Below, in pieces: positions 1 to 64,000 of a stretch of 64,000 nucleotides of DNA (the stretch's first letter is position 1; each line of letters begins with the position of its first letter). This DNA comes from an uncultured Candidatus Rokubacteria bacterium (lineage in GTDB: Bacteria; Methylomirabilota; Methylomirabilia; Rokubacteriales; DASRDR01), in assembly GCA_963805625.1 (NCBI GenBank), contig CAWDVE010000010.1, positions 1,024,001 to 1,088,000 on the forward strand, in the 5' to 3' direction. The notes under the pieces were generated by a model. That model was not told the origin of the DNA and made no database searches. It was given only the letters and a program-made list of their open reading frames with translations. Both the position numbers and the translations under genes were made by a program.

Positions 1-2
1 CG

Positions 3-587
3 GCGGCGGTCCAGCTCGAGGACCAGGTGATGCCCAAGAAGTGCGGGCATCTTTCCGACAAACGCCTGGTCGCGCCCGAGGAGATGGCGCGGAAGGTCGC
101 GGGGGCCGCGCGGGCGGCGCGTCACCTCCGGATCGTCGCCCGGACGGATGCCGTGGAGCTCGAGGGCCTCGACAAGGCGATCGCGCGAGCGCGACTCTAC
201 CGGGAGGCCGGAGCGCACGTGATCTTTCCCGAGGCCCTTCGGACCGCCGACGAGCTCCGGGCCTTCGTCGACGCGGTCCCGGGGCCGCTCCTCGCCAACA
301 TGACGGACTTCGGTCGGACGCCGCTCCTCCCCGCCGACGAGCTCGCCCGCCTCGGCTACAAGCTGGTGATCTGGCCCGTCTCGGCCCTGCGGGTGGCCGC
401 CGGCGCGATGGCCGCCTTCTACGCGGACCTGGCGCGGACCGGCACCCAGGCCGGGTGGGTCGACCGGATGCAGACACGACGCGAGCTGTACCAGCTGATC
501 GGCTACCACGACTACGAGGCGCTCGACGACAGCATCGCCCGGAGCGCCCTCCCCGACGAGCGGCGCGGCCAACATGGAGGTCCATAG
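3..587 (+). CDS. prpB: 2-methylisocitrate lyase (5'-truncated by window edge)
   Basis: QLEDQVMPKKCGH isocitrate-lyase-family catalytic motif, plus ARTDA and IFPEA; overlaps the start of prpD. Confidence 0.9.
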   Translation, partial: AAVQLEDQVMPKKCGHLSDKRLVAPEEMARKVAGAARAARHLRIVARTDAVELEGLDKAIARARLYREAGAHVIFPEALRTADELRAFVDAVPGPLLANMTDFGRTPLLPADELARLGYKLVIWPVSALRVAAGAMAAFYADLARTGTQAGWVDRMQTRRELYQLIGYHDYEALDDSIARSALPDERRGQHGGP

Positions 588-2094
588 GATCCGCGTCCAC
601 CCGGCGGCCGCGCGCCTCCCACGAGAGGGCCAGCTCGCCTGGAAGCTCGCCGCCTTCGCGGTGGCGGCCCCCGCCGCGGGTGTCGATGCCGACGTCGCCG
701 AGATGGTCGCCTGTCGCGTCATCGACAACGCGTCGGTCTCCCTCGCCGCCATCGACCGGGCACCCGTGGCCGCGGCGCGCGCCATGGCGCTCGCGCATCC
801 GCGCGCAAGCGGGGCGACACTCTACGGGCTTCCTGCGACGACCACCGTCCACGCGGAGTGGGCGGCGTGGGCGAACGGCACGGCCGCCCGGGAGCTCGAC
901 TTCCACGACACCTTCCTCGCCGCCGACTACGCGCACCCCGCGGACAGCATCCCGCCCCTCATCGCCGTCGCCCAGCAGAAGGGCGTGGACGGCGCGCGCC
1001 TCCTCGCCGCCATCGCTGCCGCCTACGAGGTGCACGTGAGCCTCGTCAAGGGGATCTCGCTCCACGCACAGAAGAAGGACCACGTGGCCCACCTGGCGCC
1101 GGCGATCGCCGCCGGGCTCGGTGCGCTTCTCGGTCTCGAGACCGCTGTCGTCTACCAGGCGATCAACCAGGCGGTGCATCTCGGCTTCTCGACGCGCCAG
1201 TCGCGGAAGGGCGAGATCACCTCGTGGAAGGCGTCCGCCCCTGCCTGGGCGGGAAAGCTCGCCATCGAGGCAGCGGACCGCGCAATACGGGGCGAAGGCG
1301 CCCCGAACCCCATCTACGAGGGCGAGGACGGCGTGATCGCCTGGATGCTGGCCGGCCCGGACGCCGAGTACGCGGTCCCCCTGCCGGCGCCGGGCGAGCG
1401 TCCCCGCGGGATCCTCGAGACCTACCCGAAGGCGCACTCCGCGGAGTACCAGGCCCAGGCGTTGATCGACCTCGCGTTCGATCTCCGGCGCCGCATCGCC
1501 TCGGGAAGCTGGCCGCGAGTGCGTGAGGTCGTCGTCCGCACGAGCCACCACACGCACACGGTCATCGGCTCCGGCTCGAACGACCCCGAGAAATACGACC
1601 CCGGCGCCTCGCGGGAGACGCTCGATCACTCGATCATGTACATCCTCGCGGTCGCCCTCGAGGACGGCAGCTGGCACCACGTCGACTCCTACCTGCCTGA
1701 GCGCGCGCACCGTCCCTCCACGCTGGCCCTCTGGCGGAAGATCCGGACCGTGGAAGACCCCGTCTGGACGGCGCGCTACCACGACCCGGATTCGGCGCGG
1801 AAGGCGTTCGGCGGCCGCGTCGACGTCACGCTCGACGACGGCAGCGTCGTGAGCGAGGAGCGCCTCGTCGCGGACGCGCACCCGAACGGCCGGCGCCCCT
1901 GGCGATGGCCGGACTACCTGGGAAAGCTCGAGCAGCTGACCGACGGGCGCCTGCCGCGGAACGCCCGAGAGCGGCTGATCGACCTCGCGGGACGCCTCGG
2001 GCGGCTCTCGCCCGACGAGGTTCGCCAGCTCAACCCGCCGCTGCCGGCGGGCACCGTCCTGCCGGATCGCCCGGACGGGCGCGGCATCTTCTAG
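574..2094 (+). CDS. prpD: MmgE/PrpD family 2-methylcitrate dehydratase
   Basis: ARELDFHDTFLAADYAHP, RQSRKGEITSWK, ETLDHS motifs; follows prpB. Confidence 0.9.
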   Translation: MEVHRIRVHPAAARLPREGQLAWKLAAFAVAAPAAGVDADVAEMVACRVIDNASVSLAAIDRAPVAAARAMALAHPRASGATLYGLPATTTVHAEWAAWANGTAARELDFHDTFLAADYAHPADSIPPLIAVAQQKGVDGARLLAAIAAAYEVHVSLVKGISLHAQKKDHVAHLAPAIAAGLGALLGLETAVVYQAINQAVHLGFSTRQSRKGEITSWKASAPAWAGKLAIEAADRAIRGEGAPNPIYEGEDGVIAWMLAGPDAEYAVPLPAPGERPRGILETYPKAHSAEYQAQALIDLAFDLRRRIASGSWPRVREVVVRTSHHTHTVIGSGSNDPEKYDPGASRETLDHSIMYILAVALEDGSWHHVDSYLPERAHRPSTLALWRKIRTVEDPVWTARYHDPDSARKAFGGRVDVTLDDGSVVSEERLVADAHPNGRRPWRWPDYLGKLEQLTDGRLPRNARERLIDLAGRLGRLSPDEVRQLNPPLPAGTVLPDRPDGRGIF

Positions 2095-2216
2095 CCCCGA
2101 CGCCGAGCTGCGGGCAGGCCGCGCGCCCGGCAAGCCGCGTGCGGTAGAATGAGGCGCACGGAACGCCTGCCAACTTCAGTCGACTCTCCAACGGAGGCCA
2201 ACGGAGGATACTGCCG

Positions 2217-3176
2217 ATGAGAATGAGAAAGGGAACGCTCGCGCTCCTCACGCTCGCCGCTTTGGCGCCGCTCCTGGCGCTCGCGGCTGAGCCCATCAAG
2301 CTCATGGTCCCCGCCAATCCGGGCGGCGGCTGGGACGCGACCGGGCGCGCCGTCCTCACGGCACTCGAGGCCGAGGGCATCCACAAGGCCGGCGCCCAGG
2401 TCACGAACAAGGGCGGGGCGGGCGGCACGATCGGCCTCGCCGAGTTCGTAAGCTCCATGAAGGGCAACGACAACGCCATGATGGTCATGGGCGCGATCAT
2501 GGTCGGCGGGATCCTCACGAACAAGTCGCCCGTGACTCTCGACCAGGTCGTCCCGCTCGCCCGGCTCACGATCGAGTACAACGCGATCGCGGTCGCGCCG
2601 AGCTCGCCCTTCAAGACGGTGAAGGACCTCGTCGACGCGCTGAAGGCCGACCCCGGCAAGGTGTCGATGGGCGGCGGCTCGGCGGGCGGCGTCGACCACA
2701 TCACGCTCGCGCTCATCGGGCAATCGGCGGGCGTCCCCGCGGCCAAGCTCAACTACGTCCCCTTCCAGGGCGGGGGCGAGATGATCGCGGCCGTCGCGGG
2801 CGGCAAGCTCGCCGCGGCGATCTCCGGGGCATCGGAGTTCAAGCAGTACGTCGACACGGGACGGCTCCGCCTGCTCGCCGTCACGTCCGACGCGCGCCTG
2901 GCAGGCGTGAACGCCCCGACGCTCAAGGAGTCCGGCGTCAACGTCGTCATCGGGAACTGGCGCGGCCTGGTCGGACCTCCGGGCATGTCGGCCGGCGGCC
3001 GCTCGACCATGATCGCGATGCTCGACAAGATGCACCCCTCGAAGGCCTGGCAGGAGACGCTCAAGAAGCAGGGGTGGGACGACGCGTACCTTTCGGGCGA
3101 GGCGTTCGGCGGATTCCTGAAGGAGGAAAACGTCCGGATCGCCGCCGTGCTCAAGGAGGTTGGTCTCGTCAAGTAA
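2217..3176 (+). CDS. tctC: Tripartite tricarboxylate transporter substrate-binding protein (Bug/TctC)
   Basis: Signal peptide, VPANPGGGWD, NKGGAGG, NWRG motifs. Confidence 0.92.
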   Translation: MRMRKGTLALLTLAALAPLLALAAEPIKLMVPANPGGGWDATGRAVLTALEAEGIHKAGAQVTNKGGAGGTIGLAEFVSSMKGNDNAMMVMGAIMVGGILTNKSPVTLDQVVPLARLTIEYNAIAVAPSSPFKTVKDLVDALKADPGKVSMGGGSAGGVDHITLALIGQSAGVPAAKLNYVPFQGGGEMIAAVAGGKLAAAISGASEFKQYVDTGRLRLLAVTSDARLAGVNAPTLKESGVNVVIGNWRGLVGPPGMSAGGRSTMIAMLDKMHPSKAWQETLKKQGWDDAYLSGEAFGGFLKEENVRIAAVLKEVGLVK

Positions 3177-3282
3177 CCGGTGTTCCTCGGATCGCCGCGA
3201 CGCCTCGGGCCTCGGGCGCTCGTGACGTCGCGTGCCTCCGGGGGCCGGGCATGAACACGGATCCGGCGCGGAAGCTGACCCG

Positions 3283-3819
3283 GTGAGCGGTCCCACCGAG
3301 GCGGCTCCCGCGCCGGGGACACCGCCGGCCCGAGGCGGCCGGACGCCGTCCCGCCCCTGGTGGCTCGGCGCCGCCGTCATCGCCTGGGGCCTCGTCTGGC
3401 TCTACGGGGCGCTGTCCCTCCCGCAGGCCGCCACCTACGCCGTCGTCGGACCCGGCTTCTTTCCGGCCGTCATCGGCACCGGGCTCGTCCTCCTGGGCAT
3501 CCTGCTCCTCGTCGCCGTCGCCCGCCGGGAGAGCTTCAAGCCCCAGGAGGCGGAGGACGCCGACGTAAGCCGGCCTCCCTCACGGGCGGCGTTCTGGATG
3601 ACCGTCGCCGCCGGCGTGATCCCGGTCTTCGTCATCCGCTCGCTCGGGTTCCCCGTCGCGGCCGCCCTCGCCTTCGCGCTCACCGCGCGGGCGTTCGGAT
3701 CGCGCCGCCTTCTCCTGGATCTCGGCGTCGGCCTCCTCCTCGGCGTCGCGTGCTGGCTCCTCTTCTCACGACTCCTCGGCCTGTCCCTGCCCGGATTCCC
3801 CGCGCTCGGAGTGACATGA
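3283..3819 (+). CDS. tctB: Tripartite tricarboxylate transporter small membrane subunit
   Basis: Four hydrophobic segments, GPGFFP and LGLSLP motifs, lies between tctC and tctA; GTG start chosen by inspection. Confidence 0.85.
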   Translation: MSGPTEAAPAPGTPPARGGRTPSRPWWLGAAVIAWGLVWLYGALSLPQAATYAVVGPGFFPAVIGTGLVLLGILLLVAVARRESFKPQEAEDADVSRPPSRAAFWMTVAAGVIPVFVIRSLGFPVAAALAFALTARAFGSRRLLLDLGVGLLLGVACWLLFSRLLGLSLPGFPALGVT

Positions 3820-3915
3820 GCCCACAGGCCGCCACAGGCCGAAGGCTGTCCGATCGGGCCCGTCCGATCGGATCCGTCCAATCAACTCCCGCGGCGCCAG
3901 GATAGCGTAGCGAGC

Positions 3916-5403
3916 GTGGACGCCCTTCAGCAGCTCGCCCACGGCTTCGCGGTGGCGTTCTCGCCGCTGAACCTCTTCTGGGCGCTCGTGGGCTCGGTCC
4001 TCGGAACGGCGATCGGCGTCCTGCCCGGCATCGGCCCCGCGCTGACGATCGCCCTCCTCCTTCCGGTGACGACGCAGATGAACCCGACCGGCGCGTTCAT
4101 CATGTTCGCGGGCATCCTCTACGGCGCGATGTACGGCGGATCGACGACGTCGATCCTGCTGAACACGCCGGGCGAGAGCGGCGCGATCATGACGGCGCTC
4201 GAGGGCAACCGCATGGCCCGGCGGGGCCGCGGGGCCGCCGCTCTCGCCACCGCAGCGATCGGGTCGTTCGTCGCCGGCACCCTCGCCACCATCGCGCTGA
4301 CGTTCGCGGCGCCGACGGTGGCCGAGCTCGCCTTCGTCTTCGGCCCGGCGGACTACTTCGCGCTCATGGTGATCGCCTTCACGTCGGTCTCATGCGTCCT
4401 CGGCTCGTCGCGGGTCCGCGGCTTCGTGTCCTTGTTCATCGGCTTGGCCCTCGGGGTCATGGGCATCGACGCCCAGACGGGACAGGCGCGGCTGACGTTC
4501 GGATCGCCCGAGCTACTGGACGGGATGGAGCTGGTGGTCGTGCTGGTCGGCCTCTTCGCGATCGGCGAGACGATCTACGTGGCAAGCCGGTACGGGGGCG
4601 GCGCGCTCCTCCTGAATCCCTTGGCTGGCGGCCTGTGGATGACTCGCGAGGACTGGCGCCGCTCGTGGAAGCCGTGGCTCCGGGGCACGCTCCTCGGCTT
4701 CCCGATCGGAGCGCTCCCCGCCGGCGGCTCGGAGATCCCGACGTTCCTCTCCTACATGATCGAGCGGCGCCTCGCGCCGAAGCGCGAGGAGTTCGGCCGC
4801 GAGGGCGCGATCGAGGGCGTGGCCGGACCCGAGGCGGCCAACAACGCCGCGGCGGCCGGCGTCCTGGTTCCCCTCCTCACGCTCGGCCTGCCGACCTCCG
4901 CGACCGCCGCGATCCTGCTCGCCGCCTTCCAGAACTACGGGCTCCAGCCAGGTCCCTATCTGTTCCTGAACAACCCCGACCTCGTGTGGGGCCTCATCGC
5001 GTCGCTCTACATCGGGAACGTCATGCTGCTGGTGCTGAACCTGCCTCTGGTCGGTATCTGGGTACGCCTCCTCCTGATCCCCCGCCCCTGGCTCTACGGC
5101 GGCATCATGGTCTTCGGCATCGTCGGTGTGTACGGGCTCGGCGCCTCGGAGCTCGACCTCGCCCTCATGGTCCTGATCGGCCTCGCCGGCTACGCGATGC
5201 GGGTCTACGACTTCCCGATCGCGCCGGCGCTCCTCGGCATGATCCTCGGCCCGATGGCCGAGACCCAGCTCCGGCGGGCTCTGGCCATCGGCCAGGGGTC
5301 CCCGTGGACGCTCGTCGAGTCCCCGCTCTCGGCGACGCTCCTCCTCCTGGCGATGGCGGTGCTGCTGCTCCCCACCGTGCTCCGGCGCCTCCGCCCGGCC
5401 TGA
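3916..5403 (+). CDS. tctA: Tripartite tricarboxylate transporter large permease
   Basis: [23 protein letters not shown] motifs. Confidence 0.95.
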
Positions 5404-5415
5404 GAAGAGGATCCC

Positions 5416-7008
5416 GTGTCGACCGTGGCCTACTTCTCGATGGAGTTCGGGCTCCACGAGGAGTTCCCGTCCTACTCCGGGGGCCTGGGCGTGCTCGCCG
5501 GCGACTTCCTCAAGGGAGCCCACGACCTCGCGCTGCCCGTGGTCGGGGTGGGGCTCCGCTGGGCGGAGGGCTACACGACGCAGCGGCTCGACGCCTCGGA
5601 CGAGCCCGCAGACGAGTGGCACGAGCATCACCCGAACTTCCTCGACGACACCGGCGTCCGCGTTCGGGTCCGCGTGGCCGGACGCGGCGTCGAGTGCCGC
5701 GTGTGGCGCGTGGGCCGCTACGCGATCGTGCCTCTCTACCTCCTGGAGCCGACCGATCAGCGGGACCGGTGGATCACGCGCCGGCTGTACGACCCCCGCC
5801 CCGACTGCCGCATCGCCCAGGAAATGCTCCTCGGAATCGGAGGGGCGCGGGCCCTCAGGCAGCTCCACCCGGAGGTCCGCACCTATCACTTCAACGAGGG
5901 GCACGCCGTGTTCGCGGGCGTGGAGCTGATCGCGGCCCAGATGGAGGACGGGGCGAGCTTCGAGGCCGCCTGGCGCGCGGCGCGGGAGCGCGTCGTCTTC
6001 ACCACCCACACGCCGGTTCCGGCCGGGAACGAGATCCACTCGCTCGCCGACATCCTGCGCCTCGGCGCCGGATGCGAGCTCGTCGCCGCCGAACTCCGCC
6101 AGCTGGGCGGCGACCCGTTCAACATGACGGCGGCCGGGCTCCGGCTGGCGCGTCGGGCGAACGCCGTGTCCGAGCGCCACGGCCAGACCGCCCGGGCCAT
6201 GTGGGCCGACGTCCGCGATGCGGCGCCGATCATCGCCGTCACGAACGGCGTGCACGTGCCCACCTGGCAGGACCCGCGCATGGCGGACGCGCTCGCGAGC
6301 GACGAGCCGCTCGAGACCCTCCGCCGGGAGCTCAAGGTCGAGCTCCTGACCGTGATTGAGCGGCGCACCGGCATGCGGCTCTCCCCCGACGTCCTGACCG
6401 TGGCGGTGGCGCGACGCGCGGCGACCTACAAGCGCCCCGACCTCGTGCTCAGCGACGTCGAGCGGATCGGGCGCCTCCTGAAAGGCCGGCAGCTCCAGCT
6501 CGTTTTTGCCGGCAAGGCGCACCCCGCCGACCGGGCTGGCAAGGCGATGGTGACGCGGCTGGTCCGGACGATCCGCCAGTGGCCGGATGCCGCCGTCTTC
6601 CTGGAGAACTACGACATGGGGCTCGCGCGGCTCCTCACGCGCGGGACCGACGTGTGGCTCAACACGCCGCGGCCCCCTCTCGAGGCGAGCGGCACGTCGG
6701 GGATGAAGGCCGCGCTCAACGGGGTGCTCCACTGCTCCACCCTCGACGGCTGGTGGCCCGAGGGATGCGAGCACGGCGTGACGGGATGGGCGATCGGCGA
6801 TGGGGCGGAGGGCGAGCCGTCCGAGGAGCACGACGCGCGCGATCACGCCTCGCTCCTCCGCATCATCGAGGAGGAGATGCTGCCCGCCTACGCGGACCGT
6901 CCCCGGTGGCTCGCGATGATGCGGGCGTCGGTCCGCATGGCCGCCGGGCGCTTCTCCGCCGAGCGCATGGTGCGCGACTACTTCGCCCGCCTCTACGCGG
7001 ACGCCTGA
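5416..7008 (+). CDS. glgP: Alpha-glucan (glycogen/starch) phosphorylase, compact form
   Basis: YFSMEFG, YSGGLGVLAGD, HFNEGH, EASGTSGMK (PLP lysine) motifs. Confidence 0.92.
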   Translation: MSTVAYFSMEFGLHEEFPSYSGGLGVLAGDFLKGAHDLALPVVGVGLRWAEGYTTQRLDASDEPADEWHEHHPNFLDDTGVRVRVRVAGRGVECRVWRVGRYAIVPLYLLEPTDQRDRWITRRLYDPRPDCRIAQEMLLGIGGARALRQLHPEVRTYHFNEGHAVFAGVELIAAQMEDGASFEAAWRAARERVVFTTHTPVPAGNEIHSLADILRLGAGCELVAAELRQLGGDPFNMTAAGLRLARRANAVSERHGQTARAMWADVRDAAPIIAVTNGVHVPTWQDPRMADALASDEPLETLRRELKVELLTVIERRTGMRLSPDVLTVAVARRAATYKRPDLVLSDVERIGRLLKGRQLQLVFAGKAHPADRAGKAMVTRLVRTIRQWPDAAVFLENYDMGLARLLTRGTDVWLNTPRPPLEASGTSGMKAALNGVLHCSTLDGWWPEGCEHGVTGWAIGDGAEGEPSEEHDARDHASLLRIIEEEMLPAYADRPRWLAMMRASVRMAAGRFSAERMVRDYFARLYADA

Positions 7009-7036
7009 CGGCGCCCGCGCTCCCGGACCCGGGCCG

Positions 7037-7825
7037 TTGACGACGGGCGATCTCGACCAGCCGCTTCGCGACGCCTTCCGGTTCGAGGCCGCCGATCTCG
7101 CCGCGAACCGTGCGGGCCGGCTCTCTCCGCGCCAGACGGCGCTCCTCCACGCGGGCCGGAGGGGCATGCAGCTGTCGCTCGCGGTTTTCGTGGCCGTGAT
7201 GCTCGGCAGCGTGGGCCTCGTGGCCTTCTTCAGCGGGCGCCTTCACACCCCAGGGGGCTCTCTGAGCGGCGTCGGGGTGGCGGCGGGCGTCGGCCTGGCC
7301 GTCGTGCTGGTGGGATATCTCCTGAGTCGCCCGTATCTCTGGGCGGTCCGCTCCCCGCAGCTCAGGGTAGCGCGAGGCCCGGTCGGGATCGTCTCCGACG
7401 CCCTCGACGACTGCCGAGTCCGGATCGGCGGGACCGAGCTGCGTCTGCCGGACGCGGACGCACTGCCGGCCTTCCAGGCGGGAGTCGAGTACCGCGTGTT
7501 CTATCTGGCCGGTCCCGTGGCAACCGTCCTCTCCGGGGAAGCCCTCTCCGGCGGAGGGGCATCCCGGGAGCCCGGCCCGGACGCCGAAACCGATGCGGCA
7601 GAGCGCGCCGGGGCGAGCGTCCAGATTGGCCAGGTCAGGCGCGCCTACCTGATCGTCGTCCTACTGGGAATCCTGGCGCTCGGCATTCCCCTGGCCGGCG
7701 TCCTCGCGGGCGACCTGCCGGCCCGCTTCCGCCCCCTCGCGTGGATCGGCCTCTTCGCCGTCGCCAGCGGGTTCGTCTGGCTCGCCCTCGCCTGGCTCAC
7801 CCCCGGGAAGCGCCGCCGGTCCTGA
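7037..7825 (+). CDS. Hypothetical membrane protein
   Basis: 262-aa ORF with four hydrophobic segments; no recognised motif. Confidence 0.65.
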   Translation: MTTGDLDQPLRDAFRFEAADLAANRAGRLSPRQTALLHAGRRGMQLSLAVFVAVMLGSVGLVAFFSGRLHTPGGSLSGVGVAAGVGLAVVLVGYLLSRPYLWAVRSPQLRVARGPVGIVSDALDDCRVRIGGTELRLPDADALPAFQAGVEYRVFYLAGPVATVLSGEALSGGGASREPGPDAETDAAERAGASVQIGQVRRAYLIVVLLGILALGIPLAGVLAGDLPARFRPLAWIGLFAVASGFVWLALAWLTPGKRRRS

Positions 7826-7870
7826 GCACCCGAGCAGCAGCTCCAGCGGCCGGAGCTGGCCGGCAACCGG

Positions 7871-8908
7871 CTACCCGCGTCGCGCCGCGAACGCGAACGT
7901 GATGTCGGGCACGTGGGGACGCGCCGTGACCTCGACGAAGCCCGCGTCGGACATCGCCCGCGTGATCCCCTCCACCGTGTGGGGGTGCGTCGAGGCCGAG
8001 ATCGCCAGGTTCGCGAAGTACCAGAGGGCGGCGTTGCGCGGCCCGGGGCGGTCCCCGTGGAGGGCGAAGTCGTGGATGACGAGTCCCCCTCCGGGCGGGA
8101 GATACGCGTGGGCGCGGGCCAGGAGGTCTCGCAGGACCGGCGGACCGTAGGAGCTCACTACGTACGAGAGGAGGATGAGGTCCGCCCCCTCCGGCCAGGC
8201 CCCGGTGACGACGTCCCCTGGCACGCAGCGGATCCGGTCCGCGAGGCCCGCCTCCCCGACGATCTTCCGGGCTACGGCGACCACCGCGGGATGGTCGACG
8301 ACGATCGCCGATAGCCCGTGCCGCCGCACCATCTCGATCGCGAAGACGCCCGAGCCGCCCCCGAGATCCAGGAGATTGGTGAACCGCGCGACGTCGGGCG
8401 TCTTCGCGAGGAGATACGCAGGACCGGACGAGCCCGCGTGCTGACCGCGGATGAACTCCTCCGTCCGGACAGGATCGTCGAGGAAGCCGGCGTAGGTCGC
8501 CCCGCCGGCTCCGCCCCGCACGACGGCACGGGCGGCCGGGACCTGGGAATAGAGAGTGGCGGCGATCTGGCGCAGGTAGTAGTCGCCCATGTAGCCGCGC
8601 GCGTGACGCACCAGGTACCGGTCCGCCGCCGCGCTGTTCCGGTAGCGGTCTCCGTCCCGCTCGAGCAGGTCCGTCGCCACGCACGCCTCGAGGAGGGCGA
8701 GGAGCGGCCGCGGCTCGGTGCCGAGCCGCTGCGCCAGCTCGGCGATCGATGCGGGACCGGCCGTCAGCTCGGTGAAGAGACCGACCTCGAGGGCGGCGAA
8801 GAGCGCCTGCGAGCCCATGAAGCCGTACGCGACCGACGAGATGGCCATGACGCCGTCGTCGTGTCGAGCGGCCGAAGGGCGGTCGCGCGAGTCGTCCGGC
8901 CGTGTCAC
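7871..8908 (-). CDS. SAM-dependent O-methyltransferase with N-terminal dimerisation domain
   Basis: SQALFAALEVGLF dimerisation helix, LLDLGGGSG SAM motif; start (GTG 8908 or ATG 8848) uncertain. Confidence 0.85.
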   Translation of the reverse strand: MTRPDDSRDRPSAARHDDGVMAISSVAYGFMGSQALFAALEVGLFTELTAGPASIAELAQRLGTEPRPLLALLEACVATDLLERDGDRYRNSAAADRYLVRHARGYMGDYYLRQIAATLYSQVPAARAVVRGGAGGATYAGFLDDPVRTEEFIRGQHAGSSGPAYLLAKTPDVARFTNLLDLGGGSGVFAIEMVRRHGLSAIVVDHPAVVAVARKIVGEAGLADRIRCVPGDVVTGAWPEGADLILLSYVVSSYGPPVLRDLLARAHAYLPPGGGLVIHDFALHGDRPGPRNAALWYFANLAISASTHPHTVEGITRAMSDAGFVEVTARPHVPDITFAFAARRG

Positions 8909-9122
8909 CACGGCGAGAGCGTAGGCGGGCCTGCGCGAGGCGTCAACCGTACGGCCTCGTGCACGGGTGGCGCACGGCCTGGCATCCGGCGAGACGGCGC
9001 CTGTCAATGAGGGAACGAGACACCCGGGTCCACAGATTCGTGCAAGGAGAGATAGGGGGCCCTGGCCTTGACCTACCCAGACTTCTGCCACTCCGGTTGG
9101 GAGTCCGGCTCGCTCGGGCCGT

Positions 9123-11017
9123 TCAGGGGTCTCTCTCTCTCTCGGGCGGCCCCAGCTCCGTCTCCACCTGCGTCAGGTAGAAGCCCATGTCCATCTCACG
9201 GTACATCTTGGCGGCGACTGCGAGGTGCCCGTCGGTCTCTCCCCCGTCGGTCGTGCGGCGATAGAGTTTGCCGAGGCCGAGGTGGCAGTGGGCGGCGAGG
9301 GGGCGCATGCCGAGCTCGTCGGCGAGAACGAGGGCCTCGCGATAGTGGCCCTCGGCGCCCTCGGCGTCGGACGGATCGCCCTGGGAGCCGATCTCACCCA
9401 GGAGCCGGAGCGCATAGGTTTCGTGACCCCGCTGTCCCAGTTCGCGCGTCAGGGCCAGGGCCCGCCCGCCCGACACCCGCGCATCGTCCAGTCGGCCGGC
9501 GACGAGGTACGCCTCGCCGACGTCCACGAGAAACTTCGACAGATATATGCCCGTCCCAAAGGGTTGGCGAGCCTCCTCGGCCGAGCGTAGCAGGTCGAGG
9601 CCCTCCTCCACACGCCCCGACCGGACGAGGACATGACCCAGGGCACCGCCGTTGTGCACCGTCAGACTGAGAATGTGGGCCTCACGCGACACCGCGAGTC
9701 CGCGCTCGAGCAGCCGGACCGCCTCGCCAAAATCCCCCTTGAGCCCGTGCAGGTACCCAAGCAACCAGAATGCATGGCCCGCGCTGGCGGCGTGACCCAG
9801 CGCCTCGGCAAGGCGGATCGCTTCCTGCCCGTGCACGAGACCATGCGAGAAGGCGCCGCGCTCTGCCAGGGCTCGCGTCAGGAGGCAGCACCGCCGGAAA
9901 CCCGTAGAGGCCACAGCGCTCGTGAGCCAGATCGCCGTCGAGCGACTGCACGACCTCTCCGAGCAGCTCCTCGGCCTGCCGATAGTCACCGCCGTCAACG
10001 CAGGCCGTACCGAGCAGGTAGCTCGCCGCGATCTGGAGTGGGACGTCCCCGATCGTCTGGCCGATCGCACGCGCTTGCTCGGCGGACACGCGCTGGGGCT
10101 TGGTGTCATCCATGCCGAAGAAATTCTGGCTCATGTGGAGATAGACCCACCCGAGCCGCCGGGGCTCATCGAGCACCCGCGTCAGGCGTTCGGCCTGGCC
10201 GAGCAGCTCGGCGCATCGCCCGAGCTCTCCGAGCATGTAGTGCACGTTGCGAAGATCGAACCGCAGATCGATGCCCTGCTCGACCGTCTCGCGGGTCTCC
10301 GGCAAATGCGCCAGGGCCTCGAGCGCCTGCTCGAAGCAGATGGCCGAATCCCGGTTGGCCGATCGCGCGAACGCCTTGGCCCCCGCCTGCCGGAGGTAGG
10401 CGACTCCCCGCTCCCAGAGCTCGCCTCGGAAGGCGTGGTGGGCCAGCTGTTCGACGTTCTCGGTCAGCCGATCGGGGTGGAGCGCCTCGATGGTATGGGC
10501 GATCCTTGCATGCAGGGTCCGCCGCCGATCATGCAGCACGCTCCCGTACGCGACCTCGTGGGTGAATGCGTGCTTGAAGGTGTACTCGAGATCCGGGAAA
10601 AGACTCGTCTCGTACAGGAATTCGGCCGCCTGTAGGTGGCTGAGCACCAGGCGAAACGTGTCCTCCGGCGTGTCCGCGATGGCGTGGAGGAGCGCGAACG
10701 GCACGTCCTTTCCGATGACGGATACGGTGCCCTCGTAGTGATGGACGGCCTCCATCATCCGCTCCAGCACGGGGTCGAGCACCTTGCGCGCCTCCTCGGG
10801 GTCCCGGTCAGCGAGCAGCTCCATCGAGCCCTTCAGGTCGGCGAAGAGGACAGTCACGTGCTTGCGCTCACCCTCCAGCGCGCTCTTGGAGGTGAGGATC
10901 TTCTCGGCGAGGTGTTTTGGCGTGTAGGCCTCAGGGGCATCGAAGCGCTGAGCCGGAGGCGGCCTCGCAAAACTTCGCGCCCGCCTCGTTTTCGTGCTGG
11001 CACCGGGGACAGTTCAT
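9123..11017 (-). pseudogene. Collapsed zinc-ribbon/adenylate-guanylate cyclase/AAA/TPR gene
   Basis: ATG 11017 encodes MNCPRCQHENEAGAKFCE and then shifts frame; cyclase start TVLFADLKGS...YEGTV is joined directly to post-ATPase SVIGKDVPF near 10725; second frameshift near 9886 into the TPR tail. Confidence 0.85.
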
Positions 11018-11180
11018 CGGCCGGCCTCTCTCTTATGCAGGGCGGCTAGTATATGCCAGACCCGGGGTGGACCGAGCGTGATCCTTGATCGCCCTCGACA
11101 CCAAGCTCCAAGGAGGCCCCACTGCCCGCTCGTATGGCAACGAGGGTAGCCCGCGGGCCGGCGCGCCGATCAGCGCGTCG

Positions 11181-12173
11181 TCAGCGCCCGCGCGCCATCT
11201 CGGTCCAGCAGGTCTCGAGGCGGGCGAGAGCCTCGGGGGACAGCGGCCCCTTCCCCAAAGCGGCCGCCGCGCCCTCGAGGTGCTCGAGGCTCGAGTAGCC
11301 GAGGAGCACCGTCGACACCGCGTCCGAGCCCAGGGGGAAGCGCAGCGCCGCCTCGACCAGGCTCGCCGCATGGCCCTCCTCGACCAGCACCCGCAGGGCT
11401 CGGGCCCGGCCGACGTCGGTGGCATAGTCGGGCCCCGAGCCGATCGGATCGACGGCCGGGACGGCGATCGGGTGACGCGCGAGCTCGCCCGACAGCGCCC
11501 CCGCGGCCAGCACCCGGATCACCACGACCCCGATCCGCTGCGCACGGGTGCGGGTGAGCAACCGGTCGAAGTCCTGACCCGGGAAGCCCGGCGGCACGGC
11601 GAAGCCGGCGCTCGGATTCAGCAGGTTGAAGCACACCTGCGCCGAGTCCACCGCCCCCGTCGCGAGCACCCGGTGAACCGCCGACGTGTCGCCGATGGCC
11701 GTCATCCCGACGAACCCGATCTTGCCCGCCCGGCGCAGCGTCTCGAACGCCGGAAGGATGCGCTCGAGAACCTCGTCCGCCCCGGGCTCGCCGGCGGCGC
11801 GTGCGGCACGCACCGGATCGTGGAGCTGGAGGAGATCGACTCGATCGCGCCGGAGCCGCCGGAGACTGGTCTCGAGCGAGCGCGTCACGGCCTTCGCCGG
11901 GTCCGCGAGCCCGTCCGCCCCCAGACGCACCTTCGTCGCCACCAGGCATTGCGCCTTGAGAGCCTGGAGGGCCTCGCCCAGATGCTCCTCCGACACGCCG
12001 TCGCCGTAGAGTGGCGCGGTGTCGAAGAAGTTCACGCCGAGCTCGAGGGCGCGGGCCACGGCCCGCTCCCGCTCGGCCCGGGTGCCCCGGATCATGAGAC
12101 CGCCGACGTTGCCGCAGCCGAACCCCAGGGCCGACACGCGGAGGTTGGTGCGGCCGAGCACGCGGTACTCCAT
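11181..12173 (-). CDS. Aldo/keto reductase
   Basis: LGFGCG, FFDTAPLYG, DLLQLH motifs. Confidence 0.92.
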   Translation of the reverse strand: MEYRVLGRTNLRVSALGFGCGNVGGLMIRGTRAERERAVARALELGVNFFDTAPLYGDGVSEEHLGEALQALKAQCLVATKVRLGADGLADPAKAVTRSLETSLRRLRRDRVDLLQLHDPVRAARAAGEPGADEVLERILPAFETLRRAGKIGFVGMTAIGDTSAVHRVLATGAVDSAQVCFNLLNPSAGFAVPPGFPGQDFDRLLTRTRAQRIGVVVIRVLAAGALSGELARHPIAVPAVDPIGSGPDYATDVGRARALRVLVEEGHAASLVEAALRFPLGSDAVSTVLLGYSSLEHLEGAAAALGKGPLSPEALARLETCWTEMARGR

Positions 12174-12225
12174 CTGTCTCTCCTTGTCCATGGTGAGTCG
12201 GAAGCGCGGATCGCCCGGCGCGAGG

Positions 12226-13254
12226 CTATCCGGCCGCGATCATCTTCTCGAGCCGCTCGAGCTGGTCGCCCGTCCCGAGCGCGAGCAGGCGGTCCCCGGC
12301 CATGAGCGTGAGGTCGGGCGGCGGATTCGGAATCGGCGCTCCCTCGCGGAGCACCGCCAGGATGGAGGCGCCCGTCGCCTGCCGCACGGACAGCGTCTCG
12401 AGCGTCCGGCCGATCGCGCCGCTCGATTGAGGAAGCGATACGTCCTCGATCGCCAGGGCTTCCTGGCCTCGGCTGAGCGCCGTCTCGAAGAAGTCGACGA
12501 CGGCCGGGCTCAGGATCAGGTGCGCCAGACGGTGCCCTCCGATGGCGTAGGGGCTGATGGCTCGATCGGCCCCGGCCCGGAGGAGCTTCGGCACGCTGGC
12601 CTCGTCGGCGGCGCGCGCGACGATGCGCAGGGCCGGGTTGAGCACCCGCGCCGACAGCACGATGTACATGTTGGTGGCGTCGTTGGCCGTGGTGGCGATG
12701 AGACCCCGGGCCCGTCGGATGCCGGCCCGCTCCAAAACGGCGTCCTCGGTGGCGTCGCCCGCCAGGTGGAGGTAGCCCCGATCCTCGGCGAATCGTGCCG
12801 CCCCCGAACCCGGGTCGAGGGCCAGGAACGGCGTCCGGGCCTCGGCCAGCTCCGTCACGGCCTGCCGCCCCACCCGTCCGAGCCCCGCCACGATCACGTG
12901 CCCCTCCAGCTCCGCGATGCGCCGCTCCATCCTGCGCCTCCCTCGGGGATCGGCCATGCCCGTCGCCACCAGGTGGTCGAGCACGACGCTGAACGTGTAG
13001 AAGAAGGCACCGATCCCGGCCAACGCGATCACCATGGTGAAGACACGACCCGGCCCATCGAGCGGTTTCACCTCGCCGTAGCCGATGGTGGTGATCGTCG
13101 TGAAGGTCATGAACAAGGCGTCGAGCCACGTGCCGCCGATGCCCCGCCAGAGCCAGCGGTAGCCGACCGCACCCACGGCCACCACGCTGACGAGCAGCGA
13201 GAGCGGCAGCACGAGGCGCGTCTTGAGCGAACCCGGGCCGAGAGTTTCCACCAT
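12226..13254 (-). CDS. Potassium channel with TrkA-N/TrkA-C (RCK) domains
   Basis: TTIGYGE selectivity filter, GLGRVG RCK motif. Confidence 0.92.
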   Translation of the reverse strand: MVETLGPGSLKTRLVLPLSLLVSVVAVGAVGYRWLWRGIGGTWLDALFMTFTTITTIGYGEVKPLDGPGRVFTMVIALAGIGAFFYTFSVVLDHLVATGMADPRGRRRMERRIAELEGHVIVAGLGRVGRQAVTELAEARTPFLALDPGSGAARFAEDRGYLHLAGDATEDAVLERAGIRRARGLIATTANDATNMYIVLSARVLNPALRIVARAADEASVPKLLRAGADRAISPYAIGGHRLAHLILSPAVVDFFETALSRGQEALAIEDVSLPQSSGAIGRTLETLSVRQATGASILAVLREGAPIPNPPPDLTLMAGDRLLALGTGDQLERLEKMIAAG

Positions 13255-13279
13255 GAGTCGCTGCACCCCTCCCGCGGCG

Positions 13280-13287
13280 ATTATACT
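13280..13287. promoter_or_regulatory. Overlapping divergent -10 hexamers (TATAAT on minus, TATACT on plus)
   Basis: ATTATACT between the divergent K+ channel and MBL genes; rare AT-rich patch in GC-rich DNA. Confidence 0.45.
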
Positions 13288-13364
13288 GGCCGAGGCGTCG
13301 GCCCGGCGGGAACCCGTCGGCGTCGCCGCCTCGGCTCCCACCCAGGCCCTGCGGAGGTCTCGTC

Positions 13365-14357
13365 ATGATCGACGGCTGCTCGGGCGGCGACGACGCCCTC
13401 TTCGACGTGCAGAAGGTGGCGGACGGCGTCCACGTCGCCGTGGCCACGCGCACGTACAAGGTCAATTGCAACACCGCGCTCATCGAGACGGACGATGGCA
13501 TCCTCGTGGTCGATTCCCACTCGAAGCCCTCGGCTGCGCGCGCCGTCGTCGAGCGGCTCCGGGCGATCACGCCGAAGCCCGTCCGCTACGTCGTCAACAC
13601 CCACTTCCACTGGGACCACTGGCAGGGCAACGAGGCGTATCCCTCCGCCTACGGCCACGTCGAGGTGATCACGAACGACATCACGCGCGAGGCCATGGTT
13701 CGCAAGAGCCTGAAGCGCATCCAGGACCACGTGCGCCAGATGCCCGCCGAGATCGAGGGGTTGCGCGCTCAGCTTGCCGCCGCCACGAGCGCCGACCAGC
13801 GCGCCGAGCTCGGCTCGAACCTCCGCCAGGCCGAGCAGTACCTGGCCGAGGTCCGCGCCCTGCGCCCCGCCCTTCCGACCATGGCCTTCGAGCGGACGAT
13901 GCGGATCCTCCAGCGGGACCGCGAGATCCATCTCCTCTTCCTCGGGCGCGCCCACACCGAGGGCGACGTGTTCGTCTACCTCCCGAAGGAGCGAGTGGTG
14001 GTGACCGGGGACGCCGTCATCGGCTGGACTCCCTTCATGGGCGACGGCTATCCGCAGGATTGGCCGGAGACGCTGCGGCGCCTCGAGCAGCTCGACTTCG
14101 ACCGGATGATCCTGGGTCACGGCCAGGTGGCGGGGCGCGACTGGCTCCGCACGTTCCGGAGCTACGTCGAGGATCTCGTGGAGGCCGTCCGGCGGGAGGT
14201 GTGGGCCGGCGCCGGGCTGGAGGAGACGAAGGAGCGCGTGCGGGACGCGCTCGCGCCGAAGTACGAGGCTGCGCTCACGCGCGAGGGCGGCACCTACCGG
14301 CCCTGGCGGACGCTCGTGCTCGCCAACATCGAGCGCGCCTACCAGATGGTGAGCTAG
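13365..14357 (+). CDS. MBL-fold metallo-hydrolase (cyclase-like)
   Basis: NTHFHWDHWQGN, AHTEGD, GHG motifs. Confidence 0.9.
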   Translation: MIDGCSGGDDALFDVQKVADGVHVAVATRTYKVNCNTALIETDDGILVVDSHSKPSAARAVVERLRAITPKPVRYVVNTHFHWDHWQGNEAYPSAYGHVEVITNDITREAMVRKSLKRIQDHVRQMPAEIEGLRAQLAAATSADQRAELGSNLRQAEQYLAEVRALRPALPTMAFERTMRILQRDREIHLLFLGRAHTEGDVFVYLPKERVVVTGDAVIGWTPFMGDGYPQDWPETLRRLEQLDFDRMILGHGQVAGRDWLRTFRSYVEDLVEAVRREVWAGAGLEETKERVRDALAPKYEAALTREGGTYRPWRTLVLANIERAYQMVS

Positions 14358-14587
14358 CCTCCGGGCGTCTCGGACCGCTGGGCCGCGGCGACCGCGAACT
14401 GGAAGACTATGTTCGCGGCGAGGATGCTCGACTGCGCCCGGGTGTCCGTCAACGGATTGAGCTCGTTCAGCGCGAAGCCGTGCACGAACGGCGCCAGCGC
14501 GACGACCAGGTCGAGGAGCTCCCGACTGGTGAGCCCGCCCGGCTCGTGCCAGCCGACGCCGGGCGCATGGGCGGGGTCGAGGACGCT
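14354..14587 (-). pseudogene. C-terminal remnant of an arginase/agmatinase family gene
   Basis: SVLDPAHAPGVG...PGGLTSRELL...ELNP matches the ureohydrolase C-terminus; no N-terminal part, begins right after the EamA stop. Confidence 0.75.
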
Positions 14588-14595
14588 CTGATCCC

Positions 14596-15450
14596 CTACC
14601 AGGAGACGCAAACAATCGCGGCCAGCGTCGCGAGCGCGCCGGCCGTCTGTCGCCCCGTGAGCCGCTCTCCCAGCAGCAGGCACGCCAGCAGAACGGTGGC
14701 GGCGGGGTAGAGCGAGGACAGCACGCCGGCGACGTCCAGGCGGCCGACCTGGGCCGCGAGGACAAAGAACGCATTTCCCCCGGTGTCGAGCAGGCCGGCC
14801 AGACAGATGAGGCCGAGCGCCGAGCGCCCCGGGAACCTGAGCCTCCCCGTCATGCCACCGATCGCCGCCAGCACTCCCATCGAGGTCGCCCGCGCGGCGG
14901 TGAGCGGCCAGAGGACCGTGGATCCGCCGGCGCGGTGGATGAACACCAGGAACAGGCCGAAGCTCACTCCCGCCAGCAGGGGCAATACGAGCTCGCGTGG
15001 ACCGGCCCGATCAGCTCCGCTGCCGGCCGCCGTGAGCAGCCACACGCCCGCCAGGGCCAGGGCGAACCCCGCGAGCCGCAGCGATCCCGGCGACCCGTAG
15101 AGGGTCGCCCCCACCAGCACGGGCACGACGGCTCCCACCACGCCCGACACCGGCGCGGCGATCCCCATGCGCCCGGAGGCGAGCGCGGAGTAGAGTGCGA
15201 GGAGGCCGAAGGCTCCGTTGGCTCCCGCGAGCGCTGCCCACCCCAGCTGGCCAGGGGTCGGGACCGCCTCCCCGGTCACGGCCGCGAGGACGACAAGCAG
15301 CGCGATGCCGACCCCTTGCGAGACAATCACCACGCCAGCTGCGGGAGCGCGCCGGCTGGCCAGCCCGCCGCTGAAGTCTCCCGCGCCCCAGCTCACCGCC
15401 GAAGCGAGCCCGAACGCGACCGACCCGAAGGTGGAGGAGTCGCCCGCCAC
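14596..15450 (-). CDS. EamA/DMT family transporter
   Basis: Ten hydrophobic segments, WGAGDFSGG, LSSLYP, LGERL motifs. Confidence 0.9.
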   Translation of the reverse strand: MAGDSSTFGSVAFGLASAVSWGAGDFSGGLASRRAPAAGVVIVSQGVGIALLVVLAAVTGEAVPTPGQLGWAALAGANGAFGLLALYSALASGRMGIAAPVSGVVGAVVPVLVGATLYGSPGSLRLAGFALALAGVWLLTAAGSGADRAGPRELVLPLLAGVSFGLFLVFIHRAGGSTVLWPLTAARATSMGVLAAIGGMTGRLRFPGRSALGLICLAGLLDTGGNAFFVLAAQVGRLDVAGVLSSLYPAATVLLACLLLGERLTGRQTAGALATLAAIVCVSW

Positions 15451-15468
15451 GAAGGCTCGCGCCGCGCC

Positions 15469-17103
15469 CTAGTGGATCGAGAAGTCCTCGGCCTTCTCGG
15501 TGATGAACTCGAGGAGCGCCGGGACGCCGGCCTCCGTCTTCTTGATCCCGCGCCGGATGGCCGGGATGATCTCCGCGGGCTCGGTCACCCGCTCGCCGTA
15601 GCCCCCGAACGCCTTCGCCATGTCGGCATAGTGCCCGGAGATGTCGGTGCTCCGGTACTTCTCCGTCGCCGCCTTCATGATCTTGAGCTCGATCGCCATC
15701 GAGAAATTGTTGAGCAGGATCGACAGAATGGGGATGCGCTCGCGCACCGCCGTCTCGAAGTCCATCCCGGTGAAGCCGATCGCCGCGTCCCCCCACACGT
15801 TGACGCACAGCCGCTCGGGATGGGCCAGCTTCGCCCCCATCGCGAGCCCGAGGCCGTAGCCCAGCTGGGTCGTCTTCCCCCAGCCGATGTAGGAGAGCGG
15901 CGTGACGCACTCCCAGAAGGGCGAGAGCTGGTCCCGCGGGCTGCCCGCGTCGTGCGTGATGATCGTCCGGGAGACGTCCACGGTGTGCAGGAGGTCCCAG
16001 ATCACCCGGTACGGCGAGAGCGGCTTCGTCGCCTGCGTCAGGCGCGGCATCCACTGGGCGACCCACGCGGACTTCGTCTCGCGGATCCGCTCCGTCACGG
16101 AGCCCGACCGCCCGCGAGCCTTTCCATGGAGACGATCCTTGATCTCCACGAGCAGGGCGTCCAGAACGAGGCCTGCGTCGCCGATCAGCGCGTGGTCCGC
16201 CCGCAGGTCCTTCGAGAGGTCCGCGGGATCGAGCGTCGAGTGGACGATCCGCTTCCCCTTCGGCATCTTCACGCCGTAGTTCGTCGTGGTGAAGCTACAG
16301 CCGATGCCGAAGATCACGTCCGCCTCGTCGAGGAACTGGCGCACCGCCTTCGGGACCGACCGGCCGCCCGACCCGAGCGAGAGCGCGTGGGTCTCGGGGA
16401 AGGCGCTCTTCCCCTCAAGGCTCGTCGTGACCGGGCACTCGAGGAGCTCGGCGAGCGCCCGGAGCCCCTCCCACGCCTTGGCGTAGTGCACGCCCTGGCC
16501 CGCGTAGATGACCGGCCGCTCGGCCGCCACCAGCACCCGGGCCACCTCGCTCACCGCCACGGGGTCGGGCGCCACGCGCGTCCGGAGGGCGGGCACGTAG
16601 TCGAGAGGCTCCGGCACCTCTTCGGTCATGAGGTCCACCGGGATCTCGACCAGCACCGGACGGGGCCGCCCGTTCCGCACCTGCGTGAACGCCCGCCGCA
16701 TCGCGTCCGGGATCGCGTCTGCCATGATCACCTGCTCGGCCGACTTCGTCACGTGCTGGTAGTTGAGGAAGGCGTTGAAGTTGGGCGGCACGTTGGTCTG
16801 GCGCCGCGGGAAGCCGCCGGGAATCACGACGATGGGGACCGAGTCGCCGTAGGCCTGGGCGACTCCGCCGAACGAGTTCTCCACGCCCGGGCCGTGCTGC
16901 ATCGCGAACACGCCGATGCGGTCGCCGGAGGTGACCCGGCTCACCGCGTCGGCCATGTGGAGACCGGTGCGCTCCTGGCGTACGATGATCGTCCGGATGT
17001 CGGCCTGCGCGGAGGCCTCGATGACGGTATTGACCGGATACCCGATCAGGAACTGGACTCCTTCACGCTTCAGGATCTCGGCAACGGCGGCGGCCCCTTT
17101 CAT
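15469..17103 (-). CDS. Thiamine-diphosphate-dependent enzyme (acetolactate synthase-like)
   Basis: RQER...MADA, GDAAIG...NN ThDP-binding motif; SD GAGGAGG before ATG 17103. Confidence 0.9.
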   Translation of the reverse strand: MKGAAAVAEILKREGVQFLIGYPVNTVIEASAQADIRTIIVRQERTGLHMADAVSRVTSGDRIGVFAMQHGPGVENSFGGVAQAYGDSVPIVVIPGGFPRRQTNVPPNFNAFLNYQHVTKSAEQVIMADAIPDAMRRAFTQVRNGRPRPVLVEIPVDLMTEEVPEPLDYVPALRTRVAPDPVAVSEVARVLVAAERPVIYAGQGVHYAKAWEGLRALAELLECPVTTSLEGKSAFPETHALSLGSGGRSVPKAVRQFLDEADVIFGIGCSFTTTNYGVKMPKGKRIVHSTLDPADLSKDLRADHALIGDAGLVLDALLVEIKDRLHGKARGRSGSVTERIRETKSAWVAQWMPRLTQATKPLSPYRVIWDLLHTVDVSRTIITHDAGSPRDQLSPFWECVTPLSYIGWGKTTQLGYGLGLAMGAKLAHPERLCVNVWGDAAIGFTGMDFETAVRERIPILSILLNNFSMAIELKIMKAATEKYRSTDISGHYADMAKAFGGYGERVTEPAEIIPAIRRGIKKTEAGVPALLEFITEKAEDFSIH

Positions 17104-17361
17104 GGATGTCCTCCTCGGGACAGAGATGACGTCGGCACGCGCGGATGATAGCACGTCAACCGCGCGCGCCGCGGCCCGGCGGCGGCTCGGCACGCATCCA
17201 CTCGATGGGCTCGCGCGGGCGCGTACGGGACATCGGGACCTCCGGTTCCCAATCAGGGGCGCGAGATTCCGCCGCGCACGCCGTGCTAGACTGACTCCTG
17301 CCCGATCGGCGGGCCGGTCCGGCTCAACGCCGGACCGACACTAGCGTCAGCGAGGACGACC

Positions 17362-18432
17362 ATGACTCACCCGATCCGGATCACTCGCGCGACCCAGAAG
17401 AAGCCGAAGCCGCGGGACAACGAGCTGGGGTTTGGCACGGTCTTCACGGACCACATGTTCGTCGCCGACTTCCACGAGGAGAAGGGCTGGTACGATCCCC
17501 GGATCGAGCCGTACGGGCCCATCACCCTCGACCCGGCCGCCGCGGTGCTCCACTACGCCCAGGCGATCTTCGACGGGCTCAAGGCCTTTCGCGGGAAGGA
17601 CGGCCGCGTCCGGCTCTTCCGGCCCCAGAAGCACGTCGAACGGATGAACCTCTCCGCCCGGCGACTCTGCATCCCGGAGCTCGACCCGGAGCTCGGCCTC
17701 CAGTCGCTGGTGGAGCTGGTGCGCCTCGAGCAGGAGTGGGTGCCCTCGAGCGTCGGCACCGCGCTCTACGTCCGGCCCACGATCATCGCCAACGAGCCGT
17801 TTCTCGGCGTCCGGCCGGCAAAGCAGTACCTCTACTTCGTGATCCTGTCGCCCGTCGGGGCGTACTACAAGGAGGGCATGAATCCCGTCAAGATCCGCGT
17901 CGAGGACAAGTACGTCCGCGCGGCGGAAGGCGGCACGGGCGGCGCCAAGACGGGCGGGAACTACGCGGCGAGCCTGCTTGCCGCCGAGGAGGCTCACGCA
18001 GCTGGCTTCACGCAGGTGCTGTGGCTGGACGGCGCCCACCGGAAGTACGTGGACGAGGTGGGTACGATGAACATCATGATGCGGATCGGCGACGAGGTCC
18101 TCACGCCTCCGCTCACGACCGGCACGATCCTCCCCGGCGTGACGCGGGACTCGGTGCTCACGCTCCTCCGCGAATGGGGAGTTCGCGTGTCCGAGCGCCC
18201 GGTTGCCATCGACGAGGTCGTCGAGGCGGCGCACCGGGGCACGCTCCGCGAGGTGTGGGGCACCGGGACGGCCGCCGTCATCTCGCCGGTTGGTGAGCTG
18301 GCCTACAAGGGTGAGCGCTTCGTCATCGGCAGCGGGCGGATCGGCGAGCTGACGCAGAAGCTGTACGACGCCATCGTGGACATCCAGTACGCGCGGGTGC
18401 CGGATACCCGCGGCTGGACCGTAGCAGTCTGA
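17362..18432 (+). CDS. ilvE: Branched-chain amino acid aminotransferase
   Basis: FTDHMF, LHYAQ, KTGGNYA, ILPGVTR, GTAAVISP motifs. Confidence 0.95.
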   Translation: MTHPIRITRATQKKPKPRDNELGFGTVFTDHMFVADFHEEKGWYDPRIEPYGPITLDPAAAVLHYAQAIFDGLKAFRGKDGRVRLFRPQKHVERMNLSARRLCIPELDPELGLQSLVELVRLEQEWVPSSVGTALYVRPTIIANEPFLGVRPAKQYLYFVILSPVGAYYKEGMNPVKIRVEDKYVRAAEGGTGGAKTGGNYAASLLAAEEAHAAGFTQVLWLDGAHRKYVDEVGTMNIMMRIGDEVLTPPLTTGTILPGVTRDSVLTLLREWGVRVSERPVAIDEVVEAAHRGTLREVWGTGTAAVISPVGELAYKGERFVIGSGRIGELTQKLYDAIVDIQYARVPDTRGWTVAV

Positions 18433-18628
18433 CGGCCGCCTGCGCCGTGGCTCAGCGACAAGTGGCCTGGCGCCCCCGCGGGTAGCGCCGGCCCGGGGTG
18501 CCCGACGCGCCGAGCCGGGGGGGTCCCCCACGCCGGGCGGCGGGGGTCGGCGAGACGCATGGGACTGGGCCTGCGACAGGACCTACCCGGGTCCGGTCAG
18601 TCATTCTCGAACGTGTCGAGGTGACCTC

Positions 18629-20248
18629 ATGGCATACGAAGGACCGCGGTCGCACCGTCCGTTGATCATCGGGCGGCGGGGCGCCGTCGCCTCGAACCAC
18701 CCCCTCGCCACCCAGGCGGGCCTCCTCGCGCTCCAGGCAGGCAGTAACGCCGTCGACGCGGCGGTGGCGGTGGCCGCCACGCTCTCCGTCGTCGAACCGT
18801 TCATGTCCGGTCTCGGCGGCGACGGCTTCTACCACGTCTACGTCCGGCGGACGGGTGAGGCGGTCGTCTTCAACGGAACCGGTCCGGCCCCGCGCGCGGC
18901 GACGCCCCAACGCTACGCGTCCCGCATCCCGATGGCGGGACCCCTGGCCATCTCGGTCCCTGGCTCGGTGGGGGCGTGGGGCACGATGCACGCCCGCTTC
19001 GGACGGCGCCCTTGGGCATCGCTCCTCGAAGGAGCGATTCACTACGCTCGCGACGGATTCGGCGCTACCCGCGCCTGCCGGCACTTCGCCGGGGAGCAAG
19101 TCGGCTCCCTCCTTGCCGACCCGCGTAGCGCCCGGGTGTTTCTCCGCGATGGACGCCCGCCGGCCGTTGGCGCGGCGATCGTCCAGGCCGACCTCGCCCG
19201 CACCCTCGAGCGCCTCGCGACAGCAGGAGCCGAGGATTTCTACCGCGGTGAACTCGCACGAACTCTCGCCGCCGGATGCCGGGCGGCCGGCGGCCTGGTG
19301 ACCGCCGACGACCTCGCCGCGTTCGAACCCGAGACTCAGGCGCCGATCGAGCTCGTCTATCGCGGGTACACCGTCCGTGAGGCGCCGCCGAACTCCATGG
19401 GCTGGGTGCTTCTCCAGGAGCTCGGCATCGTCGAGCACTTCGACCTCGCCGCGATGGGCCCCCTCTCTGCCGACCTCGTCCACACGCTCGTCGAGGCGAA
19501 GAAGCTCGCGTTCGCGGACCGTGAGCTCTGGAGTGGGGACCCGCGGTTTGTGGGGGCGCCGCTCGACGAGCTCCTCTCGCCCGCGCATCTCGCGCGCCGC
19601 GCGGCCGAGATCGACCCGAAGCGAGCGGCACCTGCCGGGATGGCCACGGCCACAGCCGCGGGCGACACCACGTACTTCTGCGTGGTGGATGGCGATGGAA
19701 ACGCCGTATCGGGCATCCAGAGCCTCAACAGCGCGTTCGGCTCCGGCGTCACCGCGGGCGACACGGGCATCCTCCTGAACAACCGCATGACGCCCTGGCA
19801 CCTCGAGCCGGGCCACCCGAACCGCCTCGCGCCGGGCAAGCGGGTCCGCCACACGATGAACCCGCCCATGGTGTTCAAGGACGGCGAGCTGTGGGCCGTC
19901 TTCGGCACGCCAGGCGGCGACAATCAGGTCCAGGTGAACCTGCAGGTCCTCACCGCCATGGTCGATCTGGGCTACGATCCCCAGCAGGCCGCCGAGATGC
20001 CGCGCTGGTCGAGCACCCAGCCTGGCCAGGAGGCCAACTGGCCGCACGACTGCCCCGACGCCCTGAACCTCGAGGAGCGCTTCTTCGACGAGGTCCAGGC
20101 CGACCTCGCTGGCCGCGGCCACCCGGTGGTCAGACTCGGCGACCTCGATGGACCCTGCTCCGTCGAGATCATCCGCCGCGACTCCGGCTCGGGAATGCTC
20201 CTGGCCGGCTCCGATCCCCGCCGCGACGGCTGGGCGCTCGCCTACTGA
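18629..20248 (+). CDS. ggt: Gamma-glutamyltransferase family protein
   Basis: NAVDAAVA, SGLGGDGF, DTT nucleophile, DPRRDG C-terminus. Confidence 0.92.
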   Translation: MAYEGPRSHRPLIIGRRGAVASNHPLATQAGLLALQAGSNAVDAAVAVAATLSVVEPFMSGLGGDGFYHVYVRRTGEAVVFNGTGPAPRAATPQRYASRIPMAGPLAISVPGSVGAWGTMHARFGRRPWASLLEGAIHYARDGFGATRACRHFAGEQVGSLLADPRSARVFLRDGRPPAVGAAIVQADLARTLERLATAGAEDFYRGELARTLAAGCRAAGGLVTADDLAAFEPETQAPIELVYRGYTVREAPPNSMGWVLLQELGIVEHFDLAAMGPLSADLVHTLVEAKKLAFADRELWSGDPRFVGAPLDELLSPAHLARRAAEIDPKRAAPAGMATATAAGDTTYFCVVDGDGNAVSGIQSLNSAFGSGVTAGDTGILLNNRMTPWHLEPGHPNRLAPGKRVRHTMNPPMVFKDGELWAVFGTPGGDNQVQVNLQVLTAMVDLGYDPQQAAEMPRWSSTQPGQEANWPHDCPDALNLEERFFDEVQADLAGRGHPVVRLGDLDGPCSVEIIRRDSGSGMLLAGSDPRRDGWALAY

Positions 20249-20341
20249 GACCACGCAGTCGCCTGCTCTCGGCCCTCAGCTCCCCGCGTGAGGGGGACCG
20301 CTTCGGAGGGTGACCGGCTCCGCGCCCGAGATCGGCCCCGA

Positions 20342-21451
20342 CTACCGCGTCTTGCCCCGGCCGAGGATCGGCCAGACGGCCTCGACCCGCCCGGCACGGA
20401 TGCCGTACAGCTCGTCGTGCAGGAATAGCGTCGAGTCGCAGTACCCAGCCACGAACTCCACGCGGTCCCCCACCCTGGGGCTCACGGCCGGCTCGGCGAG
20501 CGCGATCGTCGCGTGCTCCGCCGACACGTTGAGGGCCCGCACTTCGCCCAGGTTCAGGGGAGCGGGAGGCGTCGGGTAGACGGCCATGCTCTTCCATCCG
20601 GCGTCGCACACGATCCGGGTCGGGGTCGACCGGCTCGTCACCGTGGTCAGGATCGTCAGGGCCTGTTCGTGCTCCACGCCGTAGGCCTTCCGGTAGTGAA
20701 CGTCTCCGAAGATCCCGCCGCCCGCCTGCACCTCCGTCACGCCCGGCAGGGTCGCCGCGATCTGGTACGTCCCGGTCCCCCCGCAGCTCACGATGTCGAC
20801 CGGCAGGCCGGCGGCCCGGCACGCGTCGGCGCTCGCCGTGAGCATGCGCACGGCCGTCTCGATCGCCCGGCGTTTCTCCGCGGGATCGGCGATGCTCGCG
20901 AGCCGGCCGCCCTCCCACCCCATCAGGCCGGCGAACTGAAGCTCCGCGCGGGCGTCCACCCGCCTGGCCAACGCCACCGCCGGCTCCCCCGGCTCCACCC
21001 CCGCCCGATTCATGGCGATGTTCACCTCGACGACCACGCGCAGCGGCGCCCCCGCCCGACGGCCGGCCTCTGCCAGCGCCGTCACGTGCGCCTCGCAGTC
21101 CACGGCCACGATCGGATCGGCCCGCTGGCGCAGCGCCGCAAGCCGCGCTATCTTCTCTGCCCCGACGATCTGGTTGGCGATCAGGATGTCGCGGATGCCG
21201 GCCGCCGCCAGCACCTCCGCCTCCCCGACCTTGGCGCAGGTGACCCCCCGCGCACCCGCGTCGAGAAGCTTCCGCACCAGGGCCGGCGTCTTGATCGCCT
21301 TCGTGTGCGGGCGCCATCCGATGCCGGCCTCCGTCACGATGATCCGCCGCATCGTCGCAATGTTGCGTTCGAGCTTGGGAAGGTCGACCAGCAGGGCTGG
21401 CGTGTCGAGATCCCCGATCGGGCGTCCAACCATCTCCCCGAGCCCGGTCAC
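20342..21451 (-). CDS. DSD1/D-threonine aldolase family PLP enzyme (fold type III)
   Basis: LDTPALLVD, RPHTK (PLP lysine), CAKVGEAE, SAEH motifs. Confidence 0.88.
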   Translation of the reverse strand: MTGLGEMVGRPIGDLDTPALLVDLPKLERNIATMRRIIVTEAGIGWRPHTKAIKTPALVRKLLDAGARGVTCAKVGEAEVLAAAGIRDILIANQIVGAEKIARLAALRQRADPIVAVDCEAHVTALAEAGRRAGAPLRVVVEVNIAMNRAGVEPGEPAVALARRVDARAELQFAGLMGWEGGRLASIADPAEKRRAIETAVRMLTASADACRAAGLPVDIVSCGGTGTYQIAATLPGVTEVQAGGGIFGDVHYRKAYGVEHEQALTILTTVTSRSTPTRIVCDAGWKSMAVYPTPPAPLNLGEVRALNVSAEHATIALAEPAVSPRVGDRVEFVAGYCDSTLFLHDELYGIRAGRVEAVWPILGRGKTR

Positions 21452-21485
21452 CAGACCGTCCCTCCTTCGGCGCCCACAGGTGCCC

Positions 21486-22313
21486 TCACTTGAGCACGCT
21501 CGCCGTCATGCCGCGGATGAGCCGCTCGGAGAAGAACACGTAGATCGCGATCACCGGCAAGACCGAGATCATCATCCCCGTCGCGATCATGCCGATGTCC
21601 TGGAGCTGATCGCCCATGAACTTCATGATCCCGAGCGGCAGCGTTCGCTTCTCATCGTCCGTCAGGAGCACCACCGCGTAGAGGAACTCGTTCCACAGGT
21701 CGATCAGGTTCAGGATGACCGTCGTCGCGATCGCCGGGAGCCCAAGGGGCACCGTGATCCGCCAGAAGAGGCCGTAGTCGGAGCACCCGTCGATGCGGGC
21801 GGCGTCGAAGTAGTCCTGCGGGATCTGCGCGAAGAAGCTCTCCAGGAGATAGAAGGTCAGCGGCAGCTGGATCGCCGCGTACACGAGCATCACCCCCGCC
21901 CGCGTGTTGAACAGGTGGTACTCCACCAGGACCTGGAAGAGCGAGATGATCGTCAGCTGCGGCGGAAAGATGATCGCGCTGAACAGCGCCACGTGGACGA
22001 GCCGGTTGCCCCGGAAGCGATACCGGGCGAGGCCGTGCGCCACCATCGCCCCGACGACGGTCACCAGCACCACCGCCGAGAGCACGATCACGGCGCTGTT
22101 CCAGAAGTACGTGCCGTAGTTCGACGTGGTCCAGGCGGCCACGTACTTCTCTAAGTGGACGGGCACCGGCGCGGCGTACGGATTCGCGCTGATCTCGGAG
22201 GTCGTCCGGAGCGACATGGCCGCCAGCCACAGCATCGGCCCCCCGGCCAGGACGGTGTACCCGGATACGGCGAGCAGGATCAGAAACCGCGTCAGGGACC
22301 GGGTCCAGCGCAC
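21486..22313 (-). CDS. Carbohydrate ABC transporter permease
   Basis: DAARIDG EAA-loop motif, WNEFL. Confidence 0.92.
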   Translation of the reverse strand: MRWTRSLTRFLILLAVSGYTVLAGGPMLWLAAMSLRTTSEISANPYAAPVPVHLEKYVAAWTTSNYGTYFWNSAVIVLSAVVLVTVVGAMVAHGLARYRFRGNRLVHVALFSAIIFPPQLTIISLFQVLVEYHLFNTRAGVMLVYAAIQLPLTFYLLESFFAQIPQDYFDAARIDGCSDYGLFWRITVPLGLPAIATTVILNLIDLWNEFLYAVVLLTDDEKRTLPLGIMKFMGDQLQDIGMIATGMMISVLPVIAIYVFFSERLIRGMTASVLK

Positions 22314-22316
22314 GGT

Positions 22317-23267
22317 CTAGTACTCCAGCCGGTCGCGCCGCCGGAGGAGCCACGTCAGCGCCAGCACGAGCACGAGCACCACGAGAAACCACAGCGACGC
22401 CACCGCCGACGGATACCCGAGGTCGAACGTGCTCCACTCGAAGGCCCGCTTGTAGACGTACGTCGACACCGTCTCCGTCGACCAGAGCGGTCCGCCCTGC
22501 GTCATGATCCACACGAGATCGAACACCTTCATCTTGCCGATGAATGACAGGATCAGCAGGCTCAGCAGCGTCGGCCAGACCATGGGGATCATGACGAAGA
22601 AGAGCTTCCGGCCCCAGCCGCAGTTGTCGAGGTCGGCGGCCTCCAGCACATCCTTCGGGAGGGCGAACAGTGCAGCCAGACACACGACCATGCTGAAGCC
22701 GGCCCACTTCCACGCGTGTGTGAACATGACCGCCCAGAGGGCCGTCGCCGGATCGCCCAGCCACGAGTGGACGAAGCGTCCGAGCCCGACCCCCCGGAGC
22801 CCGAGGTTCACGAGCCCCCAGTCGTAGTTGTAGATCCATACCCACAGGATGCCGACCACGACGTAGGACAGCAGCACCGGCGTGAACCAGACCACCCGGA
22901 AGAAGCGCGCGAGCGGCACCCTCGCGTAGAGGCCTAGCGCGAGAGCGAGACCGATCGCCACGTCCGCGACCGGCGCGATGCCCGCCCAGATCAGCGTGTT
23001 GCCGACCGCCTTCCAGAAAACGCGGTCCCGGGTCAGGAGCTCGGTGATGTTCCGGAGGCCGACGAACTCCACAACCCCGCGAGGCTTGATCGTGTGGACG
23101 CTGTTGTAGAAGGTCCGGACCGCGGGGTACAGCGTGAAGCCCACGAAGAGCAGCACGGCTGGCGCGAGGAAGAACGCGATCACCACGCCGCGCGCGTGGA
23201 GAAGCCCGCGCTGGCGGCCAAGGGCCCGGGGTGCGGCAGCGGCCGGCGCCCTGCCCCCGGAGGTCAT
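22317..23267 (-). CDS. Carbohydrate ABC transporter permease
   Basis: EAADLDN, TQGGP motifs. Confidence 0.92.
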   Translation of the reverse strand: MTSGGRAPAAAAPRALGRQRGLLHARGVVIAFFLAPAVLLFVGFTLYPAVRTFYNSVHTIKPRGVVEFVGLRNITELLTRDRVFWKAVGNTLIWAGIAPVADVAIGLALALGLYARVPLARFFRVVWFTPVLLSYVVVGILWVWIYNYDWGLVNLGLRGVGLGRFVHSWLGDPATALWAVMFTHAWKWAGFSMVVCLAALFALPKDVLEAADLDNCGWGRKLFFVMIPMVWPTLLSLLILSFIGKMKVFDLVWIMTQGGPLWSTETVSTYVYKRAFEWSTFDLGYPSAVASLWFLVVLVLVLALTWLLRRRDRLEY

Positions 23268-23320
23268 CAGGTCAGCAGGCCGCGTCGCGAGTGGAGCGAC
23301 GGGGCACGAGAGGCAGCTCG

Positions 23321-23364
23321 CCCCCGGGGAGCGCGCCGCCTACTCCAGGCGCGCTTCCCGGGGG
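23321..23364. repeat. 17-bp stem-loop between binding-protein and permease genes (mRNA-stabilising or attenuating hairpin)
   Basis: CCCCCGGGGAGCGCGCC / GGCGCGCTTCCCGGGGG inverted repeat with 1 mismatch. Confidence 0.6.
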
Positions 23365-23393
23365 ACCGAACGCAATCGCAGCGAAGCAGCCGG

Positions 23394-24716
23394 CTACCCT
23401 GTGAAGCAGCCCTGATTCATCATGTCCACGGCCTTGTCGACGGTTAGAAGACCGCCCGGGAAAGCCGTGTTCATGACCTGCACGAAGGTGTCCCGGCACT
23501 GCCCCTGCAGGTGGTCGATCGGGATCCCGATGAAGTACTCGCTCGTCTTGTTGCGATCTCCCAGCTCCTGGAAATAGGGCGCGTACTTCCCGGTGACCTT
23601 GCTCATGTCCGTCTTGATCGCAGTCTGAAGCAGAATCGTGCTCAGCCAGCTCGCGCCCATCTCGGGCGTCGCCATTTCGTTGAGCATGCCGGCGGCGAGC
23701 TTCGGATACTTGGTGGCGGCGTTGATCGAGAAGCTCGCTCCCACGGCGAGGGTCTTGCACTGGTTGCAGGCGCCGCCCTCCATCGCGGGGATGTTCATGA
23801 TCCCGAGCGGGAAGTTGTCCGGCTGGCCGCCCTTGTCGGGCGACACGAAGGCGCGCGCCGTGTACCAACTCCCCATCGGAAACATGAGCCCGCCCGGCTT
23901 CGTGTGGAAGTAGTAGTGCGACTCCCCGAGCTTGAGCGTCGCGAAACTCTTCGGGTACGCTCCCGCGTCGACCAGCGACTTGACGTACGTGAACACCTGG
24001 ACAACCCCCGGGTCCTTGTAGGAAAGCTTGCCGGCCAGGAGCTTTCCGTAGTCGTCGCGGCCGAGTTTCTTCAGCAGCGTCTCTTCGAGCACGTAGGCGC
24101 CCGGGTACGGCCGGTCTCCCACTCCCTGCACGATCGGGGTCGTGCCGGCGGCGGCGGCTTTCTTGACGATGTCCAGGAACTGGGCCTGGTTCACCTGGCC
24201 GTTCGGGGGCAAGTCTACCCCGAGCTTCTTCATCAGCTCTTTGTTGTAGTAGAGCTCGACGGTATAGACCTCCTGCGGCAGCGCGTACGTCTTGCCGCCA
24301 TGGGTCCACACCTTCCGCGCCCACTCGTGGATGCTCCGCCAGTCGACCAGATCGTCGAGCGGCAGGAGGAAGCCGTTCGTGATGTACTCGACCTGGTCCG
24401 GCTCGTCGTAGAAGATGTCTGGCGCCTGGCCGGCTCGCAGCGCCGTCTTCAGGGCCGCGTAGAGGGCGGGCTTGTCGAACCACGTGATCTTGACCTTGAC
24501 GCCGGGGTTCTTCTTCTCGAAGGTCCGGGCGGCCATCTCGCGCCACGCGACCTTGGACGGCTGGTCGGCTTCGTGGCTCCACATCGTGATGGTCGTCTCC
24601 TGCGCCTGCACGATCGGAGCGACGAATCCCGTCACGAGAGCCACGGTGGCAACCGTCAGCCAGCGGCGCGCGGTCCCGCGCGCCTGAAATGGATGGATTG
24701 AAGCCATGATCGACAT
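23394..24716 (-). CDS. ABC transporter extracellular solute-binding protein (family 1)
   Basis: Signal peptide, APDIF, LYYNK motifs; upstream of two permeases. Confidence 0.9.
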   Translation of the reverse strand: MSIMASIHPFQARGTARRWLTVATVALVTGFVAPIVQAQETTITMWSHEADQPSKVAWREMAARTFEKKNPGVKVKITWFDKPALYAALKTALRAGQAPDIFYDEPDQVEYITNGFLLPLDDLVDWRSIHEWARKVWTHGGKTYALPQEVYTVELYYNKELMKKLGVDLPPNGQVNQAQFLDIVKKAAAAGTTPIVQGVGDRPYPGAYVLEETLLKKLGRDDYGKLLAGKLSYKDPGVVQVFTYVKSLVDAGAYPKSFATLKLGESHYYFHTKPGGLMFPMGSWYTARAFVSPDKGGQPDNFPLGIMNIPAMEGGACNQCKTLAVGASFSINAATKYPKLAAGMLNEMATPEMGASWLSTILLQTAIKTDMSKVTGKYAPYFQELGDRNKTSEYFIGIPIDHLQGQCRDTFVQVMNTAFPGGLLTVDKAVDMMNQGCFTG

Positions 24717-24975
24717 GATTCCCTCCGCTTCTTGAAGCCGGTCAATCGAGACGGCTCACTGTCGGCCGGCGCTACCATACGCTCGCCGGGTCAGAGCCGC
24801 GAGGCCGGCGCAACGGTAGCCCGTCCTCCTTGGCCCGTCAAGGCAGCGTCCGGATTCGGCGCACCGATGACCGACGGGGCCCGATGGCGCTGCCCCGGAG
24901 GCCCGACTATCATGCTGGCACGCGGCGTCGTCCGGCCGAGTCGTGGCTCGACCCTGGCGCCTGGAGGAATACTGG

Positions 24976-25812
24976 GTGGCGTCCGAACGGATCATCGACT
25001 GTCACGCCCACATCATCGACCCAGCGCGGTTCCCGTTTCCCGACGGACCCGGCTACAAGCCCCGGCCGGACGAGACGGGGACCCGCGAGGCGTTCGGCGC
25101 CATGCTGGATCAGCTCGGCGCCCCGCACGCGCTGCTCGTCCAGCCGAGTGGCTACGGCGTCGACAACGCGGCGATGCTCGACGCGATGGCCGCCAGCCCC
25201 GGCCGCTTCAAGGCGATCGCGGTGGTAGACCCTGAGGCCAGCGACCGGACGCTCGAAGGGCTCTCGGACGCTGGCGTCGTGGGGGTGCGGTTCAACCTGC
25301 CGAGCTATGACCCCGGCGCCCTCAGCCGTCCCGAAGCGCCGATCCTCCTCGATCGGCTCCGGGCGCTGGGCCTGTTCGCCCAGGTCTACGCGAACGACGC
25401 CCAGTGGGCGGAGGTCGCCCCGATCCTCCGCGCGAGCCGCGTGCGAGTCCTGGTCGACCACTTCGGCGTCCACGACCTCGCGGGCGGCGTGGCCCAGCCC
25501 GGGTTCCGGGCCGTCCTCGCCCTCGGACGCGAAGGTCAGGCGACGGTCAAGCTCTCCGCCCCGTTCCGCCTCTCGTCTCGGCCCGACAGCTACGGCGACC
25601 TGGACCCGTTCGTCGAGGCCCTCCTCGGCGCGTTCGGGTCCGGCGCGTGCGTCTTCGGATCCGACTGGCCCTTCCTGGGCCTCCGTACGCGCCCCGACCT
25701 CGGCCAGGTGCTGCAGACTCTCGGACGCTGGCTGCCGGACGGACGCGACCGCCAGCGCGTCCTGTGGGACAATCCGTTCCGGCTCTTCGGCTTCCAGGAG
25801 GCGAGACCGTGA
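24976..25812 (+). CDS. Amidohydrolase_2 family (LigI-like lactonase)
   Basis: IDCHAH, VQPSGYGVDN, DHFG, GSDWPF motifs; SD GGAGG before GTG 24976. Confidence 0.9.
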   Translation: MASERIIDCHAHIIDPARFPFPDGPGYKPRPDETGTREAFGAMLDQLGAPHALLVQPSGYGVDNAAMLDAMAASPGRFKAIAVVDPEASDRTLEGLSDAGVVGVRFNLPSYDPGALSRPEAPILLDRLRALGLFAQVYANDAQWAEVAPILRASRVRVLVDHFGVHDLAGGVAQPGFRAVLALGREGQATVKLSAPFRLSSRPDSYGDLDPFVEALLGAFGSGACVFGSDWPFLGLRTRPDLGQVLQTLGRWLPDGRDRQRVLWDNPFRLFGFQEARP

Positions 25813-26846
25813 CGGCTCGGGCCGGCCGCACGACGCCGCTCCGAATCGCGCTCGCGGGCGCGGGCATGATCAGCTGGTACCACCTGGTCGCGTGGCGCAA
25901 CGCCGGTGCCCGGGCGCGCGTGGTCGCCGTGTGCGATCCGGACCCGCGGCGTGCCTCGGCGCGGGCGGAGGAGTTCGGCATCGCGCGTGTCTACCAGGAC
26001 CCGGCGGCGATGCTCGCCGGCGAGACGATCGACGCCCTCGACGTCGCGTCCCCGCGCGAGACCCATGCCGCGTGGGTCGAGGCGGCGGCCGACCGTGGCA
26101 TCGACGTCCTCTGCCAGAAGCCGCTCACCCCCACCCTCGCCGAGTCCGAGGCCCTGGTGGAGCGCGTCGGCAGCCGGGTTCGCCTCATGGTCCACGAGAA
26201 CTGGCGGTTCCGGCCCTGGTATCGCGAGCTCAAGCGGTGGATCGCCGACGGGATGCTCGGCGAGATCGCGCTCGCCAGACTCTCCACCATCTCCTCCGGG
26301 TTCCTGCCCGATGCGAGCGGTCGCCGACCCGCATTGGTGCGCCAACCGTTTATGGCGCACGAGCCGCGCCTGCTGATCGCAGAGTCGCTGATCCACCACC
26401 TGGACACCATGCGCTTCTTCTGCGGCCCGCTGCGCGTCGTGGGCGCCCGTGCAAGCCGTACGCTCGTTGAGGTGGTCGGCGAGACGCAGGCGGCGATCTT
26501 CCTGGAGACCGCCGCGGGAGCGCCGGTCACCGTGATCGGCACCATGACCGCGCCCGGCTATCCGCCCCGCCCGCCCGACCGGCTCGAGCTGATCGGCAGC
26601 AAGGCCAGCGCGATCCTCGCCGACAACGAGCTGCGGCTTCTCGGGGTGAGCCCTCGCGCCGAGCGCTACGATCCGGACGCCGGCTACCAGGCGAGCTTCG
26701 ACGGCGTCATCACGCACTTCGTCGAGTGTCTCGAGACCGGCGTTCCGTTCGAGACGGGGCCGGCGGACAACCTGGAGACGCTCCGGCTGGTCGAGCACGC
26801 CTACTGGGCGGCCGGCCTCCACGGCGTGCCGCCAGTCCGCAGCTGA
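25809..26846 (+). CDS. Gfo/Idh/MocA oxidoreductase
   Basis: GAGMIS, LCQKP, HENWRF motifs; GTGA overlap with upstream gene. Confidence 0.9.
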   Translation: MTARAGRTTPLRIALAGAGMISWYHLVAWRNAGARARVVAVCDPDPRRASARAEEFGIARVYQDPAAMLAGETIDALDVASPRETHAAWVEAAADRGIDVLCQKPLTPTLAESEALVERVGSRVRLMVHENWRFRPWYRELKRWIADGMLGEIALARLSTISSGFLPDASGRRPALVRQPFMAHEPRLLIAESLIHHLDTMRFFCGPLRVVGARASRTLVEVVGETQAAIFLETAAGAPVTVIGTMTAPGYPPRPPDRLELIGSKASAILADNELRLLGVSPRAERYDPDAGYQASFDGVITHFVECLETGVPFETGPADNLETLRLVEHAYWAAGLHGVPPVRS

Positions 26847-27904
26847 GCACCGGCCGATCGGGGCCGCGCCACGCCCGACACACGGAATGGCCGAAGACGG
26901 GGCGACGCGCTTTCTAGGACCGCGGTCGCCTGAACCTCGCGACGAGCCCGGCGGACGATGAGATCCGCAAACCGGGCGGTCGGGTCGAAGCCGATGACAG
27001 CCTCGGCGTTCGCGACGAAGTTGGACGTCGAGTTCACGTCGTAGTAGTAGACCCGGCCGTCGGCCTTCGAGACCAGGTACTCCACGCCGCCAACGTCGAT
27101 GGACGCTGCACGGGCAAGCCGGATCACCGTATCGATGGCCTCCGCCGGAGCGTCGAACCGGCCGACGGTCAGGCCGAGGGGCGCGCTTGCCGGGCACGCT
27201 CCGAGATCGGCGCGCGGCGTCGCCGCGCCAGCGGGTACCTGGCAGATGTCAGCCGGGCAGAGATTGAACCCGGCCTGCGCGTCACGAACGATGCGGATCG
27301 CATAGAGGTACTCGCCGCCGAGTACCTCGACGCGGACGATCGCGCCGTCTGCGGACTCGACGTACTCTTGGACCAGCGCCGTGCCGTCGGGACCGAGATC
27401 CAGGCGATCGACAGCCGACTCGAGCTCGGCCTTCGAATCCACGCGCAGGATCCCCGCCCCCGATCCCCCGACGTTCGGCTTGACGACCACCGGAAGCCGG
27501 AGCTTGTCGAGTGCCGCCAGGGCCTGGATCGGATGGTTCACGACGATGCTGCGGGGATAGCGGGCGCCGACCCGCTCGAAGAGACCGAGCTGGAGCGCCT
27601 TGGACTTCTCGAAGCGGTAGGCGGCAACGGGATTGACGACGGGGATCCCCTGGGACTCGTAGTGAGCCAGAAGAGCTTCAGCATAGAAGAGCACGCTCTT
27701 GTGGCCTCGCGTGTGGGAGGACGGGCTCGTGCGGTTGACGATCACCGAGTAGCGGGACCGGCGGTCGCGCGGGTCGAACGCGTGATTCGAGTGGTCGATC
27801 TTCTCCCAGGAAAGCCCTCGCCTGTCCAGCTCGTCGAGGAGCCGCCGAGACCACTCCGGGTGCTCGTCCAGGATGCCGATGGGACCAGCCAACGACCCCG
27901 TCAT
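26801..27904 (-). CDS. RimK-like ATP-grasp ligase
   Basis: EKSK, VVKPNVGGSG, VQEY, YYDVN motifs plus FNLCPADIC. Confidence 0.85.
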   Translation of the reverse strand: MTGSLAGPIGILDEHPEWSRRLLDELDRRGLSWEKIDHSNHAFDPRDRRSRYSVIVNRTSPSSHTRGHKSVLFYAEALLAHYESQGIPVVNPVAAYRFEKSKALQLGLFERVGARYPRSIVVNHPIQALAALDKLRLPVVVKPNVGGSGAGILRVDSKAELESAVDRLDLGPDGTALVQEYVESADGAIVRVEVLGGEYLYAIRIVRDAQAGFNLCPADICQVPAGAATPRADLGACPASAPLGLTVGRFDAPAEAIDTVIRLARAASIDVGGVEYLVSKADGRVYYYDVNSTSNFVANAEAVIGFDPTARFADLIVRRARREVQATAVLESASPRLRPFRVSGVARPRSAGAQLRTGGTPWRPAAQ

Positions 27905-27955
27905 GTTCGAATCCTCTCGCTTATGATCATTTGTCGATCGGAATTAGGTATTTTT

Positions 27956-27985
27956 AGAATGCGCCCGGTAACGCCCGACTGTCAA
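27956..27985 (-). promoter_or_regulatory. Putative sigma70 promoter for the ATP-grasp gene
   Basis: TTGACA-N18-CATTCT on the minus strand, upstream of an AT-rich leader. Confidence 0.45.
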
Positions 27986-28120
27986 GGAGGGATCAAATGC
28001 GACCCGGTCGAGTCCCGTTACGCCAATTGGGACAATGTCTTGCGGATCATCCGATTACAGCCAGGACCGAGATCGAATCAAGCACCGTAGCCGCGCGCCG
28101 GGGCCTGGCAATCGAAGCGG

Positions 28121-28885
28121 TCAGTCGAACGACGCCCGGACGGCCCCGAACGGGGTGAACCGGGTCTCGATCCGGTCCCCACGCGCGATCGGATACTGCT
28201 TCGTGAAGGAGCCCGACATGATCCGGTGCCCGGCCTCGATCCGGCGGCCGAACTCTGCGAGCTTGTTGGCGAGCCAGGTTACCGCCCCGACCGGGTGGCC
28301 CGTCTCCGCGCTCCCAACGGTATGATCGACCAGCCGGCCGTTGATGAGGACCTCCACCGTTGTCTGCGTTGGCTCCCATCCTGGCGGCAGGGGCATGGAC
28401 GGGCCGGTGACGAAGGCCTTCTGTTGTTCGTCGTCGGTGATCCCTAAAGAGACGTCGGCTCGGAAATCGCCCCGCCCCTCGATGATCTCGAACGCCGGCT
28501 GGACGGCCGTGATGGCGGCACGAGCTTGGGCGGGCGTGACACCGGGCCCCTGGAGGGGTACCCCTACGGTCAGGCAGAGCTCGTTCTCGAAGCCGGGCTC
28601 GATCAGCTCGCGATGCTGGAACAGGACCCCGGTGTCGCGGTGGCCGCTCTCGAGCAGGAACCCCAAGACCGGCTCGTGCATCCCGAACTGCCTCTGGATC
28701 ACCGGAGCCGTCAGACCGACCTTCCACCCCGTCAGCCGCTCGCCTCGCGCCACCCAGCGGTCGAGAAGCCCGAACTGCACCCGGTAGGCCTGCTCGACTG
28801 TCAGCCGGCCCTTCCACTCTGCCGGGAAGTAGCTCCGTCGCATGGTATGCGCCCAAATCGACTCCGTGACCGCCTCGATATCCAT
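28121..28885 (-). CDS. 2-keto-4-pentenoate hydratase / FAH family
   Basis: AYRVQ, GWKVGLT, WLANKL, SGSFT motifs. Confidence 0.88.
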   Translation of the reverse strand: MDIEAVTESIWAHTMRRSYFPAEWKGRLTVEQAYRVQFGLLDRWVARGERLTGWKVGLTAPVIQRQFGMHEPVLGFLLESGHRDTGVLFQHRELIEPGFENELCLTVGVPLQGPGVTPAQARAAITAVQPAFEIIEGRGDFRADVSLGITDDEQQKAFVTGPSMPLPPGWEPTQTTVEVLINGRLVDHTVGSAETGHPVGAVTWLANKLAEFGRRIEAGHRIMSGSFTKQYPIARGDRIETRFTPFGAVRASFD

Positions 28886-28954
28886 TCGGGTTCCTCTCCA
28901 TCTGATCGAACGGCCTTCGGCCCATGAAGTCGGACGGCATTCAACTCCTGACGG

Positions 28955-29731
28955 TCAACTCCCCAGGCGCGCGCGGGCCTCGCCGATCCGGCGGCGAGCC
29001 TCGGGCGCATACCAAGCGTCCACGAAGGCGCGGCGAAGTGGGGCAAGCGTCGCCCGCGCGCGCTCCACGGCAGGCCCCTTGAGGGCAGCCTTGATGGCCT
29101 CGAAGGCGGCGGTGGGCGCCGCCGCGAGCCGGCCACAGGTCTGGCGGGCTGCCTCGACGACGTCGCCGTCCACGACCTCCGAGATGAGCCCTCGCTCCAG
29201 GGCCGCACGCGAATCGACGAGCTCGCCCTCGTAGAGCGCCGCCTCGATCGACCGCGCCGGGACGGCGTGCCGGACGATCTCGAGCGCCGACGCCGGGAAC
29301 GGCACGCCCAGCCGGATCTCGTTCAGCCCGAACCGCCCGGCGCCCGCGCCCATCACCCGCGCGTCGCAGGCCAGCGCGAGCACGGCGCCGCCAGCCACCG
29401 CATGGCCGCCGAGGGCGGCCACTACGGGCCGAGGAAAGGCGAAGACGCGCAGCATGACCGTATCGAACCACGCCATGAACCCGTCCATGGCGTCCCGCTC
29501 GAGCCCGTACAAGGTCACGAGGTCGAGACCCGCCGAGAAGAACCGCTCGTAGCCCGTCAGGACGACGCCGCGCGCGTCCCCGCCCGCCGCCTCGTCGAGC
29601 GCGCGCTCGATGGCCGCGAGGCTTCGAGGGTTGAGCGCGTTGGCCTTGCCCGAGGTCAGACGGACCAGCGCCAGCCCGTCGCGCCACTCGACGCGGTACG
29701 GCACCGCGTCCCCGGTGATCCGCTCCGGCAT
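28955..29731 (-). CDS. Enoyl-CoA hydratase/isomerase
   Basis: KANAL, FSAGLD, GHAVAGG, GLNE motifs; start uncertain (29731 or 29704). Confidence 0.88.
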   Translation of the reverse strand: MPERITGDAVPYRVEWRDGLALVRLTSGKANALNPRSLAAIERALDEAAGGDARGVVLTGYERFFSAGLDLVTLYGLERDAMDGFMAWFDTVMLRVFAFPRPVVAALGGHAVAGGAVLALACDARVMGAGAGRFGLNEIRLGVPFPASALEIVRHAVPARSIEAALYEGELVDSRAALERGLISEVVDGDVVEAARQTCGRLAAAPTAAFEAIKAALKGPAVERARATLAPLRRAFVDAWYAPEARRRIGEARARLGS

Positions 29732-29744
29732 CCCGCCGGCCGCG

Positions 29745-30926
29745 TCAGCCTGGCCGGGCGGCGGCGAGGCCCGACTCGAGCCGCGTGAGACCCTCGGCCA
29801 GATCCTCATCCGAGGATGCGTAGGAAAGCCGCAGGAATCCCCCCGACCGCGGGCCGAAGGCCTCCCCCGGCGAAACCACCACCCGGTGCTCGAACAGGAG
29901 CCGCTCGGCCAGGCCGCGCGTGTCGTGCGTCACCGCCCGAACGTCGGGGAATGCGTAGAAGGCGCCATCGGGCCTCGGACAGCGCACCCCCGGGATCCGA
30001 CCGAGCCGCTCGACGACCAGGTCCCGGCGCCGCTGGTAGGCGCGCCGCATCGTCTCGACGCAGTCCTGAGGGCCGCGGACGGCCGCGAGGGCGGCGCGCT
30101 GGGTCGCGGAGTTCACGCACGAGACCATCTGCTCCTGGACGACCGCCATCACGCGCAGCATGGGCGCGGGACCGGTGAGATAGCCAATGCGCCAGCCCGT
30201 CATCGCATATTCCTTCGAGAAGGAGTGCACCGACACCGTGCGGTCGCGAAGCCCGGGGAAGGACGCCGGGCTCACGTTCCGGATGTCCCCGTACGTCAGC
30301 GCCCCGTACGTCTCGTCGGAGACGAGAAGCAGATCGTGCCGGACGCAGATGTCCGCGATCGCGTGCAGGAGGTCCCGCGGGTAGACGGCGCCCGTCGGGT
30401 TCGATGGGCTGTTGATCAGGATGGCCCGCGTGCGCGGCGTCACCGCCGCCCCCACATCCTCGGCGTGCGGCAGATACCCGCGCTCCGGATCGGTCCGGAC
30501 GAAGACCGGCCGGCCGCCCGCCAGGGTGATCTGTCCCTCGAAGTTCGTGTAGCTCGGGTCGGTGATCAGCACCTCGTCCCCCGGATCGATCCCGACCATG
30601 AACGTGAGCAGTAGCGCCTCCATGGCACCGACCGTCACGAACACCTCCGAGGCCGGATCGACCCGGTAGCCGTTGACCCGCTCGATCTTCTCCGCGATCG
30701 CCTCCCGGAGGTCGAGGTACCCCTCGTTCGGCGAGTACTTCGTGAAGCCGTCGTGGAGCGCCTGACAGGCCGCCTCGACGATGTGCGGGGGCGTCGCAAA
30801 GCCAGGCTCACCCACCGCCAGGCTGATCGCCCCGGGGACGTGGGGCGTCATGTCGAACATACGGCGGATGAGCGACGGGGGCACCGCCCGCGCCCGTGCG
30901 CTCACCCGGTCTGTCGTGCTCCCCAT
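29745..30926 (-). CDS. PLP-dependent aminotransferase class I/II
   Basis: NSPSNPTG, DETY, SFSKEYAMTGWRIG motifs. Confidence 0.93.
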   Translation of the reverse strand: MGSTTDRVSARARAVPPSLIRRMFDMTPHVPGAISLAVGEPGFATPPHIVEAACQALHDGFTKYSPNEGYLDLREAIAEKIERVNGYRVDPASEVFVTVGAMEALLLTFMVGIDPGDEVLITDPSYTNFEGQITLAGGRPVFVRTDPERGYLPHAEDVGAAVTPRTRAILINSPSNPTGAVYPRDLLHAIADICVRHDLLLVSDETYGALTYGDIRNVSPASFPGLRDRTVSVHSFSKEYAMTGWRIGYLTGPAPMLRVMAVVQEQMVSCVNSATQRAALAAVRGPQDCVETMRRAYQRRRDLVVERLGRIPGVRCPRPDGAFYAFPDVRAVTHDTRGLAERLLFEHRVVVSPGEAFGPRSGGFLRLSYASSDEDLAEGLTRLESGLAAARPG

Positions 30927-30953
30927 GAGGGCCTCCCTCGATGCGCGGTGGGG

Positions 30954-31301
30954 TCAGGCCCCCGCGATGACGGCGATCTCGACCAGGTAGCTCGGAGTCG
31001 CGAGCCGCGCCTCCACCGTGGCACGAGCCGGCGTGTGCCCCTTCTCGACCCACGCATCCCACGCCGCGTTCATGCCGTCGTAGTGGCGGATGTCCGACAC
31101 CCATACGTTGGCCCAGACGAGCTTGGACTTGTTGCTGCCGAAGTGCTTCAGCGCCTCGTCAATCTTGTGCAGGATCTGCTCGGTCTGACCCTTGGCGTCC
31201 AGCTTCGTGTCGTCGGCGACTGTGCCGGCCACGTAGATGGTGTCTCCGTGCTTGACGGCGGCCGAGAGGCGCGGTCCGACCTTGAAGCGATCGATGCTCA
31301 T
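30954..31301 (-). CDS. RidA/YjgF (YoaB-like) family protein
   Basis: MNAAWDAW, PARATVEA, VEIAVIA motifs. Confidence 0.92.
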   Translation of the reverse strand: MSIDRFKVGPRLSAAVKHGDTIYVAGTVADDTKLDAKGQTEQILHKIDEALKHFGSNKSKLVWANVWVSDIRHYDGMNAAWDAWVEKGHTPARATVEARLATPSYLVEIAVIAGA

Positions 31302-31352
31302 CGGTGTCTCCTCCTGAGGGTAACGGTGAAGCTGCGAGTGCTCATTGGGACC

Positions 31353-32198
31353 TCAGCCGAACCAGAGGCGTTCGGCCGTCCCGCCCATGACGAGATCCAG
31401 CTCTTCCTTGGACAGAAACGTCGCCACCCGGGGCAGAAGGTGCCGGCTGCGGACGTAGCCGCACCCGGCCAGCACGTGGGGAAAGTCCGAGCCCCACATG
31501 CACCGCTCCGCGCCGAAGGCGCGCACCGCCGCCCCGGCAAACGGCAGGCCGTCTCGATACGGGTACCGCTCGGGGCACCAGTGGTGGAAGCCCGAGAGCT
31601 TGACGTGAACCTGCGGGTGACGGGCGAGGTCGAGCAGAGCCCGGAACGCCGGCTGGCCGAGCCCTTCCGCAGGCACCGGTGTGTTGAGATGGTCGACCAC
31701 GATCCGGAGCGACGGGAAGCGGGCCAGGAGCGGTGGCAACCGCCCGAGGTCCGTGCCCCCGTGGAGCACGCAGGCGATCGTGCCGGTCTCCGCCAGGGCC
31801 TCCCACAGCGGCAGGGTCTGGTCGGTCGCGAGCCAGGGGCCGCGGCCGGGCCGCTCGCCCGGCCTGAACGGGCGCAGGCGGATACCGGTCACGCCCTCGT
31901 CCCGCCAGCGCCTCAGGACCGCCGGAGCCTTCGCTCCCCTCGGGTCGATTACGCACACACCGCGGAAGCGGTCGGGGAAGCGGCGGAGGCACGACACCAT
32001 GTAGCGGTTGTCCCAGTGGTAGAACCACGGCTGGACGAAGACGGCGCGGGCGACACCGGCCTCGTCCATGTAGTCCATGAAGAGCTCGACGGAGGCCGTG
32101 GCCTGCGCGCTGTAGCCGATCTTCATGGGACCCGGGTCGAGGCCCGCGGCGGTCCCGTCCCACACATGCAGGTGCGAGTCGACCACGGCGTAAGCCAC
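31353..32198 (-). CDS. Amidohydrolase_2 family protein
   Basis: VDSHLHVW, VDHL, VKLSG, WGSDFP motifs. Confidence 0.88.
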   Translation of the reverse strand: MAYAVVDSHLHVWDGTAAGLDPGPMKIGYSAQATASVELFMDYMDEAGVARAVFVQPWFYHWDNRYMVSCLRRFPDRFRGVCVIDPRGAKAPAVLRRWRDEGVTGIRLRPFRPGERPGRGPWLATDQTLPLWEALAETGTIACVLHGGTDLGRLPPLLARFPSLRIVVDHLNTPVPAEGLGQPAFRALLDLARHPQVHVKLSGFHHWCPERYPYRDGLPFAGAAVRAFGAERCMWGSDFPHVLAGCGYVRSRHLLPRVATFLSKEELDLVMGGTAERLWFG

Positions 32199-32327
32199 GA
32201 AGACAAAGGGTAGCACGAGCATTCCCGAATCGGCAGCGGTCTACTGGTTCCCGGCTCGTGCGATACTGCCGCCACGCATCGCCGAGCGGCCGAGACGATG
32301 TCCATTCACTCTGCGATCGGAGGTCCC

Positions 32328-33296
32328 ATGAGCGATCGGCGCGACGTGGTGATCGTCATCCCCGGGGATGATCCCCCGCAGATCCAGGGCTCCCCGCATC
32401 TCGAACGCCTCCGCCACTACGGGGAGGTGCGGCTCCACACCGACCGGCCCGCCACGCCCGAGGAGAAGCTCGCGCGGGCGCGCGACGCCGTCTGTCTCGT
32501 GAACACCCGGGGGGCGATCAAGTGGCCCCGCGAGGCGCTCCTGGCGTTGCCGCGGCTCCGGATGGCCACCGTGTGCGGCATCGGGACCGATTCCTTCGAC
32601 CTCGTTGCGGCGGGCGAGCGGGGCATCGTCGTGTGCAACATCCCCGGCAAGACCGCGCCCATCGTCGCCGAGCACGCGTTCGGGCTCATGCTCGCGGCCG
32701 CCAAGCGCGCCCACTTCCAGACCGCGGAGCTCAAGGCGGGTCGCTGGACCCGCATGGACAACGTCTATCTCCACGGCAAAACGCTCGGTGTCGTCGGGAC
32801 GGGGGCGATCGGCGGCATGATGGCTCGTCTCGGGCGCGCGATCGGCATGGACGTGGTCGCCTGGACGTTCAGTCCGAGCCCGGCGCGCGCGGCCGAGCTC
32901 GGCGTCCGTTACCTCCCGCTCGACGAGCTCCTGCGGACGGCGGACGTCGTGTCGCTCCACGTCCGGCTCACGGCGGAGAGCCGTGGCCTCCTCGGCCCGC
33001 GCGAGCTCGGCCTGATGAAGACGGGCGCCATCCTGGTCAACACGGCCCGCGGACCGGTCGTGGACACCGACGCGCTGGTGGCCGCGCTCCACGCTGGCCA
33101 CCTGGCCGGGGCGGCACTCGACGTGTTCGACACCGAGCCGCTCCCCGCGACGCATCCCCTGCTCGCCTGCGAGCAGGTCGTGCTCACCCCGCACAACGCC
33201 GATCAGACGCCCGAGGGAATGGACCTCCTGAACGCGGGCGTCGTCGACAACGTGATCGCGTTCCTGGAGGGGCGGCCCCAGAACGTCGTCGGGTAG
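32328..33296 (+). CDS. D-isomer-specific 2-hydroxyacid dehydrogenase
   Basis: GTGAIG, VNTARG, LDVF..EP, TPH motifs. Confidence 0.92.
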   Translation: MSDRRDVVIVIPGDDPPQIQGSPHLERLRHYGEVRLHTDRPATPEEKLARARDAVCLVNTRGAIKWPREALLALPRLRMATVCGIGTDSFDLVAAGERGIVVCNIPGKTAPIVAEHAFGLMLAAAKRAHFQTAELKAGRWTRMDNVYLHGKTLGVVGTGAIGGMMARLGRAIGMDVVAWTFSPSPARAAELGVRYLPLDELLRTADVVSLHVRLTAESRGLLGPRELGLMKTGAILVNTARGPVVDTDALVAALHAGHLAGAALDVFDTEPLPATHPLLACEQVVLTPHNADQTPEGMDLLNAGVVDNVIAFLEGRPQNVVG

Positions 33297-33571
33297 CCCG
33301 CTCCCGGTGCCGCGCTACCAGCGGCTCGGTCTCCGGACCTGGGCCGCCGCGTGTTCGACCGCCCTCCGGGGCCCATGCGGCGTCGGCCGGTTCATCGCAA
33401 GCACCTTGTAGCAACCACAGCGTCCTATTGCCCCGTTGCCGGGCACGGAGGGACCGTGCCACGAAACCAGGGAATCGGGCCTGCTGCTTGCAGGCCCACC
33501 TGCAGGATGGCTGTGGTTCGTCAACGGCATCGGCGTGTCCGGCCGCGCCTATTAGCGCCGACACTACCCTC

Positions 33572-33890
33572 TCAGCGTCTTGCGAACTTCAGGTGCGTCA
33601 CCTTTGGGGCAGCGACCGTCCACACGAGCTCGGGCCCGTGCAGATCGGCGCCGGCGGGTTCATCGCGAAGTTAGACCACCGGGCGCGTGCCTACGAGGAC
33701 GGGCTGGAAGAATCGATCGTCCACCCGACGAACGCCCTGAAAGCCGACTACGCTCATGAGCTCGCCGACCTGCGCAACCGGGATCGCGAGATAAGAGCTC
33801 TTCAGGATGGTTGCGCATTCGTCAACGCTGTCCGCAGGCGTGATCTCAAACGAAAGATCATATCGCGGTCCCCGCCACGCTCGCTGACGC
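33572..33890 (-). pseudogene. Two orphan gene tails (class I methyltransferase-like and RibD-C/DHFR-like)
   Basis: Minus-strand reads WRGPRYDLSFEI...VDDRFFQPVLVGTRPVV* (stop 33671) and DLHGPELVWTVAAPKVTHLKFARR* (stop 33572); neither has a start. Confidence 0.5.
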
Positions 33891-33947
33891 CATTCGCCTC
33901 GTCGTGGGCCGCGAAGACACGGGCTCTAGCTCGAGTCTGCGCCGGCG

Positions 33948-36656
33948 CTACCGGTGGCTCTCCGTCTGCAGTCGCCGCAGCGTCTCCTCCAGCTTTCGCA
34001 AGTCCTCCGCGAAGCCTGCGAAGTCGCCTCGACCGAAGCGCTCGCGCGCCCGGGTGAAGTGCTCGAGCGCCTCGGCCGCCAGCCGCGGCGGGATACCGCC
34101 CGCGGTCGGCGGCGCCCCGGCCGCCGCGGGCGCGCCGGCGGCCGCTGCGGGACGGGCGCCGAAGAGCTGCTGGAGCGAGGCTTCCAGTGTCTCGTCCATC
34201 GCGATCCGGTTCCCGTAGGCCACGATCACTCGCTTCAGCTCCGGCAGGCGCCCGCGCTCCGCCGCGAGGTAGAGGGGCTGGACGTAGAGGAGCGACTCCT
34301 CGATGGGGATCGCGAGGAGGCCCCCCCGGATCACCTGCGAGCCGGCCTGGCCCCACAGCGAGAGCTGCTGGGAGATGAACGCGTCCTGGTCGATGCGGGC
34401 CTCGACCTGCCGCGGGCCGAACACGAGCTTGCCCTTCGGGAACTCGAAGAGCACGAGCTTGCCGTAGTCCGGCGGGTCCGAGCGCGCCGCCAGCCACGCG
34501 ATCATGTTGTCCCGGCGCACGGGAGTGAACGGCAGGAGGAGGATGAACTCCTCGCGCTTCTCGGCGGGGAGCCGCATGATCGTGTAGTATGGCTCCATCT
34601 CCGTGTCCCGGCCCTCCGTCTTCCGGATCGGGACCGTCCAGAGGTCCTCCTTGTTGTAGAAGACCTGCGGATCGAGCATGTGGTACTGCGCGTACATCCG
34701 CGCCTGGATGCCGAAGAAGTCCTGCGGGTAGCGGATGTGGGACCGCAGGTCCTCGGGCATGGCCGAGAAGGGCCGGAACAAACCGGGGAACGCGCGCGCG
34801 TAGGAGGCGACGAGCGGCTCGTTGGGCTCGACGACGTAGAAGGCCACCGTCCCGTCGTAGGCGTCCACGGTCACCTTCACCGAGTTGCGGATGTAGTTGC
34901 CCACCCCGGGGGTTCGGTGAGAGTAGGGGAAGTAGTCGGTCGTGGTGTAGGCATCGACAAGCCAGACGATTCGCCCGGCGGTGGTGATGACCGGGTACGG
35001 GTCGCGGTCCACCCGCAGGAACGGCGCGATCTTCTGCACCCGCTCGGCGACCTGCCGGTGGTAGAGGATCCGGCTCTCGGGGGTGAAGTCGTCGGACAGG
35101 AGGATCTTGATCTCGGCGAACCGCGCCGCAAAGACGATACGGCGCCCCAGCGACCCGATGCCCACGCCGCCCGTGCCCGAATAGGTCGTGTAGACGTTCT
35201 GATCGCCCTGCGGGTAGTTCAGCTCGGGCGCGCGCATCTTGACCAACACGTACGCGTTCGCGACCTCGCCGTAGTAAACCTCCGGCCGGCTGATCTTGAG
35301 CGGGCCGACGGCCGCGGGCGGGATGTCCTTGACGAAGAACTCCGGCAGCCCCTCCCGCGTCACGCGGTTGACCGGGCCCACCACGGCGCCGTACCCGTGC
35401 GTGTACACGAGGTGCTCGTTGATCCAGATCCGGCTCGGAAGATGGGCGGACGACAGCTCGCGGACGGACAGCATCACCTGCCGGGACTCCCCGTCGAGCT
35501 GGTACCGGTCGTTGTCCACGTCGACGAACTTGTAGTAGGTGCGGATCTCCTGGAGCTGACCGTAGGAGTCGAGCGCGGGCCGGTGCTCCCACAGGCGGAT
35601 GTTCTTGATGGTCGTGTCGTTCTTGCGGAGGACGGCCGCGGTGAGGTTCTCCTCGGCCGGGAAGGGCCGAGACTCGATCCGGTCGAGCCCGTAGGCGCGG
35701 TTGGTGGCGGCGATCGTCCGCTCGATGTAGGGCCGCTCGGCCACGATCTCGTTGGGAGCCACCCGGAACCGCTGGACGAAGGCTGGATAGGCGGCCAGGC
35801 CGATCAGGCCCCCCGCGATCCAGAAGGCGAGCCCGACGAAGGCAAAGCGCAGACCGGGCCGCGTCATCTGGACCAGGCACAGAACGGCTGCGAGGCCGGC
35901 CAGGCCGATCATGGCGTAGAGTGCCGGGAGGCTGGCGTTGACGTCCGCGTAGCTGGCCCCGAACGATGCCCCGCCCGCGGAGAAGAGGAGGCCGAAGGCG
36001 TCCAGCGAGTACCCCCACGCCTTGACGACGAGGAATGCGGCTCCCAGACCCAGCAAGTGCCCTTTCGCCCACGGGGCGACGACGAGGCCTCGGGGCGTCA
36101 GCCGCGCGCCGCGAGAGAACACGTACACGGCGGCGACCGCCGCCAGGGTCACGGACAGGACCAGGGTGAGAAACTGGAACGCGCCGAGCAGGAGCGGGTA
36201 CGTGAAGACATAGAACCCGACGTCCCGGCCGAAGAGGGGCTCGGTCACGCCGAAGACCCCGGCGTTCCGGAACCGGATCAACGTCTCCCATCGAGCCGTC
36301 CCCTGTCCGCTCAGCATGAACGCGATCACGAGACAGCCGGGTAGCAGGAACTTCCGGTAGAGCGGCTCCACCTGGCGCCAGCTCGGGAGCTGGGGCAGAT
36401 CGTCCTCGCCGGCGAGCTCGACGAGCGGCCCGTGTCCCCGGCGCGTCGCCAGGAGATTGAGATAGAGCACCAGGAACGCCAGGACTCCGGTTCCCACGCC
36501 CAGCAGGATCTTCGTCGACAGGATGGTCGCGAAGACCCCCGAGAAGCCGACCTCGTCGAACCAGAGCCAGTCGGTGTAGAGCTCGACAGCCTGTCGGCCG
36601 AACGGCAGCACCAGGAACAGTACGACCATCCCGACGAATACGCCTATCCTTGCCAT
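33948..36656 (-). CDS. UPF0182 family membrane protein
   Basis: YTDWLWF, NIRLW, DVDNDRY, YTHGYG, NYIRNSVK, QPLYL motifs. Confidence 0.95.
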   Translation of the reverse strand: MARIGVFVGMVVLFLVLPFGRQAVELYTDWLWFDEVGFSGVFATILSTKILLGVGTGVLAFLVLYLNLLATRRGHGPLVELAGEDDLPQLPSWRQVEPLYRKFLLPGCLVIAFMLSGQGTARWETLIRFRNAGVFGVTEPLFGRDVGFYVFTYPLLLGAFQFLTLVLSVTLAAVAAVYVFSRGARLTPRGLVVAPWAKGHLLGLGAAFLVVKAWGYSLDAFGLLFSAGGASFGASYADVNASLPALYAMIGLAGLAAVLCLVQMTRPGLRFAFVGLAFWIAGGLIGLAAYPAFVQRFRVAPNEIVAERPYIERTIAATNRAYGLDRIESRPFPAEENLTAAVLRKNDTTIKNIRLWEHRPALDSYGQLQEIRTYYKFVDVDNDRYQLDGESRQVMLSVRELSSAHLPSRIWINEHLVYTHGYGAVVGPVNRVTREGLPEFFVKDIPPAAVGPLKISRPEVYYGEVANAYVLVKMRAPELNYPQGDQNVYTTYSGTGGVGIGSLGRRIVFAARFAEIKILLSDDFTPESRILYHRQVAERVQKIAPFLRVDRDPYPVITTAGRIVWLVDAYTTTDYFPYSHRTPGVGNYIRNSVKVTVDAYDGTVAFYVVEPNEPLVASYARAFPGLFRPFSAMPEDLRSHIRYPQDFFGIQARMYAQYHMLDPQVFYNKEDLWTVPIRKTEGRDTEMEPYYTIMRLPAEKREEFILLLPFTPVRRDNMIAWLAARSDPPDYGKLVLFEFPKGKLVFGPRQVEARIDQDAFISQQLSLWGQAGSQVIRGGLLAIPIEESLLYVQPLYLAAERGRLPELKRVIVAYGNRIAMDETLEASLQQLFGARPAAAAGAPAAAGAPPTAGGIPPRLAAEALEHFTRARERFGRGDFAGFAEDLRKLEETLRRLQTESHR

Positions 36657-36800
36657 GCTCCCCTTCGTCGTCTCGGAAGGGACGACCCGAGTCACCCCGA
36701 CCGCGATTGGTTGACCGCGAAAGCGCTGCCGGCCGCCGGCGCCTCGCCGGTGGACGGACCGGATTCAGCCGCCGGCCGATCGCCGGACGGCACAAGGACA

Positions 36801-37157
36801 CTAGGGGACGGGCGGACTCCGCGGGGCGCCCGCGGGGAGTGGACGTGACGCAAGGTCGTCTCGGAGGTTCCCCTCACCTGAGCAGCCGGCGAGATCGGAC
36901 GCCAGAACGGCCGGCGCGCACGCGGGCGGGAGCGCCGGCGCCGGCGGCCGCTGGACTGGGCGATCGTCCGCCGCGACGTCGAGCTGGGCTTGGCGATACC
37001 GCGCGAAGACGATCCCGGGGGCGCGGTCGACAGCGCCGCCCCGCCCCGTCCGCGGCATGGCGGCGGCGAGCGGGATCAGATAGACAAACAGACCCAGCAC
37101 CGCCCCCGCACGGGCGAAGGTCGTCGGCCGATGGCGTCGGGGTGGCCCGGAACGCAT
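36801..37157 (-). CDS. Small upstream ORF with one TM segment and C-terminal RSPP (candidate arrest/leader peptide)
   Basis: AGAVLGLFVYLIPLAAA hydrophobic stretch; ends APRSPPVP*; ATG lies 7 nt after a -10 box. Confidence 0.55.
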   Translation of the reverse strand: MRSGPPRRHRPTTFARAGAVLGLFVYLIPLAAAMPRTGRGGAVDRAPGIVFARYRQAQLDVAADDRPVQRPPAPALPPACAPAVLASDLAGCSGEGNLRDDLASRPLPAGAPRSPPVP

Positions 37158-37164
37158 GCCCCGA

Positions 37165-37193
37165 AGAGTAGCAATCCCCGCCAGGGTTGACAA
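37165..37193 (-). promoter_or_regulatory. Sigma70 promoter giving a probably leaderless transcript
   Basis: TTGTCA-N17-TACTCT with extended TGn, 7 nt before ATG 37157. Confidence 0.65.
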
Positions 37194-37282
37194 TGCGAGC
37201 GCGTGATACCTTCGGAGCTAGCGCGCCCCTCGCCCGTCCGTTCCATCCCGTCAACCTCCGGGTGCTCCGAAGGGGAACCGCC

Positions 37283-37440
37283 ATGGACGAACACGAGATG
37301 CGACACTGGCTTCACCGGGTCCGGGGCGGGCATCGTCTCACGCCGGCAGTTCCACGACGACCCTGGACGGGCCGGATCCCCAGAGCCTCATGGAGCAGTT
37401 CGCCTCCCGGGAGGTCTCGTCCAAGCAGAACCGCTGGCAC
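37283..37440 (+). pseudogene. Collapsed peptide ABC substrate-binding protein gene (head fused to a late segment)
   Basis: MDEHEMRHWLHRVR..VSRRQF (Tat-like leader, frameshifted) followed at once by TTLDGPDPQSLMEQFASREVSSKQNRW. Confidence 0.5.
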
Positions 37441-37609
37441 GCTTGCCGCACCGGCGCCTCACGCCGCTCGGACGCCGCGGAGGGCCGGAAGGTGCAGCGG
37501 CCTTTGGTGACTTCACGACGTTGCCCTTGCCAGGACGGGGATGGTATGACTTCACGTCGGCCGCGACGCGTGACCCTCTAGCTCATGATCTCGACTCGGC
37601 CTCGTCGCC

Positions 37610-38235
37610 CTCGCCGCGCTGACGATCGCCTTCGGGGCCGGACCGGCCGAAGCCGCGGGGACCTTCCGGATCGCCATGGGCGTGGATCTCGACACGGTCG
37701 ACCCGCTCAGATGACGACGACCACCGTCGCGAACATGGTCGACTACGTGGCGGAGACGCTTACCGCGCTCGGCCCGACGGGAAGGCCCAGCCATGGCTCG
37801 CCGAGAGCTGGACGCTCGCGCCGGACGGGCTCACCCACACGTTCAAGCTCCGGAGGGGCGTCGTCTTCCACGACGGGACGCCGTTCGACGCGAAGGCGGT
37901 CAAGTTCACGTTCGACCGCCTGGAGGATCCCGCGATCCGCGTGCCGGTTCGCACGTCGCTCCCGCTCAAGGAGATCGAGGTCGTGGATGCCTCCACGGTC
38001 AAGATGACCCTGACTCGGCCGTCGGCGCCCTTCATCTCGGCTCTGGCGCAGACCACCACCGCGATCGTGTCGCCGGCGGCAGCCGACAAGAACGGGAACG
38101 AGCACAAGAACATCGTTCACACTGTCGGAACCGGGCCCTACGTGTTCAAGGAGCGGAAGAAGGGCGAAAGCTTCACGGTCACTCTGAACGACAAGTAGTG
38201 GGGCAAGAGGCCGAGCTACGATACGGTCGTCTACG
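37610..38235 (+). pseudogene. Family 5 (Dpp/Gsi-like) ABC substrate-binding protein fragment
   Basis: DLDTVDP, LAESW...FHDGTPFDA..VKFTFDR, GTGPYVF; frameshift near 37780, in-frame TAG at 38196 (NDK*WG), truncated. Confidence 0.8.
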
Positions 38236-38499
38236 CCCGCGCCATCGCGGCAGCCGATTCGGCTGGGTAGGCCTCGCCGGCCCTGGCGATCGATCCGCTG
38301 TAGCGACACCGGCACGCCGGGCACGCGGCCCGCTGGCGATATCCGGCTGGGCGCACCGGCCGTCGCAGAGGTACCATCGGAGAAGCGGCAGTTGCTCGCG
38401 GATTGCCCTCGTCTCGTGACGGCCAGCAGGCGACAGGGCTCCCGCGGGCGCCCGCGAACATCCGCACCCTCCGGCATCCGCTGGCAGAAGGAGCATGAC

Positions 38500-39387
38500 A
38501 TGGAAAGAAAGCAGGCGTCGGAATACCCGCAGGATCTCCTGGACCTGTTTCATGAGTACCAGCACGGCGAGATCACCCGTCGTGAGTTCTTCGATCGCGC
38601 CGCGAAGTTCGCCGTCGGCGGACTGACCGTGACGGCGATCTGGGAAAGCCTCAAGCCCAACTACGCGTGGGCCCAGCAGGTCCCCAAGGACGACATGCGG
38701 ATCACGGCCTCCTACGAGACAGTCCCCTCGCCGGGAGGCAACGGCTCGATCAAGGGCTACCTCGCTCGTCCGGCGCGGGCAGCCGGGAAGGTGCCGGCCG
38801 TGGTCGTCATCCACGAGAACCGCGGGCTCAACCCCTACATCGAGGACGTGGCCCGCCGCCTGGCGGTCCTCGACTTCGTCGCCTACGCCCCGGACGGCCT
38901 CACGTCGGTCGGCGGGTATCCGGGCGACGACGAGAAGGCCGCGGCGGCGTTCGGGACCGTGGACGGTCCGAAGATGGCCGAGGACTTCTTGGCCTCGGCG
39001 AAGTGGCTGAAGGCGCGCCCGGAGTCCAGCGGCAAGCTTGGCGCCGTCGGCTTCTGCTTCGGCGGCGGGATCGTGAACCAGCTCGCGGTGCGGCTACCCG
39101 AGCTCGACGCGGCAGTCCCGTTCTACGGCCGCCAGCCGAGCGCCGACGCCGTACCGGAGATCAAGGCGTCGCTCCTGCTGCACTACGCCGGCAACGATCA
39201 GGGCATCAACGCCGGGATCCCCGCCTACGAAGCGGCGCTCAAGGCCAACGGCAAGGCGTACGCGCTGTATGTCTACGAGGGCACCCAGCACGGGTTCCAC
39301 AACGACACGACACCGCGCTACGACGAGAAAGCCGCGAAGCTCGCGTGGCAGCGCACGACCGACTTCCTCAACCGGACGCTTCGCTAG
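38500..39387 (+). CDS. Dienelactone hydrolase family (YghX-like)
   Basis: IHENRGLNP, GFCFGG, HGFHNDTTPRY motifs; TRREF Tat-like leader. Confidence 0.92.
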   Translation: MERKQASEYPQDLLDLFHEYQHGEITRREFFDRAAKFAVGGLTVTAIWESLKPNYAWAQQVPKDDMRITASYETVPSPGGNGSIKGYLARPARAAGKVPAVVVIHENRGLNPYIEDVARRLAVLDFVAYAPDGLTSVGGYPGDDEKAAAAFGTVDGPKMAEDFLASAKWLKARPESSGKLGAVGFCFGGGIVNQLAVRLPELDAAVPFYGRQPSADAVPEIKASLLLHYAGNDQGINAGIPAYEAALKANGKAYALYVYEGTQHGFHNDTTPRYDEKAAKLAWQRTTDFLNRTLR

Positions 39388-39598
39388 CATCCAGAGCAGC
39401 ATCCGGCCGGCGGGCGGGGCCCTCGAGCTCGGGGCGCCGGGAACCGCCGGATGTCGCCCGCGCGCGCGATCCGTGGCTCGGCCCGGCCCTCCGCGGCGTG
39501 ATCACGCTGCGGAGGGCCGAGGCTCGCGACACTCCAAGACGCCTCTCGCCCTCTGACCAGGGACCGGCCCCATGGCCGCGCGGCCGGCTGGGAGGCGG

Positions 39599-40357
39599 CT
39601 AGCGGTCGAGGAACAGGCCGCCGCTCAAATTCAGGTTCGCGCCGGTGACGTAGCTAGCCTCGTCGGACGCGAGGAAGACGACGCACGCCGCGACCTCGTC
39701 GGGTCTCCCCTCGCGGCCGAGCGGGATGTGGAGGCCCGGCAGGGTGGAGCCGGCGATGCCCCCCATGTCGGTCGTGATGAGCCCCGGCGCGACGGCGTTG
39801 ACGCGAATCCGGTGCGGCGCCAGCTCTCGAGCGAAGGACCGCGTGATCGACACCAGCCCGGCCTTCGACGCCGCGTAGTGGGCGCACGGGTTGATCCCAC
39901 CGCTCCACGCCGCGTCCGAGGCGACGTTGACGATGGCCCCACCCTCCCCGCGCTCCTGCATCGCGCGCGCCGCGGCCTGGGCGCAGAAGAACGCGCCCTT
40001 CAGATTCACGTCGAGAACCTGGTCCCACTCCCGCTCCTCAATCTCGAGGGCGGGACGCCGCTCGAAGACACCGGCGTTGTTGACCAAGACGTCGATGCGC
40101 CCGAACGCGTCGAGCGTCGCTCGGACCAGGCGTCTCGCCTCGGCCACCCGGCCCAGGTCGGCAGCGTGCCATGCCCCGCGGGCGCCGATCGCGGCGATCT
40201 CGGCGAGCACGGCGCGGCCGGCGACCTCGTCGCGGCCGTTCACGACGACCGCGGCACCCTCACGCGCGCACGCAAGGGCGATCGCCCGCCCGATCCCACG
40301 CGTGGCTCCCGTCACGACGACCGCGCGCCCGGCGAGCCGCTGACCGGCCGCGCTCAC
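39599..40357 (-). CDS. SDR family oxidoreductase
   Basis: TGATRGIG, NNAG, YAASK motifs. Confidence 0.93.
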   Translation of the reverse strand: MSAAGQRLAGRAVVVTGATRGIGRAIALACAREGAAVVVNGRDEVAGRAVLAEIAAIGARGAWHAADLGRVAEARRLVRATLDAFGRIDVLVNNAGVFERRPALEIEEREWDQVLDVNLKGAFFCAQAAARAMQERGEGGAIVNVASDAAWSGGINPCAHYAASKAGLVSITRSFARELAPHRIRVNAVAPGLITTDMGGIAGSTLPGLHIPLGREGRPDEVAACVVFLASDEASYVTGANLNLSGGLFLDR

Positions 40358-40480
40358 GGGCGACCAGACGGTGGGCTCACCGGGGCTTGCCTCGCGTGCT
40401 CGGCTTGCGCGGCGGACGCCAGTCCCAGCCGGTCTTCACCGGGCGTGGCTGGCGGGGCCCGCCGGACTTCCGCGTCCCCA

Positions 40481-41161
40481 TCAGGGCTTGCGGAAGACGA
40501 TCCGCCCCATGTAGGACTCGGCGGTGCCCTTGACGTCGTCCGAGTCGATGCCGAAGGACACGCCGCCGGGATCCTCGGACTCCTCGCCGTAGATCTGCTT
40601 GAAGTCCTCGCGGACGTCGCGCCGCTCGGTGACCCATTTCCCCAGGTCCGCCGGCCCCGAGCGAACCACGACGTAGGTCACCGTCCCTGTTTTCTCGCTC
40701 TTGAACACGGAACCCACCGGGGCCGTCGTGTCCCAGATGTAGCCGATGATCCGCGAGCGAAGCGCCTCCGGGAAGCGGGGCCAGATGACATAAAGCTGGG
40801 CGGCCTCGTCGTCCGTCGCCGCGCGCCGCGCGTCGGCTCCCTTGGGAAGCGCCGCGACCTTCCAGGTCCACTCGAGGATCGGCGTCTCGGCGAGCCGGAC
40901 CTTGCCTCGGATGTCCTTGTTGACGTTGGAGCTGTCGCTCGCGCTCTTCATCTGGACCACGCGCTGCCCGTCCTGCTCGACCACCGTGAAGTTGTACGTC
41001 GGGCTGCCCCAGTCCTGCTTCTGCCAGCCGGGCGGGATGCCCCTGGCGCCCACGGGGGCCGCCGACCAGTCCTCGATGACGACGACGTCCGCCGCCAGGA
41101 CCACCGCGGCGACGAACATGCCGGCAAGCGCGACCATCCGGATTCCCAACCCACCCCTCAT
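40481..41161 (-). CDS. DUF3047-like exported protein
   Basis: Signal peptide, PILEWTWKV, DDEAAQLYV, IGYIWD, DSDD motifs. Confidence 0.75.
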   Translation of the reverse strand: MRGGLGIRMVALAGMFVAAVVLAADVVVIEDWSAAPVGARGIPPGWQKQDWGSPTYNFTVVEQDGQRVVQMKSASDSSNVNKDIRGKVRLAETPILEWTWKVAALPKGADARRAATDDEAAQLYVIWPRFPEALRSRIIGYIWDTTAPVGSVFKSEKTGTVTYVVVRSGPADLGKWVTERRDVREDFKQIYGEESEDPGGVSFGIDSDDVKGTAESYMGRIVFRKP

Positions 41162-41324
41162 ACGGTACTCCCTCGTTCCCCCGCGGCCGCAGCTGGTCGC
41201 GTGCCGTGAATGGTGACCATCCCGCGGAGCGAGTCGTCTCGTCTCCAGCATACCGGACGGACCCCGATCCGTGGGGTAGCGAACGCACTGTCTGTCGGCC
41301 GAGGGGCGAGAGGTCGTCAGAGGC

Positions 41325-43370
41325 TCAGCGTGACTTGCGCCCGAGGGCGGCGAGCGAGGCCTCGGCCTCGTCGAGCTCCACCGTGCTCGGCGGCGTCCCG
41401 CCGAACCGCGCGCGCTCGTAGAGCGTCGTCACGCGCGTGAACGCCGCACCGGCCGCCGGCCCGAGATCGAAGACGCGGCCGCTGAACTCCCGCGCGGTCT
41501 CGCCGGTGGCCGGGCGGAGACCCCGCCGCGCCGCGGCCCGGAGAGCGCGTCGGTAGAAGCCGGGTGGGCGGCTCCGCGTCGAGCCGAGCCCGCCCCGACG
41601 GTGACACCAGGCCGCCCACGCGCCAACGGCGCCGACCGCCAGGACGATGGCCAGGGCGCCCGCGCGGCCCAGGCGAGTCCGCGTCTCCGGATCGAGCCCG
41701 GCCGACCAGCCGCGAAGCCTCGCCAGCCGGAACTGCACCGACTGGACGGCTCGGATCTGGTCGTGGAGCGTCCAGTTCACCACGTAGCGGTGCCACTGGA
41801 GCCGGAGAGAGTCGAGGTAGAGGAACGCCGGCGTCCGGTCCGCGAGCACGTCGACGGTCGCCCGCGGCGTCGGGTCGAAGGTCACCCAGCCCCTGTCGGG
41901 AACGTACGCCTCGACCCAGGAGTGCGCGTCGTAGTACCGGACGATGTAGTACTGGCCGTACGGGTTCCACTCACCGCGCTGGAAGCCGTTGACGACCCGA
42001 GCCGGGACGCCAAGGCTCCTGAGCATCACCGCCATCGCCGCCGCGAAGTACTCGCAGTGGCCGGCACGGCGGACGAAGAGGAACTCCTGGAGCGGATCCA
42101 GCTGGCTCACCCGCTCGATGTCGAGGGTGTAGCGGAACTGGGTCCGCAGGAAGGCCTCCACGCGCCGGGCAATCTCCGACGGCGTCCGGCTCGTGCCCGC
42201 GACCTGTCGCGCGAGCGCCGGGATCGCCGGCGCCAGCACCGGGAGCTGCAGGTAACGCTCGAGCTGAACGTCGTCGAGGGGCGGCGCCAAGCGCGCGAGG
42301 GCCGCGCTCCGCACCGACGGGCCCTCCACCTCGGACTCGACCGTGTACCGGAGCCGGGCGCCGGGGGACGCCGTGGACAGCGCGCCCATGTCGTCCATCG
42401 CCAGCACCGAGGTGGCCATCGACAGGCGGAGGACCCGCGCGGCCGCGAACACCACCTCGGAGCCGATCGGCTCGAGGAAGATCTCCTGGCGCAGGAACAG
42501 GCCGCTCCCCCGCAGGAGACCGACGTCGAAGCCGCCCGAGCTTGGCTTGACCAGACGCGTCTGGCGGGGATACCGGACGCTCCAGGCCTGCCCGTCGAAG
42601 GTGTCCAGCACGACGCCCCGCCAGCGAAGGTTAGGGTACCGGTCGGGCTCGACCTCGTCGGGCAGGTGCACGCGCATGACGACGTTCGAGTCTGTGAGGA
42701 TGCGTCCGTACGACCCGAGCTCCACCCGCTCGGAGAAGCCGGTCATCATCTGACCGAGGCGCGCGCGGAGCGGCAGGGTCGCCAGCCCCACCCGCGGCAA
42801 CAAAAAGAAGAGGCCCCCCGCCACCAGGAACACCGACACGGCCGCGACGCTCGCCAGCACGGTCACGTAGCGCGTGGGCACCGCCTCGGTCCCCGCCGGA
42901 AGTCCGGTGTGACTCTCGCTCACAAGGTGCTGGAGGAGCGCGATCCAGCTGAGCAGCCCGACGAAGGCGACGAACGTGAAGAGGAACCCCACCCCGAACG
43001 CCGACCCCGAGGCCGCGACGAGCATGAAGAACGCGAGGAACGTGACCGTGCGCGAATCACGGACGCTCTGGAGCGTCGCGAGCTTGTAGAGCACCAGGAA
43101 GAGCAGGAGCCTCACCAGGGCGTCGAAGACGCTGTCGGCGAGGTAGGCGATGTCCACCACGGAGGCCAGCGCCGCGAGGGGAACGAGGACCCGGCCGCCC
43201 ACCAGGCGCCCGGCCCCCGACCGCGGCTGGAGGAGCCAGGCCACCACGAGGAGCACCGCCACGAGCAGGACACCGCGCGAACCGAGGAACTCGGCCAGGT
43301 AGAGGGCGAACAGGCCGTCCGCGACGAGAAGGTAGAGCGTGATCCGGAGGGCCAGCGGCACCATCATCAC
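41325..43370 (-). CDS. Membrane transglutaminase-like protein (DUF3488/TgpA)
   Basis: N-terminal TM region, GHCEYFA / AHSWVE / FDPTP Cys-His-Asp triad. Confidence 0.92.
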   Translation of the reverse strand: MMMVPLALRITLYLLVADGLFALYLAEFLGSRGVLLVAVLLVVAWLLQPRSGAGRLVGGRVLVPLAALASVVDIAYLADSVFDALVRLLLFLVLYKLATLQSVRDSRTVTFLAFFMLVAASGSAFGVGFLFTFVAFVGLLSWIALLQHLVSESHTGLPAGTEAVPTRYVTVLASVAAVSVFLVAGGLFFLLPRVGLATLPLRARLGQMMTGFSERVELGSYGRILTDSNVVMRVHLPDEVEPDRYPNLRWRGVVLDTFDGQAWSVRYPRQTRLVKPSSGGFDVGLLRGSGLFLRQEIFLEPIGSEVVFAAARVLRLSMATSVLAMDDMGALSTASPGARLRYTVESEVEGPSVRSAALARLAPPLDDVQLERYLQLPVLAPAIPALARQVAGTSRTPSEIARRVEAFLRTQFRYTLDIERVSQLDPLQEFLFVRRAGHCEYFAAAMAVMLRSLGVPARVVNGFQRGEWNPYGQYYIVRYYDAHSWVEAYVPDRGWVTFDPTPRATVDVLADRTPAFLYLDSLRLQWHRYVVNWTLHDQIRAVQSVQFRLARLRGWSAGLDPETRTRLGRAGALAIVLAVGAVGAWAAWCHRRGGLGSTRSRPPGFYRRALRAAARRGLRPATGETAREFSGRVFDLGPAAGAAFTRVTTLYERARFGGTPPSTVELDEAEASLAALGRKSR

Positions 43371-44479
43371 GCGGAGTCCAGGCTGATGCGCGTCTCTCGG
43401 AGCCAGCCGTCCGAGGCAAGGCCGGCGCCAGCGCTCGGGCCGGGCGGGACGTAGAGCGCCAGCGCGGTCAGGATGCGCCGCTCCTGGCCACGCCCTCGGT
43501 CGAGGGGCACGGCTCCCGCGGCGCCTGCCAGCTCCACGCCGGTGCCGTTGCGGAGGAGGTGGACGGCGAGCGATGCCGCCTCCGACAGCGCCCGCTCGAG
43601 GCGCATCCCGTCCGCCGCGCCCGTGCCGGTGAGCACGATCCGCGTGTCCTCGGTCGCGTCCTCCTCGAGCTCCCTCACGATGAGGTTCCCCGACTTGGCG
43701 GTGGTGGGCCAGTGGATCAGGTGCGGCTCGTCGCCCGCCCGGTACGCGCGTAGGTTGTAGAGGTCGTGCCCTCGGCCGCGCCGGCGAGCCGCGGCCTCGC
43801 CGTTCGCGGCCTCGCGGATCTCCCGCGGGCGCATCGGATGGACGGCCGGGAACACGAGGACCTCCTCGTCGAAGAGGAGCGGCGGGCCGATCTTGACGAA
43901 GAGCCCGAAGGGAAAGGCCGTGGCCGCGCGGAGCCTCGGAAGCCGCCGCCGGCCGCGGGCGGCGAGCGTGATCTCCCACCCCACGACCCGCTCGGTCCCG
44001 GCAGGAATCCGCGACACGTAGGCGAGCCGCCGGGGAGTCCCGAGACCCCGCCGGTCCTTCAGCCCGATGGCGCGGAGCCAGTCGTCGAGGGTGTGGCGAG
44101 GCCGCCAGGGGGCGAACAGCCCGCTCCGGCCCGGCAGCGGACGATCCAGCGCCTCGAGCGCGACCGAGTAGGACGCGAGCCGCCGCTTCCGGTTGGCCAG
44201 CACGATGGTGACGAGCGCGGGCTGGGTGGCGTGGATCGCGTCCGGCAGGGTCACGGTCACGTGGAGGCCGCGGATGGTGAGGTCCGAGAGCATGCCCGAC
44301 ACGATGATCAGGGCGAGAAGCATGGAGCAGAGGAGATACGCGAGGTTGTTGCCCGTATTCACCGCGGCGACGCCGAGCCCCACCGCCGCGAACACGCACC
44401 ACCAGCCGTCGCGGGTCGGGCGGATGGCCTTCGTCCGCCGCCACCACCAGCTCGCCAGGCGCCGCGCCAGGTGGATCAT
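43367..44479 (-). CDS. DUF58 domain protein
   Basis: AAVNTGNNL, FPFGLF, LRAYRAGD...IHW motifs. Confidence 0.9.
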   Translation of the reverse strand: MIHLARRLASWWWRRTKAIRPTRDGWWCVFAAVGLGVAAVNTGNNLAYLLCSMLLALIIVSGMLSDLTIRGLHVTVTLPDAIHATQPALVTIVLANRKRRLASYSVALEALDRPLPGRSGLFAPWRPRHTLDDWLRAIGLKDRRGLGTPRRLAYVSRIPAGTERVVGWEITLAARGRRRLPRLRAATAFPFGLFVKIGPPLLFDEEVLVFPAVHPMRPREIREAANGEAAARRRGRGHDLYNLRAYRAGDEPHLIHWPTTAKSGNLIVRELEEDATEDTRIVLTGTGAADGMRLERALSEAASLAVHLLRNGTGVELAGAAGAVPLDRGRGQERRILTALALYVPPGPSAGAGLASDGWLRETRISLDSA

Positions 44480-44480
44480 T

Positions 44481-44508
44481 CAGTGGTGGTCGAACAGTGG
44501 TGGTCGAA
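44481..44508. repeat. Perfect 14-bp tandem duplication
   Basis: CAGTGGTGGTCGAA x2, immediately upstream of the DUF58 ATG. Confidence 0.9.
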
Positions 44509-44537
44509 CCTCTGGGGCGTCGTCTCGCGCCCCCCGG

Positions 44538-45482
<945 letters not shown>

Positions 45483-45622
45483 GGCGAGGATTATCGCATG
45501 CAGGGCCCGTGCCGGCCGGATGGTCTCGCCAGCGGCGACCGCCCCCTCTCTGATCCGGTGGATACGGGCGGCGATCTTCCCTCCCGTGGCGATTTTCCCG
45601 GCCCCAGGAGTGCGAGCCGGCC

Positions 45623-45974
45623 CTAGAACTGGGCAGGCTCGAGCGCCACGGCCAGGGCCTCGAGCCCACGGAGAGTGCTTGACGGTCGCCAGATCGGGCG
45701 CTCCGCGGCAAGGGTGAGTGCCGGAAATCGTCGTAACACGGTCCCGATCGCCACCTGAGCCTCCAGCCGGGCGACCAGGGCGCCGAGGCAGTAGTGGATC
45801 CCCGACCCGAACGCGAGATGGCGCGGCTCCGTCACGCCCGAGATCGAGCCGGTCGGGCTCGGCGAAGTGCGCGGGGTCGCGGTTCGCCGCGCCGAGAAGA
45901 CCGAGGACGGAACAGCGCCTGGTGGGGTACGGGTCCGCGAGGAACTCGGAATCGAGGAAGTTCAACTCGCGCAT
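45623..45974 (-). pseudogene. Collapsed cytochrome P450 gene
   Basis: [17 protein letters not shown] joined near 45920 to [17 protein letters not shown]; frameshift near 45834; then [13 protein letters not shown] heme motif. Confidence 0.85.
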
Positions 45975-46197
45975 GCGCGCCCTCCGACGGGGCGAGTGTA
46001 GCGCGGACGCCGATCCCGGACCGTCACAGAAGATTCACCGTCCGCTGACAACGCTGACATCGCGCCACGCAATGCTTGGGCGGCCGGTCCGCGGGGCCGG
46101 AGGAGGTACGCCATGGCGACGAGACCACTCCACGTCCTACCCCCGCACTGACGTTCCCCGAGAGCGGCCCGTCGCTGTCCCGGCAGTCCCGGGCCTG

Positions 46198-47136
46198 CTA
46201 GCCGAAGATCGCCTCCGGCAGGAACGCAGAGACGATCCAGTTCGGCGCGTCGACGATCTCGCTGATGCGGAGGTCGGCGGCGACGCTCGTGACGACGTAG
46301 GCCTCCTCGCGCGTGAGCCCGCGCTCCGCCACCAGGTGCTCGATCAGGTAGCGGACGGCCTGCTGGGCTGAGAGGAAAAGATCAGGCCCATGGGCCGTCG
46401 TCGCGAACTCGGCGCCACGGCTCGGCTGCGGCCCGGCGGTCCGGAACTGGGGCTCGCGGAGTGGGCGCCCCTGGCGGAGCCCGACCCGGAGCGTGACGCG
46501 GGCCGACATCTCGACGGCGCTGATGCAGACCTCCCCGTCGCCCTGGGCGCCGTGGGCGTCGCCGACGGACAGGAGGCCCCCCTCGACCCACACGGGAAGG
46601 TACACGGTCGTCCCCGCGGTGAGCTGCTTGATGTCCATGTTCCCGCCGTTCTTCCGGGGCGGCATCGTGGTGTGGCCGCCGGGCTCGTCCAGCGCGGTCC
46701 CCAGGACTCCGGGGAACGGCGCGAGCGGCACGGCCACGCGCGCGCCCGAATGCGCGTGCATCCGCGCGAACGCGCCGTCCTCGAGGTTCCAGATCTGGAG
46801 GAACGCGTCCGGGAAGTCGGCCTCCGGCAGGAGCCCGCGGCCGGGGCGGATGTGGGTCCACCCGAAGGGCGCCGGCTCCACCTCGACGATGTCGACAACC
46901 AGGACGTCCCCCGGCCGAGCACCGCGCACCGCGACCGGGCCCGTGAGCGGATGGCCCTTCATGGGCCCGCGCGCGGCCGTGTCCCGGCTCGTGGACGCGG
47001 GCGTGTAGTAGCCGTCCGCGGCGTCGCGCGTATCGAGGATGAGCGTGTCGCCGGGCTCCGCCACCAGGCGCGGCGGGATCGCGTTGTTCCATTCGTAGTG
47101 CACGACGGCGGCGTCGAGCCGGCGAGTCTCGGACGT
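46198..47136 (-). CDS. Acetamidase/formamidase family protein
   Basis: GHPLTGPV, GGNMD, GDAHGAQGDGEVC motifs; start codon problematic (see findings). Confidence 0.88.
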   Translation of the reverse strand, partial: TSETRRLDAAVVHYEWNNAIPPRLVAEPGDTLILDTRDAADGYYTPASTSRDTAARGPMKGHPLTGPVAVRGARPGDVLVVDIVEVEPAPFGWTHIRPGRGLLPEADFPDAFLQIWNLEDGAFARMHAHSGARVAVPLAPFPGVLGTALDEPGGHTTMPPRKNGGNMDIKQLTAGTTVYLPVWVEGGLLSVGDAHGAQGDGEVCISAVEMSARVTLRVGLRQGRPLREPQFRTAGPQPSRGAEFATTAHGPDLFLSAQQAVRYLIEHLVAERGLTREEAYVVTSVAADLRISEIVDAPNWIVSAFLPEAIFG

Positions 47137-47213
47137 GGGGACCTCCTCCTCCTCGAGCGCGAGCGGGTTCGGGGCGCCCGACGCCCTCGTGGGCGCTAGT
47201 GTATCGTACCGGC

Positions 47214-48170
47214 GTGGCACGTCCCCTCATCCTCCTGTGGCTCGACGAGGCGGAGGTCTACGCGCGGGCCGTCGAGCGCGCGGGACTCGGCGGGCGCGTG
47301 GAGCTGGCTACCGTCAAGACTGGGGAGACGTCGGGGCCGGCCCTGCTGGGCCGCGTGGAGGGAGCCCTCGCGTGGCGGATCCCGCGCGGCACCTTCGCCG
47401 CCGCACCGCGCCTCCGCTGGGTGCAGACGCTCACGGCTGGCGTCGAGGGGTGGCTCGCGCGCGCGGACCTCCCGCCCGCGCTGACGCTCACCTGCGCGCG
47501 CGGCACCCACCACGTCCAGATGCCGGAGAACATCCTCGGGGCGCTCTTCCATCTCACGAAGCCTTTCGCGGCCGTCCAGCGCGACCAGGAGGCACGCCGA
47601 TGGACGCGCCGCGTCTCGGAGCCCCTCGCGGGCAAGACGCTCGGCATCCTGGGACTCGGCGCGATCGGCCAGGAGGTGGCGCGGAAGGCCGCAGCGCTCG
47701 AGCTGACCGTCATCGGGACCCGGCGCGAGCCGGCGCCCGTCCCGCACGTGGCGCGCGTCCTTCCCCCCGAGGGGGCGGGCGAGGTCCTCGGCGCGGCGGA
47801 CTTCGTGCTCCTCCTTCTCCCGGTGACGCCGGCCACCCGCGACTTCATGAACGCCGGACGGCTCGCCGAGATGCGCCCAACGGCGTGGCTCCTCAACTAC
47901 GGGCGGGGCGAGCTGGTCGTCGACGCCGACCTCGTCGACGCCGTGAAGCGACACGTCATCGCGGGCGCCGTCCTCGACGTCTTCCGGACCGAGCCCCTGC
48001 CGGACGACCACCCGTTCTGGACGACGCCCGGCATCACCGTGCTTCCCCACTTCGGAGGGCTCCACCCCACCCGCGACGAGCTGGTGGCCGCCCTCTTCGT
48101 GGAGAACCTCCGGCGGTTCCTCGACGGCGCGCCGCTCCAGCACGTCGTCGATCGCACACGCGGCTACTGA
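47214..48170 (+). CDS. D-2-hydroxyacid dehydrogenase
   Basis: GLGAIG, NYGRG, LDVFRTEPLP motifs. Confidence 0.9.
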   Translation: MARPLILLWLDEAEVYARAVERAGLGGRVELATVKTGETSGPALLGRVEGALAWRIPRGTFAAAPRLRWVQTLTAGVEGWLARADLPPALTLTCARGTHHVQMPENILGALFHLTKPFAAVQRDQEARRWTRRVSEPLAGKTLGILGLGAIGQEVARKAAALELTVIGTRREPAPVPHVARVLPPEGAGEVLGAADFVLLLLPVTPATRDFMNAGRLAEMRPTAWLLNYGRGELVVDADLVDAVKRHVIAGAVLDVFRTEPLPDDHPFWTTPGITVLPHFGGLHPTRDELVAALFVENLRRFLDGAPLQHVVDRTRGY

Positions 48171-48193
48171 ACGACATCGCGGCCGGCGACGCG

Positions 48194-49045
48194 GTGAACG
48201 TCCTGTCCATCCAGTCGAGCGTGGTCTACGGGCGCGTGGGAAACCGCGCCGCGGTGCCCGTGCTCGAGCGCCTCGGCCACGACGTCTGGCCGCTCGACAC
48301 CGTCGCCTTCTCGAACCATCCGGCGCACGGCACGTTCCGCGGGCGGATCGTCCCCGCCGCCGAGGTGGCGGCGCTGGTCGAGGGCCTCGCCGCCCGGGGC
48401 GTGTTCGGCCGCTGCGACGCGGTCCTCTCGGGTTATCTGGGCGAGCCGGCGACGGCCGCGGTGGTCGCGGACGCGGTCGTGCGGATGCGGGCCGCCCATG
48501 GCGGCGCACTCTTCTGCTGCGATCCGGTCATCGGGGAGGTCGGGCGCGGCGTGTACGTGCGCGCAGGGATCCAGGAGGCCATCCGCGACCGCCTCGTCCC
48601 CTTGGCGGACGTCGTCACGCCGAACCCGTTCGAGCTGGAGCTCCTCACGGGCGTGGCGCCCGCGACGCTCGACACGACGCGTGCCGCGGTGCGAACCCTG
48701 GTCGGCCAGGGGCCGGGTCTGGTCGTCGCTACCGGCCTCCGACTGGCCGAGGCGCCCGGCGAGCTGGCAGTCCTGGCCGCCACCCGTGACGAGGCGTGGC
48801 TCGTTCGTCACCCCCGGCGGACCGTGCGCGTCTGGGGCACCGGTGACGCCTTCGCCGCGCTGTTCCTCGGCGTCTATCTGGGCCGTCGTGACGCCCCGGC
48901 CGCGCTGGAGCATGCCGTCGCCGCGCTGGACGAGGTGCTCGCCGTCGCCGAAGCGCTGGACGCCGACGAGCTGCCGCTGGTCCTCGCCCAGGACGCCATT
49001 GTCCACCCACGCGCGCGCTTCTCGGCAGAGCGTCTCGGCGGGTGA
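48194..49045 (+). CDS. pdxY: Pyridoxal kinase
   Basis: LSIQSSVVYGRVGNRAA, FSNHP, CDPVIG, TPNPFEL, GTGDAF motifs. Confidence 0.92.
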   Translation: MNVLSIQSSVVYGRVGNRAAVPVLERLGHDVWPLDTVAFSNHPAHGTFRGRIVPAAEVAALVEGLAARGVFGRCDAVLSGYLGEPATAAVVADAVVRMRAAHGGALFCCDPVIGEVGRGVYVRAGIQEAIRDRLVPLADVVTPNPFELELLTGVAPATLDTTRAAVRTLVGQGPGLVVATGLRLAEAPGELAVLAATRDEAWLVRHPRRTVRVWGTGDAFAALFLGVYLGRRDAPAALEHAVAALDEVLAVAEALDADELPLVLAQDAIVHPRARFSAERLGG

Positions 49046-49121
49046 AGGGAGGCGCCCGTGGCCCCTCACCTCAAGTAAAGACTGAAGCTCGGTGTTCGAT
49101 CACGTCGTTCCGGGAGGAAGG

Positions 49122-50033
49122 ATGACCAAAGGTGAGATCGGATTCGTGGGGCTCGGCCGGATGGGGCTCCCCATGGCCCGGAACCTGGCCGCGGCCGGCT
49201 ACCGCGTCCACGTCCACGACGTCGCCCTGCCGGCGATGGAGCGCGCGGCTCGAGCGGCGGGGGTCGTGCCCCACGCCTCGGCCGGCGAGGTTGCGGGCGC
49301 GTCGGCCGTCGTGTTCACGGCCCTCCCGAACGATGCCATCGTGCGGGAGACCTACCTCGGCCCGGCGGGCCTCCTCGCCGGGGGTCGCCCCGGCCTCGTG
49401 ACCTGCGACTGCTCCACCGTTAGCCCCGGCGCCACGCTGGAGGTCCACCAGGCGGCGAAGGCCCGCGGGATCCATCACCTCGACACGCCGATGCTGGGGT
49501 CGTCGCCCCAGGCCGAGTCGGGCGAAATCTTCTTTATGGTCGGGGGTGACGCGGCGCAGATGCCGGTGATCCAGCCACTCCTCGACGTGATGGGGCGCCT
49601 CACCATGCACGTCGGGCCGGCGGGCACTGGCAACCGGATCAAGCTCCTCCACAACGCGCTGGGCGCGGTGAACGCGGTCGCGGTGGCCGAGTCGCTCGCG
49701 CTGTGCGACGCGGTCGGCGTCGACCCGCGGACCTACTACCAGGTGGTGAAGAACGGCGGCGGCATGGCCTACTCGACCTACTTCGACCGGCGGGTGCTGC
49801 GGGTGGTCGACGGGAACTACGACCCCACATTCACGCTCGATCTGATGCTCAAGGACGTGACCCTCGCCAGCGAGATGGCCGGGGACCTCCTCTCTAAGCT
49901 GCCGATCCTCCGCGAGACGCTGGCGGCGTACGCGGAGGGTCAGCGGCGCGGTGCCGGGCCGGAGGACTTCTCGGCGGTCACCCACGTCCTCGAGGGCCGC
50001 CTCGGCCACCGCCTCTTCGAATCCACGCCCTGA
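49122..50033 (+). CDS. NAD(P)-dependent beta-hydroxyacid dehydrogenase (3-hydroxyisobutyrate dehydrogenase family)
   Basis: GLGRMGLPMA, DCST, KLLHN, LKDV motifs. Confidence 0.92.
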   Translation: MTKGEIGFVGLGRMGLPMARNLAAAGYRVHVHDVALPAMERAARAAGVVPHASAGEVAGASAVVFTALPNDAIVRETYLGPAGLLAGGRPGLVTCDCSTVSPGATLEVHQAAKARGIHHLDTPMLGSSPQAESGEIFFMVGGDAAQMPVIQPLLDVMGRLTMHVGPAGTGNRIKLLHNALGAVNAVAVAESLALCDAVGVDPRTYYQVVKNGGGMAYSTYFDRRVLRVVDGNYDPTFTLDLMLKDVTLASEMAGDLLSKLPILRETLAAYAEGQRRGAGPEDFSAVTHVLEGRLGHRLFESTP

Positions 50034-50045
50034 TTTCAAACTCCG

Positions 50046-50233
50046 GGGTCAGACCCCGATTTTGGCGTTCGGCACCGAGGTATCCAGTCTCACACTTGGG
50101 GGCCTGACCCCGGTTTTGGTTTCCCTCGGGGTCAGGCCTTGACTTCCCTACACTTCCCGACGCAACGCGAGATGCATGGAAATCAATTGCCTGACCCCGA
50201 GCGAGCCTCGATCAACGCCGGCGCTTCCGTATC
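50046..50233. repeat. Direct repeat copy 1 (REP/REPIN cluster plus duplicated 3' end of the 176-aa gene)
   Basis: Aligns with 50736-50924 at about 690-bp offset; contains GGGTCAGACCC palindrome and GGGGTCAGG...CCTGACCCC inverted arms. Confidence 0.92.
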
Positions 50234-50613
50234 ATCGCCGGCGTGACCGAGCTTGTGATGCCCACTCCGAGGCTCACCTCGAAGAGGGCGTTGCGTGCCG
50301 CGGACTGCTCGGCCACACCCGCGACGGTCTTCTGGTCCTCCGTAACCGCGATGAACCTGCCGTTGGCGTCGGGCCCGACGCGCTGGCCGCTGGTCACGGC
50401 GTCGCCGGCGAGGCATCTGTACGTGCCGATCACGCCGATGTTGCCCGAGTCCCCGTCACGGATGTCCTCGAGCGCCACGCCGTAGAGCACGTCGGTGTCT
50501 GCGGCGCAGGGCGCGATCCCGCCATCCGCGGAGAGCTTCACGGCGAAGCCCTGCTTGATTGTGGAGCCCGTCGTGTTCTTCTTCCGCTGCGTCAGGACCA
50601 GGAACTCTGCCAT
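50212..50613 (-). CDS. Phage capsid cement/decoration-like protein (DUF2190-like) with chimeric C-terminus
   Basis: GVALED..DG, V.G.....AG.AV..G..V..DA.G...., AGVA pattern; SD CAGGAG; last six codons lie inside repeat copy 1. Confidence 0.7.
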   Translation of the reverse strand: MAEFLVLTQRKKNTTGSTIKQGFAVKLSADGGIAPCAADTDVLYGVALEDIRDGDSGNIGVIGTYRCLAGDAVTSGQRVGPDANGRFIAVTEDQKTVAGVAEQSAARNALFEVSLGVGITSSVTPAMIRKRRR

Positions 50614-50655
50614 GGTGGTTTCTCCTGTTTGCTCCGGGAGTTAGCGGCGCACGCC

Positions 50656-50735
50656 TCAGTGGGCCGCGCTCAGGTTCACGAAGGGCCCCTCGCGCTTCGC
50701 CTCACACGCGAGCTCGAAGACGGTGTCGTAGTCGA
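50656..50735 (-). pseudogene. 3' fragment of the phage gene preceding the cement gene (possibly protease/scaffold)
   Basis: LDYDTVFELACEAKREGPFVNLSAAH* cut exactly at the REP palindrome; identity inferred only from phage head gene order. Confidence 0.4.
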
Positions 50736-50924
50736 GGGTCAGACCCTGATTTTGGCGTTCGGCACCGAGGTATCCAGTCTCAAACTCGGGGTCTAGCCCC
50801 GGTTTTGGTTTCCCTCGGGGTCGGCCTTGACTTCCGTACACTTCGCGACACGCGACGCGAGATGCATGGAAATCAACGCCTGACCCCGAGCCGGGGCTTC
50901 GATCAGCGCAGGCGATTCCGCATC
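50736..50924. repeat. Direct repeat copy 2
   Basis: Same unit as 50046-50233; overlaps the stop and last six codons of the 50903-51433 gene. Confidence 0.92.
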
Positions 50925-51433
50925 GACACGTCGGCTTGTGACACAACCTGGGAACGGAACTGTTCCTGAGAGCGGAACTGTTCCTGGGATCTCGACGCCG
51001 AGGAGAACGTCGCCTCGATCAGGATGTCGTTGAGTGTCCCGGAGCAGGGGTCCAGCCGCAGCAACACGTCATCCTTGTCGTAGTCCCAAAACATGACCCC
51101 CGTCTCCCAGAAGACGTTCCGTGCGACCAGGCCGGTTTCGTCCATCGTGGACGGGCCATGGGCCACGGTCCCGGCTATGGCGTTCGTGACAGGAGTCCCG
51201 TCACCGTGCACGAGGAAGATGGCCGGTCTCGGCAGGTTGTAGAAGCTGCCCTCGAAGGTGAAGGCGTAGATCCGAGCCAGCTTCGGCTTGTCAGAGCCGG
51301 CGAACTTGAGCTGTTTGAGGAGGAAGCCGCTATCGCCCTTACCCGTCCCATACGACGACGAGCTCAGCGTCACGTCGTCCAGCTTTCGACCATACAGCTT
51401 GACACTCGATTCGCTCAGTAGGGTCTCTGCCAT
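50903..51433 (-). CDS. Hypothetical protein with (RSQEQF)n C-terminal tail; candidate YcaO/TfuA substrate
   Basis: Strong SD GGGAGG; globular-looking first ~145 aa, then SRSQEQFRSQEQFRSQVVSQADVSMRNRLR; last gene of the operon. Confidence 0.85.
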   Translation of the reverse strand: MAETLLSESSVKLYGRKLDDVTLSSSSYGTGKGDSGFLLKQLKFAGSDKPKLARIYAFTFEGSFYNLPRPAIFLVHGDGTPVTNAIAGTVAHGPSTMDETGLVARNVFWETGVMFWDYDKDDVLLRLDPCSGTLNDILIEATFSSASRSQEQFRSQEQFRSQVVSQADVSMRNRLR

Positions 51434-51469
51434 GTCACACCTCCCTCAGCGTGTCCGCGATTGTGTCGG

Positions 51470-52744
51470 TCAGGGTGATCGCACAATTCCACCGCGGTCG
51501 CGGCGCGATGGGGCGAGCGACCTGGCGATGGGGCCGGGCCGAATCTCGCGCCAGGCGAAGCTCTCCCAGATGAGCCGCGCGAACCTGCCTCCCGTCAGGT
51601 AGCGGTCAACAGCTAACAATGCGTCGAGGACGTCAAAGTAATTGAGGTAGAGCGGCGACAGCCGTCGCCATACGTGCGCGAGCCCAGTTCCGAGATAGTC
51701 ACGCGTCTGCTGGAGCACCACCTTAAACGCTTCATGCCGGCCGTCGTAGGCAGCGGCGAACCGAGCCTCGATCTCTGGGTCGTCCACGGTGACTCCCGAG
51801 ACCCGGCCCGACGCGCGGTCCAGGTCGGCGCCGATGAGCCCAGCGTCGACGAGGAACTGCTGGTACACGTCAACGAAGATGTCGAAGATGGCACCCGTCA
51901 GCGGCTGAGACAGATCGTGGAGCGCGCACGAGATGTTCTCGACTCTGGAGACGTCTTCCACGTCAGACATGCACAGATCGTTGTCGGCGATCCGGATCTG
52001 GGCGGTCTCCGACAGTTCGCCGATACGGTTCAGCTCGCTCAGGTAATAGAGGTTGCCGGCGGAGCGTCGGAGAACGTGATCGAGCACCGCATGAAAGTGC
52101 AGGCATCCCACAAGGGCAACCAGGTCGGCGAAAGACTCGTGAAAACCGAAGAATTGATCGGTCCGAGCGTCCGGCGGGGGGGTTCCGACTTCCGAATAGA
52201 TCAGGAGGTGCCCCACCTCGTGGGCGAGCACGTCGAAGTTCTGCCAGTGGAGGCGCGGCACACCTCGCTCGTCCAGAGCATATCCAACCTCGATGAAGCC
52301 GAACCCGGACTGGGCATTCGCCCAGTCGATGTAGGGTATGAGCTCGAGGCGATTGTGGGTTCGTCGGAAATGCCACTCGATCCGGTGGCCAGCGTAGGCC
52401 TCCCAGATGTCCAGGACGCGCCGAACCGTCGCGTACATGTGTGCGGACCGGAATTCGGGACTGTCGACCTCCAGATGGTCGAAGTGCCCATCCGGGCCGG
52501 ACAAGGTGGGCGGAAAGGCGGGGCCGACGTATGGCGGCAAGTAGGGGAAATCGTAGGGACCGGGCTTTCCGATCGCGTCGACCACGTACATGCGCTCATC
52601 GGCGGGACCCGGCGCGATCGTCCCCGGTGCTCGAGCGATCCACACCCTCTCCGGCTCACGGAACGCCGCGAGCGCAGGGTCTTGCGCGAATAGCCAGAAT
52701 CGGGTGCCGCGTCCGAGGGTGATCGGGTCCCAGTGAGAGGTCAC
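51470..52744 (-). CDS. Cytoplasmic gluzincin metallopeptidase (M4/M36-like)
   Basis: AHEVGH...GFHESFAD zinc motif, WANA; no signal peptide; starts 3 nt after the TfuA stop. Confidence 0.8.
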   Translation of the reverse strand: MTSHWDPITLGRGTRFWLFAQDPALAAFREPERVWIARAPGTIAPGPADERMYVVDAIGKPGPYDFPYLPPYVGPAFPPTLSGPDGHFDHLEVDSPEFRSAHMYATVRRVLDIWEAYAGHRIEWHFRRTHNRLELIPYIDWANAQSGFGFIEVGYALDERGVPRLHWQNFDVLAHEVGHLLIYSEVGTPPPDARTDQFFGFHESFADLVALVGCLHFHAVLDHVLRRSAGNLYYLSELNRIGELSETAQIRIADNDLCMSDVEDVSRVENISCALHDLSQPLTGAIFDIFVDVYQQFLVDAGLIGADLDRASGRVSGVTVDDPEIEARFAAAYDGRHEAFKVVLQQTRDYLGTGLAHVWRRLSPLYLNYFDVLDALLAVDRYLTGGRFARLIWESFAWREIRPGPIARSLAPSRRDRGGIVRSP

Positions 52745-52747
52745 GCC

Positions 52748-54124
52748 TCACTCCTCGGGGTTGCGCGTGATACCGTCGGGCGTGTCGCCCCGCGTCACGT
52801 GGATCCATTCACGCCAGAGCGCCCGGTAGAACGACCCCGTGTCGGGGAAGCCGATGTCCACCGCGTGCTGCGCGATGTCATCGGGTACCGGGACGCCGAG
52901 GCGTTTCTCGAAGTACCAGAGCGTCAGCTCGAACTTCGTGCGCTCGTCGAGCTGATCCTCGACGGGGTCCGCTCCGGCCCGCGCGCGCCGCTTCATCCGA
53001 GCCCGCGCCGCGTAGCGCGTGTAGTCACCCCGGACGCGGAGATCATCCAGGAGATGGGCCTCGGCTCGTGGTCGGGCCAGCGCCTCCAGCTGCTCGATCC
53101 GCGCCTCCTCGTCGATCAGCCGGCCAAAGCTGGCGGGCGTGAGGTCGTTCTCTGCCAACCAGCGGTCGAGCGCTCCGCCGCCGAACAGGCCTAGGCGGCG
53201 CCGCAGTCTCGCAGCCGCCCGACGCCGAGCCTCATCGCTGGGCGCGAGCCCCTCCGACTCGCACTCTCGCAGCGTCGCCATCCGCATCAACCCCGCCCGT
53301 CTGGCCTCCACGTAGGCCCGGCCGTCCAGACGAAGCTCGTCGAGCAGCATTTCTGGCTCGAGCTCCAGTCGCTCGAAGTCCTGGGTGGCCCGGTTCCACA
53401 TCGCGCTCGCCTGGAACACGTATTCGACCCGAGCCGGCGGAGGATCGCCGACGAGAAAGTCCCTCATGGTCGTCAACATGGCAAGCGCGTCCAGCCGCTT
53501 CTGGTTGATAGACCCAGTCGGTAGCCAAGCGCGAAGCGCGTCGAGGTCCGTGACCGCGAGACCATGCTTGGCGCCGCAGGCCAGAAGCCGCTGGTACGAA
53601 CGATCGGGATAGAAGAGCTCCTTCGCGAGCCGGACGAGCATATCCCGGATGGTCGCCGAGACGACCCCCGCCTCCTGGGCTGATGCTAGCGTGCATCGGA
53701 TGTTGACCATGGCTTCGGAGAGGGGAACGAAGCCAACCTCGGCCGCACCGTGAACCACTGCGACCTCGTCGTCGTCTTCGAACGCCTCTGCCTGATAGGG
53801 CGCGAGGCTCCCGTCGCGATAGGCCTCGAAGATCCGGCCTATCCCCTTCATGCCGAATGCCGCGAGCTCGGCCGCTCGCAGAGCACCCATGCTTGCGCTC
53901 CCGAAGACATGGACACCCTGGGCCATCGCCCACAGAATTTCCTTGTGCCAGACGGATGGAACCTGCTGGAAATAGCCGTCGATGATGCCCAGGGCACGAG
54001 GTCGATGATGCGCGACCGCCCGATACACGTCTCCCTGCTGCGCCGGAGGCAGATAGACGGCATCCAGCACAGACCTCGCATCCGATACAGGGAGCGTGGG
54101 TCCGGTGAATACGCAGGTCGTCAT
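52748..54124 (-). CDS. tfuA: TfuA-like protein with about 200-aa C-terminal extension
   Basis: VFTGPTL, PPAQQGD, IIDGYF, VWHKEI, SMGALRAAEL, DDDEVAVVH, LSEAMVNIR motifs; ATGA overlap with ycaO. Confidence 0.95.
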   Translation of the reverse strand: MTTCVFTGPTLPVSDARSVLDAVYLPPAQQGDVYRAVAHHRPRALGIIDGYFQQVPSVWHKEILWAMAQGVHVFGSASMGALRAAELAAFGMKGIGRIFEAYRDGSLAPYQAEAFEDDDEVAVVHGAAEVGFVPLSEAMVNIRCTLASAQEAGVVSATIRDMLVRLAKELFYPDRSYQRLLACGAKHGLAVTDLDALRAWLPTGSINQKRLDALAMLTTMRDFLVGDPPPARVEYVFQASAMWNRATQDFERLELEPEMLLDELRLDGRAYVEARRAGLMRMATLRECESEGLAPSDEARRRAAARLRRRLGLFGGGALDRWLAENDLTPASFGRLIDEEARIEQLEALARPRAEAHLLDDLRVRGDYTRYAARARMKRRARAGADPVEDQLDERTKFELTLWYFEKRLGVPVPDDIAQHAVDIGFPDTGSFYRALWREWIHVTRGDTPDGITRNPEE

Positions 54125-55473
54125 GCCAGCCGACCACTCACGGCGCGGGCCCGCGGCCCTGGCACGTACTTGCCGCGCTCGCCGTCGTCGAGTCCCTCCA
54201 GGCCGGGGATTAGGACCCGAACGACCGGTATGCCCAGCTCCGGCTTGGTCAAGTTCACCGCGACGACTTGCCGAATCCCCACGGCGCGGAGATGTTCCAG
54301 AGCCCAGGTCACATCCTCGTCGAGACTATCCTGGTCGCGAGTGGGCACGTCGTGAAAGTCGCCGGTGGCCGTGTCGGCCGCCATCAGGCTGCGACATTCC
54401 TTCAGGCGTCGAGCGCGCTGCGCCGGCGTGTAGTCCTCTGCCCAGAAGTCGTCGCGGGAGCCAGCGATGTAGGTGGTGCGAGCCTGAGCGGCCTCGGTCA
54501 GCGCGCGGAGCAGAGCGATACCGCGCGCGGGATGGCAGCCGGCGGCGAACTCAGGGTCGGCGCCATCGTCGTCCCGCCCGAGCACCAGGCAGGTGAATGA
54601 CGCGATGCCGACATCGGAGGTGGTGTCCCACACCTTCACGGCAATGTCGGCGCGCGCGAACTGGTCGAGCACCCAGCGACATGCGTCGTCGTTGACAGTC
54701 TCGAGGTCCAGCGCGCGCCGTGACCTCCGGGGCGTGTGCTTCCACAACGCGCTCGCGTCGCGCTCGATCACCTCGTGTATCCCATGGCTGATGGCTTCGA
54801 GCATGTGGTTGCCTGATGCGAGCCCGTTCGTGTTAGCGAGAAAGCACCCGTGCGCGGGGCCACGAGGCATCGTGTAGTCCGTATGCACTAATTCGTATGG
54901 CACCCAGCACGGAGACTGGCTGATGAGATCTTCGCCCTCGATCCACAACAATGGCTCATCGTCGGTATAGGAGCTCGTCTTGGCGCGTGGGAGTGCGGCC
55001 ACGTCGATCAGGGGATGAGTGCGCCCGAGCTCGCGATACGTCCCTAGCTTGAGAGAGGAGGTGATGGTCTCGGCGTGAAAAGTCTCGACCGCTTCCATCA
55101 GCCCGGATGCCTTGGCCGCGGCCAGGTCCAGACCCTTGCCTTGGGACACGGCGATGGAACGAGAGTTCGGTCGGCAGACCATGACAACCGGGACACCGAT
55201 CCGATCGAGGCCGGTGATGTTGGCGACGCGGGTTATGCCCATCTGGGAGGCAAGCGGCCCGATTCGTTTCAGCGTATCCGCCGGGGCCACCGTTCGGTGG
55301 GTCCCGAGACGATGGGCCTTGACGGCTTCAGCGGTCGGTGTCGCGGCAGTTGAGCAGCCCCCTCCGAAGTGACCGGTCCCGTCCCCCTCCGCGCGCTGGG
55401 CACCACGAACGGCAGTCGTGGACGACCGGGGCAGGCCCGCTGCGGACTGGGGGCTCAAGTCAGGATCGTCCAT
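54121..55473 (-). CDS. ycaO: YcaO-family enzyme, TfuA-associated (thioamide-forming) type
   Basis: GITRVANITGLD, SQGKG, SGLMEAVE, NTNGLASGN, EVIERDA, RALTEAAQAR, VLIPGLE; lacks the terminal PxP motif of azoline-forming YcaOs. Confidence 0.95.
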   Translation of the reverse strand: MDDPDLSPQSAAGLPRSSTTAVRGAQRAEGDGTGHFGGGCSTAATPTAEAVKAHRLGTHRTVAPADTLKRIGPLASQMGITRVANITGLDRIGVPVVMVCRPNSRSIAVSQGKGLDLAAAKASGLMEAVETFHAETITSSLKLGTYRELGRTHPLIDVAALPRAKTSSYTDDEPLLWIEGEDLISQSPCWVPYELVHTDYTMPRGPAHGCFLANTNGLASGNHMLEAISHGIHEVIERDASALWKHTPRRSRRALDLETVNDDACRWVLDQFARADIAVKVWDTTSDVGIASFTCLVLGRDDDGADPEFAAGCHPARGIALLRALTEAAQARTTYIAGSRDDFWAEDYTPAQRARRLKECRSLMAADTATGDFHDVPTRDQDSLDEDVTWALEHLRAVGIRQVVAVNLTKPELGIPVVRVLIPGLEGLDDGERGKYVPGPRARAVSGRLA

Positions 55474-55486
55474 TGCGCCCCGCTCA

Positions 55487-58400
55487 CTAGGAGGTCGTCC
55501 CGGGTGCGGGAGTGGGAGCCAGCTCTTCAAGCAGCGCGCGTGCCTCGAGTAGGTCGACCGTGTCGAAACCCTCCCGGAACCACTCATAGACGGGGACCAG
55601 CAACCCACGTGCAGCAGCGTGTCGATCTCGTCGACGCTCGAGCATAGCCAGACTCATGGCCGCTCTCAGTTCGAGCGCTCGGGCCTTCTGCTGGCAGGCA
55701 ACTGACAGAGCCCTACGGAACTCGGCTTCCGCCTCGCTGACCCGCGGAGGCGACAACGCCAGGAGGGCCTCCCCTCGGCTCCGGTGGAGCTCCGCAGTCC
55801 AGTAGCACAGCCCCATCTGTTCCGTCTCGGCGAAAGCCTCGTCGAGCATGTCCAAGGCCAGCTCCGGCTGGCCTGCCTTGACGCACGCGGTGGCGAGCAT
55901 CTCCCTCAGGATCGGGAAGTCCTCGCCAGTGACCATGGCCTTCAGCTCGTCGAGTCCTTGACGCATATATTCGATGCCGCGCTCGGGCTCGCCCAGCTCG
56001 GCCAGCGCCCAGCCCTGGAACACCGTGCCCTTGACCCGATAGGCCGGGAATCCGTGGGCCTCCGAGTACTGGATGAGCTCATCGGCGCGGCCCTGGACGG
56101 TCCAGGCGTCGCGGCGATAGCGGTGCAGTAGCAGGCTCATGTCGAGCGCGTGTACGAGCGAGCCCGCATGCGCGAGACGGCGCGCCCACACCATCGCCTC
56201 CCCGCCCGCCGCGAGCGCCTGATCCGGGAACCCGAGCAGCCACAGCGAGAACGCGCGCTCCCCCGCCCCGCACACCTTCGGGTCGTGCCCGCCGTAGACC
56301 GCCACGTGGGCGCGGTAGTTTCCGGCGTCATACAGGCGCACGCCCTCGCGGACGTGCTCACAGCACTCTTCGTGCCGGCCCAGGTGGAACAGACTGGCCC
56401 AGAGACAGTGGTGGGCTTGAAGACTGAGGCCAGGGTCGCCCAGCCCGTCGGCCAGTGTCAGCAGTTTCTGCCCTATCTCGAGTCCCGTCTCGAAGCGTTC
56501 GGAGATACGCCATGCACCCCACATCGCGGTGAAGTGCTGGGGGGAGTCGGGGAGAGAAGAACAAAGCTCCAAGGCCCGGGCATAGGTCTGCGCCACCTCG
56601 ATCGTCCGCGGCCCTTTCGTGTTGATGAGCACGGGGCCCAGCGTGAGGAGCAGGTCGAGCTCCCCCCGTCGACGTTCGGTCGTTTCAGGAAGAGTGGCGA
56701 GGAGATCCAGCCCCTTCTTCAGGTGGGAGATCGCCTCCACGTTCGCTGACCGCTCACTCGCGCGTCGTCCGGCCAAGTGCCGATAGTGGAGTGCCTTCGG
56801 ACCGAGATGGGCCTCCGTGCAATGATGCGCGACCAGTTCAGGGCTCGCCTCCAGCGTCTCCGGAAACTGGGTCTCCAGCACCTCGGCGATCCGCGCATGG
56901 AGCGCCTGGCGCTGGGTGAGCAGGAGGCTTCCGTAGGCCGCGTCCTGGACGAGCGCGTGCTTGAACGAGTAGGTCGCACGGGGCGCTGTACCGTCGCACA
57001 GTATGAGCTGCGCGTCGACGAGCTCGTCGAGCGCCGCGTCCAGCTCGGTGTCTGGCATAGACGCTACCGCGGTTAGCAGCTCGTACGAGAATTGGCGTCC
57101 GATCGCGCTCCCGATCTGGGCAACCTTCGGGCCGGAAGCGAGCTGGTCAAGGCGCGCCATTAGTGAATCGTGGAGCGTCGCCGGGATCGCGAGAGGCGGA
57201 ATGGCGCCGGTGAGCTCGTACCGGTCTTCGTGTTCCTGGACCAGCCCGGATTCGAGCACCGTCTTCGTCAGCTCCTCGATGAATAGCGGCACGCCGTCCG
57301 TCTTGGTGACGATGTGCTGCAGGATCTGCTCGGGCAGGGACTTTCCGTTGGCCACCCGCCGCGCGATCTCGGCCGCTTCCGTCGGACTCAGCCGGTTCAA
57401 GGTGCAGCGCGTGACATGGGGCTGCCTGGGCCATTTTGGCGCGTAGCTCGGTCGGCAGGTGATGACCGCCAGCATCCGCTGGCTCCCGGCACGCTCCACG
57501 AGGACATCGAGCCACTCCTGCGAGGTGGGGTCGATCCAGTGCACGTCCTCGAACACCAGGAGCAAACCCGGCTCCTTGGCGAGACCCTCGACCAGGCTCT
57601 GAAGTGCGGCCAGTGTCTGTTCTCGTCGACGCTGCTGCGTCACGCCGACTGGCGCATAGCGATCTCCCGTCGAGACAGAGACGAGAGGGGCGAGCAACGG
57701 GACCATCGTCTCAACAGGGTGGCCGCACTGAGCAAGCAGCGCCTCGAGCCTCGCCAGCTTCCGCTCCATCGAGTCCTCACGCTCGAACTCGGCGAGGCGT
57801 TCCAATGCGGTACCGAGCGGGTAGAGTGCACTGTTTGCGTGATGTGGCGAACACTGGAGCAAGACGACTCGCTGCGGCTCTTGCGCGATCTGCTCTCCGA
57901 GATTCTGGATGATTCGAGACTTTCCGATCCCCGGCTCGCCGCTCAGCAGCACCACTTGCCCCTGACCGCTCATGGCATCGTTCCATCGCCGCATGAGAAG
58001 ACCGAATTCTTCCTTCCGGCCGACGAGCGGCGTGAGGCCGGCAGGGTGCGCGGCTTCGAATCGGCTCAGGGTCTCGTTCAGGTGCATGACCCGCCAAACC
58101 CGAATCGGGCGGGACATGCCCTTCAGGGTAGCGAAGCCAAGGTCCTCGCATACGAATCGGTCCCCGACCAGATGACGTGTTTCGTCGGTGATTACCACGG
58201 CGTTCGGGTCCGCCGCGGCCTGCAGGCGCGCCGCGAGATTCAGGGTCTCCCCGACCAGACCGGCCTCCTCCCCCGGGCGCCCGCCAGGAGAATCACCCGC
58301 GACCACCAAACCCGTCGCGATTCCCACGCGAACCGCCAGCTGGATGTTCGCAGCACCGATCGGCACCGGCCGAAGCTCCCTCACGGCTTCCACGATCCCA

Positions 58401-58876
58401 AGACCCGCCCGCACGGCACGCTCAGCATCATCTTCGTGCGCCATCGGATACCCGAAGTTCGCGAGAATGCCGTCACCGAGATACTGTGCGACGTGACCAC
58501 CAAACCGCCGGACTACGGAGGAGCAGGTGGTCAAATAGGTTCGGATGAGCCCCCGGAGGTCCTCTGGATCCAACTGGCCCGATATGGAAGTGGACCCGAC
58601 AAGGTCGGCAAACAGGACGGTCACACGTCTTCGCTCGGCCTGACGCGCCCCTGGGGAGACGCTGCGTGGATTCTGGGTAGCCGTGGACGGCGACCGATCC
58701 GGGGGCATGGGTGAGCCAAGGCCGTGAGCGAGCACGGCGCCACATTCCCCGCAGAACTCGAAGTGCGTTGGGTTCTTGAAGCCGCAGGCGGGACATGCGT
58801 TCCTCAGCAGCCGGCCACACCCGCCACAGAACCTCGACGAATCCGGATTGTCGAACGCACAGGCGGCGCACTTCAA
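55487..58876 (-). CDS. Double zinc ribbon / class III nucleotide cyclase / STAND-type AAA ATPase / TPR protein
   Basis: Four CxxC motifs, VLFADLVGS, YLGDG, NLAARLQ, Walker A GEPGIGKS, Walker B FEDVHW, FKHALVQD; TTG start with SD downstream of the promoter. Confidence 0.93.
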   Translation of the reverse strand: MKCAACAFDNPDSSRFCGGCGRLLRNACPACGFKNPTHFEFCGECGAVLAHGLGSPMPPDRSPSTATQNPRSVSPGARQAERRRVTVLFADLVGSTSISGQLDPEDLRGLIRTYLTTCSSVVRRFGGHVAQYLGDGILANFGYPMAHEDDAERAVRAGLGIVEAVRELRPVPIGAANIQLAVRVGIATGLVVAGDSPGGRPGEEAGLVGETLNLAARLQAAADPNAVVITDETRHLVGDRFVCEDLGFATLKGMSRPIRVWRVMHLNETLSRFEAAHPAGLTPLVGRKEEFGLLMRRWNDAMSGQGQVVLLSGEPGIGKSRIIQNLGEQIAQEPQRVVLLQCSPHHANSALYPLGTALERLAEFEREDSMERKLARLEALLAQCGHPVETMVPLLAPLVSVSTGDRYAPVGVTQQRRREQTLAALQSLVEGLAKEPGLLLVFEDVHWIDPTSQEWLDVLVERAGSQRMLAVITCRPSYAPKWPRQPHVTRCTLNRLSPTEAAEIARRVANGKSLPEQILQHIVTKTDGVPLFIEELTKTVLESGLVQEHEDRYELTGAIPPLAIPATLHDSLMARLDQLASGPKVAQIGSAIGRQFSYELLTAVASMPDTELDAALDELVDAQLILCDGTAPRATYSFKHALVQDAAYGSLLLTQRQALHARIAEVLETQFPETLEASPELVAHHCTEAHLGPKALHYRHLAGRRASERSANVEAISHLKKGLDLLATLPETTERRRGELDLLLTLGPVLINTKGPRTIEVAQTYARALELCSSLPDSPQHFTAMWGAWRISERFETGLEIGQKLLTLADGLGDPGLSLQAHHCLWASLFHLGRHEECCEHVREGVRLYDAGNYRAHVAVYGGHDPKVCGAGERAFSLWLLGFPDQALAAGGEAMVWARRLAHAGSLVHALDMSLLLHRYRRDAWTVQGRADELIQYSEAHGFPAYRVKGTVFQGWALAELGEPERGIEYMRQGLDELKAMVTGEDFPILREMLATACVKAGQPELALDMLDEAFAETEQMGLCYWTAELHRSRGEALLALSPPRVSEAEAEFRRALSVACQQKARALELRAAMSLAMLERRRDRHAAARGLLVPVYEWFREGFDTVDLLEARALLEELAPTPAPGTTS

Positions 58877-58924
58877 GCCGAACCCCCTTCTTCGGGCAGC
58901 CGGCCTACTGAGGAGGTGGCGGTG

Positions 58925-58953
58925 ACAGTAAGGCAGCCACGGCAGCTTGTCAA
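58925..58953 (-). promoter_or_regulatory. Sigma70 promoter of the cyclase-ycaO-tfuA operon
   Basis: TTGACA-N17-TACTGT on the minus strand. Confidence 0.75.
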
Positions 58954-59123
58954 GTCGACGTCTCACTATCGTCGCACGTTCCCATCGCCGTTTGGGATCA
59001 ATGGTGTCACGTCGACCCCGAAGACTGATGCGACTGCGACCGATGATTCATGAATCAAAAAGGCCTCCAATGCGATCCCTGCTCATCCCAGCAATCCGCC
59101 GCGCCAAGCCCCAGCGTATGAAA

Positions 59124-59139
59124 GTCAAAGTCTGACCCC
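59124..59139. repeat. Orphan REP arm at the island boundary
   Basis: GTCAAAGTCTGACCCC, identical to the core of the REPIN arm in 60555-60582; contains the stop codon of the HtpX-like gene. Confidence 0.8.
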
Positions 59140-60444
59140 CATCCGCTCGATGCGGGCGAGACGGCGCTTGAGCGTGGGGTGTAGGCCCATGAGTAGGCCC
59201 TCGCGCTCGGTGAACGTCCCGCGCTGGGCCCGCTGCCCGGTGGTCTCCACGATGAAAAGGTGCGCGACCCCCTCGCCGCCCGGGATCACCGCGCCGGTCT
59301 CTCCCAGGTGCTGGAGCCCGCGATAGAGCCCAGTCGGGTTGCGGGTGAGCTGGACCGCCGTCGCGTCGGCGAGGTAGCGCCGGCTCCGCCAGAGCAGGCC
59401 CACCGGTAGGCTCGCGAACAGTAGGAGGAAGCCCGTGGCGGCCGTGGCGAAGGCGAGCAGCGCGAGGAGCGGCGGGCAGATGCGGACGAGGATGCTCCCC
59501 AGCCGGCCGAAGTACTCGCGACCGAGTCCTGCCACCGGGTCGTCCCCGCCGCCCCCGGCCCCGAAGCGCTGCCGGTGCTCTCTGAGAAGCTGGATCAGCG
59601 CTCGGGCCCGTTCGGCCCGCGACTCCGGCGACTGGAATGTGCTCCGCAAGGGAAACGTGAACCACCGCCAGGCGACCCGCCGCGGAAGCCGCGCGAACGG
59701 AGCCAGGATGACGACGATCAGAAGCTCGAGCACATAGAGGAGCGAGTGAATCTGGGCCGCGCCTCGGAGATCCCCGTTCCCAATCGAGCCGATCAGATGA
59801 GCGAGGAGGCCCTCGGTCTCCTCGCGATCGAACTCGTCCAGGAGCCGCCGGCCGACGACGACGTAGCTCTCCGTCAGGTCCGTCCCGACGGCCGCGGCGT
59901 TCGCCACCTTGGCGTCGAGGAGACGCACCTCGGGTGCCGGGATCCCGGCGGCGATCGCCATCTCCTGGACCACGTTGACGAGCTGACGCTCCTCCAGGTC
60001 CCCGGCCACAGGTGGTCGGGCGCCGATCGCGAGGAGAGTGTGCCCCACCCCTGCCGCGCGCCACACCGACCGCACCGTCAGCCAGCACACGAGCGGGAGG
60101 AGGAAGCCGATCACCCAGACCGCGTCGCCGTCGCCCGGCAGGAGGCTCGGCAGCCGGCCCACGACCCCGAGCGGGGCCAGGCCCACGTCCCAGCTGGGGT
60201 GCGCGAGACCGGCTGTCGCAGGGCTCAGGAGCGCGAGCGCGCCGATGCCGAGGCAGAGCACCGCGGGAATGAAGACGAGGGCGAAGAGGACCAGGAACAC
60301 GTTGGCGACGAAGCCCACCGCGGACACGAAGCCGCACCCGCCCACGACCAGCGCGTAGGCGAGCGTCAGACGCCACGTCGCCCGGCGGTTCCGGGCCTGG
60401 AACTCGAAGAAAGGCGTGCGCTCGGTCGGGCGGGTCTCGGCCAT
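59125..60444 (-). CDS. HtpX/M48-like membrane protein with degenerate zinc site
   Basis: FFEFQARNRR, LVNVVQEMAIAAGIP, ANAAA, YLADATAVQLTRNP, HP..KR motifs; HEXXH position reads HLIGS. Confidence 0.85.
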   Translation of the reverse strand: MAETRPTERTPFFEFQARNRRATWRLTLAYALVVGGCGFVSAVGFVANVFLVLFALVFIPAVLCLGIGALALLSPATAGLAHPSWDVGLAPLGVVGRLPSLLPGDGDAVWVIGFLLPLVCWLTVRSVWRAAGVGHTLLAIGARPPVAGDLEERQLVNVVQEMAIAAGIPAPEVRLLDAKVANAAAVGTDLTESYVVVGRRLLDEFDREETEGLLAHLIGSIGNGDLRGAAQIHSLLYVLELLIVVILAPFARLPRRVAWRWFTFPLRSTFQSPESRAERARALIQLLREHRQRFGAGGGGDDPVAGLGREYFGRLGSILVRICPPLLALLAFATAATGFLLLFASLPVGLLWRSRRYLADATAVQLTRNPTGLYRGLQHLGETGAVIPGGEGVAHLFIVETTGQRAQRGTFTEREGLLMGLHPTLKRRLARIERMGVRL

Positions 60445-60491
60445 GTCCGGCTCCGCGCGATGATCGCGCCGACACCAAGGTCGCGCAAGCC

Positions 60492-60582
60492 GCCGGGGTC
60501 AGACTTTGACCTCCCGACATTTCTCACGCGCGGGCGGCGAGCGTGCGCTCGAATTGTCAGGAGGTCAAAGTCTGACCCCGGC
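60492..60582. repeat. REPIN-like element (28-bp inverted repeat, 35-bp spacer)
   Basis: GCCGGGGTCAGACTTTGACCTCCCGACA / TGTCAGGAGGTCAAAGTCTGACCCCGGC, 27/28 complementary. Confidence 0.9.
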
Positions 60583-60605
60583 ATGCTACCCTCGCGGTCA
60601 CCTCC

Positions 60606-61907
60606 ATGGACACGCCGCCGACCAGCCTTCTTGCCCGCCTTCGCGACGAGTTCCCCGACTCGTCGGGCCGGCGCCTGCGCGCCTGGCTGGTGGCCGGCCG
60701 GGTGCGCGTGGGCGGCGAGATCGTTCGCGATCCGCGGACGCCCGTGGCCGCGGCCGATCGGATCACGCTCGGCCCGGCGCCGCCTCCCGCCCTCGCCGCG
60801 CCGCTCCGCCTGGTCCACGAGGACGAGTCGCTTCTCGTCATCGAGAAGCCGGCGGGGCTCCTCACGATCGGGACCGAGCACGAGCGGGAGCGCACGGCCT
60901 ACCGCATGGTGTGGGCCTATCTCAAGGGAGCGCGCCCCTCCCGCCGGCCGTTCATCGTCCATCGGTTGGATCGGGAGACCTCGGGCCTCCTGGTCATCGC
61001 CAAGACCCCGGAATCGAAGCAATACCTCCAGGCGCAGTTCTTCTCGGGCACCGCGGAACGGCGGTACGTCGCGATCGTCGAGGGTGTGGTGATGGCGAAC
61101 GAGGGAACGCTCCGCGACATCCTCGTGGAGGAGCGCTCGCTTCGCGTCAGGCCCGCCGATCCAACCCGGCCTCCGCCGAAGGGCCGGCGCGCGCGCATCG
61201 CGATCACCCGGTACCGCGTGATCGAGCGGCGAGCGGACGTGACCCGGGTGGCGCTCCAGCTCGGCACGGGCCGGCGTCATCAGATCCGCGTCCAGCTGGC
61301 GAAGCTCGGCCACCCGGTCGTCGGCGATGGCCGTCACGGCGCGCGCCGGGATCCGCTCCGCCGCTTGTGTCTTCACGCCACGCGACTCGGCTTCCGCCAT
61401 CCCGACACCGGGGTGCCGGTCCAGTTCGACAGCGCGCCTCCCGCCGCGTTCGCCAGCCTCGGGCGACCGGCAGATCGCCCGTCGCCGCCCCCTGCCTCCC
61501 GCCCGGAACGTCATGTGCGCGATACGATCCGCCGGCCCGCACAGCCCGGGCGGCGGCCGCCGCGCGCCGGCTCGGCACCGAGGCCATCGTGGGCGGAGCG
61601 GAGCTCGCCACCTCCAGCGCCCGGCCCGGGACGTGACGCGCGCGACGCGATCCGCCGGCCCCCCCAGCCCGGGCGGCGGCCACCGCACTACGGCCCTCCG
61701 CCAAAACCATCGTCGGCAGGACGCCGGTCACCACCCCCCCCGCCCGGCCCGGAGCGTGACGCGCGCGACGTGATGCGCCGGCCCGCACAGCCCGGGCGCC
61801 ACGCGATCCGCGGCGGCCCCGGACAGCCAGGGTGGTGGCCGCCGCGCGCCGGCACGGCGCCAAAGCCATGGCCAAGGGAACGACCACCGCGCCGACCCCC
61901 GCGTTGA
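60606..61907 (+). CDS. RluA-family pseudouridine synthase with Pro/Arg-rich repeat tail
   Basis: EKPAGL, VHRLDRETSG catalytic Asp, TGRRHQIRVQ, LHA motifs. Confidence 0.92.
   Translation: MDTPPTSLLARLRDEFPDSSGRRLRAWLVAGRVRVGGEIVRDPRTPVAAADRITLGPAPPPALAAPLRLVHEDESLLVIEKPAGLLTIGTEHERERTAYRMVWAYLKGARPSRRPFIVHRLDRETSGLLVIAKTPESKQYLQAQFFSGTAERRYVAIVEGVVMANEGTLRDILVEERSLRVRPADPTRPPPKGRRARIAITRYRVIERRADVTRVALQLGTGRRHQIRVQLAKLGHPVVGDGRHGARRDPLRRLCLHATRLGFRHPDTGVPVQFDSAPPAAFASLGRPADRPSPPPASRPERHVRDTIRRPAQPGRRPPRAGSAPRPSWAERSSPPPAPGPGRDARDAIRRPPQPGRRPPHYGPPPKPSSAGRRSPPPPPGPERDARDVMRRPAQPGRHAIRGGPGQPGWWPPRAGTAPKPWPRERPPRRPPR
61501..61870 (+). repeat. Three imperfect 123-bp (41-aa) coding tandem repeats
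   Basis: Units start at 61501, 61624 and 61747: P(E/G)RxxRDxxRRPxQPG... Confidence 0.85.
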
Positions 61908-62001
61908 CCCGCCGTGGCCCCTCCGCTACGCTCGCTGTGCGAGGCGACGGCGGAGACCGCCGCCCATACTCCACGGCACCCGAACGGCAGGAGGCCCGGT
62001 C

Positions 62002-62931
62002 ATGGCACAGGCAGCAGGCGAGCGAGTTGCGTACTTCAACGGCCGAATCGTCCCCGAGCGGGACGTGCGGGTCCCGTTCCGGGATCGCGGCTTCAAGTAC
62101 GGCGACGCGGTCTTCGACACGACGCGGACCTTCGGGCACCGCATCTTCCGCCTGAAGGAGCACCTCGACCGCCTCTATCGCTCGCTCCGTTATCTCCGCA
62201 TCGACCCGGGCATCGGGCTCGAGGAGCTCAAGCGGATCACCGAGGAGGTCCTGCACAAGAACCTCCCGCTCCTCGAGCCCGACGACGACTACTGGGTGAC
62301 CCAGCGCGTGACCCGGGGGCTCGATCCCTCGGACCGCGCGACATTCGGACAGTCGGGGCCGACCGTGATCGTCGAGTGTCTGCCGCTCCCGCTGCGCGAG
62401 CGAGCCGCCCTCTACCGTGACGGCATCCGGGTCGTCGTGCCATCCGTGAGGCGTGCCGCGCCGGACAGCCTCAGCGCCCGGACCAAGACGAACAACTACC
62501 TCAACGTGGTCCTGGGTGACCTCGAGGCCAAGGCCCGTGACCCCGAGGCCTGGGCCATCCTCCTCGACGTGAACGGGAACCTCGCCGAGGGAATCGGCAG
62601 CAACGTCTTCCTCGTCCGCGACGGCGTGATCTATACGCCGCGCGAGCAGTTCGTCCTGCCCGGGATCAGCCGGGAGACAGCCATCGAGCTCGCGCGAGAG
62701 CTCGGCTACACCGTCCACGAGCGGGACATCGACCTCTTTGACGCGTACAACGCCGAGGAGGCCTTCCTCACCTCGACCAGCCTCTGCGTCTGCCCCGTGC
62801 GGAGCTTCAACGGGGTGGAGCTGGGCGGGGGCCGGGTCCCGGGGCCCGTCACCCAGCGCGTCATCGAGGCCTACTGCCGCATGGTCGACTACGACTTCGT
62901 CGCCCAGTATCTCAAGCGGCTCACGCGCTAG
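62002..62931 (+). CDS. Aminotransferase class IV (BCAT/D-amino-acid transaminase-like)
   Basis: DRGFKYGDAVFD, HLDRL, KTNNY, EGIGSN, LPGISR motifs. Confidence 0.92.
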   Translation: MAQAAGERVAYFNGRIVPERDVRVPFRDRGFKYGDAVFDTTRTFGHRIFRLKEHLDRLYRSLRYLRIDPGIGLEELKRITEEVLHKNLPLLEPDDDYWVTQRVTRGLDPSDRATFGQSGPTVIVECLPLPLRERAALYRDGIRVVVPSVRRAAPDSLSARTKTNNYLNVVLGDLEAKARDPEAWAILLDVNGNLAEGIGSNVFLVRDGVIYTPREQFVLPGISRETAIELARELGYTVHERDIDLFDAYNAEEAFLTSTSLCVCPVRSFNGVELGGGRVPGPVTQRVIEAYCRMVDYDFVAQYLKRLTR

Positions 62932-62937
62932 CCCCCC

Positions 62938-63888
62938 ATGCGGGAGCTCTATCCCGAGATCGAGCCGTACCAGCAAGGGCACCTCAAGGTCTCGCCGATC
63001 GACGAGATCTACTACGAGCAGAGCGGCAACCCGAACGGGCGCCCCATCGTCTTCGTCCATGGCGGTCCGGGGGGAGGGACGGAGGGATTCCAGCGCCGGT
63101 TCTTCGATCCGGCGACCTACCGGATCGTCCTCTTCGACCAGCGGGGGGCCGGGAAGAGCCGACCCTACGCCTCCCTCGAGGACAACACCACCTGGCACCT
63201 CGTCGGCGACATGGAGCGCCTCCGCGAGGAGCTCGGGATCGACCGCTGGGTGGTCTTCGGCGGCTCGTGGGGCAGCACGCTCGGGCTCGCCTACGCGGAG
63301 AGCCACCCGGATCGCGTGCGCGGGCTGATCCTCCGGGGGATCTTCCTCGTCCGGCCCAAGGAGATCGCGTGGTTCTACCAGGAGGGCGCGAGCTTCATCT
63401 TCCCCGACGCCTGGGCGGCGTACCTCGAGCCCATCCCGCCCGCGGAGCGAGGCGACCTCGTCGCGGCGTACTACCGGCGGCTGACGAGCCCGGACGCGTC
63501 GGTGCGCGCTCGCGCGGCGCGCGCCTGGAGCGTCTGGGAGGGCTCGACGAGCAAGCTCACCCCCGACCCGAAGCTAATCGCCCGATTCGCGGGCGACACC
63601 TTCGCGGAAGCCTTCGCGCGGATCGAGTGCCACTACTTCGCCCACGGGTCGTTCCTGCGCCACCCGGAGCAGCTGCTGGACGACGTCCAGCGGATCCGCC
63701 ACATCCCGGGTGTCATCGTCCAGGGACGGTACGACGTGGTGTGTCCCATGGTCTCGGCCTGGGAGCTCCACCAGCGCTGGCCGGAGGCGGAGTTCCACGT
63801 CGTCCCCGACGCGGGACACTCCGCCCTGGAGCCGGGAACCGTCCACCGGCTGGTGGAGGCGACCGACCGCTTCCGCACCCTGCCCTAG
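62938..63888 (+). CDS. pip: Proline iminopeptidase
   Basis: HGGPGG, FDQRG, GGSWG nucleophile, LRGIF, GRYD, AGHS motifs. Confidence 0.95.
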   Translation: MRELYPEIEPYQQGHLKVSPIDEIYYEQSGNPNGRPIVFVHGGPGGGTEGFQRRFFDPATYRIVLFDQRGAGKSRPYASLEDNTTWHLVGDMERLREELGIDRWVVFGGSWGSTLGLAYAESHPDRVRGLILRGIFLVRPKEIAWFYQEGASFIFPDAWAAYLEPIPPAERGDLVAAYYRRLTSPDASVRARAARAWSVWEGSTSKLTPDPKLIARFAGDTFAEAFARIECHYFAHGSFLRHPEQLLDDVQRIRHIPGVIVQGRYDVVCPMVSAWELHQRWPEAEFHVVPDAGHSALEPGTVHRLVEATDRFRTLP

Positions 63889-64000
63889 CCTCGTCCGGCC
63901 ATCGCAACGCCGTCGGACGGCGAGGACACCGCGTCGAGAACTTCACGCTGATGGGGGATCCCGCCTGCTGCTTCACGCTGGGGACCAACGACTTCCTGGT

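Follow-up and report, generated by a model that had tools for sequence, protein, structure and literature searches.

A phage cement gene behind a YcaO-TfuA operon: a probable single capture at REP-containing repeats and a tentative role as capsid decoy

GTAs, tailocins and encapsulins are domesticated phage structural genes, and Tab is reportedly a defence that acts by interfering with virion assembly. Interference with virion assembly is also the mode of the Tai defence, as presented in the available part of PMC11364771. Decoration (cement) proteins of the beta-tulip type bind capsids mainly via an N-terminal arm, and the spike of phi29 gp8.5 is formed by its outward-directed C-terminus, according to the accessible portion of PMC7602432. 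Cleavage and strand transfer by TnpA-REP are described in the available text of PMC8266576, and that text does not describe the capture of foreign coding DNA. Searches of the open-access literature found no lone cement gene kept by a host, and literature searches for TfuA in Rokubacteria, or for TfuA with trifolitoxin and YcaO in Rhizobium, found nothing.

In this study, we examine a locus in the window, by which we mean the whole 64,000-nucleotide stretch analysed, from an uncultured Candidatus Rokubacteria bacterium (genome G000). A gene for a phage cement protein lies there between two direct repeats, behind a YcaO-TfuA operon (Table 1). The explanation that best accounts for the locus as a whole, with a probability of roughly one in three, is that the insert was captured once and long ago, that its cement gene has been kept by the host, and that the encoded protein may serve as a decoy for phage capsids.

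Table 1. Features of the locus, with positions counted from the first nucleotide of the window
Feature	Coordinates	Strand	Remarks
Downstream repeat copy	50046..50233		two REP/REPIN-like doublets + a second copy of the final ~8 codons and stop of the 176-aa gene
Phage cement (decoration) protein gene	50212..50613	-	133 aa, PF09956, predicted beta-tulip
Phage-derived segment	50245..50733	-	aligns with the protease end and cement gene in the head module of a Mu-like prophage (67% identity, 346 of 520 columns)
Shine-Dalgarno (SD) AGGAG of cement gene	50622..50626	-	kept in all three host lineages
Protease remnant	50656..50733	-	3' end (last 25 codons + stop) of a head maturation protease gene of Mu-like type; start absent
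Upstream repeat copy	50736..50924		native 3' end of the 176-aa gene + two REP doublets; junction lies at the GGGTCAGACCC palindrome
176-aa candidate RiPP-type precursor	50903..51433	-	folded ~140-aa N-part + tandem-repeat tail; no Pfam/NCBIfam/PHROG family
424-aa likely zinc metallopeptidase	51470..52744	-	HEVGH...E motif, read by eye; no family match
TfuA-like protein	52748..54124	-	
YcaO protein	54121..55608	-	
Zinc-ribbon/class III cyclase/AAA_16/TPR protein	55487..58966	-	like TIGR03903 TOMM kinase-cyclase, below cut-off
Single REP arm, far end of island	59120..59140		

The operon (cyclase-YcaO-TfuA-peptidase-176-aa gene) forms an island of ~9 kb, with a GC content of 61-68% as against 72% for the flanking genes, inserted with a dehydrogenase gene on one side and a 439-aa gene on the other. 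The island as delimited here (window 50034-59140) has REP arms at both ends, and several relatives carry only a REP doublet at the site. All 40 homologues of the 176-aa protein share its ~140-aa N-part; tails of tandem 4-7-residue repeats occur in 32 of them, and 21 end in R[HN]RL[RK]. In two Paracoccus records a homologue immediately follows ycaO-tfuA, and in Rhizobium (two loci examined of 49) one follows a cyclase and adjoins a homologue of the 424-aa peptidase, with no adjacent ycaO-tfuA. The 176-aa protein is likely a RiPP-type precursor, and its earlier designation as the substrate gene of the YcaO operon is plausible.

Several further observations concern this precursor family. Its members, here and at loci such as L037:8989-9567 and L039:5733-6230, carry repeat tails that include SQEQFR, SGAQARI, GANAR, SRSGG and RGMS, are tied to YcaO-TfuA and/or an HExxH peptidase with a class III cyclase across distant phyla, and lack any Pfam, NCBIfam, PHROG or PDB match; the family likely represents a new class of RiPP precursor. 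Searches with the precursor fold returned no PDB entry above Z 3.4 and no BFVD entry at E<0.15, and matches in the Atlas stayed under 0.9. Between this genome and G002 (L033, G002:C125), identity is ~48-49% for the precursor and 71-80% for the peptidase, TfuA, YcaO and cyclase, which suggests that the precursor changes fast or is swapped. The precursor gene has another copy, truncated at its 5' end and bearing five RSDLAA repeats, at G000:C21:330377-330670 (L034); no operon accompanies this copy, and an integrase fragment lies ~5.5 kb away. On Rhizobium plasmids a 110-aa gene of no Pfam family stands directly behind the precursor homologue (L037:9600-9932; L041:8613-8951).

The cement protein belongs to PF09956 (DUF2190; E 7e-10, 39.6 bits against a gathering cut-off of 24) and is the only member in this genome. 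Its predicted structure (pLDDT 89.8) matched the base of phi29 gp8.5 in Foldseek (E 4e-6) and an HFTV1 chain with a TMq of 0.76, as well as the cement proteins of TW1 and Pam3. The profile and structure comparisons that a first-pass annotation had proposed for this gene thus place it above the family cut-off, with a predicted beta-tulip decoration fold. The same annotation had described about 500 bp enclosing the end of one gene and a DUF2190-like cement gene with its SD, and this holds, the gene end corresponding to the final 25 codons of the Mu-like head protease. The SD stands 8 nt before the cement ATG. An ORF of 96 aa running through the upstream repeat into the protease remnant was rejected as a gene, having no family match and being broken in the relative L026.

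The enclosed DNA points to a type of donor. The 489-bp insert matches the head module of a Mu-like prophage from end to end, at 67% identity, through the protease end, the spacer with its SD and the cement gene. This prophage was found in a Polyangiaceae genome and, as the same prophage, on an IMG/VR contig; it encodes portal, Mu-like protease, cement, major capsid and sheath proteins. Single-protein and alignment scans of IMG/VR, which are insensitive, had found no close relative there, and a later DNA pattern located it. When nine prophage proteins were compared with this genome by tblastn, only the protease end and the cement gene matched, both at this locus; the donor-type major capsid protein had no match in the genome, and the locus holds no capsid gene. 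Tyrosine recombinases (PF00589) gave 24 matches in the genome and none in the window, in agreement with the earlier statement that no integrase or other phage gene is present. The phage cement protein ends GITTSV*, and homology of the insert runs to the codon before that stop; the window copy has lost the stop and reads on into the duplicated end of the host gene, which supplies its last ~10 residues (TPAMIRKRRR). In the donor-type prophage (L027:8364-8376) the cement stop codon lies within GGTCTGACCC, which resembles the host REP palindrome; this likeness may have guided the junction, or may be chance.

The two repeats flanking the insert had been described as diverged direct repeats, and their alignment gives 88.0% identity across 192 columns. 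Each is composed of two inverted doublets of GGGGTCAG...CTGACCCC arms and the last ~8 codons of the 176-aa gene. The arms are part of a genome-wide family (34 exact 19-nt arms; 27 clusters of at least two 8-mers), and host REP DNA makes up 65% of the repeat. No third full copy of the ~190-bp unit exists in the 7.27-Mb genome. The repeat folds strongly (z -4.1), as expected for REP arms; no Rfam family came near its cut-off, and no sigma-70-like promoter was found. Recounting reproduced the 20/24-nt match across the two stop-codon regions, in the same frame, with the cement ORF ending IRKRRR* and the 176-aa gene ending MRNRLR*. One junction falls directly on the GGGTCAGACCC palindrome, as had been noted; the opposite one lies at a 3-nt GTC microhomology. 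Since the phage homology begins only at 50245, host-derived sequence of the downstream (left) repeat probably extends to ~50244. The layout is real, because near-identical contigs from runs of different studies span both junctions (X1, X3, X4 and X7 at 50233; X1, X3 and X4 at 50735); an assembly artefact is thereby ruled out. X1 may be close to the source sample. The two copies within this genome differ by 7.3% and orthologous downstream copies by 18%, which is suggestive of concerted evolution of the two repeats, an effect inseparable from a slow G000 branch.

The GGGGTCAG arms also flank all ten loci of Y1 transposase (PF01797), which occur in 9 of 15 genomes of the genus. In this genome the Y1 (RAYT-type) transposase is truncated, between inward-facing GGGGTCAG arms (L035:1355-1790; G000:C4 ~136500-136900), and intact Y1 transposases of ~310 aa with a DnaA-C-like HTH are present in relatives of the genus.

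Relatives of the locus were found on three metagenome contigs, of which L024 and L025 are the same sequence type. These two carry the 176-aa gene, a shortened repeat, an identical left junction, the protease remnant, the SD and a cement gene of 65% identity. On L026, the end of the 176-aa gene and a repeat that has decayed precede the remnant, here frameshifted; a cement gene of 58% identity comes next, and beyond it stand the downstream duplicate and the dehydrogenase. The upstream repeat and the protease remnant have there suffered deletion and frameshift, the remnant being both shortened and frameshifted, while the cement gene retains its SD, its start and an open frame, and the two indels within it are in frame. 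The nine close cement homologues, for three of which the genomic context is known (not for P0004-P0008 or P0050), form one group in a quick 146-row tree (SH-aLRT 95). With the tails trimmed, a 30-row tree supports the group at 99/93, with one long-branch row falling inside it, and an AU test for a single clade gave p=0.22. Among 251 genomes of the phylum, 3 had the 176-aa gene and 1 had this cement gene; PF09956 is otherwise represented there by two genes, which adjoin capsid genes in ordinary head modules.

Sites free of the insert were found in G002, which is of the same genus, and G015. Among 12 same-genus loci, 11 lack the island at the site, and G002 has the island without phage insert or REP arms. 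The empty site of G002, a distant relative, retains the gene end and has no REP cluster.

Because the same insert stands behind the same gene in diverged lineages, and on the basis of the shared junctions and the tree, the insert very probably represents a single old capture. Between G000 and L026, 17% of same-residue codons differ silently in the cement gene and 34% in the dehydrogenase. An active REP/RAYT system that still captures phage DNA between repeats, as a CRISPR-like repeat-spacer-repeat memory, would account for arms of the family that flanks every Y1 locus and for a junction at the palindrome, yet we give it almost no credence: all three lineages with known context hold the same single insert, the genome has only two copies of the repeat unit, 8 runs showed neither an alternative insert nor an excision joint, and the Y1 transposase of this genome is truncated. 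Of the earlier proposal of REP/RAYT-mediated capture, the ongoing form therefore fails, the same insert being found in relatives; the system may have had a part in the original event, as the repeats are arms of a RAYT-linked family.

In the proposed course of events, the insert would have been captured once, likely through a template switch or a RAYT-stimulated illegitimate joint at REP hairpins, and this joint would have re-copied the end of the 176-aa gene. We consider such a template-switch or REP-linked origin, as opposed to att integration, probable. The junctions abut coding DNA of the head genes and a re-copied host segment follows, so that one template-switch-like event is simpler than an integration and two exact deletions. 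A RAYT nick may have begun the capture, because the arms belong to a RAYT family. The junction mechanisms themselves are indistinguishable from sequence alone.

The first-pass annotation had also offered the repeats as attL and attR, left by a prophage whose target was the 3' end of the 176-aa gene; later deletion would then have reduced the prophage to 489 bp. Integrative elements restore the 3' end of their target gene, and the direct repeats do so here, in frame and with 20/24 nt; the donor type, moreover, is a temperate phage found as a prophage. This scar is nonetheless poorly supported and very unlikely. It requires two deletions that end exactly at the repeats and inside head genes, the insert is wholly head-module DNA with no integration module or PF00589 integrase in the window, 65% of the repeat is host REP DNA, and the empty site of G002 offers no REP cluster or att-like copy as attB, a point weakened by the distance of that relative.

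The 121-nt leader (50614-50735; protease remnant and spacer) shows only 4 differences between G000 and L024; divergence is higher in the repeats (7-18%) and in the cement gene (codon positions 1-2, 22%). Constraint or recent recombination may account for this.

On balance, the evidence leans toward selection on the cement gene in the host, that is, toward domestication, and the gene is likely kept as the translated last gene of the island. In two deeper host pairs its omega is 0.45 (p=0.01) and 0.40 (p=0.002), so that it lies below 1 in two of three pairs. For G000-L024, the value after GC3 correction (GY94-F3x4) is 0.84, not different from 1; an NG86 dN/dS of 2.0 for this pair was rejected as a GC3 artefact. 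The omega of the neighbouring dehydrogenase is 0.04, and that of the cement gene is 10-20x higher. Variation among sites tracks conservation in the family (Spearman 0.28, p=0.002, 118 sites). Residues 1-30 differ most, with 43% identity between G000 and L024 and 24 non-silent against 3 silent changes. A comparison of M1a with M2a, made on three sequences only, indicated positive selection (p=3e-4), falling to p=0.04-0.18 without 23 gap-near or N-terminal columns; the controls (dehydrogenase, precursor) gave no significant signal. As the positive-selection signal is fragile, relaxed constraint explains the fast N-arm equally well.

The alternative is that the cement gene is a relic under little or no selection, hitchhiking in an island that moves horizontally. 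On this view the reading frame would stay open because stop codons are rare in GC-rich DNA and because protein searches, the source of the homologues, are biased toward intact genes and detect only intact copies. The omega of the G000-L024 pair and an F1x4 M0 omega of 0.85-1.03 fit such a relic, as does a silent divergence in the G000-L026 pair half that of the dehydrogenase, by which the cassette may be younger than it looks. In three RNA-labelled runs no contig covered the cement gene, an absence that proves nothing; X19 fell on the precursor gene (5 differences in 214 nt) and X20 over the upstream repeat. Against a relic, omega is significantly below 1 in two pairs, sitewise conservation follows the fold, and the cement ORF, SD and start persist while their neighbours decay. 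We regard a relic as unlikely, if a serious contender, and retain domestication as the preferred reading of the gene's history.

The C-terminal tail bears on the same question. A basic tail of 20-55 residues and net charge +5 to +11 is present in seven of eight close homologues, the eighth of which appears partial. Among 138 other PF09956 members, drawn from 147 listed family matches with long proteins excluded, none reaches +4 or 18 residues. The tails of the close homologues are built from different DNA: that of G000 is the host gene end, that of L026 a separate insertion, that of P0004 an Ala/Lys-rich run, and that of L024 a REP arm read after deletion of the stop. In L024, four substitutions recoded the REP arm codons GGG, GGC and AAT to Arg, Arg and Lys. 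When stop-free frames of matching length are drawn at random, 0.5-37% reach tail-like charge with Arg-rich ends, a point in favour of a relic; fewer than 0.5% of draws also contain the observed Lys counts, and basic tails that contain Lys or were re-coded arose from separate DNA, which speaks against one. Counting against selection, the first basic tail was a ready-made product of the fusion, the end of the host gene being basic already.

For the function of a kept cement gene, the proposal is that the protein would bind the capsids of related phages and would decorate them with positively charged tails, spoiling assembly or spread. A decoy that would bind and spoil the heads of donor-type phages is the most specific reading: in beta-tulip proteins the N-arm binds capsids, here the N-terminal 30 residues change fastest, and the outward-running C-terminus gained a polycation. 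Taken over all cases, we hold an anti-phage decoy to be the job of the cement gene only tentatively, and relaxed constraint on an unused N-arm fits as well. A fuller version is still more speculative: under expression from a sensor-controlled thio-RiPP island, the host decoration protein would ride onto the progeny heads of related phages via its fast N-arm and paint them with polycationic tails, which would have been assembled anew on several occasions out of REP junk and gene ends, leaving the virions sticky or defective. No PADLOC model matched the cement protein, precursor, peptidase, TfuA or YcaO, and the sensor matched only generic cyclase/ATPase models (PycC/mad8).

A role in the peptide chemistry of the island, itself doubtful, is nearly as likely as a decoy. 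The basic-tailed beta-tulip would then be a carrier, scaffold, self-protection partner, or binder of nucleic acid or another polyanion, and its gene would fill the slot of the unrelated 110-aa gene behind the Rhizobium precursor. The cement gene is co-oriented and last in the island, the Rhizobium loci have a small gene right behind the precursor homologue, the same evidence from selection and tails applies, and in a protein that binds no capsid the capsid-binding arm would be expected to lose constraint. Conversely, no such gene accompanies the operon or precursor in G002, G015 or either Paracoccus locus, and the 110-aa protein of Rhizobium has no Pfam match or shown likeness to the cement protein. 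The earlier suggestion of a domesticated decoy or chimeric substrate divides accordingly: its domestication part is favoured by retention, purifying selection on the fold and the repeated basic tails, and its chimeric-substrate part is not. The fusion acquired a terminal basic motif only; the repeated core of the precursor is absent from it, and the MRHRLR-type end is not kept in homologues, so that the cement fusion is unlikely to be a YcaO substrate. A weak search for longer fused forms of the cement protein found none.

If the protein does bind capsids, the decoy would represent a defence both new and simple, in which a captured decoration protein paints virions. If the gene is a relic only, what remains is a templated insertion of an ordinary kind and modest interest. 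The record of domestication is unusually complete, in that the donor-type module, an empty site, both junctions and the decaying flanks can all be read, together with a tail recoded from a non-coding REP arm to Arg/Lys codons. The repeat-tailed precursor family merits study whichever reading holds.

Compared with described systems, the island resembles the YcaO-TfuA clusters for thioamidated RiPPs in the available part of PMC8120280, and the TIGR03903 kinase/cyclase TOMM clusters, in its adjacent ycaO and tfuA, its cyclase-ATPase-TPR sensor and its small repeat-tailed protein downstream. It differs in that the candidate precursor has a folded N-part of ~140 aa and no Pfam/NCBIfam model, and in that the Rhizobium homologue of the precursor occurs with peptidase and cyclase without adjacent YcaO-TfuA. 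The available text of PMC8120280 mentions neither cyclase nor repeats, and its supplements may list such clusters. Like the REP/REPIN-RAYT elements in the accessible part of PMC8266576, the arms are palindromic and extragenic, form inverted doublets, number dozens per genome and flank a Y1 HUH transposase; they begin GGGGTCAG, whereas REP groups 2 and 3 in that text have a GTAG tetranucleotide. The cement protein itself shares a sequence match above the cut-off and a predicted fold with the PF09956 proteins (phi29 gp8.5 base, HFTV1, TW1, Pam3; BcepMu gp35-like), and in the donor-type module, as here, the cement gene follows the protease. The window copy, by contrast, has no capsid gene adjacent or detectable in the genome, has lost its own stop and bears a basic tail absent from the 138 other members. 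Relative to Tab and, within the available part of its source, Tai, the proposed mode is alike, in that progeny virions would be spoiled rather than cells killed early; those systems are experimentally shown, act on tails and are encoded by prophages or satellites, whereas here the target would be the head and the gene is itself that of a virion protein. As in GTAs, tailocins and encapsulins, a virion gene is kept in the host chromosome outside a prophage, but in this instance it is a single accessory gene of the capsid surface, with no particle-forming partners, appended to a RiPP-type operon.

What the first reader, a model, noticed from the sequence alone, without database searches (positions are those of the whole stretch)
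50903..51433. Large precursor-like protein: folded leader plus hexad repeat core conserved at amino-acid level
Seen: the tail is SAS-RSQEQF-RSQEQF-RSQVVSQADVSMRNRLR (repeat at 50948-50992). The three RSQ units use different codons (AGA TCC, CGC TCT, CGT TCC), so all changes between them are synonymous. The preceding ~145 aa (ARIYAFTFEG..Y.LPRPAIFLVHG, WDYDK.D...RLD) look globular. Known: several RiPP classes use large folded leaders (nitrile-hydratase-like, Nif11) and multi-core repeats. Inference: a new leader-domain family with a variable repeated core.
Basis: partly seen in the sequence, partly recalled or inferred. Interest (0 to 1): 0.75.

Follow-up and report, generated by a model that had tools for sequence, protein, structure and literature searches.

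The report
Folded precursor with repeated peptide tail
This gene belongs to a widespread, unnamed bacterial protein family with a folded front part and a short repeated tail, and it sits in a fixed gene set whose enzymes likely put sulfur into the tail's backbone and likely cut it into several tiny peptides, an apparently unstudied pathway with a relative in the model bacterium Sinorhizobium meliloti.

Summary
The 176-aa gene and its repeat are real (0 of 5000 shuffles); only two full hexads plus RSQ repeat. It belongs to an unnamed family (605 clusters at 50% identity): a folded ~143-aa domain with no family or fold match, plus a disordered tail. 214 of 245 distinct tails are repeated (periods 4-9), kept at protein level (939 synonymous versus 255 non-synonymous differences). 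In 80 genome loci a thermolysin/fungalysin-like protease is present in 75, YcaO+TfuA in 55, a cyclase in 64. Best reading (0.55): multi-core thioamide-peptide precursor with its own protease. Against: a sister clade (S. meliloti included) has one conserved unrepeated tail; 16 rhizobial loci lack YcaO/TfuA nearby; the domain is as conserved as the enzymes; 17 of 54 long forms tested carry a phage-family module in one loop. So it may be a modified working protein (0.27). Not NHLP/Nif11. Ten paper searches found no description. The scan noted this system three times on other DNA.

The parts
50903..51433 (-). Precursor-like protein, 176 aa (P0001)
   Evidence: family; no Pfam/NCBIfam/PHROG/PADLOC hit
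51005..51433 (-). Conserved folded domain, residues 1-143, mostly beta strands plus a closing helix
   Evidence: model; invariant I55 V75 G79 W116 D122 G132 in 103 sequences; no fold match
51278..51382 (-). Variable loop region (residues ~18-52), where relatives carry long inserts, some matching phage virion-protein modules
50948..50992 (-). Repeat, 2.5 hexads (residues 148-162): candidate cores
50906..50947 (-). Basic end of the tail (follower-like); 242 of 245 family tails have Arg/Lys in the last 10 residues
51439..51444 (-). Ribosome-binding site GGAGGT
   Evidence: sequence
51470..52744 (-). Zinc protease of thermolysin/fungalysin (M4/M36)-like fold; HExxH and third-ligand Glu invariant; no signal-like N-terminus
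52748..54124 (-). TfuA with a ~230-aa C-terminal extension related to TIGR04500 peptide-maturation proteins
   Evidence: PF07812 E 3e-45; TIGR04500 in 22 of 45 homologous extensions but not the window's own at E<=0.01
54121..55608 (-). YcaO (longest ORF; true start uncertain); its stop overlaps the TfuA start
   Evidence: PF02624 E 6e-82; best NCBIfam TIGR03266 251 bits, under its 365 cut-off
55487..58966 (-). Zinc ribbon + class III nucleotide cyclase + AAA/STAND ATPase protein, first gene of the run
   Evidence: TIGR03903 583 bits, under its 706 cut-off

Best explanation
The gene encodes a conserved folded domain with a repeated tail and is likely the dedicated substrate of its gene set: YcaO and TfuA would replace backbone oxygens in the tail with sulfur, and the neighbouring thermolysin-like protease would cut the tail into several copies of a 4-9-residue peptide. 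Shown: the family, the fold prediction, protein-level conservation of the repeats, the fixed gene order, the protease fold with intact zinc ligands. Inferred from known chemistry: thioamide formation by YcaO+TfuA. Inferred from anatomy: the folded domain is the handle that the enzymes recognise, helped by the TfuA extension; the protease cuts once per unit, most likely before the bulky hydrophobic residue (thermolysin preference, recalled), which here would give an F-R-S-Q-E-Q-type hexapeptide. Weakest step (about 0.3 on its own): the released peptides act as a signal read by the co-encoded cyclase, whose short form carries TPR repeats, rather than as an antibiotic.
For: Protease gene directly upstream in 72 of 80 genome loci, YcaO+TfuA in 55, cyclase in 64; in metagenomes 48 of 52, TfuA 23 of 27, YcaO 18 of 20 loci with enough flank. 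Reciprocal test: of 12 strong protease loci in 401 sampled genomes, 11 have a family member directly behind and 1 ends at a contig edge. Conserved front, disordered hypervariable tail. 214 of 245 tails repeated; unit length 4-9 and 2-10 copies; 100 of 127 units hold exactly one Arg/Lys, 120 at least one bulky hydrophobic residue, none Cys. 939 synonymous vs 255 non-synonymous differences between neighbouring units; codon identity at the level of random codon use (557 vs 526 of 1410), so the units are old and held by selection. TfuA extension matches TIGR04500 in 22 of 45, the family of MirC, a partner protein required in rosaritide biosynthesis (PMC13097080, passages). Precedent: repeated precursor + YcaO + TfuA suffice for thiovarsolin B (PMC6511847, passages). 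GNAT genes recur in 16 and 12 loci, which would fit N-acetylation.
Against: No modification, cleavage or binding was shown. A sister clade (129 proteins, profile probability 98.4%) has one conserved unrepeated tail in the same five-gene set (8 of 14 fetched loci). 16 of 80 loci, all rhizobial, keep cyclase+protease+repeated precursor without YcaO/TfuA in the flanks, and one such genome gave no TfuA match at all (completeness not given). The domain is as conserved as the enzymes (mean distance 0.55-0.56 vs 0.51-0.58). 53 of 173 members carry long inserts in one region. No exporter is a constant neighbour and a crude scan found no ThiS-like sulfur carrier in 82 loci. The units share no residue that could be a universal modification site; the query's unit lacks the Gly that 108 of 127 units have.
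Confidence: 0.55

Rival explanations
1. The folded domain is the working part, for example a self-assembling or display protein or a phage-mimicking bait guarded by the STAND-cyclase. The tail is a regulatory tag that is thioamidated and trimmed on the intact protein, as McrA and ribosomal uL16 are, and no small-molecule product matters.
For: Domain as conserved as the enzymes. 17 of 54 long members tested match one phage-family module at E<=1e-5 inside the variable region, 14 of them families annotated head decoration, tail fibre or virion structural protein. A cement/decoration-family gene lies right behind the gene in the window and in an 81%-identical relative. Single conserved tail in the sister clade. 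YcaO acts on folded proteins (PMC13063428, passages). Weak GroES-like ring-protein hits top the structure search (Z 3.7 and 3.3).
Against: Tails change unit sequence and length freely yet keep exact copies within a protein, which fits multiple products better than one tag. The GroES likeness is below a meaningful Z (rmsd 7-8) and has no profile support (probability 0.3-0.4%). The cement-family neighbour occurs in 0 of 80 genome loci and 1 of 80 metagenome loci. No family member in viral contigs; no PADLOC hit for the gene, the protease, TfuA or YcaO.
Confidence: 0.27
2. The protein is a dedicated inhibitor or in-trans propeptide of the neighbouring protease (as in protealysin-type protease/inhibitor pairs, recalled), the repeated tail being a bait that thioamides make hard to cut.
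For: Protease and this gene are the most constant pair and stay together without YcaO/TfuA. The protease model matches mature M36/M4 enzymes and shows no long propeptide.
Against: Does not explain the cyclase, the TIGR04500-like extension or up to about 20 exact copies of a unit (L153). No match to any solved inhibitor.
Confidence: 0.06
3. The tail is a beta-solenoid or amyloid-type signalling motif that the STAND protein nucleates, as in NLR-associated amyloid signalling (recalled), or a pentapeptide-repeat fold.
For: A STAND protein is encoded in the same run. Some tails pass the Pfam pentapeptide cut-off (3 of 18 long members scanned).
Against: Unit length varies from 4 to 9. No tandem repeat in 0 of 50 neighbouring cyclase ORFs, so no matching motif on the receptor by this test. 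Tail predicted disordered. Many loci have a short cyclase-TPR protein without a STAND domain. The sister clade has no repeat.
Confidence: 0.06
4. The YcaO makes azolines or amidines on the Ser/Thr-rich tail rather than thioamides.
For: 102 of 127 units contain Ser or Thr; the cyclase resembles the TOMM-linked TIGR03903.
Against: TfuA is the adjacent gene; YcaO scores higher on the thioamidation model (251 bits) than on the SagD model (135 bits); no Cys in any unit and 25 units lack Ser/Thr; no E1-like partner or dehydrogenase among the recurring neighbours.
Confidence: 0.04

Closest known systems
Thiovarsolin pathway (VarA/VarY/VarT, Streptomyces varsoviensis; PMC6511847, passages read)
   Same: YcaO + TfuA beside a precursor with imperfect repeats; very short Arg-containing products; family varies from one to five repeats.
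   Different: There the paper reports no dedicated protease in the cluster. Here a folded ~143-aa domain, a dedicated M4/M36-like protease, a TfuA extension and a cyclase are constant; mainly Alphaproteobacteria; period 4-9.
Protein thioamidation: McrA by methanogen YcaO/TfuA (PMC5589413, listing and one passage) and uL16 by E. coli YcaO (PMC13063428, passages)
   Same: YcaO acting with a folded protein; the window's YcaO and TfuA score best on the McrA-thioamidation models, under cut-off.
   Different: Those substrates are housekeeping proteins encoded apart; here the candidate substrate has a hypervariable tail and its own protease.
NHLP and Nif11 precursors (PMC4603692, passages)
   Same: Long leader, variable core, YcaO nearby; the TOMM-linked kinase/cyclase model TIGR03903 matches the neighbour below cut-off.
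   Different: No sequence match to either leader; mostly beta domain; no double-Gly transporter among recurring neighbours; no Cys cores.
Rosaritide partner MirC, TIGR04500 (PMC13097080, passages)
   Same: SurA-like peptide-maturation domain tied to a RiPP enzyme.
   Different: Here only a weak match (22 of 45, best E 4e-9), fused to TfuA, and absent from the single-tail clade.
Thermolysin (M4) and fungalysin (M36) proteases
   Same: Fold (Foldseek E 1.7e-6, TM about 0.5) and HExxH...E ligands.
   Different: 9-14% identity, no Pfam hit, no signal-like N-terminus. The passages read in a RiPP protease review list M1, M16, M61, M103, M50 and M79; the words thermolysin and fungalysin do not occur in it (PMC10885120).

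Membership tests
YcaO-TfuA thioamidated RiPP (thioamitide / thiovarsolin type) | Adjacent ycaO and tfuA | tested here: met
   55 of 80 related loci
YcaO-TfuA thioamidated RiPP (thioamitide / thiovarsolin type) | Co-encoded precursor with conserved leader and variable core | tested here: met
   the leader is a folded domain, unlike the short known ones
YcaO-TfuA thioamidated RiPP (thioamitide / thiovarsolin type) | Backbone thioamide in the product | not testable with these tools
   needs mass spectrometry
YcaO-TfuA thioamidated RiPP (thioamitide / thiovarsolin type) | Core released as a small molecule | not testable with these tools
   protease present and intact; cleavage not shown
YcaO-TfuA thioamidated RiPP (thioamitide / thiovarsolin type) | Sulfur carrier (ThiS/ThiF) in the cluster | tested here: inconclusive
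   crude motif scan of 82 loci found none; varA/varY/varT alone suffice in a heterologous host
NHLP / Nif11 precursors | Leader homologous to nitrile hydratase alpha subunit or Nif11 | tested here: not met
   0 Pfam hits for the query; 0 such NCBIfam hits in 103 members; 0 relevant PDB sequence hits
Azole-containing peptides (TOMM/LAP) | Cys/Ser/Thr-rich core with E1-like partner and dehydrogenase | tested here: not met
   no Cys in 127 units; no such genes in the window run or among recurring neighbours scanned
M4/M36 gluzincins (neighbour) | HExxH plus downstream Glu on a thermolysin-like fold | tested here: met
M4/M36 gluzincins (neighbour) | Sequence membership of a Pfam peptidase family; signal peptide and propeptide | tested here: not met
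   0 Pfam/NCBIfam hits; 0 of 65 with a hydrophobic N-terminal stretch
GroES/Cpn10 fold (front domain) | Structural and profile similarity | tested here: inconclusive
   Z 3.7/3.3, rmsd 8.1/7.3, 91/72 aligned; profile probability 0.3-0.4% against a low-diversity GroES alignment
Pentapeptide-repeat proteins | Strict five-residue period over many coils | tested here: not met
   query period 6; family periods 4-9, 85 of 214 are 5
NLR-associated amyloid signalling | Matching motif on the receptor N-terminus | tested here: inconclusive
   no tandem repeat in 50 cyclase ORFs; single degenerate copies were not searched

The most novel reading that the evidence does not exclude
A self-contained signalling circuit of a new kind: a folded, probably assembling protein that can carry phage-virion-like modules acts as bait or display scaffold, its thioamide-tuned tail is released by a dedicated cytoplasmic thermolysin-like protease, and the released strain-specific peptides switch a co-encoded TPR/STAND nucleotide cyclase, joining RiPP chemistry to second-messenger or anti-phage signalling.
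Probability: 0.15. Interest if true: 0.9.

Novelty: new variant of a known kind. Interest (0 to 1): 0.64.

Why it matters
A published survey counts about 70% of 2,326 TfuA clusters in Proteobacteria, over 500 in Rhizobium, while all then-known products came from Actinobacteria (PMC8120280, parts 2-3 of 6 read). This family names a candidate substrate for one conserved part of them, too long to look like a usual short precursor, and supplies over a hundred predicted unit sequences. It would add a new folded leader type and a thermolysin-like maturation protease, and may link peptide modification to cyclic-nucleotide signalling. A relative lies in S. meliloti (UniRef Q92NT3), so it is testable in a model bacterium.

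Tried and rejected
Pfam, NCBIfam, PHROGs, PADLOC and PDB sequence searches for the protein: nothing. ESM Atlas: best 0.84, unnamed viral clusters, lead only; TfuA extension returned only TfuA clusters at 0.75-0.76. Fold searches: no match at E<=0.001 or Z>=5; absence does not show a new fold. GroES idea: not supported by profiles. Idea that codons were actively diversified against slippage: rejected, identity equals random expectation (z +1.8). Viral contigs: 48 pattern matches, none confirmed. Expression: one RNA run with share 0.05; its contigs do not cover the gene; uninformative. The long TfuA goes with repeated tails in 5 of 5 and the short TfuA with single tails in 8 of 8 sampled loci, but this is two lineages, and L153 (about 20 copies, no extension hit) and unrepeated main-clade tails break it, so it is not claimed as co-evolution. 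The distance comparison crashed before the cyclase rows; only protease, YcaO and TfuA were compared (Spearman 0.46-0.57, kin not independent). Two primary TfuA papers (PMC178172, PMC8084935) were not held. Rows dropped: two frameshifted tails (L006, L081); nine proteins without a usable tail; the repeat finder sometimes picks an imperfect register, so unit counts are approximate.

Full report
Observation. The ORF at 50903-51433 (-) encodes 176 aa behind a good ribosome-binding site. The repeat sits at 50948-50992 as stated. Codons differ synonymously within the three RSQ units and between the first two hexads; the third unit diverges after RSQ, so there are 2.5 hexads. None of 5000 shuffles of the tail reached its repeat score. 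An 81%-identical metagenome relative keeps the hexads exactly, and an 85-88%-identical gene set has a one-position variant of the unit in both copies.

Surroundings. On the same strand upstream lie, in order of transcription, a zinc-ribbon/cyclase/STAND protein, YcaO, TfuA and an unnamed 424-aa protein, with gaps of a few bases or overlaps. The 424-aa protein has invariant H175, E176, H179 and E203 in 65 homologues, and its model (pLDDT 88.5) matches M36 fungalysins and thermolysin (best E 1.7e-6, TM about 0.5). TfuA carries about 230 extra residues; 22 of 45 homologous extensions hit TIGR04500, though the window's own did not. That family includes MirC, needed for rosaritide biosynthesis (PMC13097080, passages). 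The run has lower G+C (0.658; the gene 0.606) than its flanks (0.71-0.72) and the genome (0.694), and the family was found in 3 of 251 genomes of the host phylum, the window's included, which suggests patchy, probably horizontal, spread (inference).

Family. No library names the protein. A profile finds 605 representatives at E<=0.001 and 477 at 1e-10 (only the best 150 were seen, and weak hits may ride on the repeats), 229 genome stretches (best 80 kept, mostly Alphaproteobacteria), 265 metagenome stretches (best 80 kept) and none in viral contigs. The model has a confident mostly beta domain to residue ~143 and a disordered tail. Fold searches gave no clear match; the weak top hits were GroES-like (Z 3.7, rmsd 8.1), without profile support.

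Tails. 214 of 245 distinct tails are repeated, with periods 4 (4), 5 (85), 6 (54), 7 (54), 8 (14), 9 (3). Of 127 units, 100 have exactly one Arg/Lys, 120 at least one bulky hydrophobic residue, 108 a Gly, none a Cys. In 74 repeated tails of 80 examined (query and its truncated paralogue included, two frameshifted tails dropped) neighbouring units differ at 939 synonymous and 255 non-synonymous codons and are identical at 624. Identical codons occur at the rate expected from local codon use (557 vs 526 of 1410): silent sites are saturated while the peptide is kept.

Linkage. Among the 80 genome loci the protease is present in 75 (72 directly upstream), YcaO+TfuA in 55, a related cyclase in 64, all four in 43. 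Of the 25 without the pair, 5 have under 2.7 kb upstream, 16 are rhizobial loci with cyclase-TPR, protease and repeated precursor only, and 4 are other cases; in one of these YcaO, TfuA and the protease lie 16-18 kb away on the same contig. Four of five such genomes searched have TfuA elsewhere; one Mesorhizobium genome gave none. Metagenome loci with enough flank agree (48 of 52, 23 of 27, 18 of 20). The reverse test started from the protease: 16 of 401 sampled genomes match; of 12 strong loci 11 have a family member directly behind (9 of 10 without the centre genome; the other is cut by a contig end), while 5 of 6 weak matches were fetched and none has one. These loci include kin, so the counts are not independent events.

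Results against a plain multi-core leader. (a) A sister clade, found beside a TfuA in Rhizobium, has 129 members, aligns with the family at 98.4% probability and ends in one conserved unrepeated tail. It keeps all five genes with a short TfuA in 8 of 14 fetched loci from 401 sampled genomes; 5 were repeat-type with long TfuA, 1 a fragment. S. meliloti has it. (b) The folded domain is as conserved as the enzymes. (c) 53 of 173 members have a long insert between the first strand and the conserved core; of 54 long members scanned, 17 match one phage-family module at E<=1e-5, 14 of them families annotated head decoration, tail fibre or virion structural protein; other inserts are unrelated beta-rich or helical-looking pieces (by eye). 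A throw-away leader would not obviously collect such modules. (d) No constant exporter and no sulfur carrier were found.

Mechanism. I commit to a dedicated precursor (0.55): the folded domain is recognised, YcaO+TfuA thioamidate the tail (inferred from thiovarsolin and McrA precedents), and the protease frees one peptide per unit (inferred), with single-tail forms as the one-core state, as in the thiovarsolin family, which runs from one to five repeats (PMC6511847, passages). Protease plus precursor plus cyclase looks like the core, thioamidation like tailoring that one lineage lost or borrows in trans. Because a cyclase is nearly always beside it, the short form bears TPR repeats, and CRP-type regulators recur in 9 loci, a signalling role is my preferred but weakest step; short peptides read by TPR receptors are a recalled analogy, not tested. 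The main rival (0.27) is a modified working protein; inhibitor, amyloid and azole readings are minor.

Known systems and novelty. It works like the thiovarsolin pathway but was not shown to be a thioamitide, and it fails membership of NHLP/Nif11, TOMM and pentapeptide-repeat families. Ten full-text searches returned no paper whose listing or read passages describe this gene set; I saw listings only, except passages of PMC6511847, PMC5589413, PMC13063428, PMC4603692, PMC13097080, PMC8939145, PMC8719888, PMC10885120 and parts 2-3 of 6 plus passages of PMC8120280. That survey counts these clusters only in bulk; the words repeat and cyclase do not occur in its main text, and its one held supplement lacks the motifs tried, but its large tables and figures were not seen and may list such clusters. 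Subscription journals are mostly outside the library. The scan's own notes recorded this system three times on other DNA; they are unchecked AI notes and not support. Verdict: real, a new variant of YcaO-TfuA peptide modification, interest 0.64.

Noticed in passing
window 50212-50613 (-), flanked by 50733-50891 and 50043-50204: Gene of the phage cement/head-decoration family (PF09956, E 7e-10) directly behind the precursor gene, between two ~160-nt copies (91% identical) of an element rich in inverted repeats that occurs only twice in the genome; a 65%-identical gene in the same place in metagenome locus L161.
   Followed up: partly
L083:10042-10674 (G000:C21:330377-330640): Truncated paralogue in the same genome: only the last third of the domain plus a tail of about five hexad copies, without protease, YcaO or TfuA nearby; it follows a primase-like ORF.
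   Followed up: partly
P0038, P0088, P0096, P0132, P0136, P0160, L077, L080 and others: Family members with 90-200-aa inserts in one region of the domain; one insert type matches phage head-decoration and tail-fibre families (best E 6e-20).
   Followed up: partly
L136:9413-10120; L160:9001-9696; L241-L247, L249: Single-tail sister clade in rhizobia, many with Cys-rich motifs at the N-terminus and in the second loop (possible metal site), in the same five-gene set with a short TfuA.
   Followed up: partly
L153:2357-3577 (-): Very divergent member with about 20 exact copies of one hexad and an acidic insert before the tail.
   Followed up: no
L017:10600-10929 and 13 other rhizobial loci: A conserved ~110-aa gene without Pfam hit directly follows the precursor in the loci that lack YcaO/TfuA.
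   Followed up: no
L006:10677-11267, L029:12469-13359, L005:10648-11340: Two GNAT acetyltransferase families (16 and 12 loci) and a CRP-type regulator (9 loci) recur downstream of the precursor.
   Followed up: partly
L048:2838-9578: Two different YcaO-TfuA pairs, one long and one short TfuA, in opposite orientation beside one precursor.
   Followed up: no
G000, whole genome: Dozens of cyclase/STAND paralogues and five GroES matches in the window's genome.
   Followed up: no
window 59125-60444 (-): HtpX-like M48 protease gene upstream of the cyclase on the same strand; found beside the gene set in only 1 of 80 related loci.
   Followed up: partly
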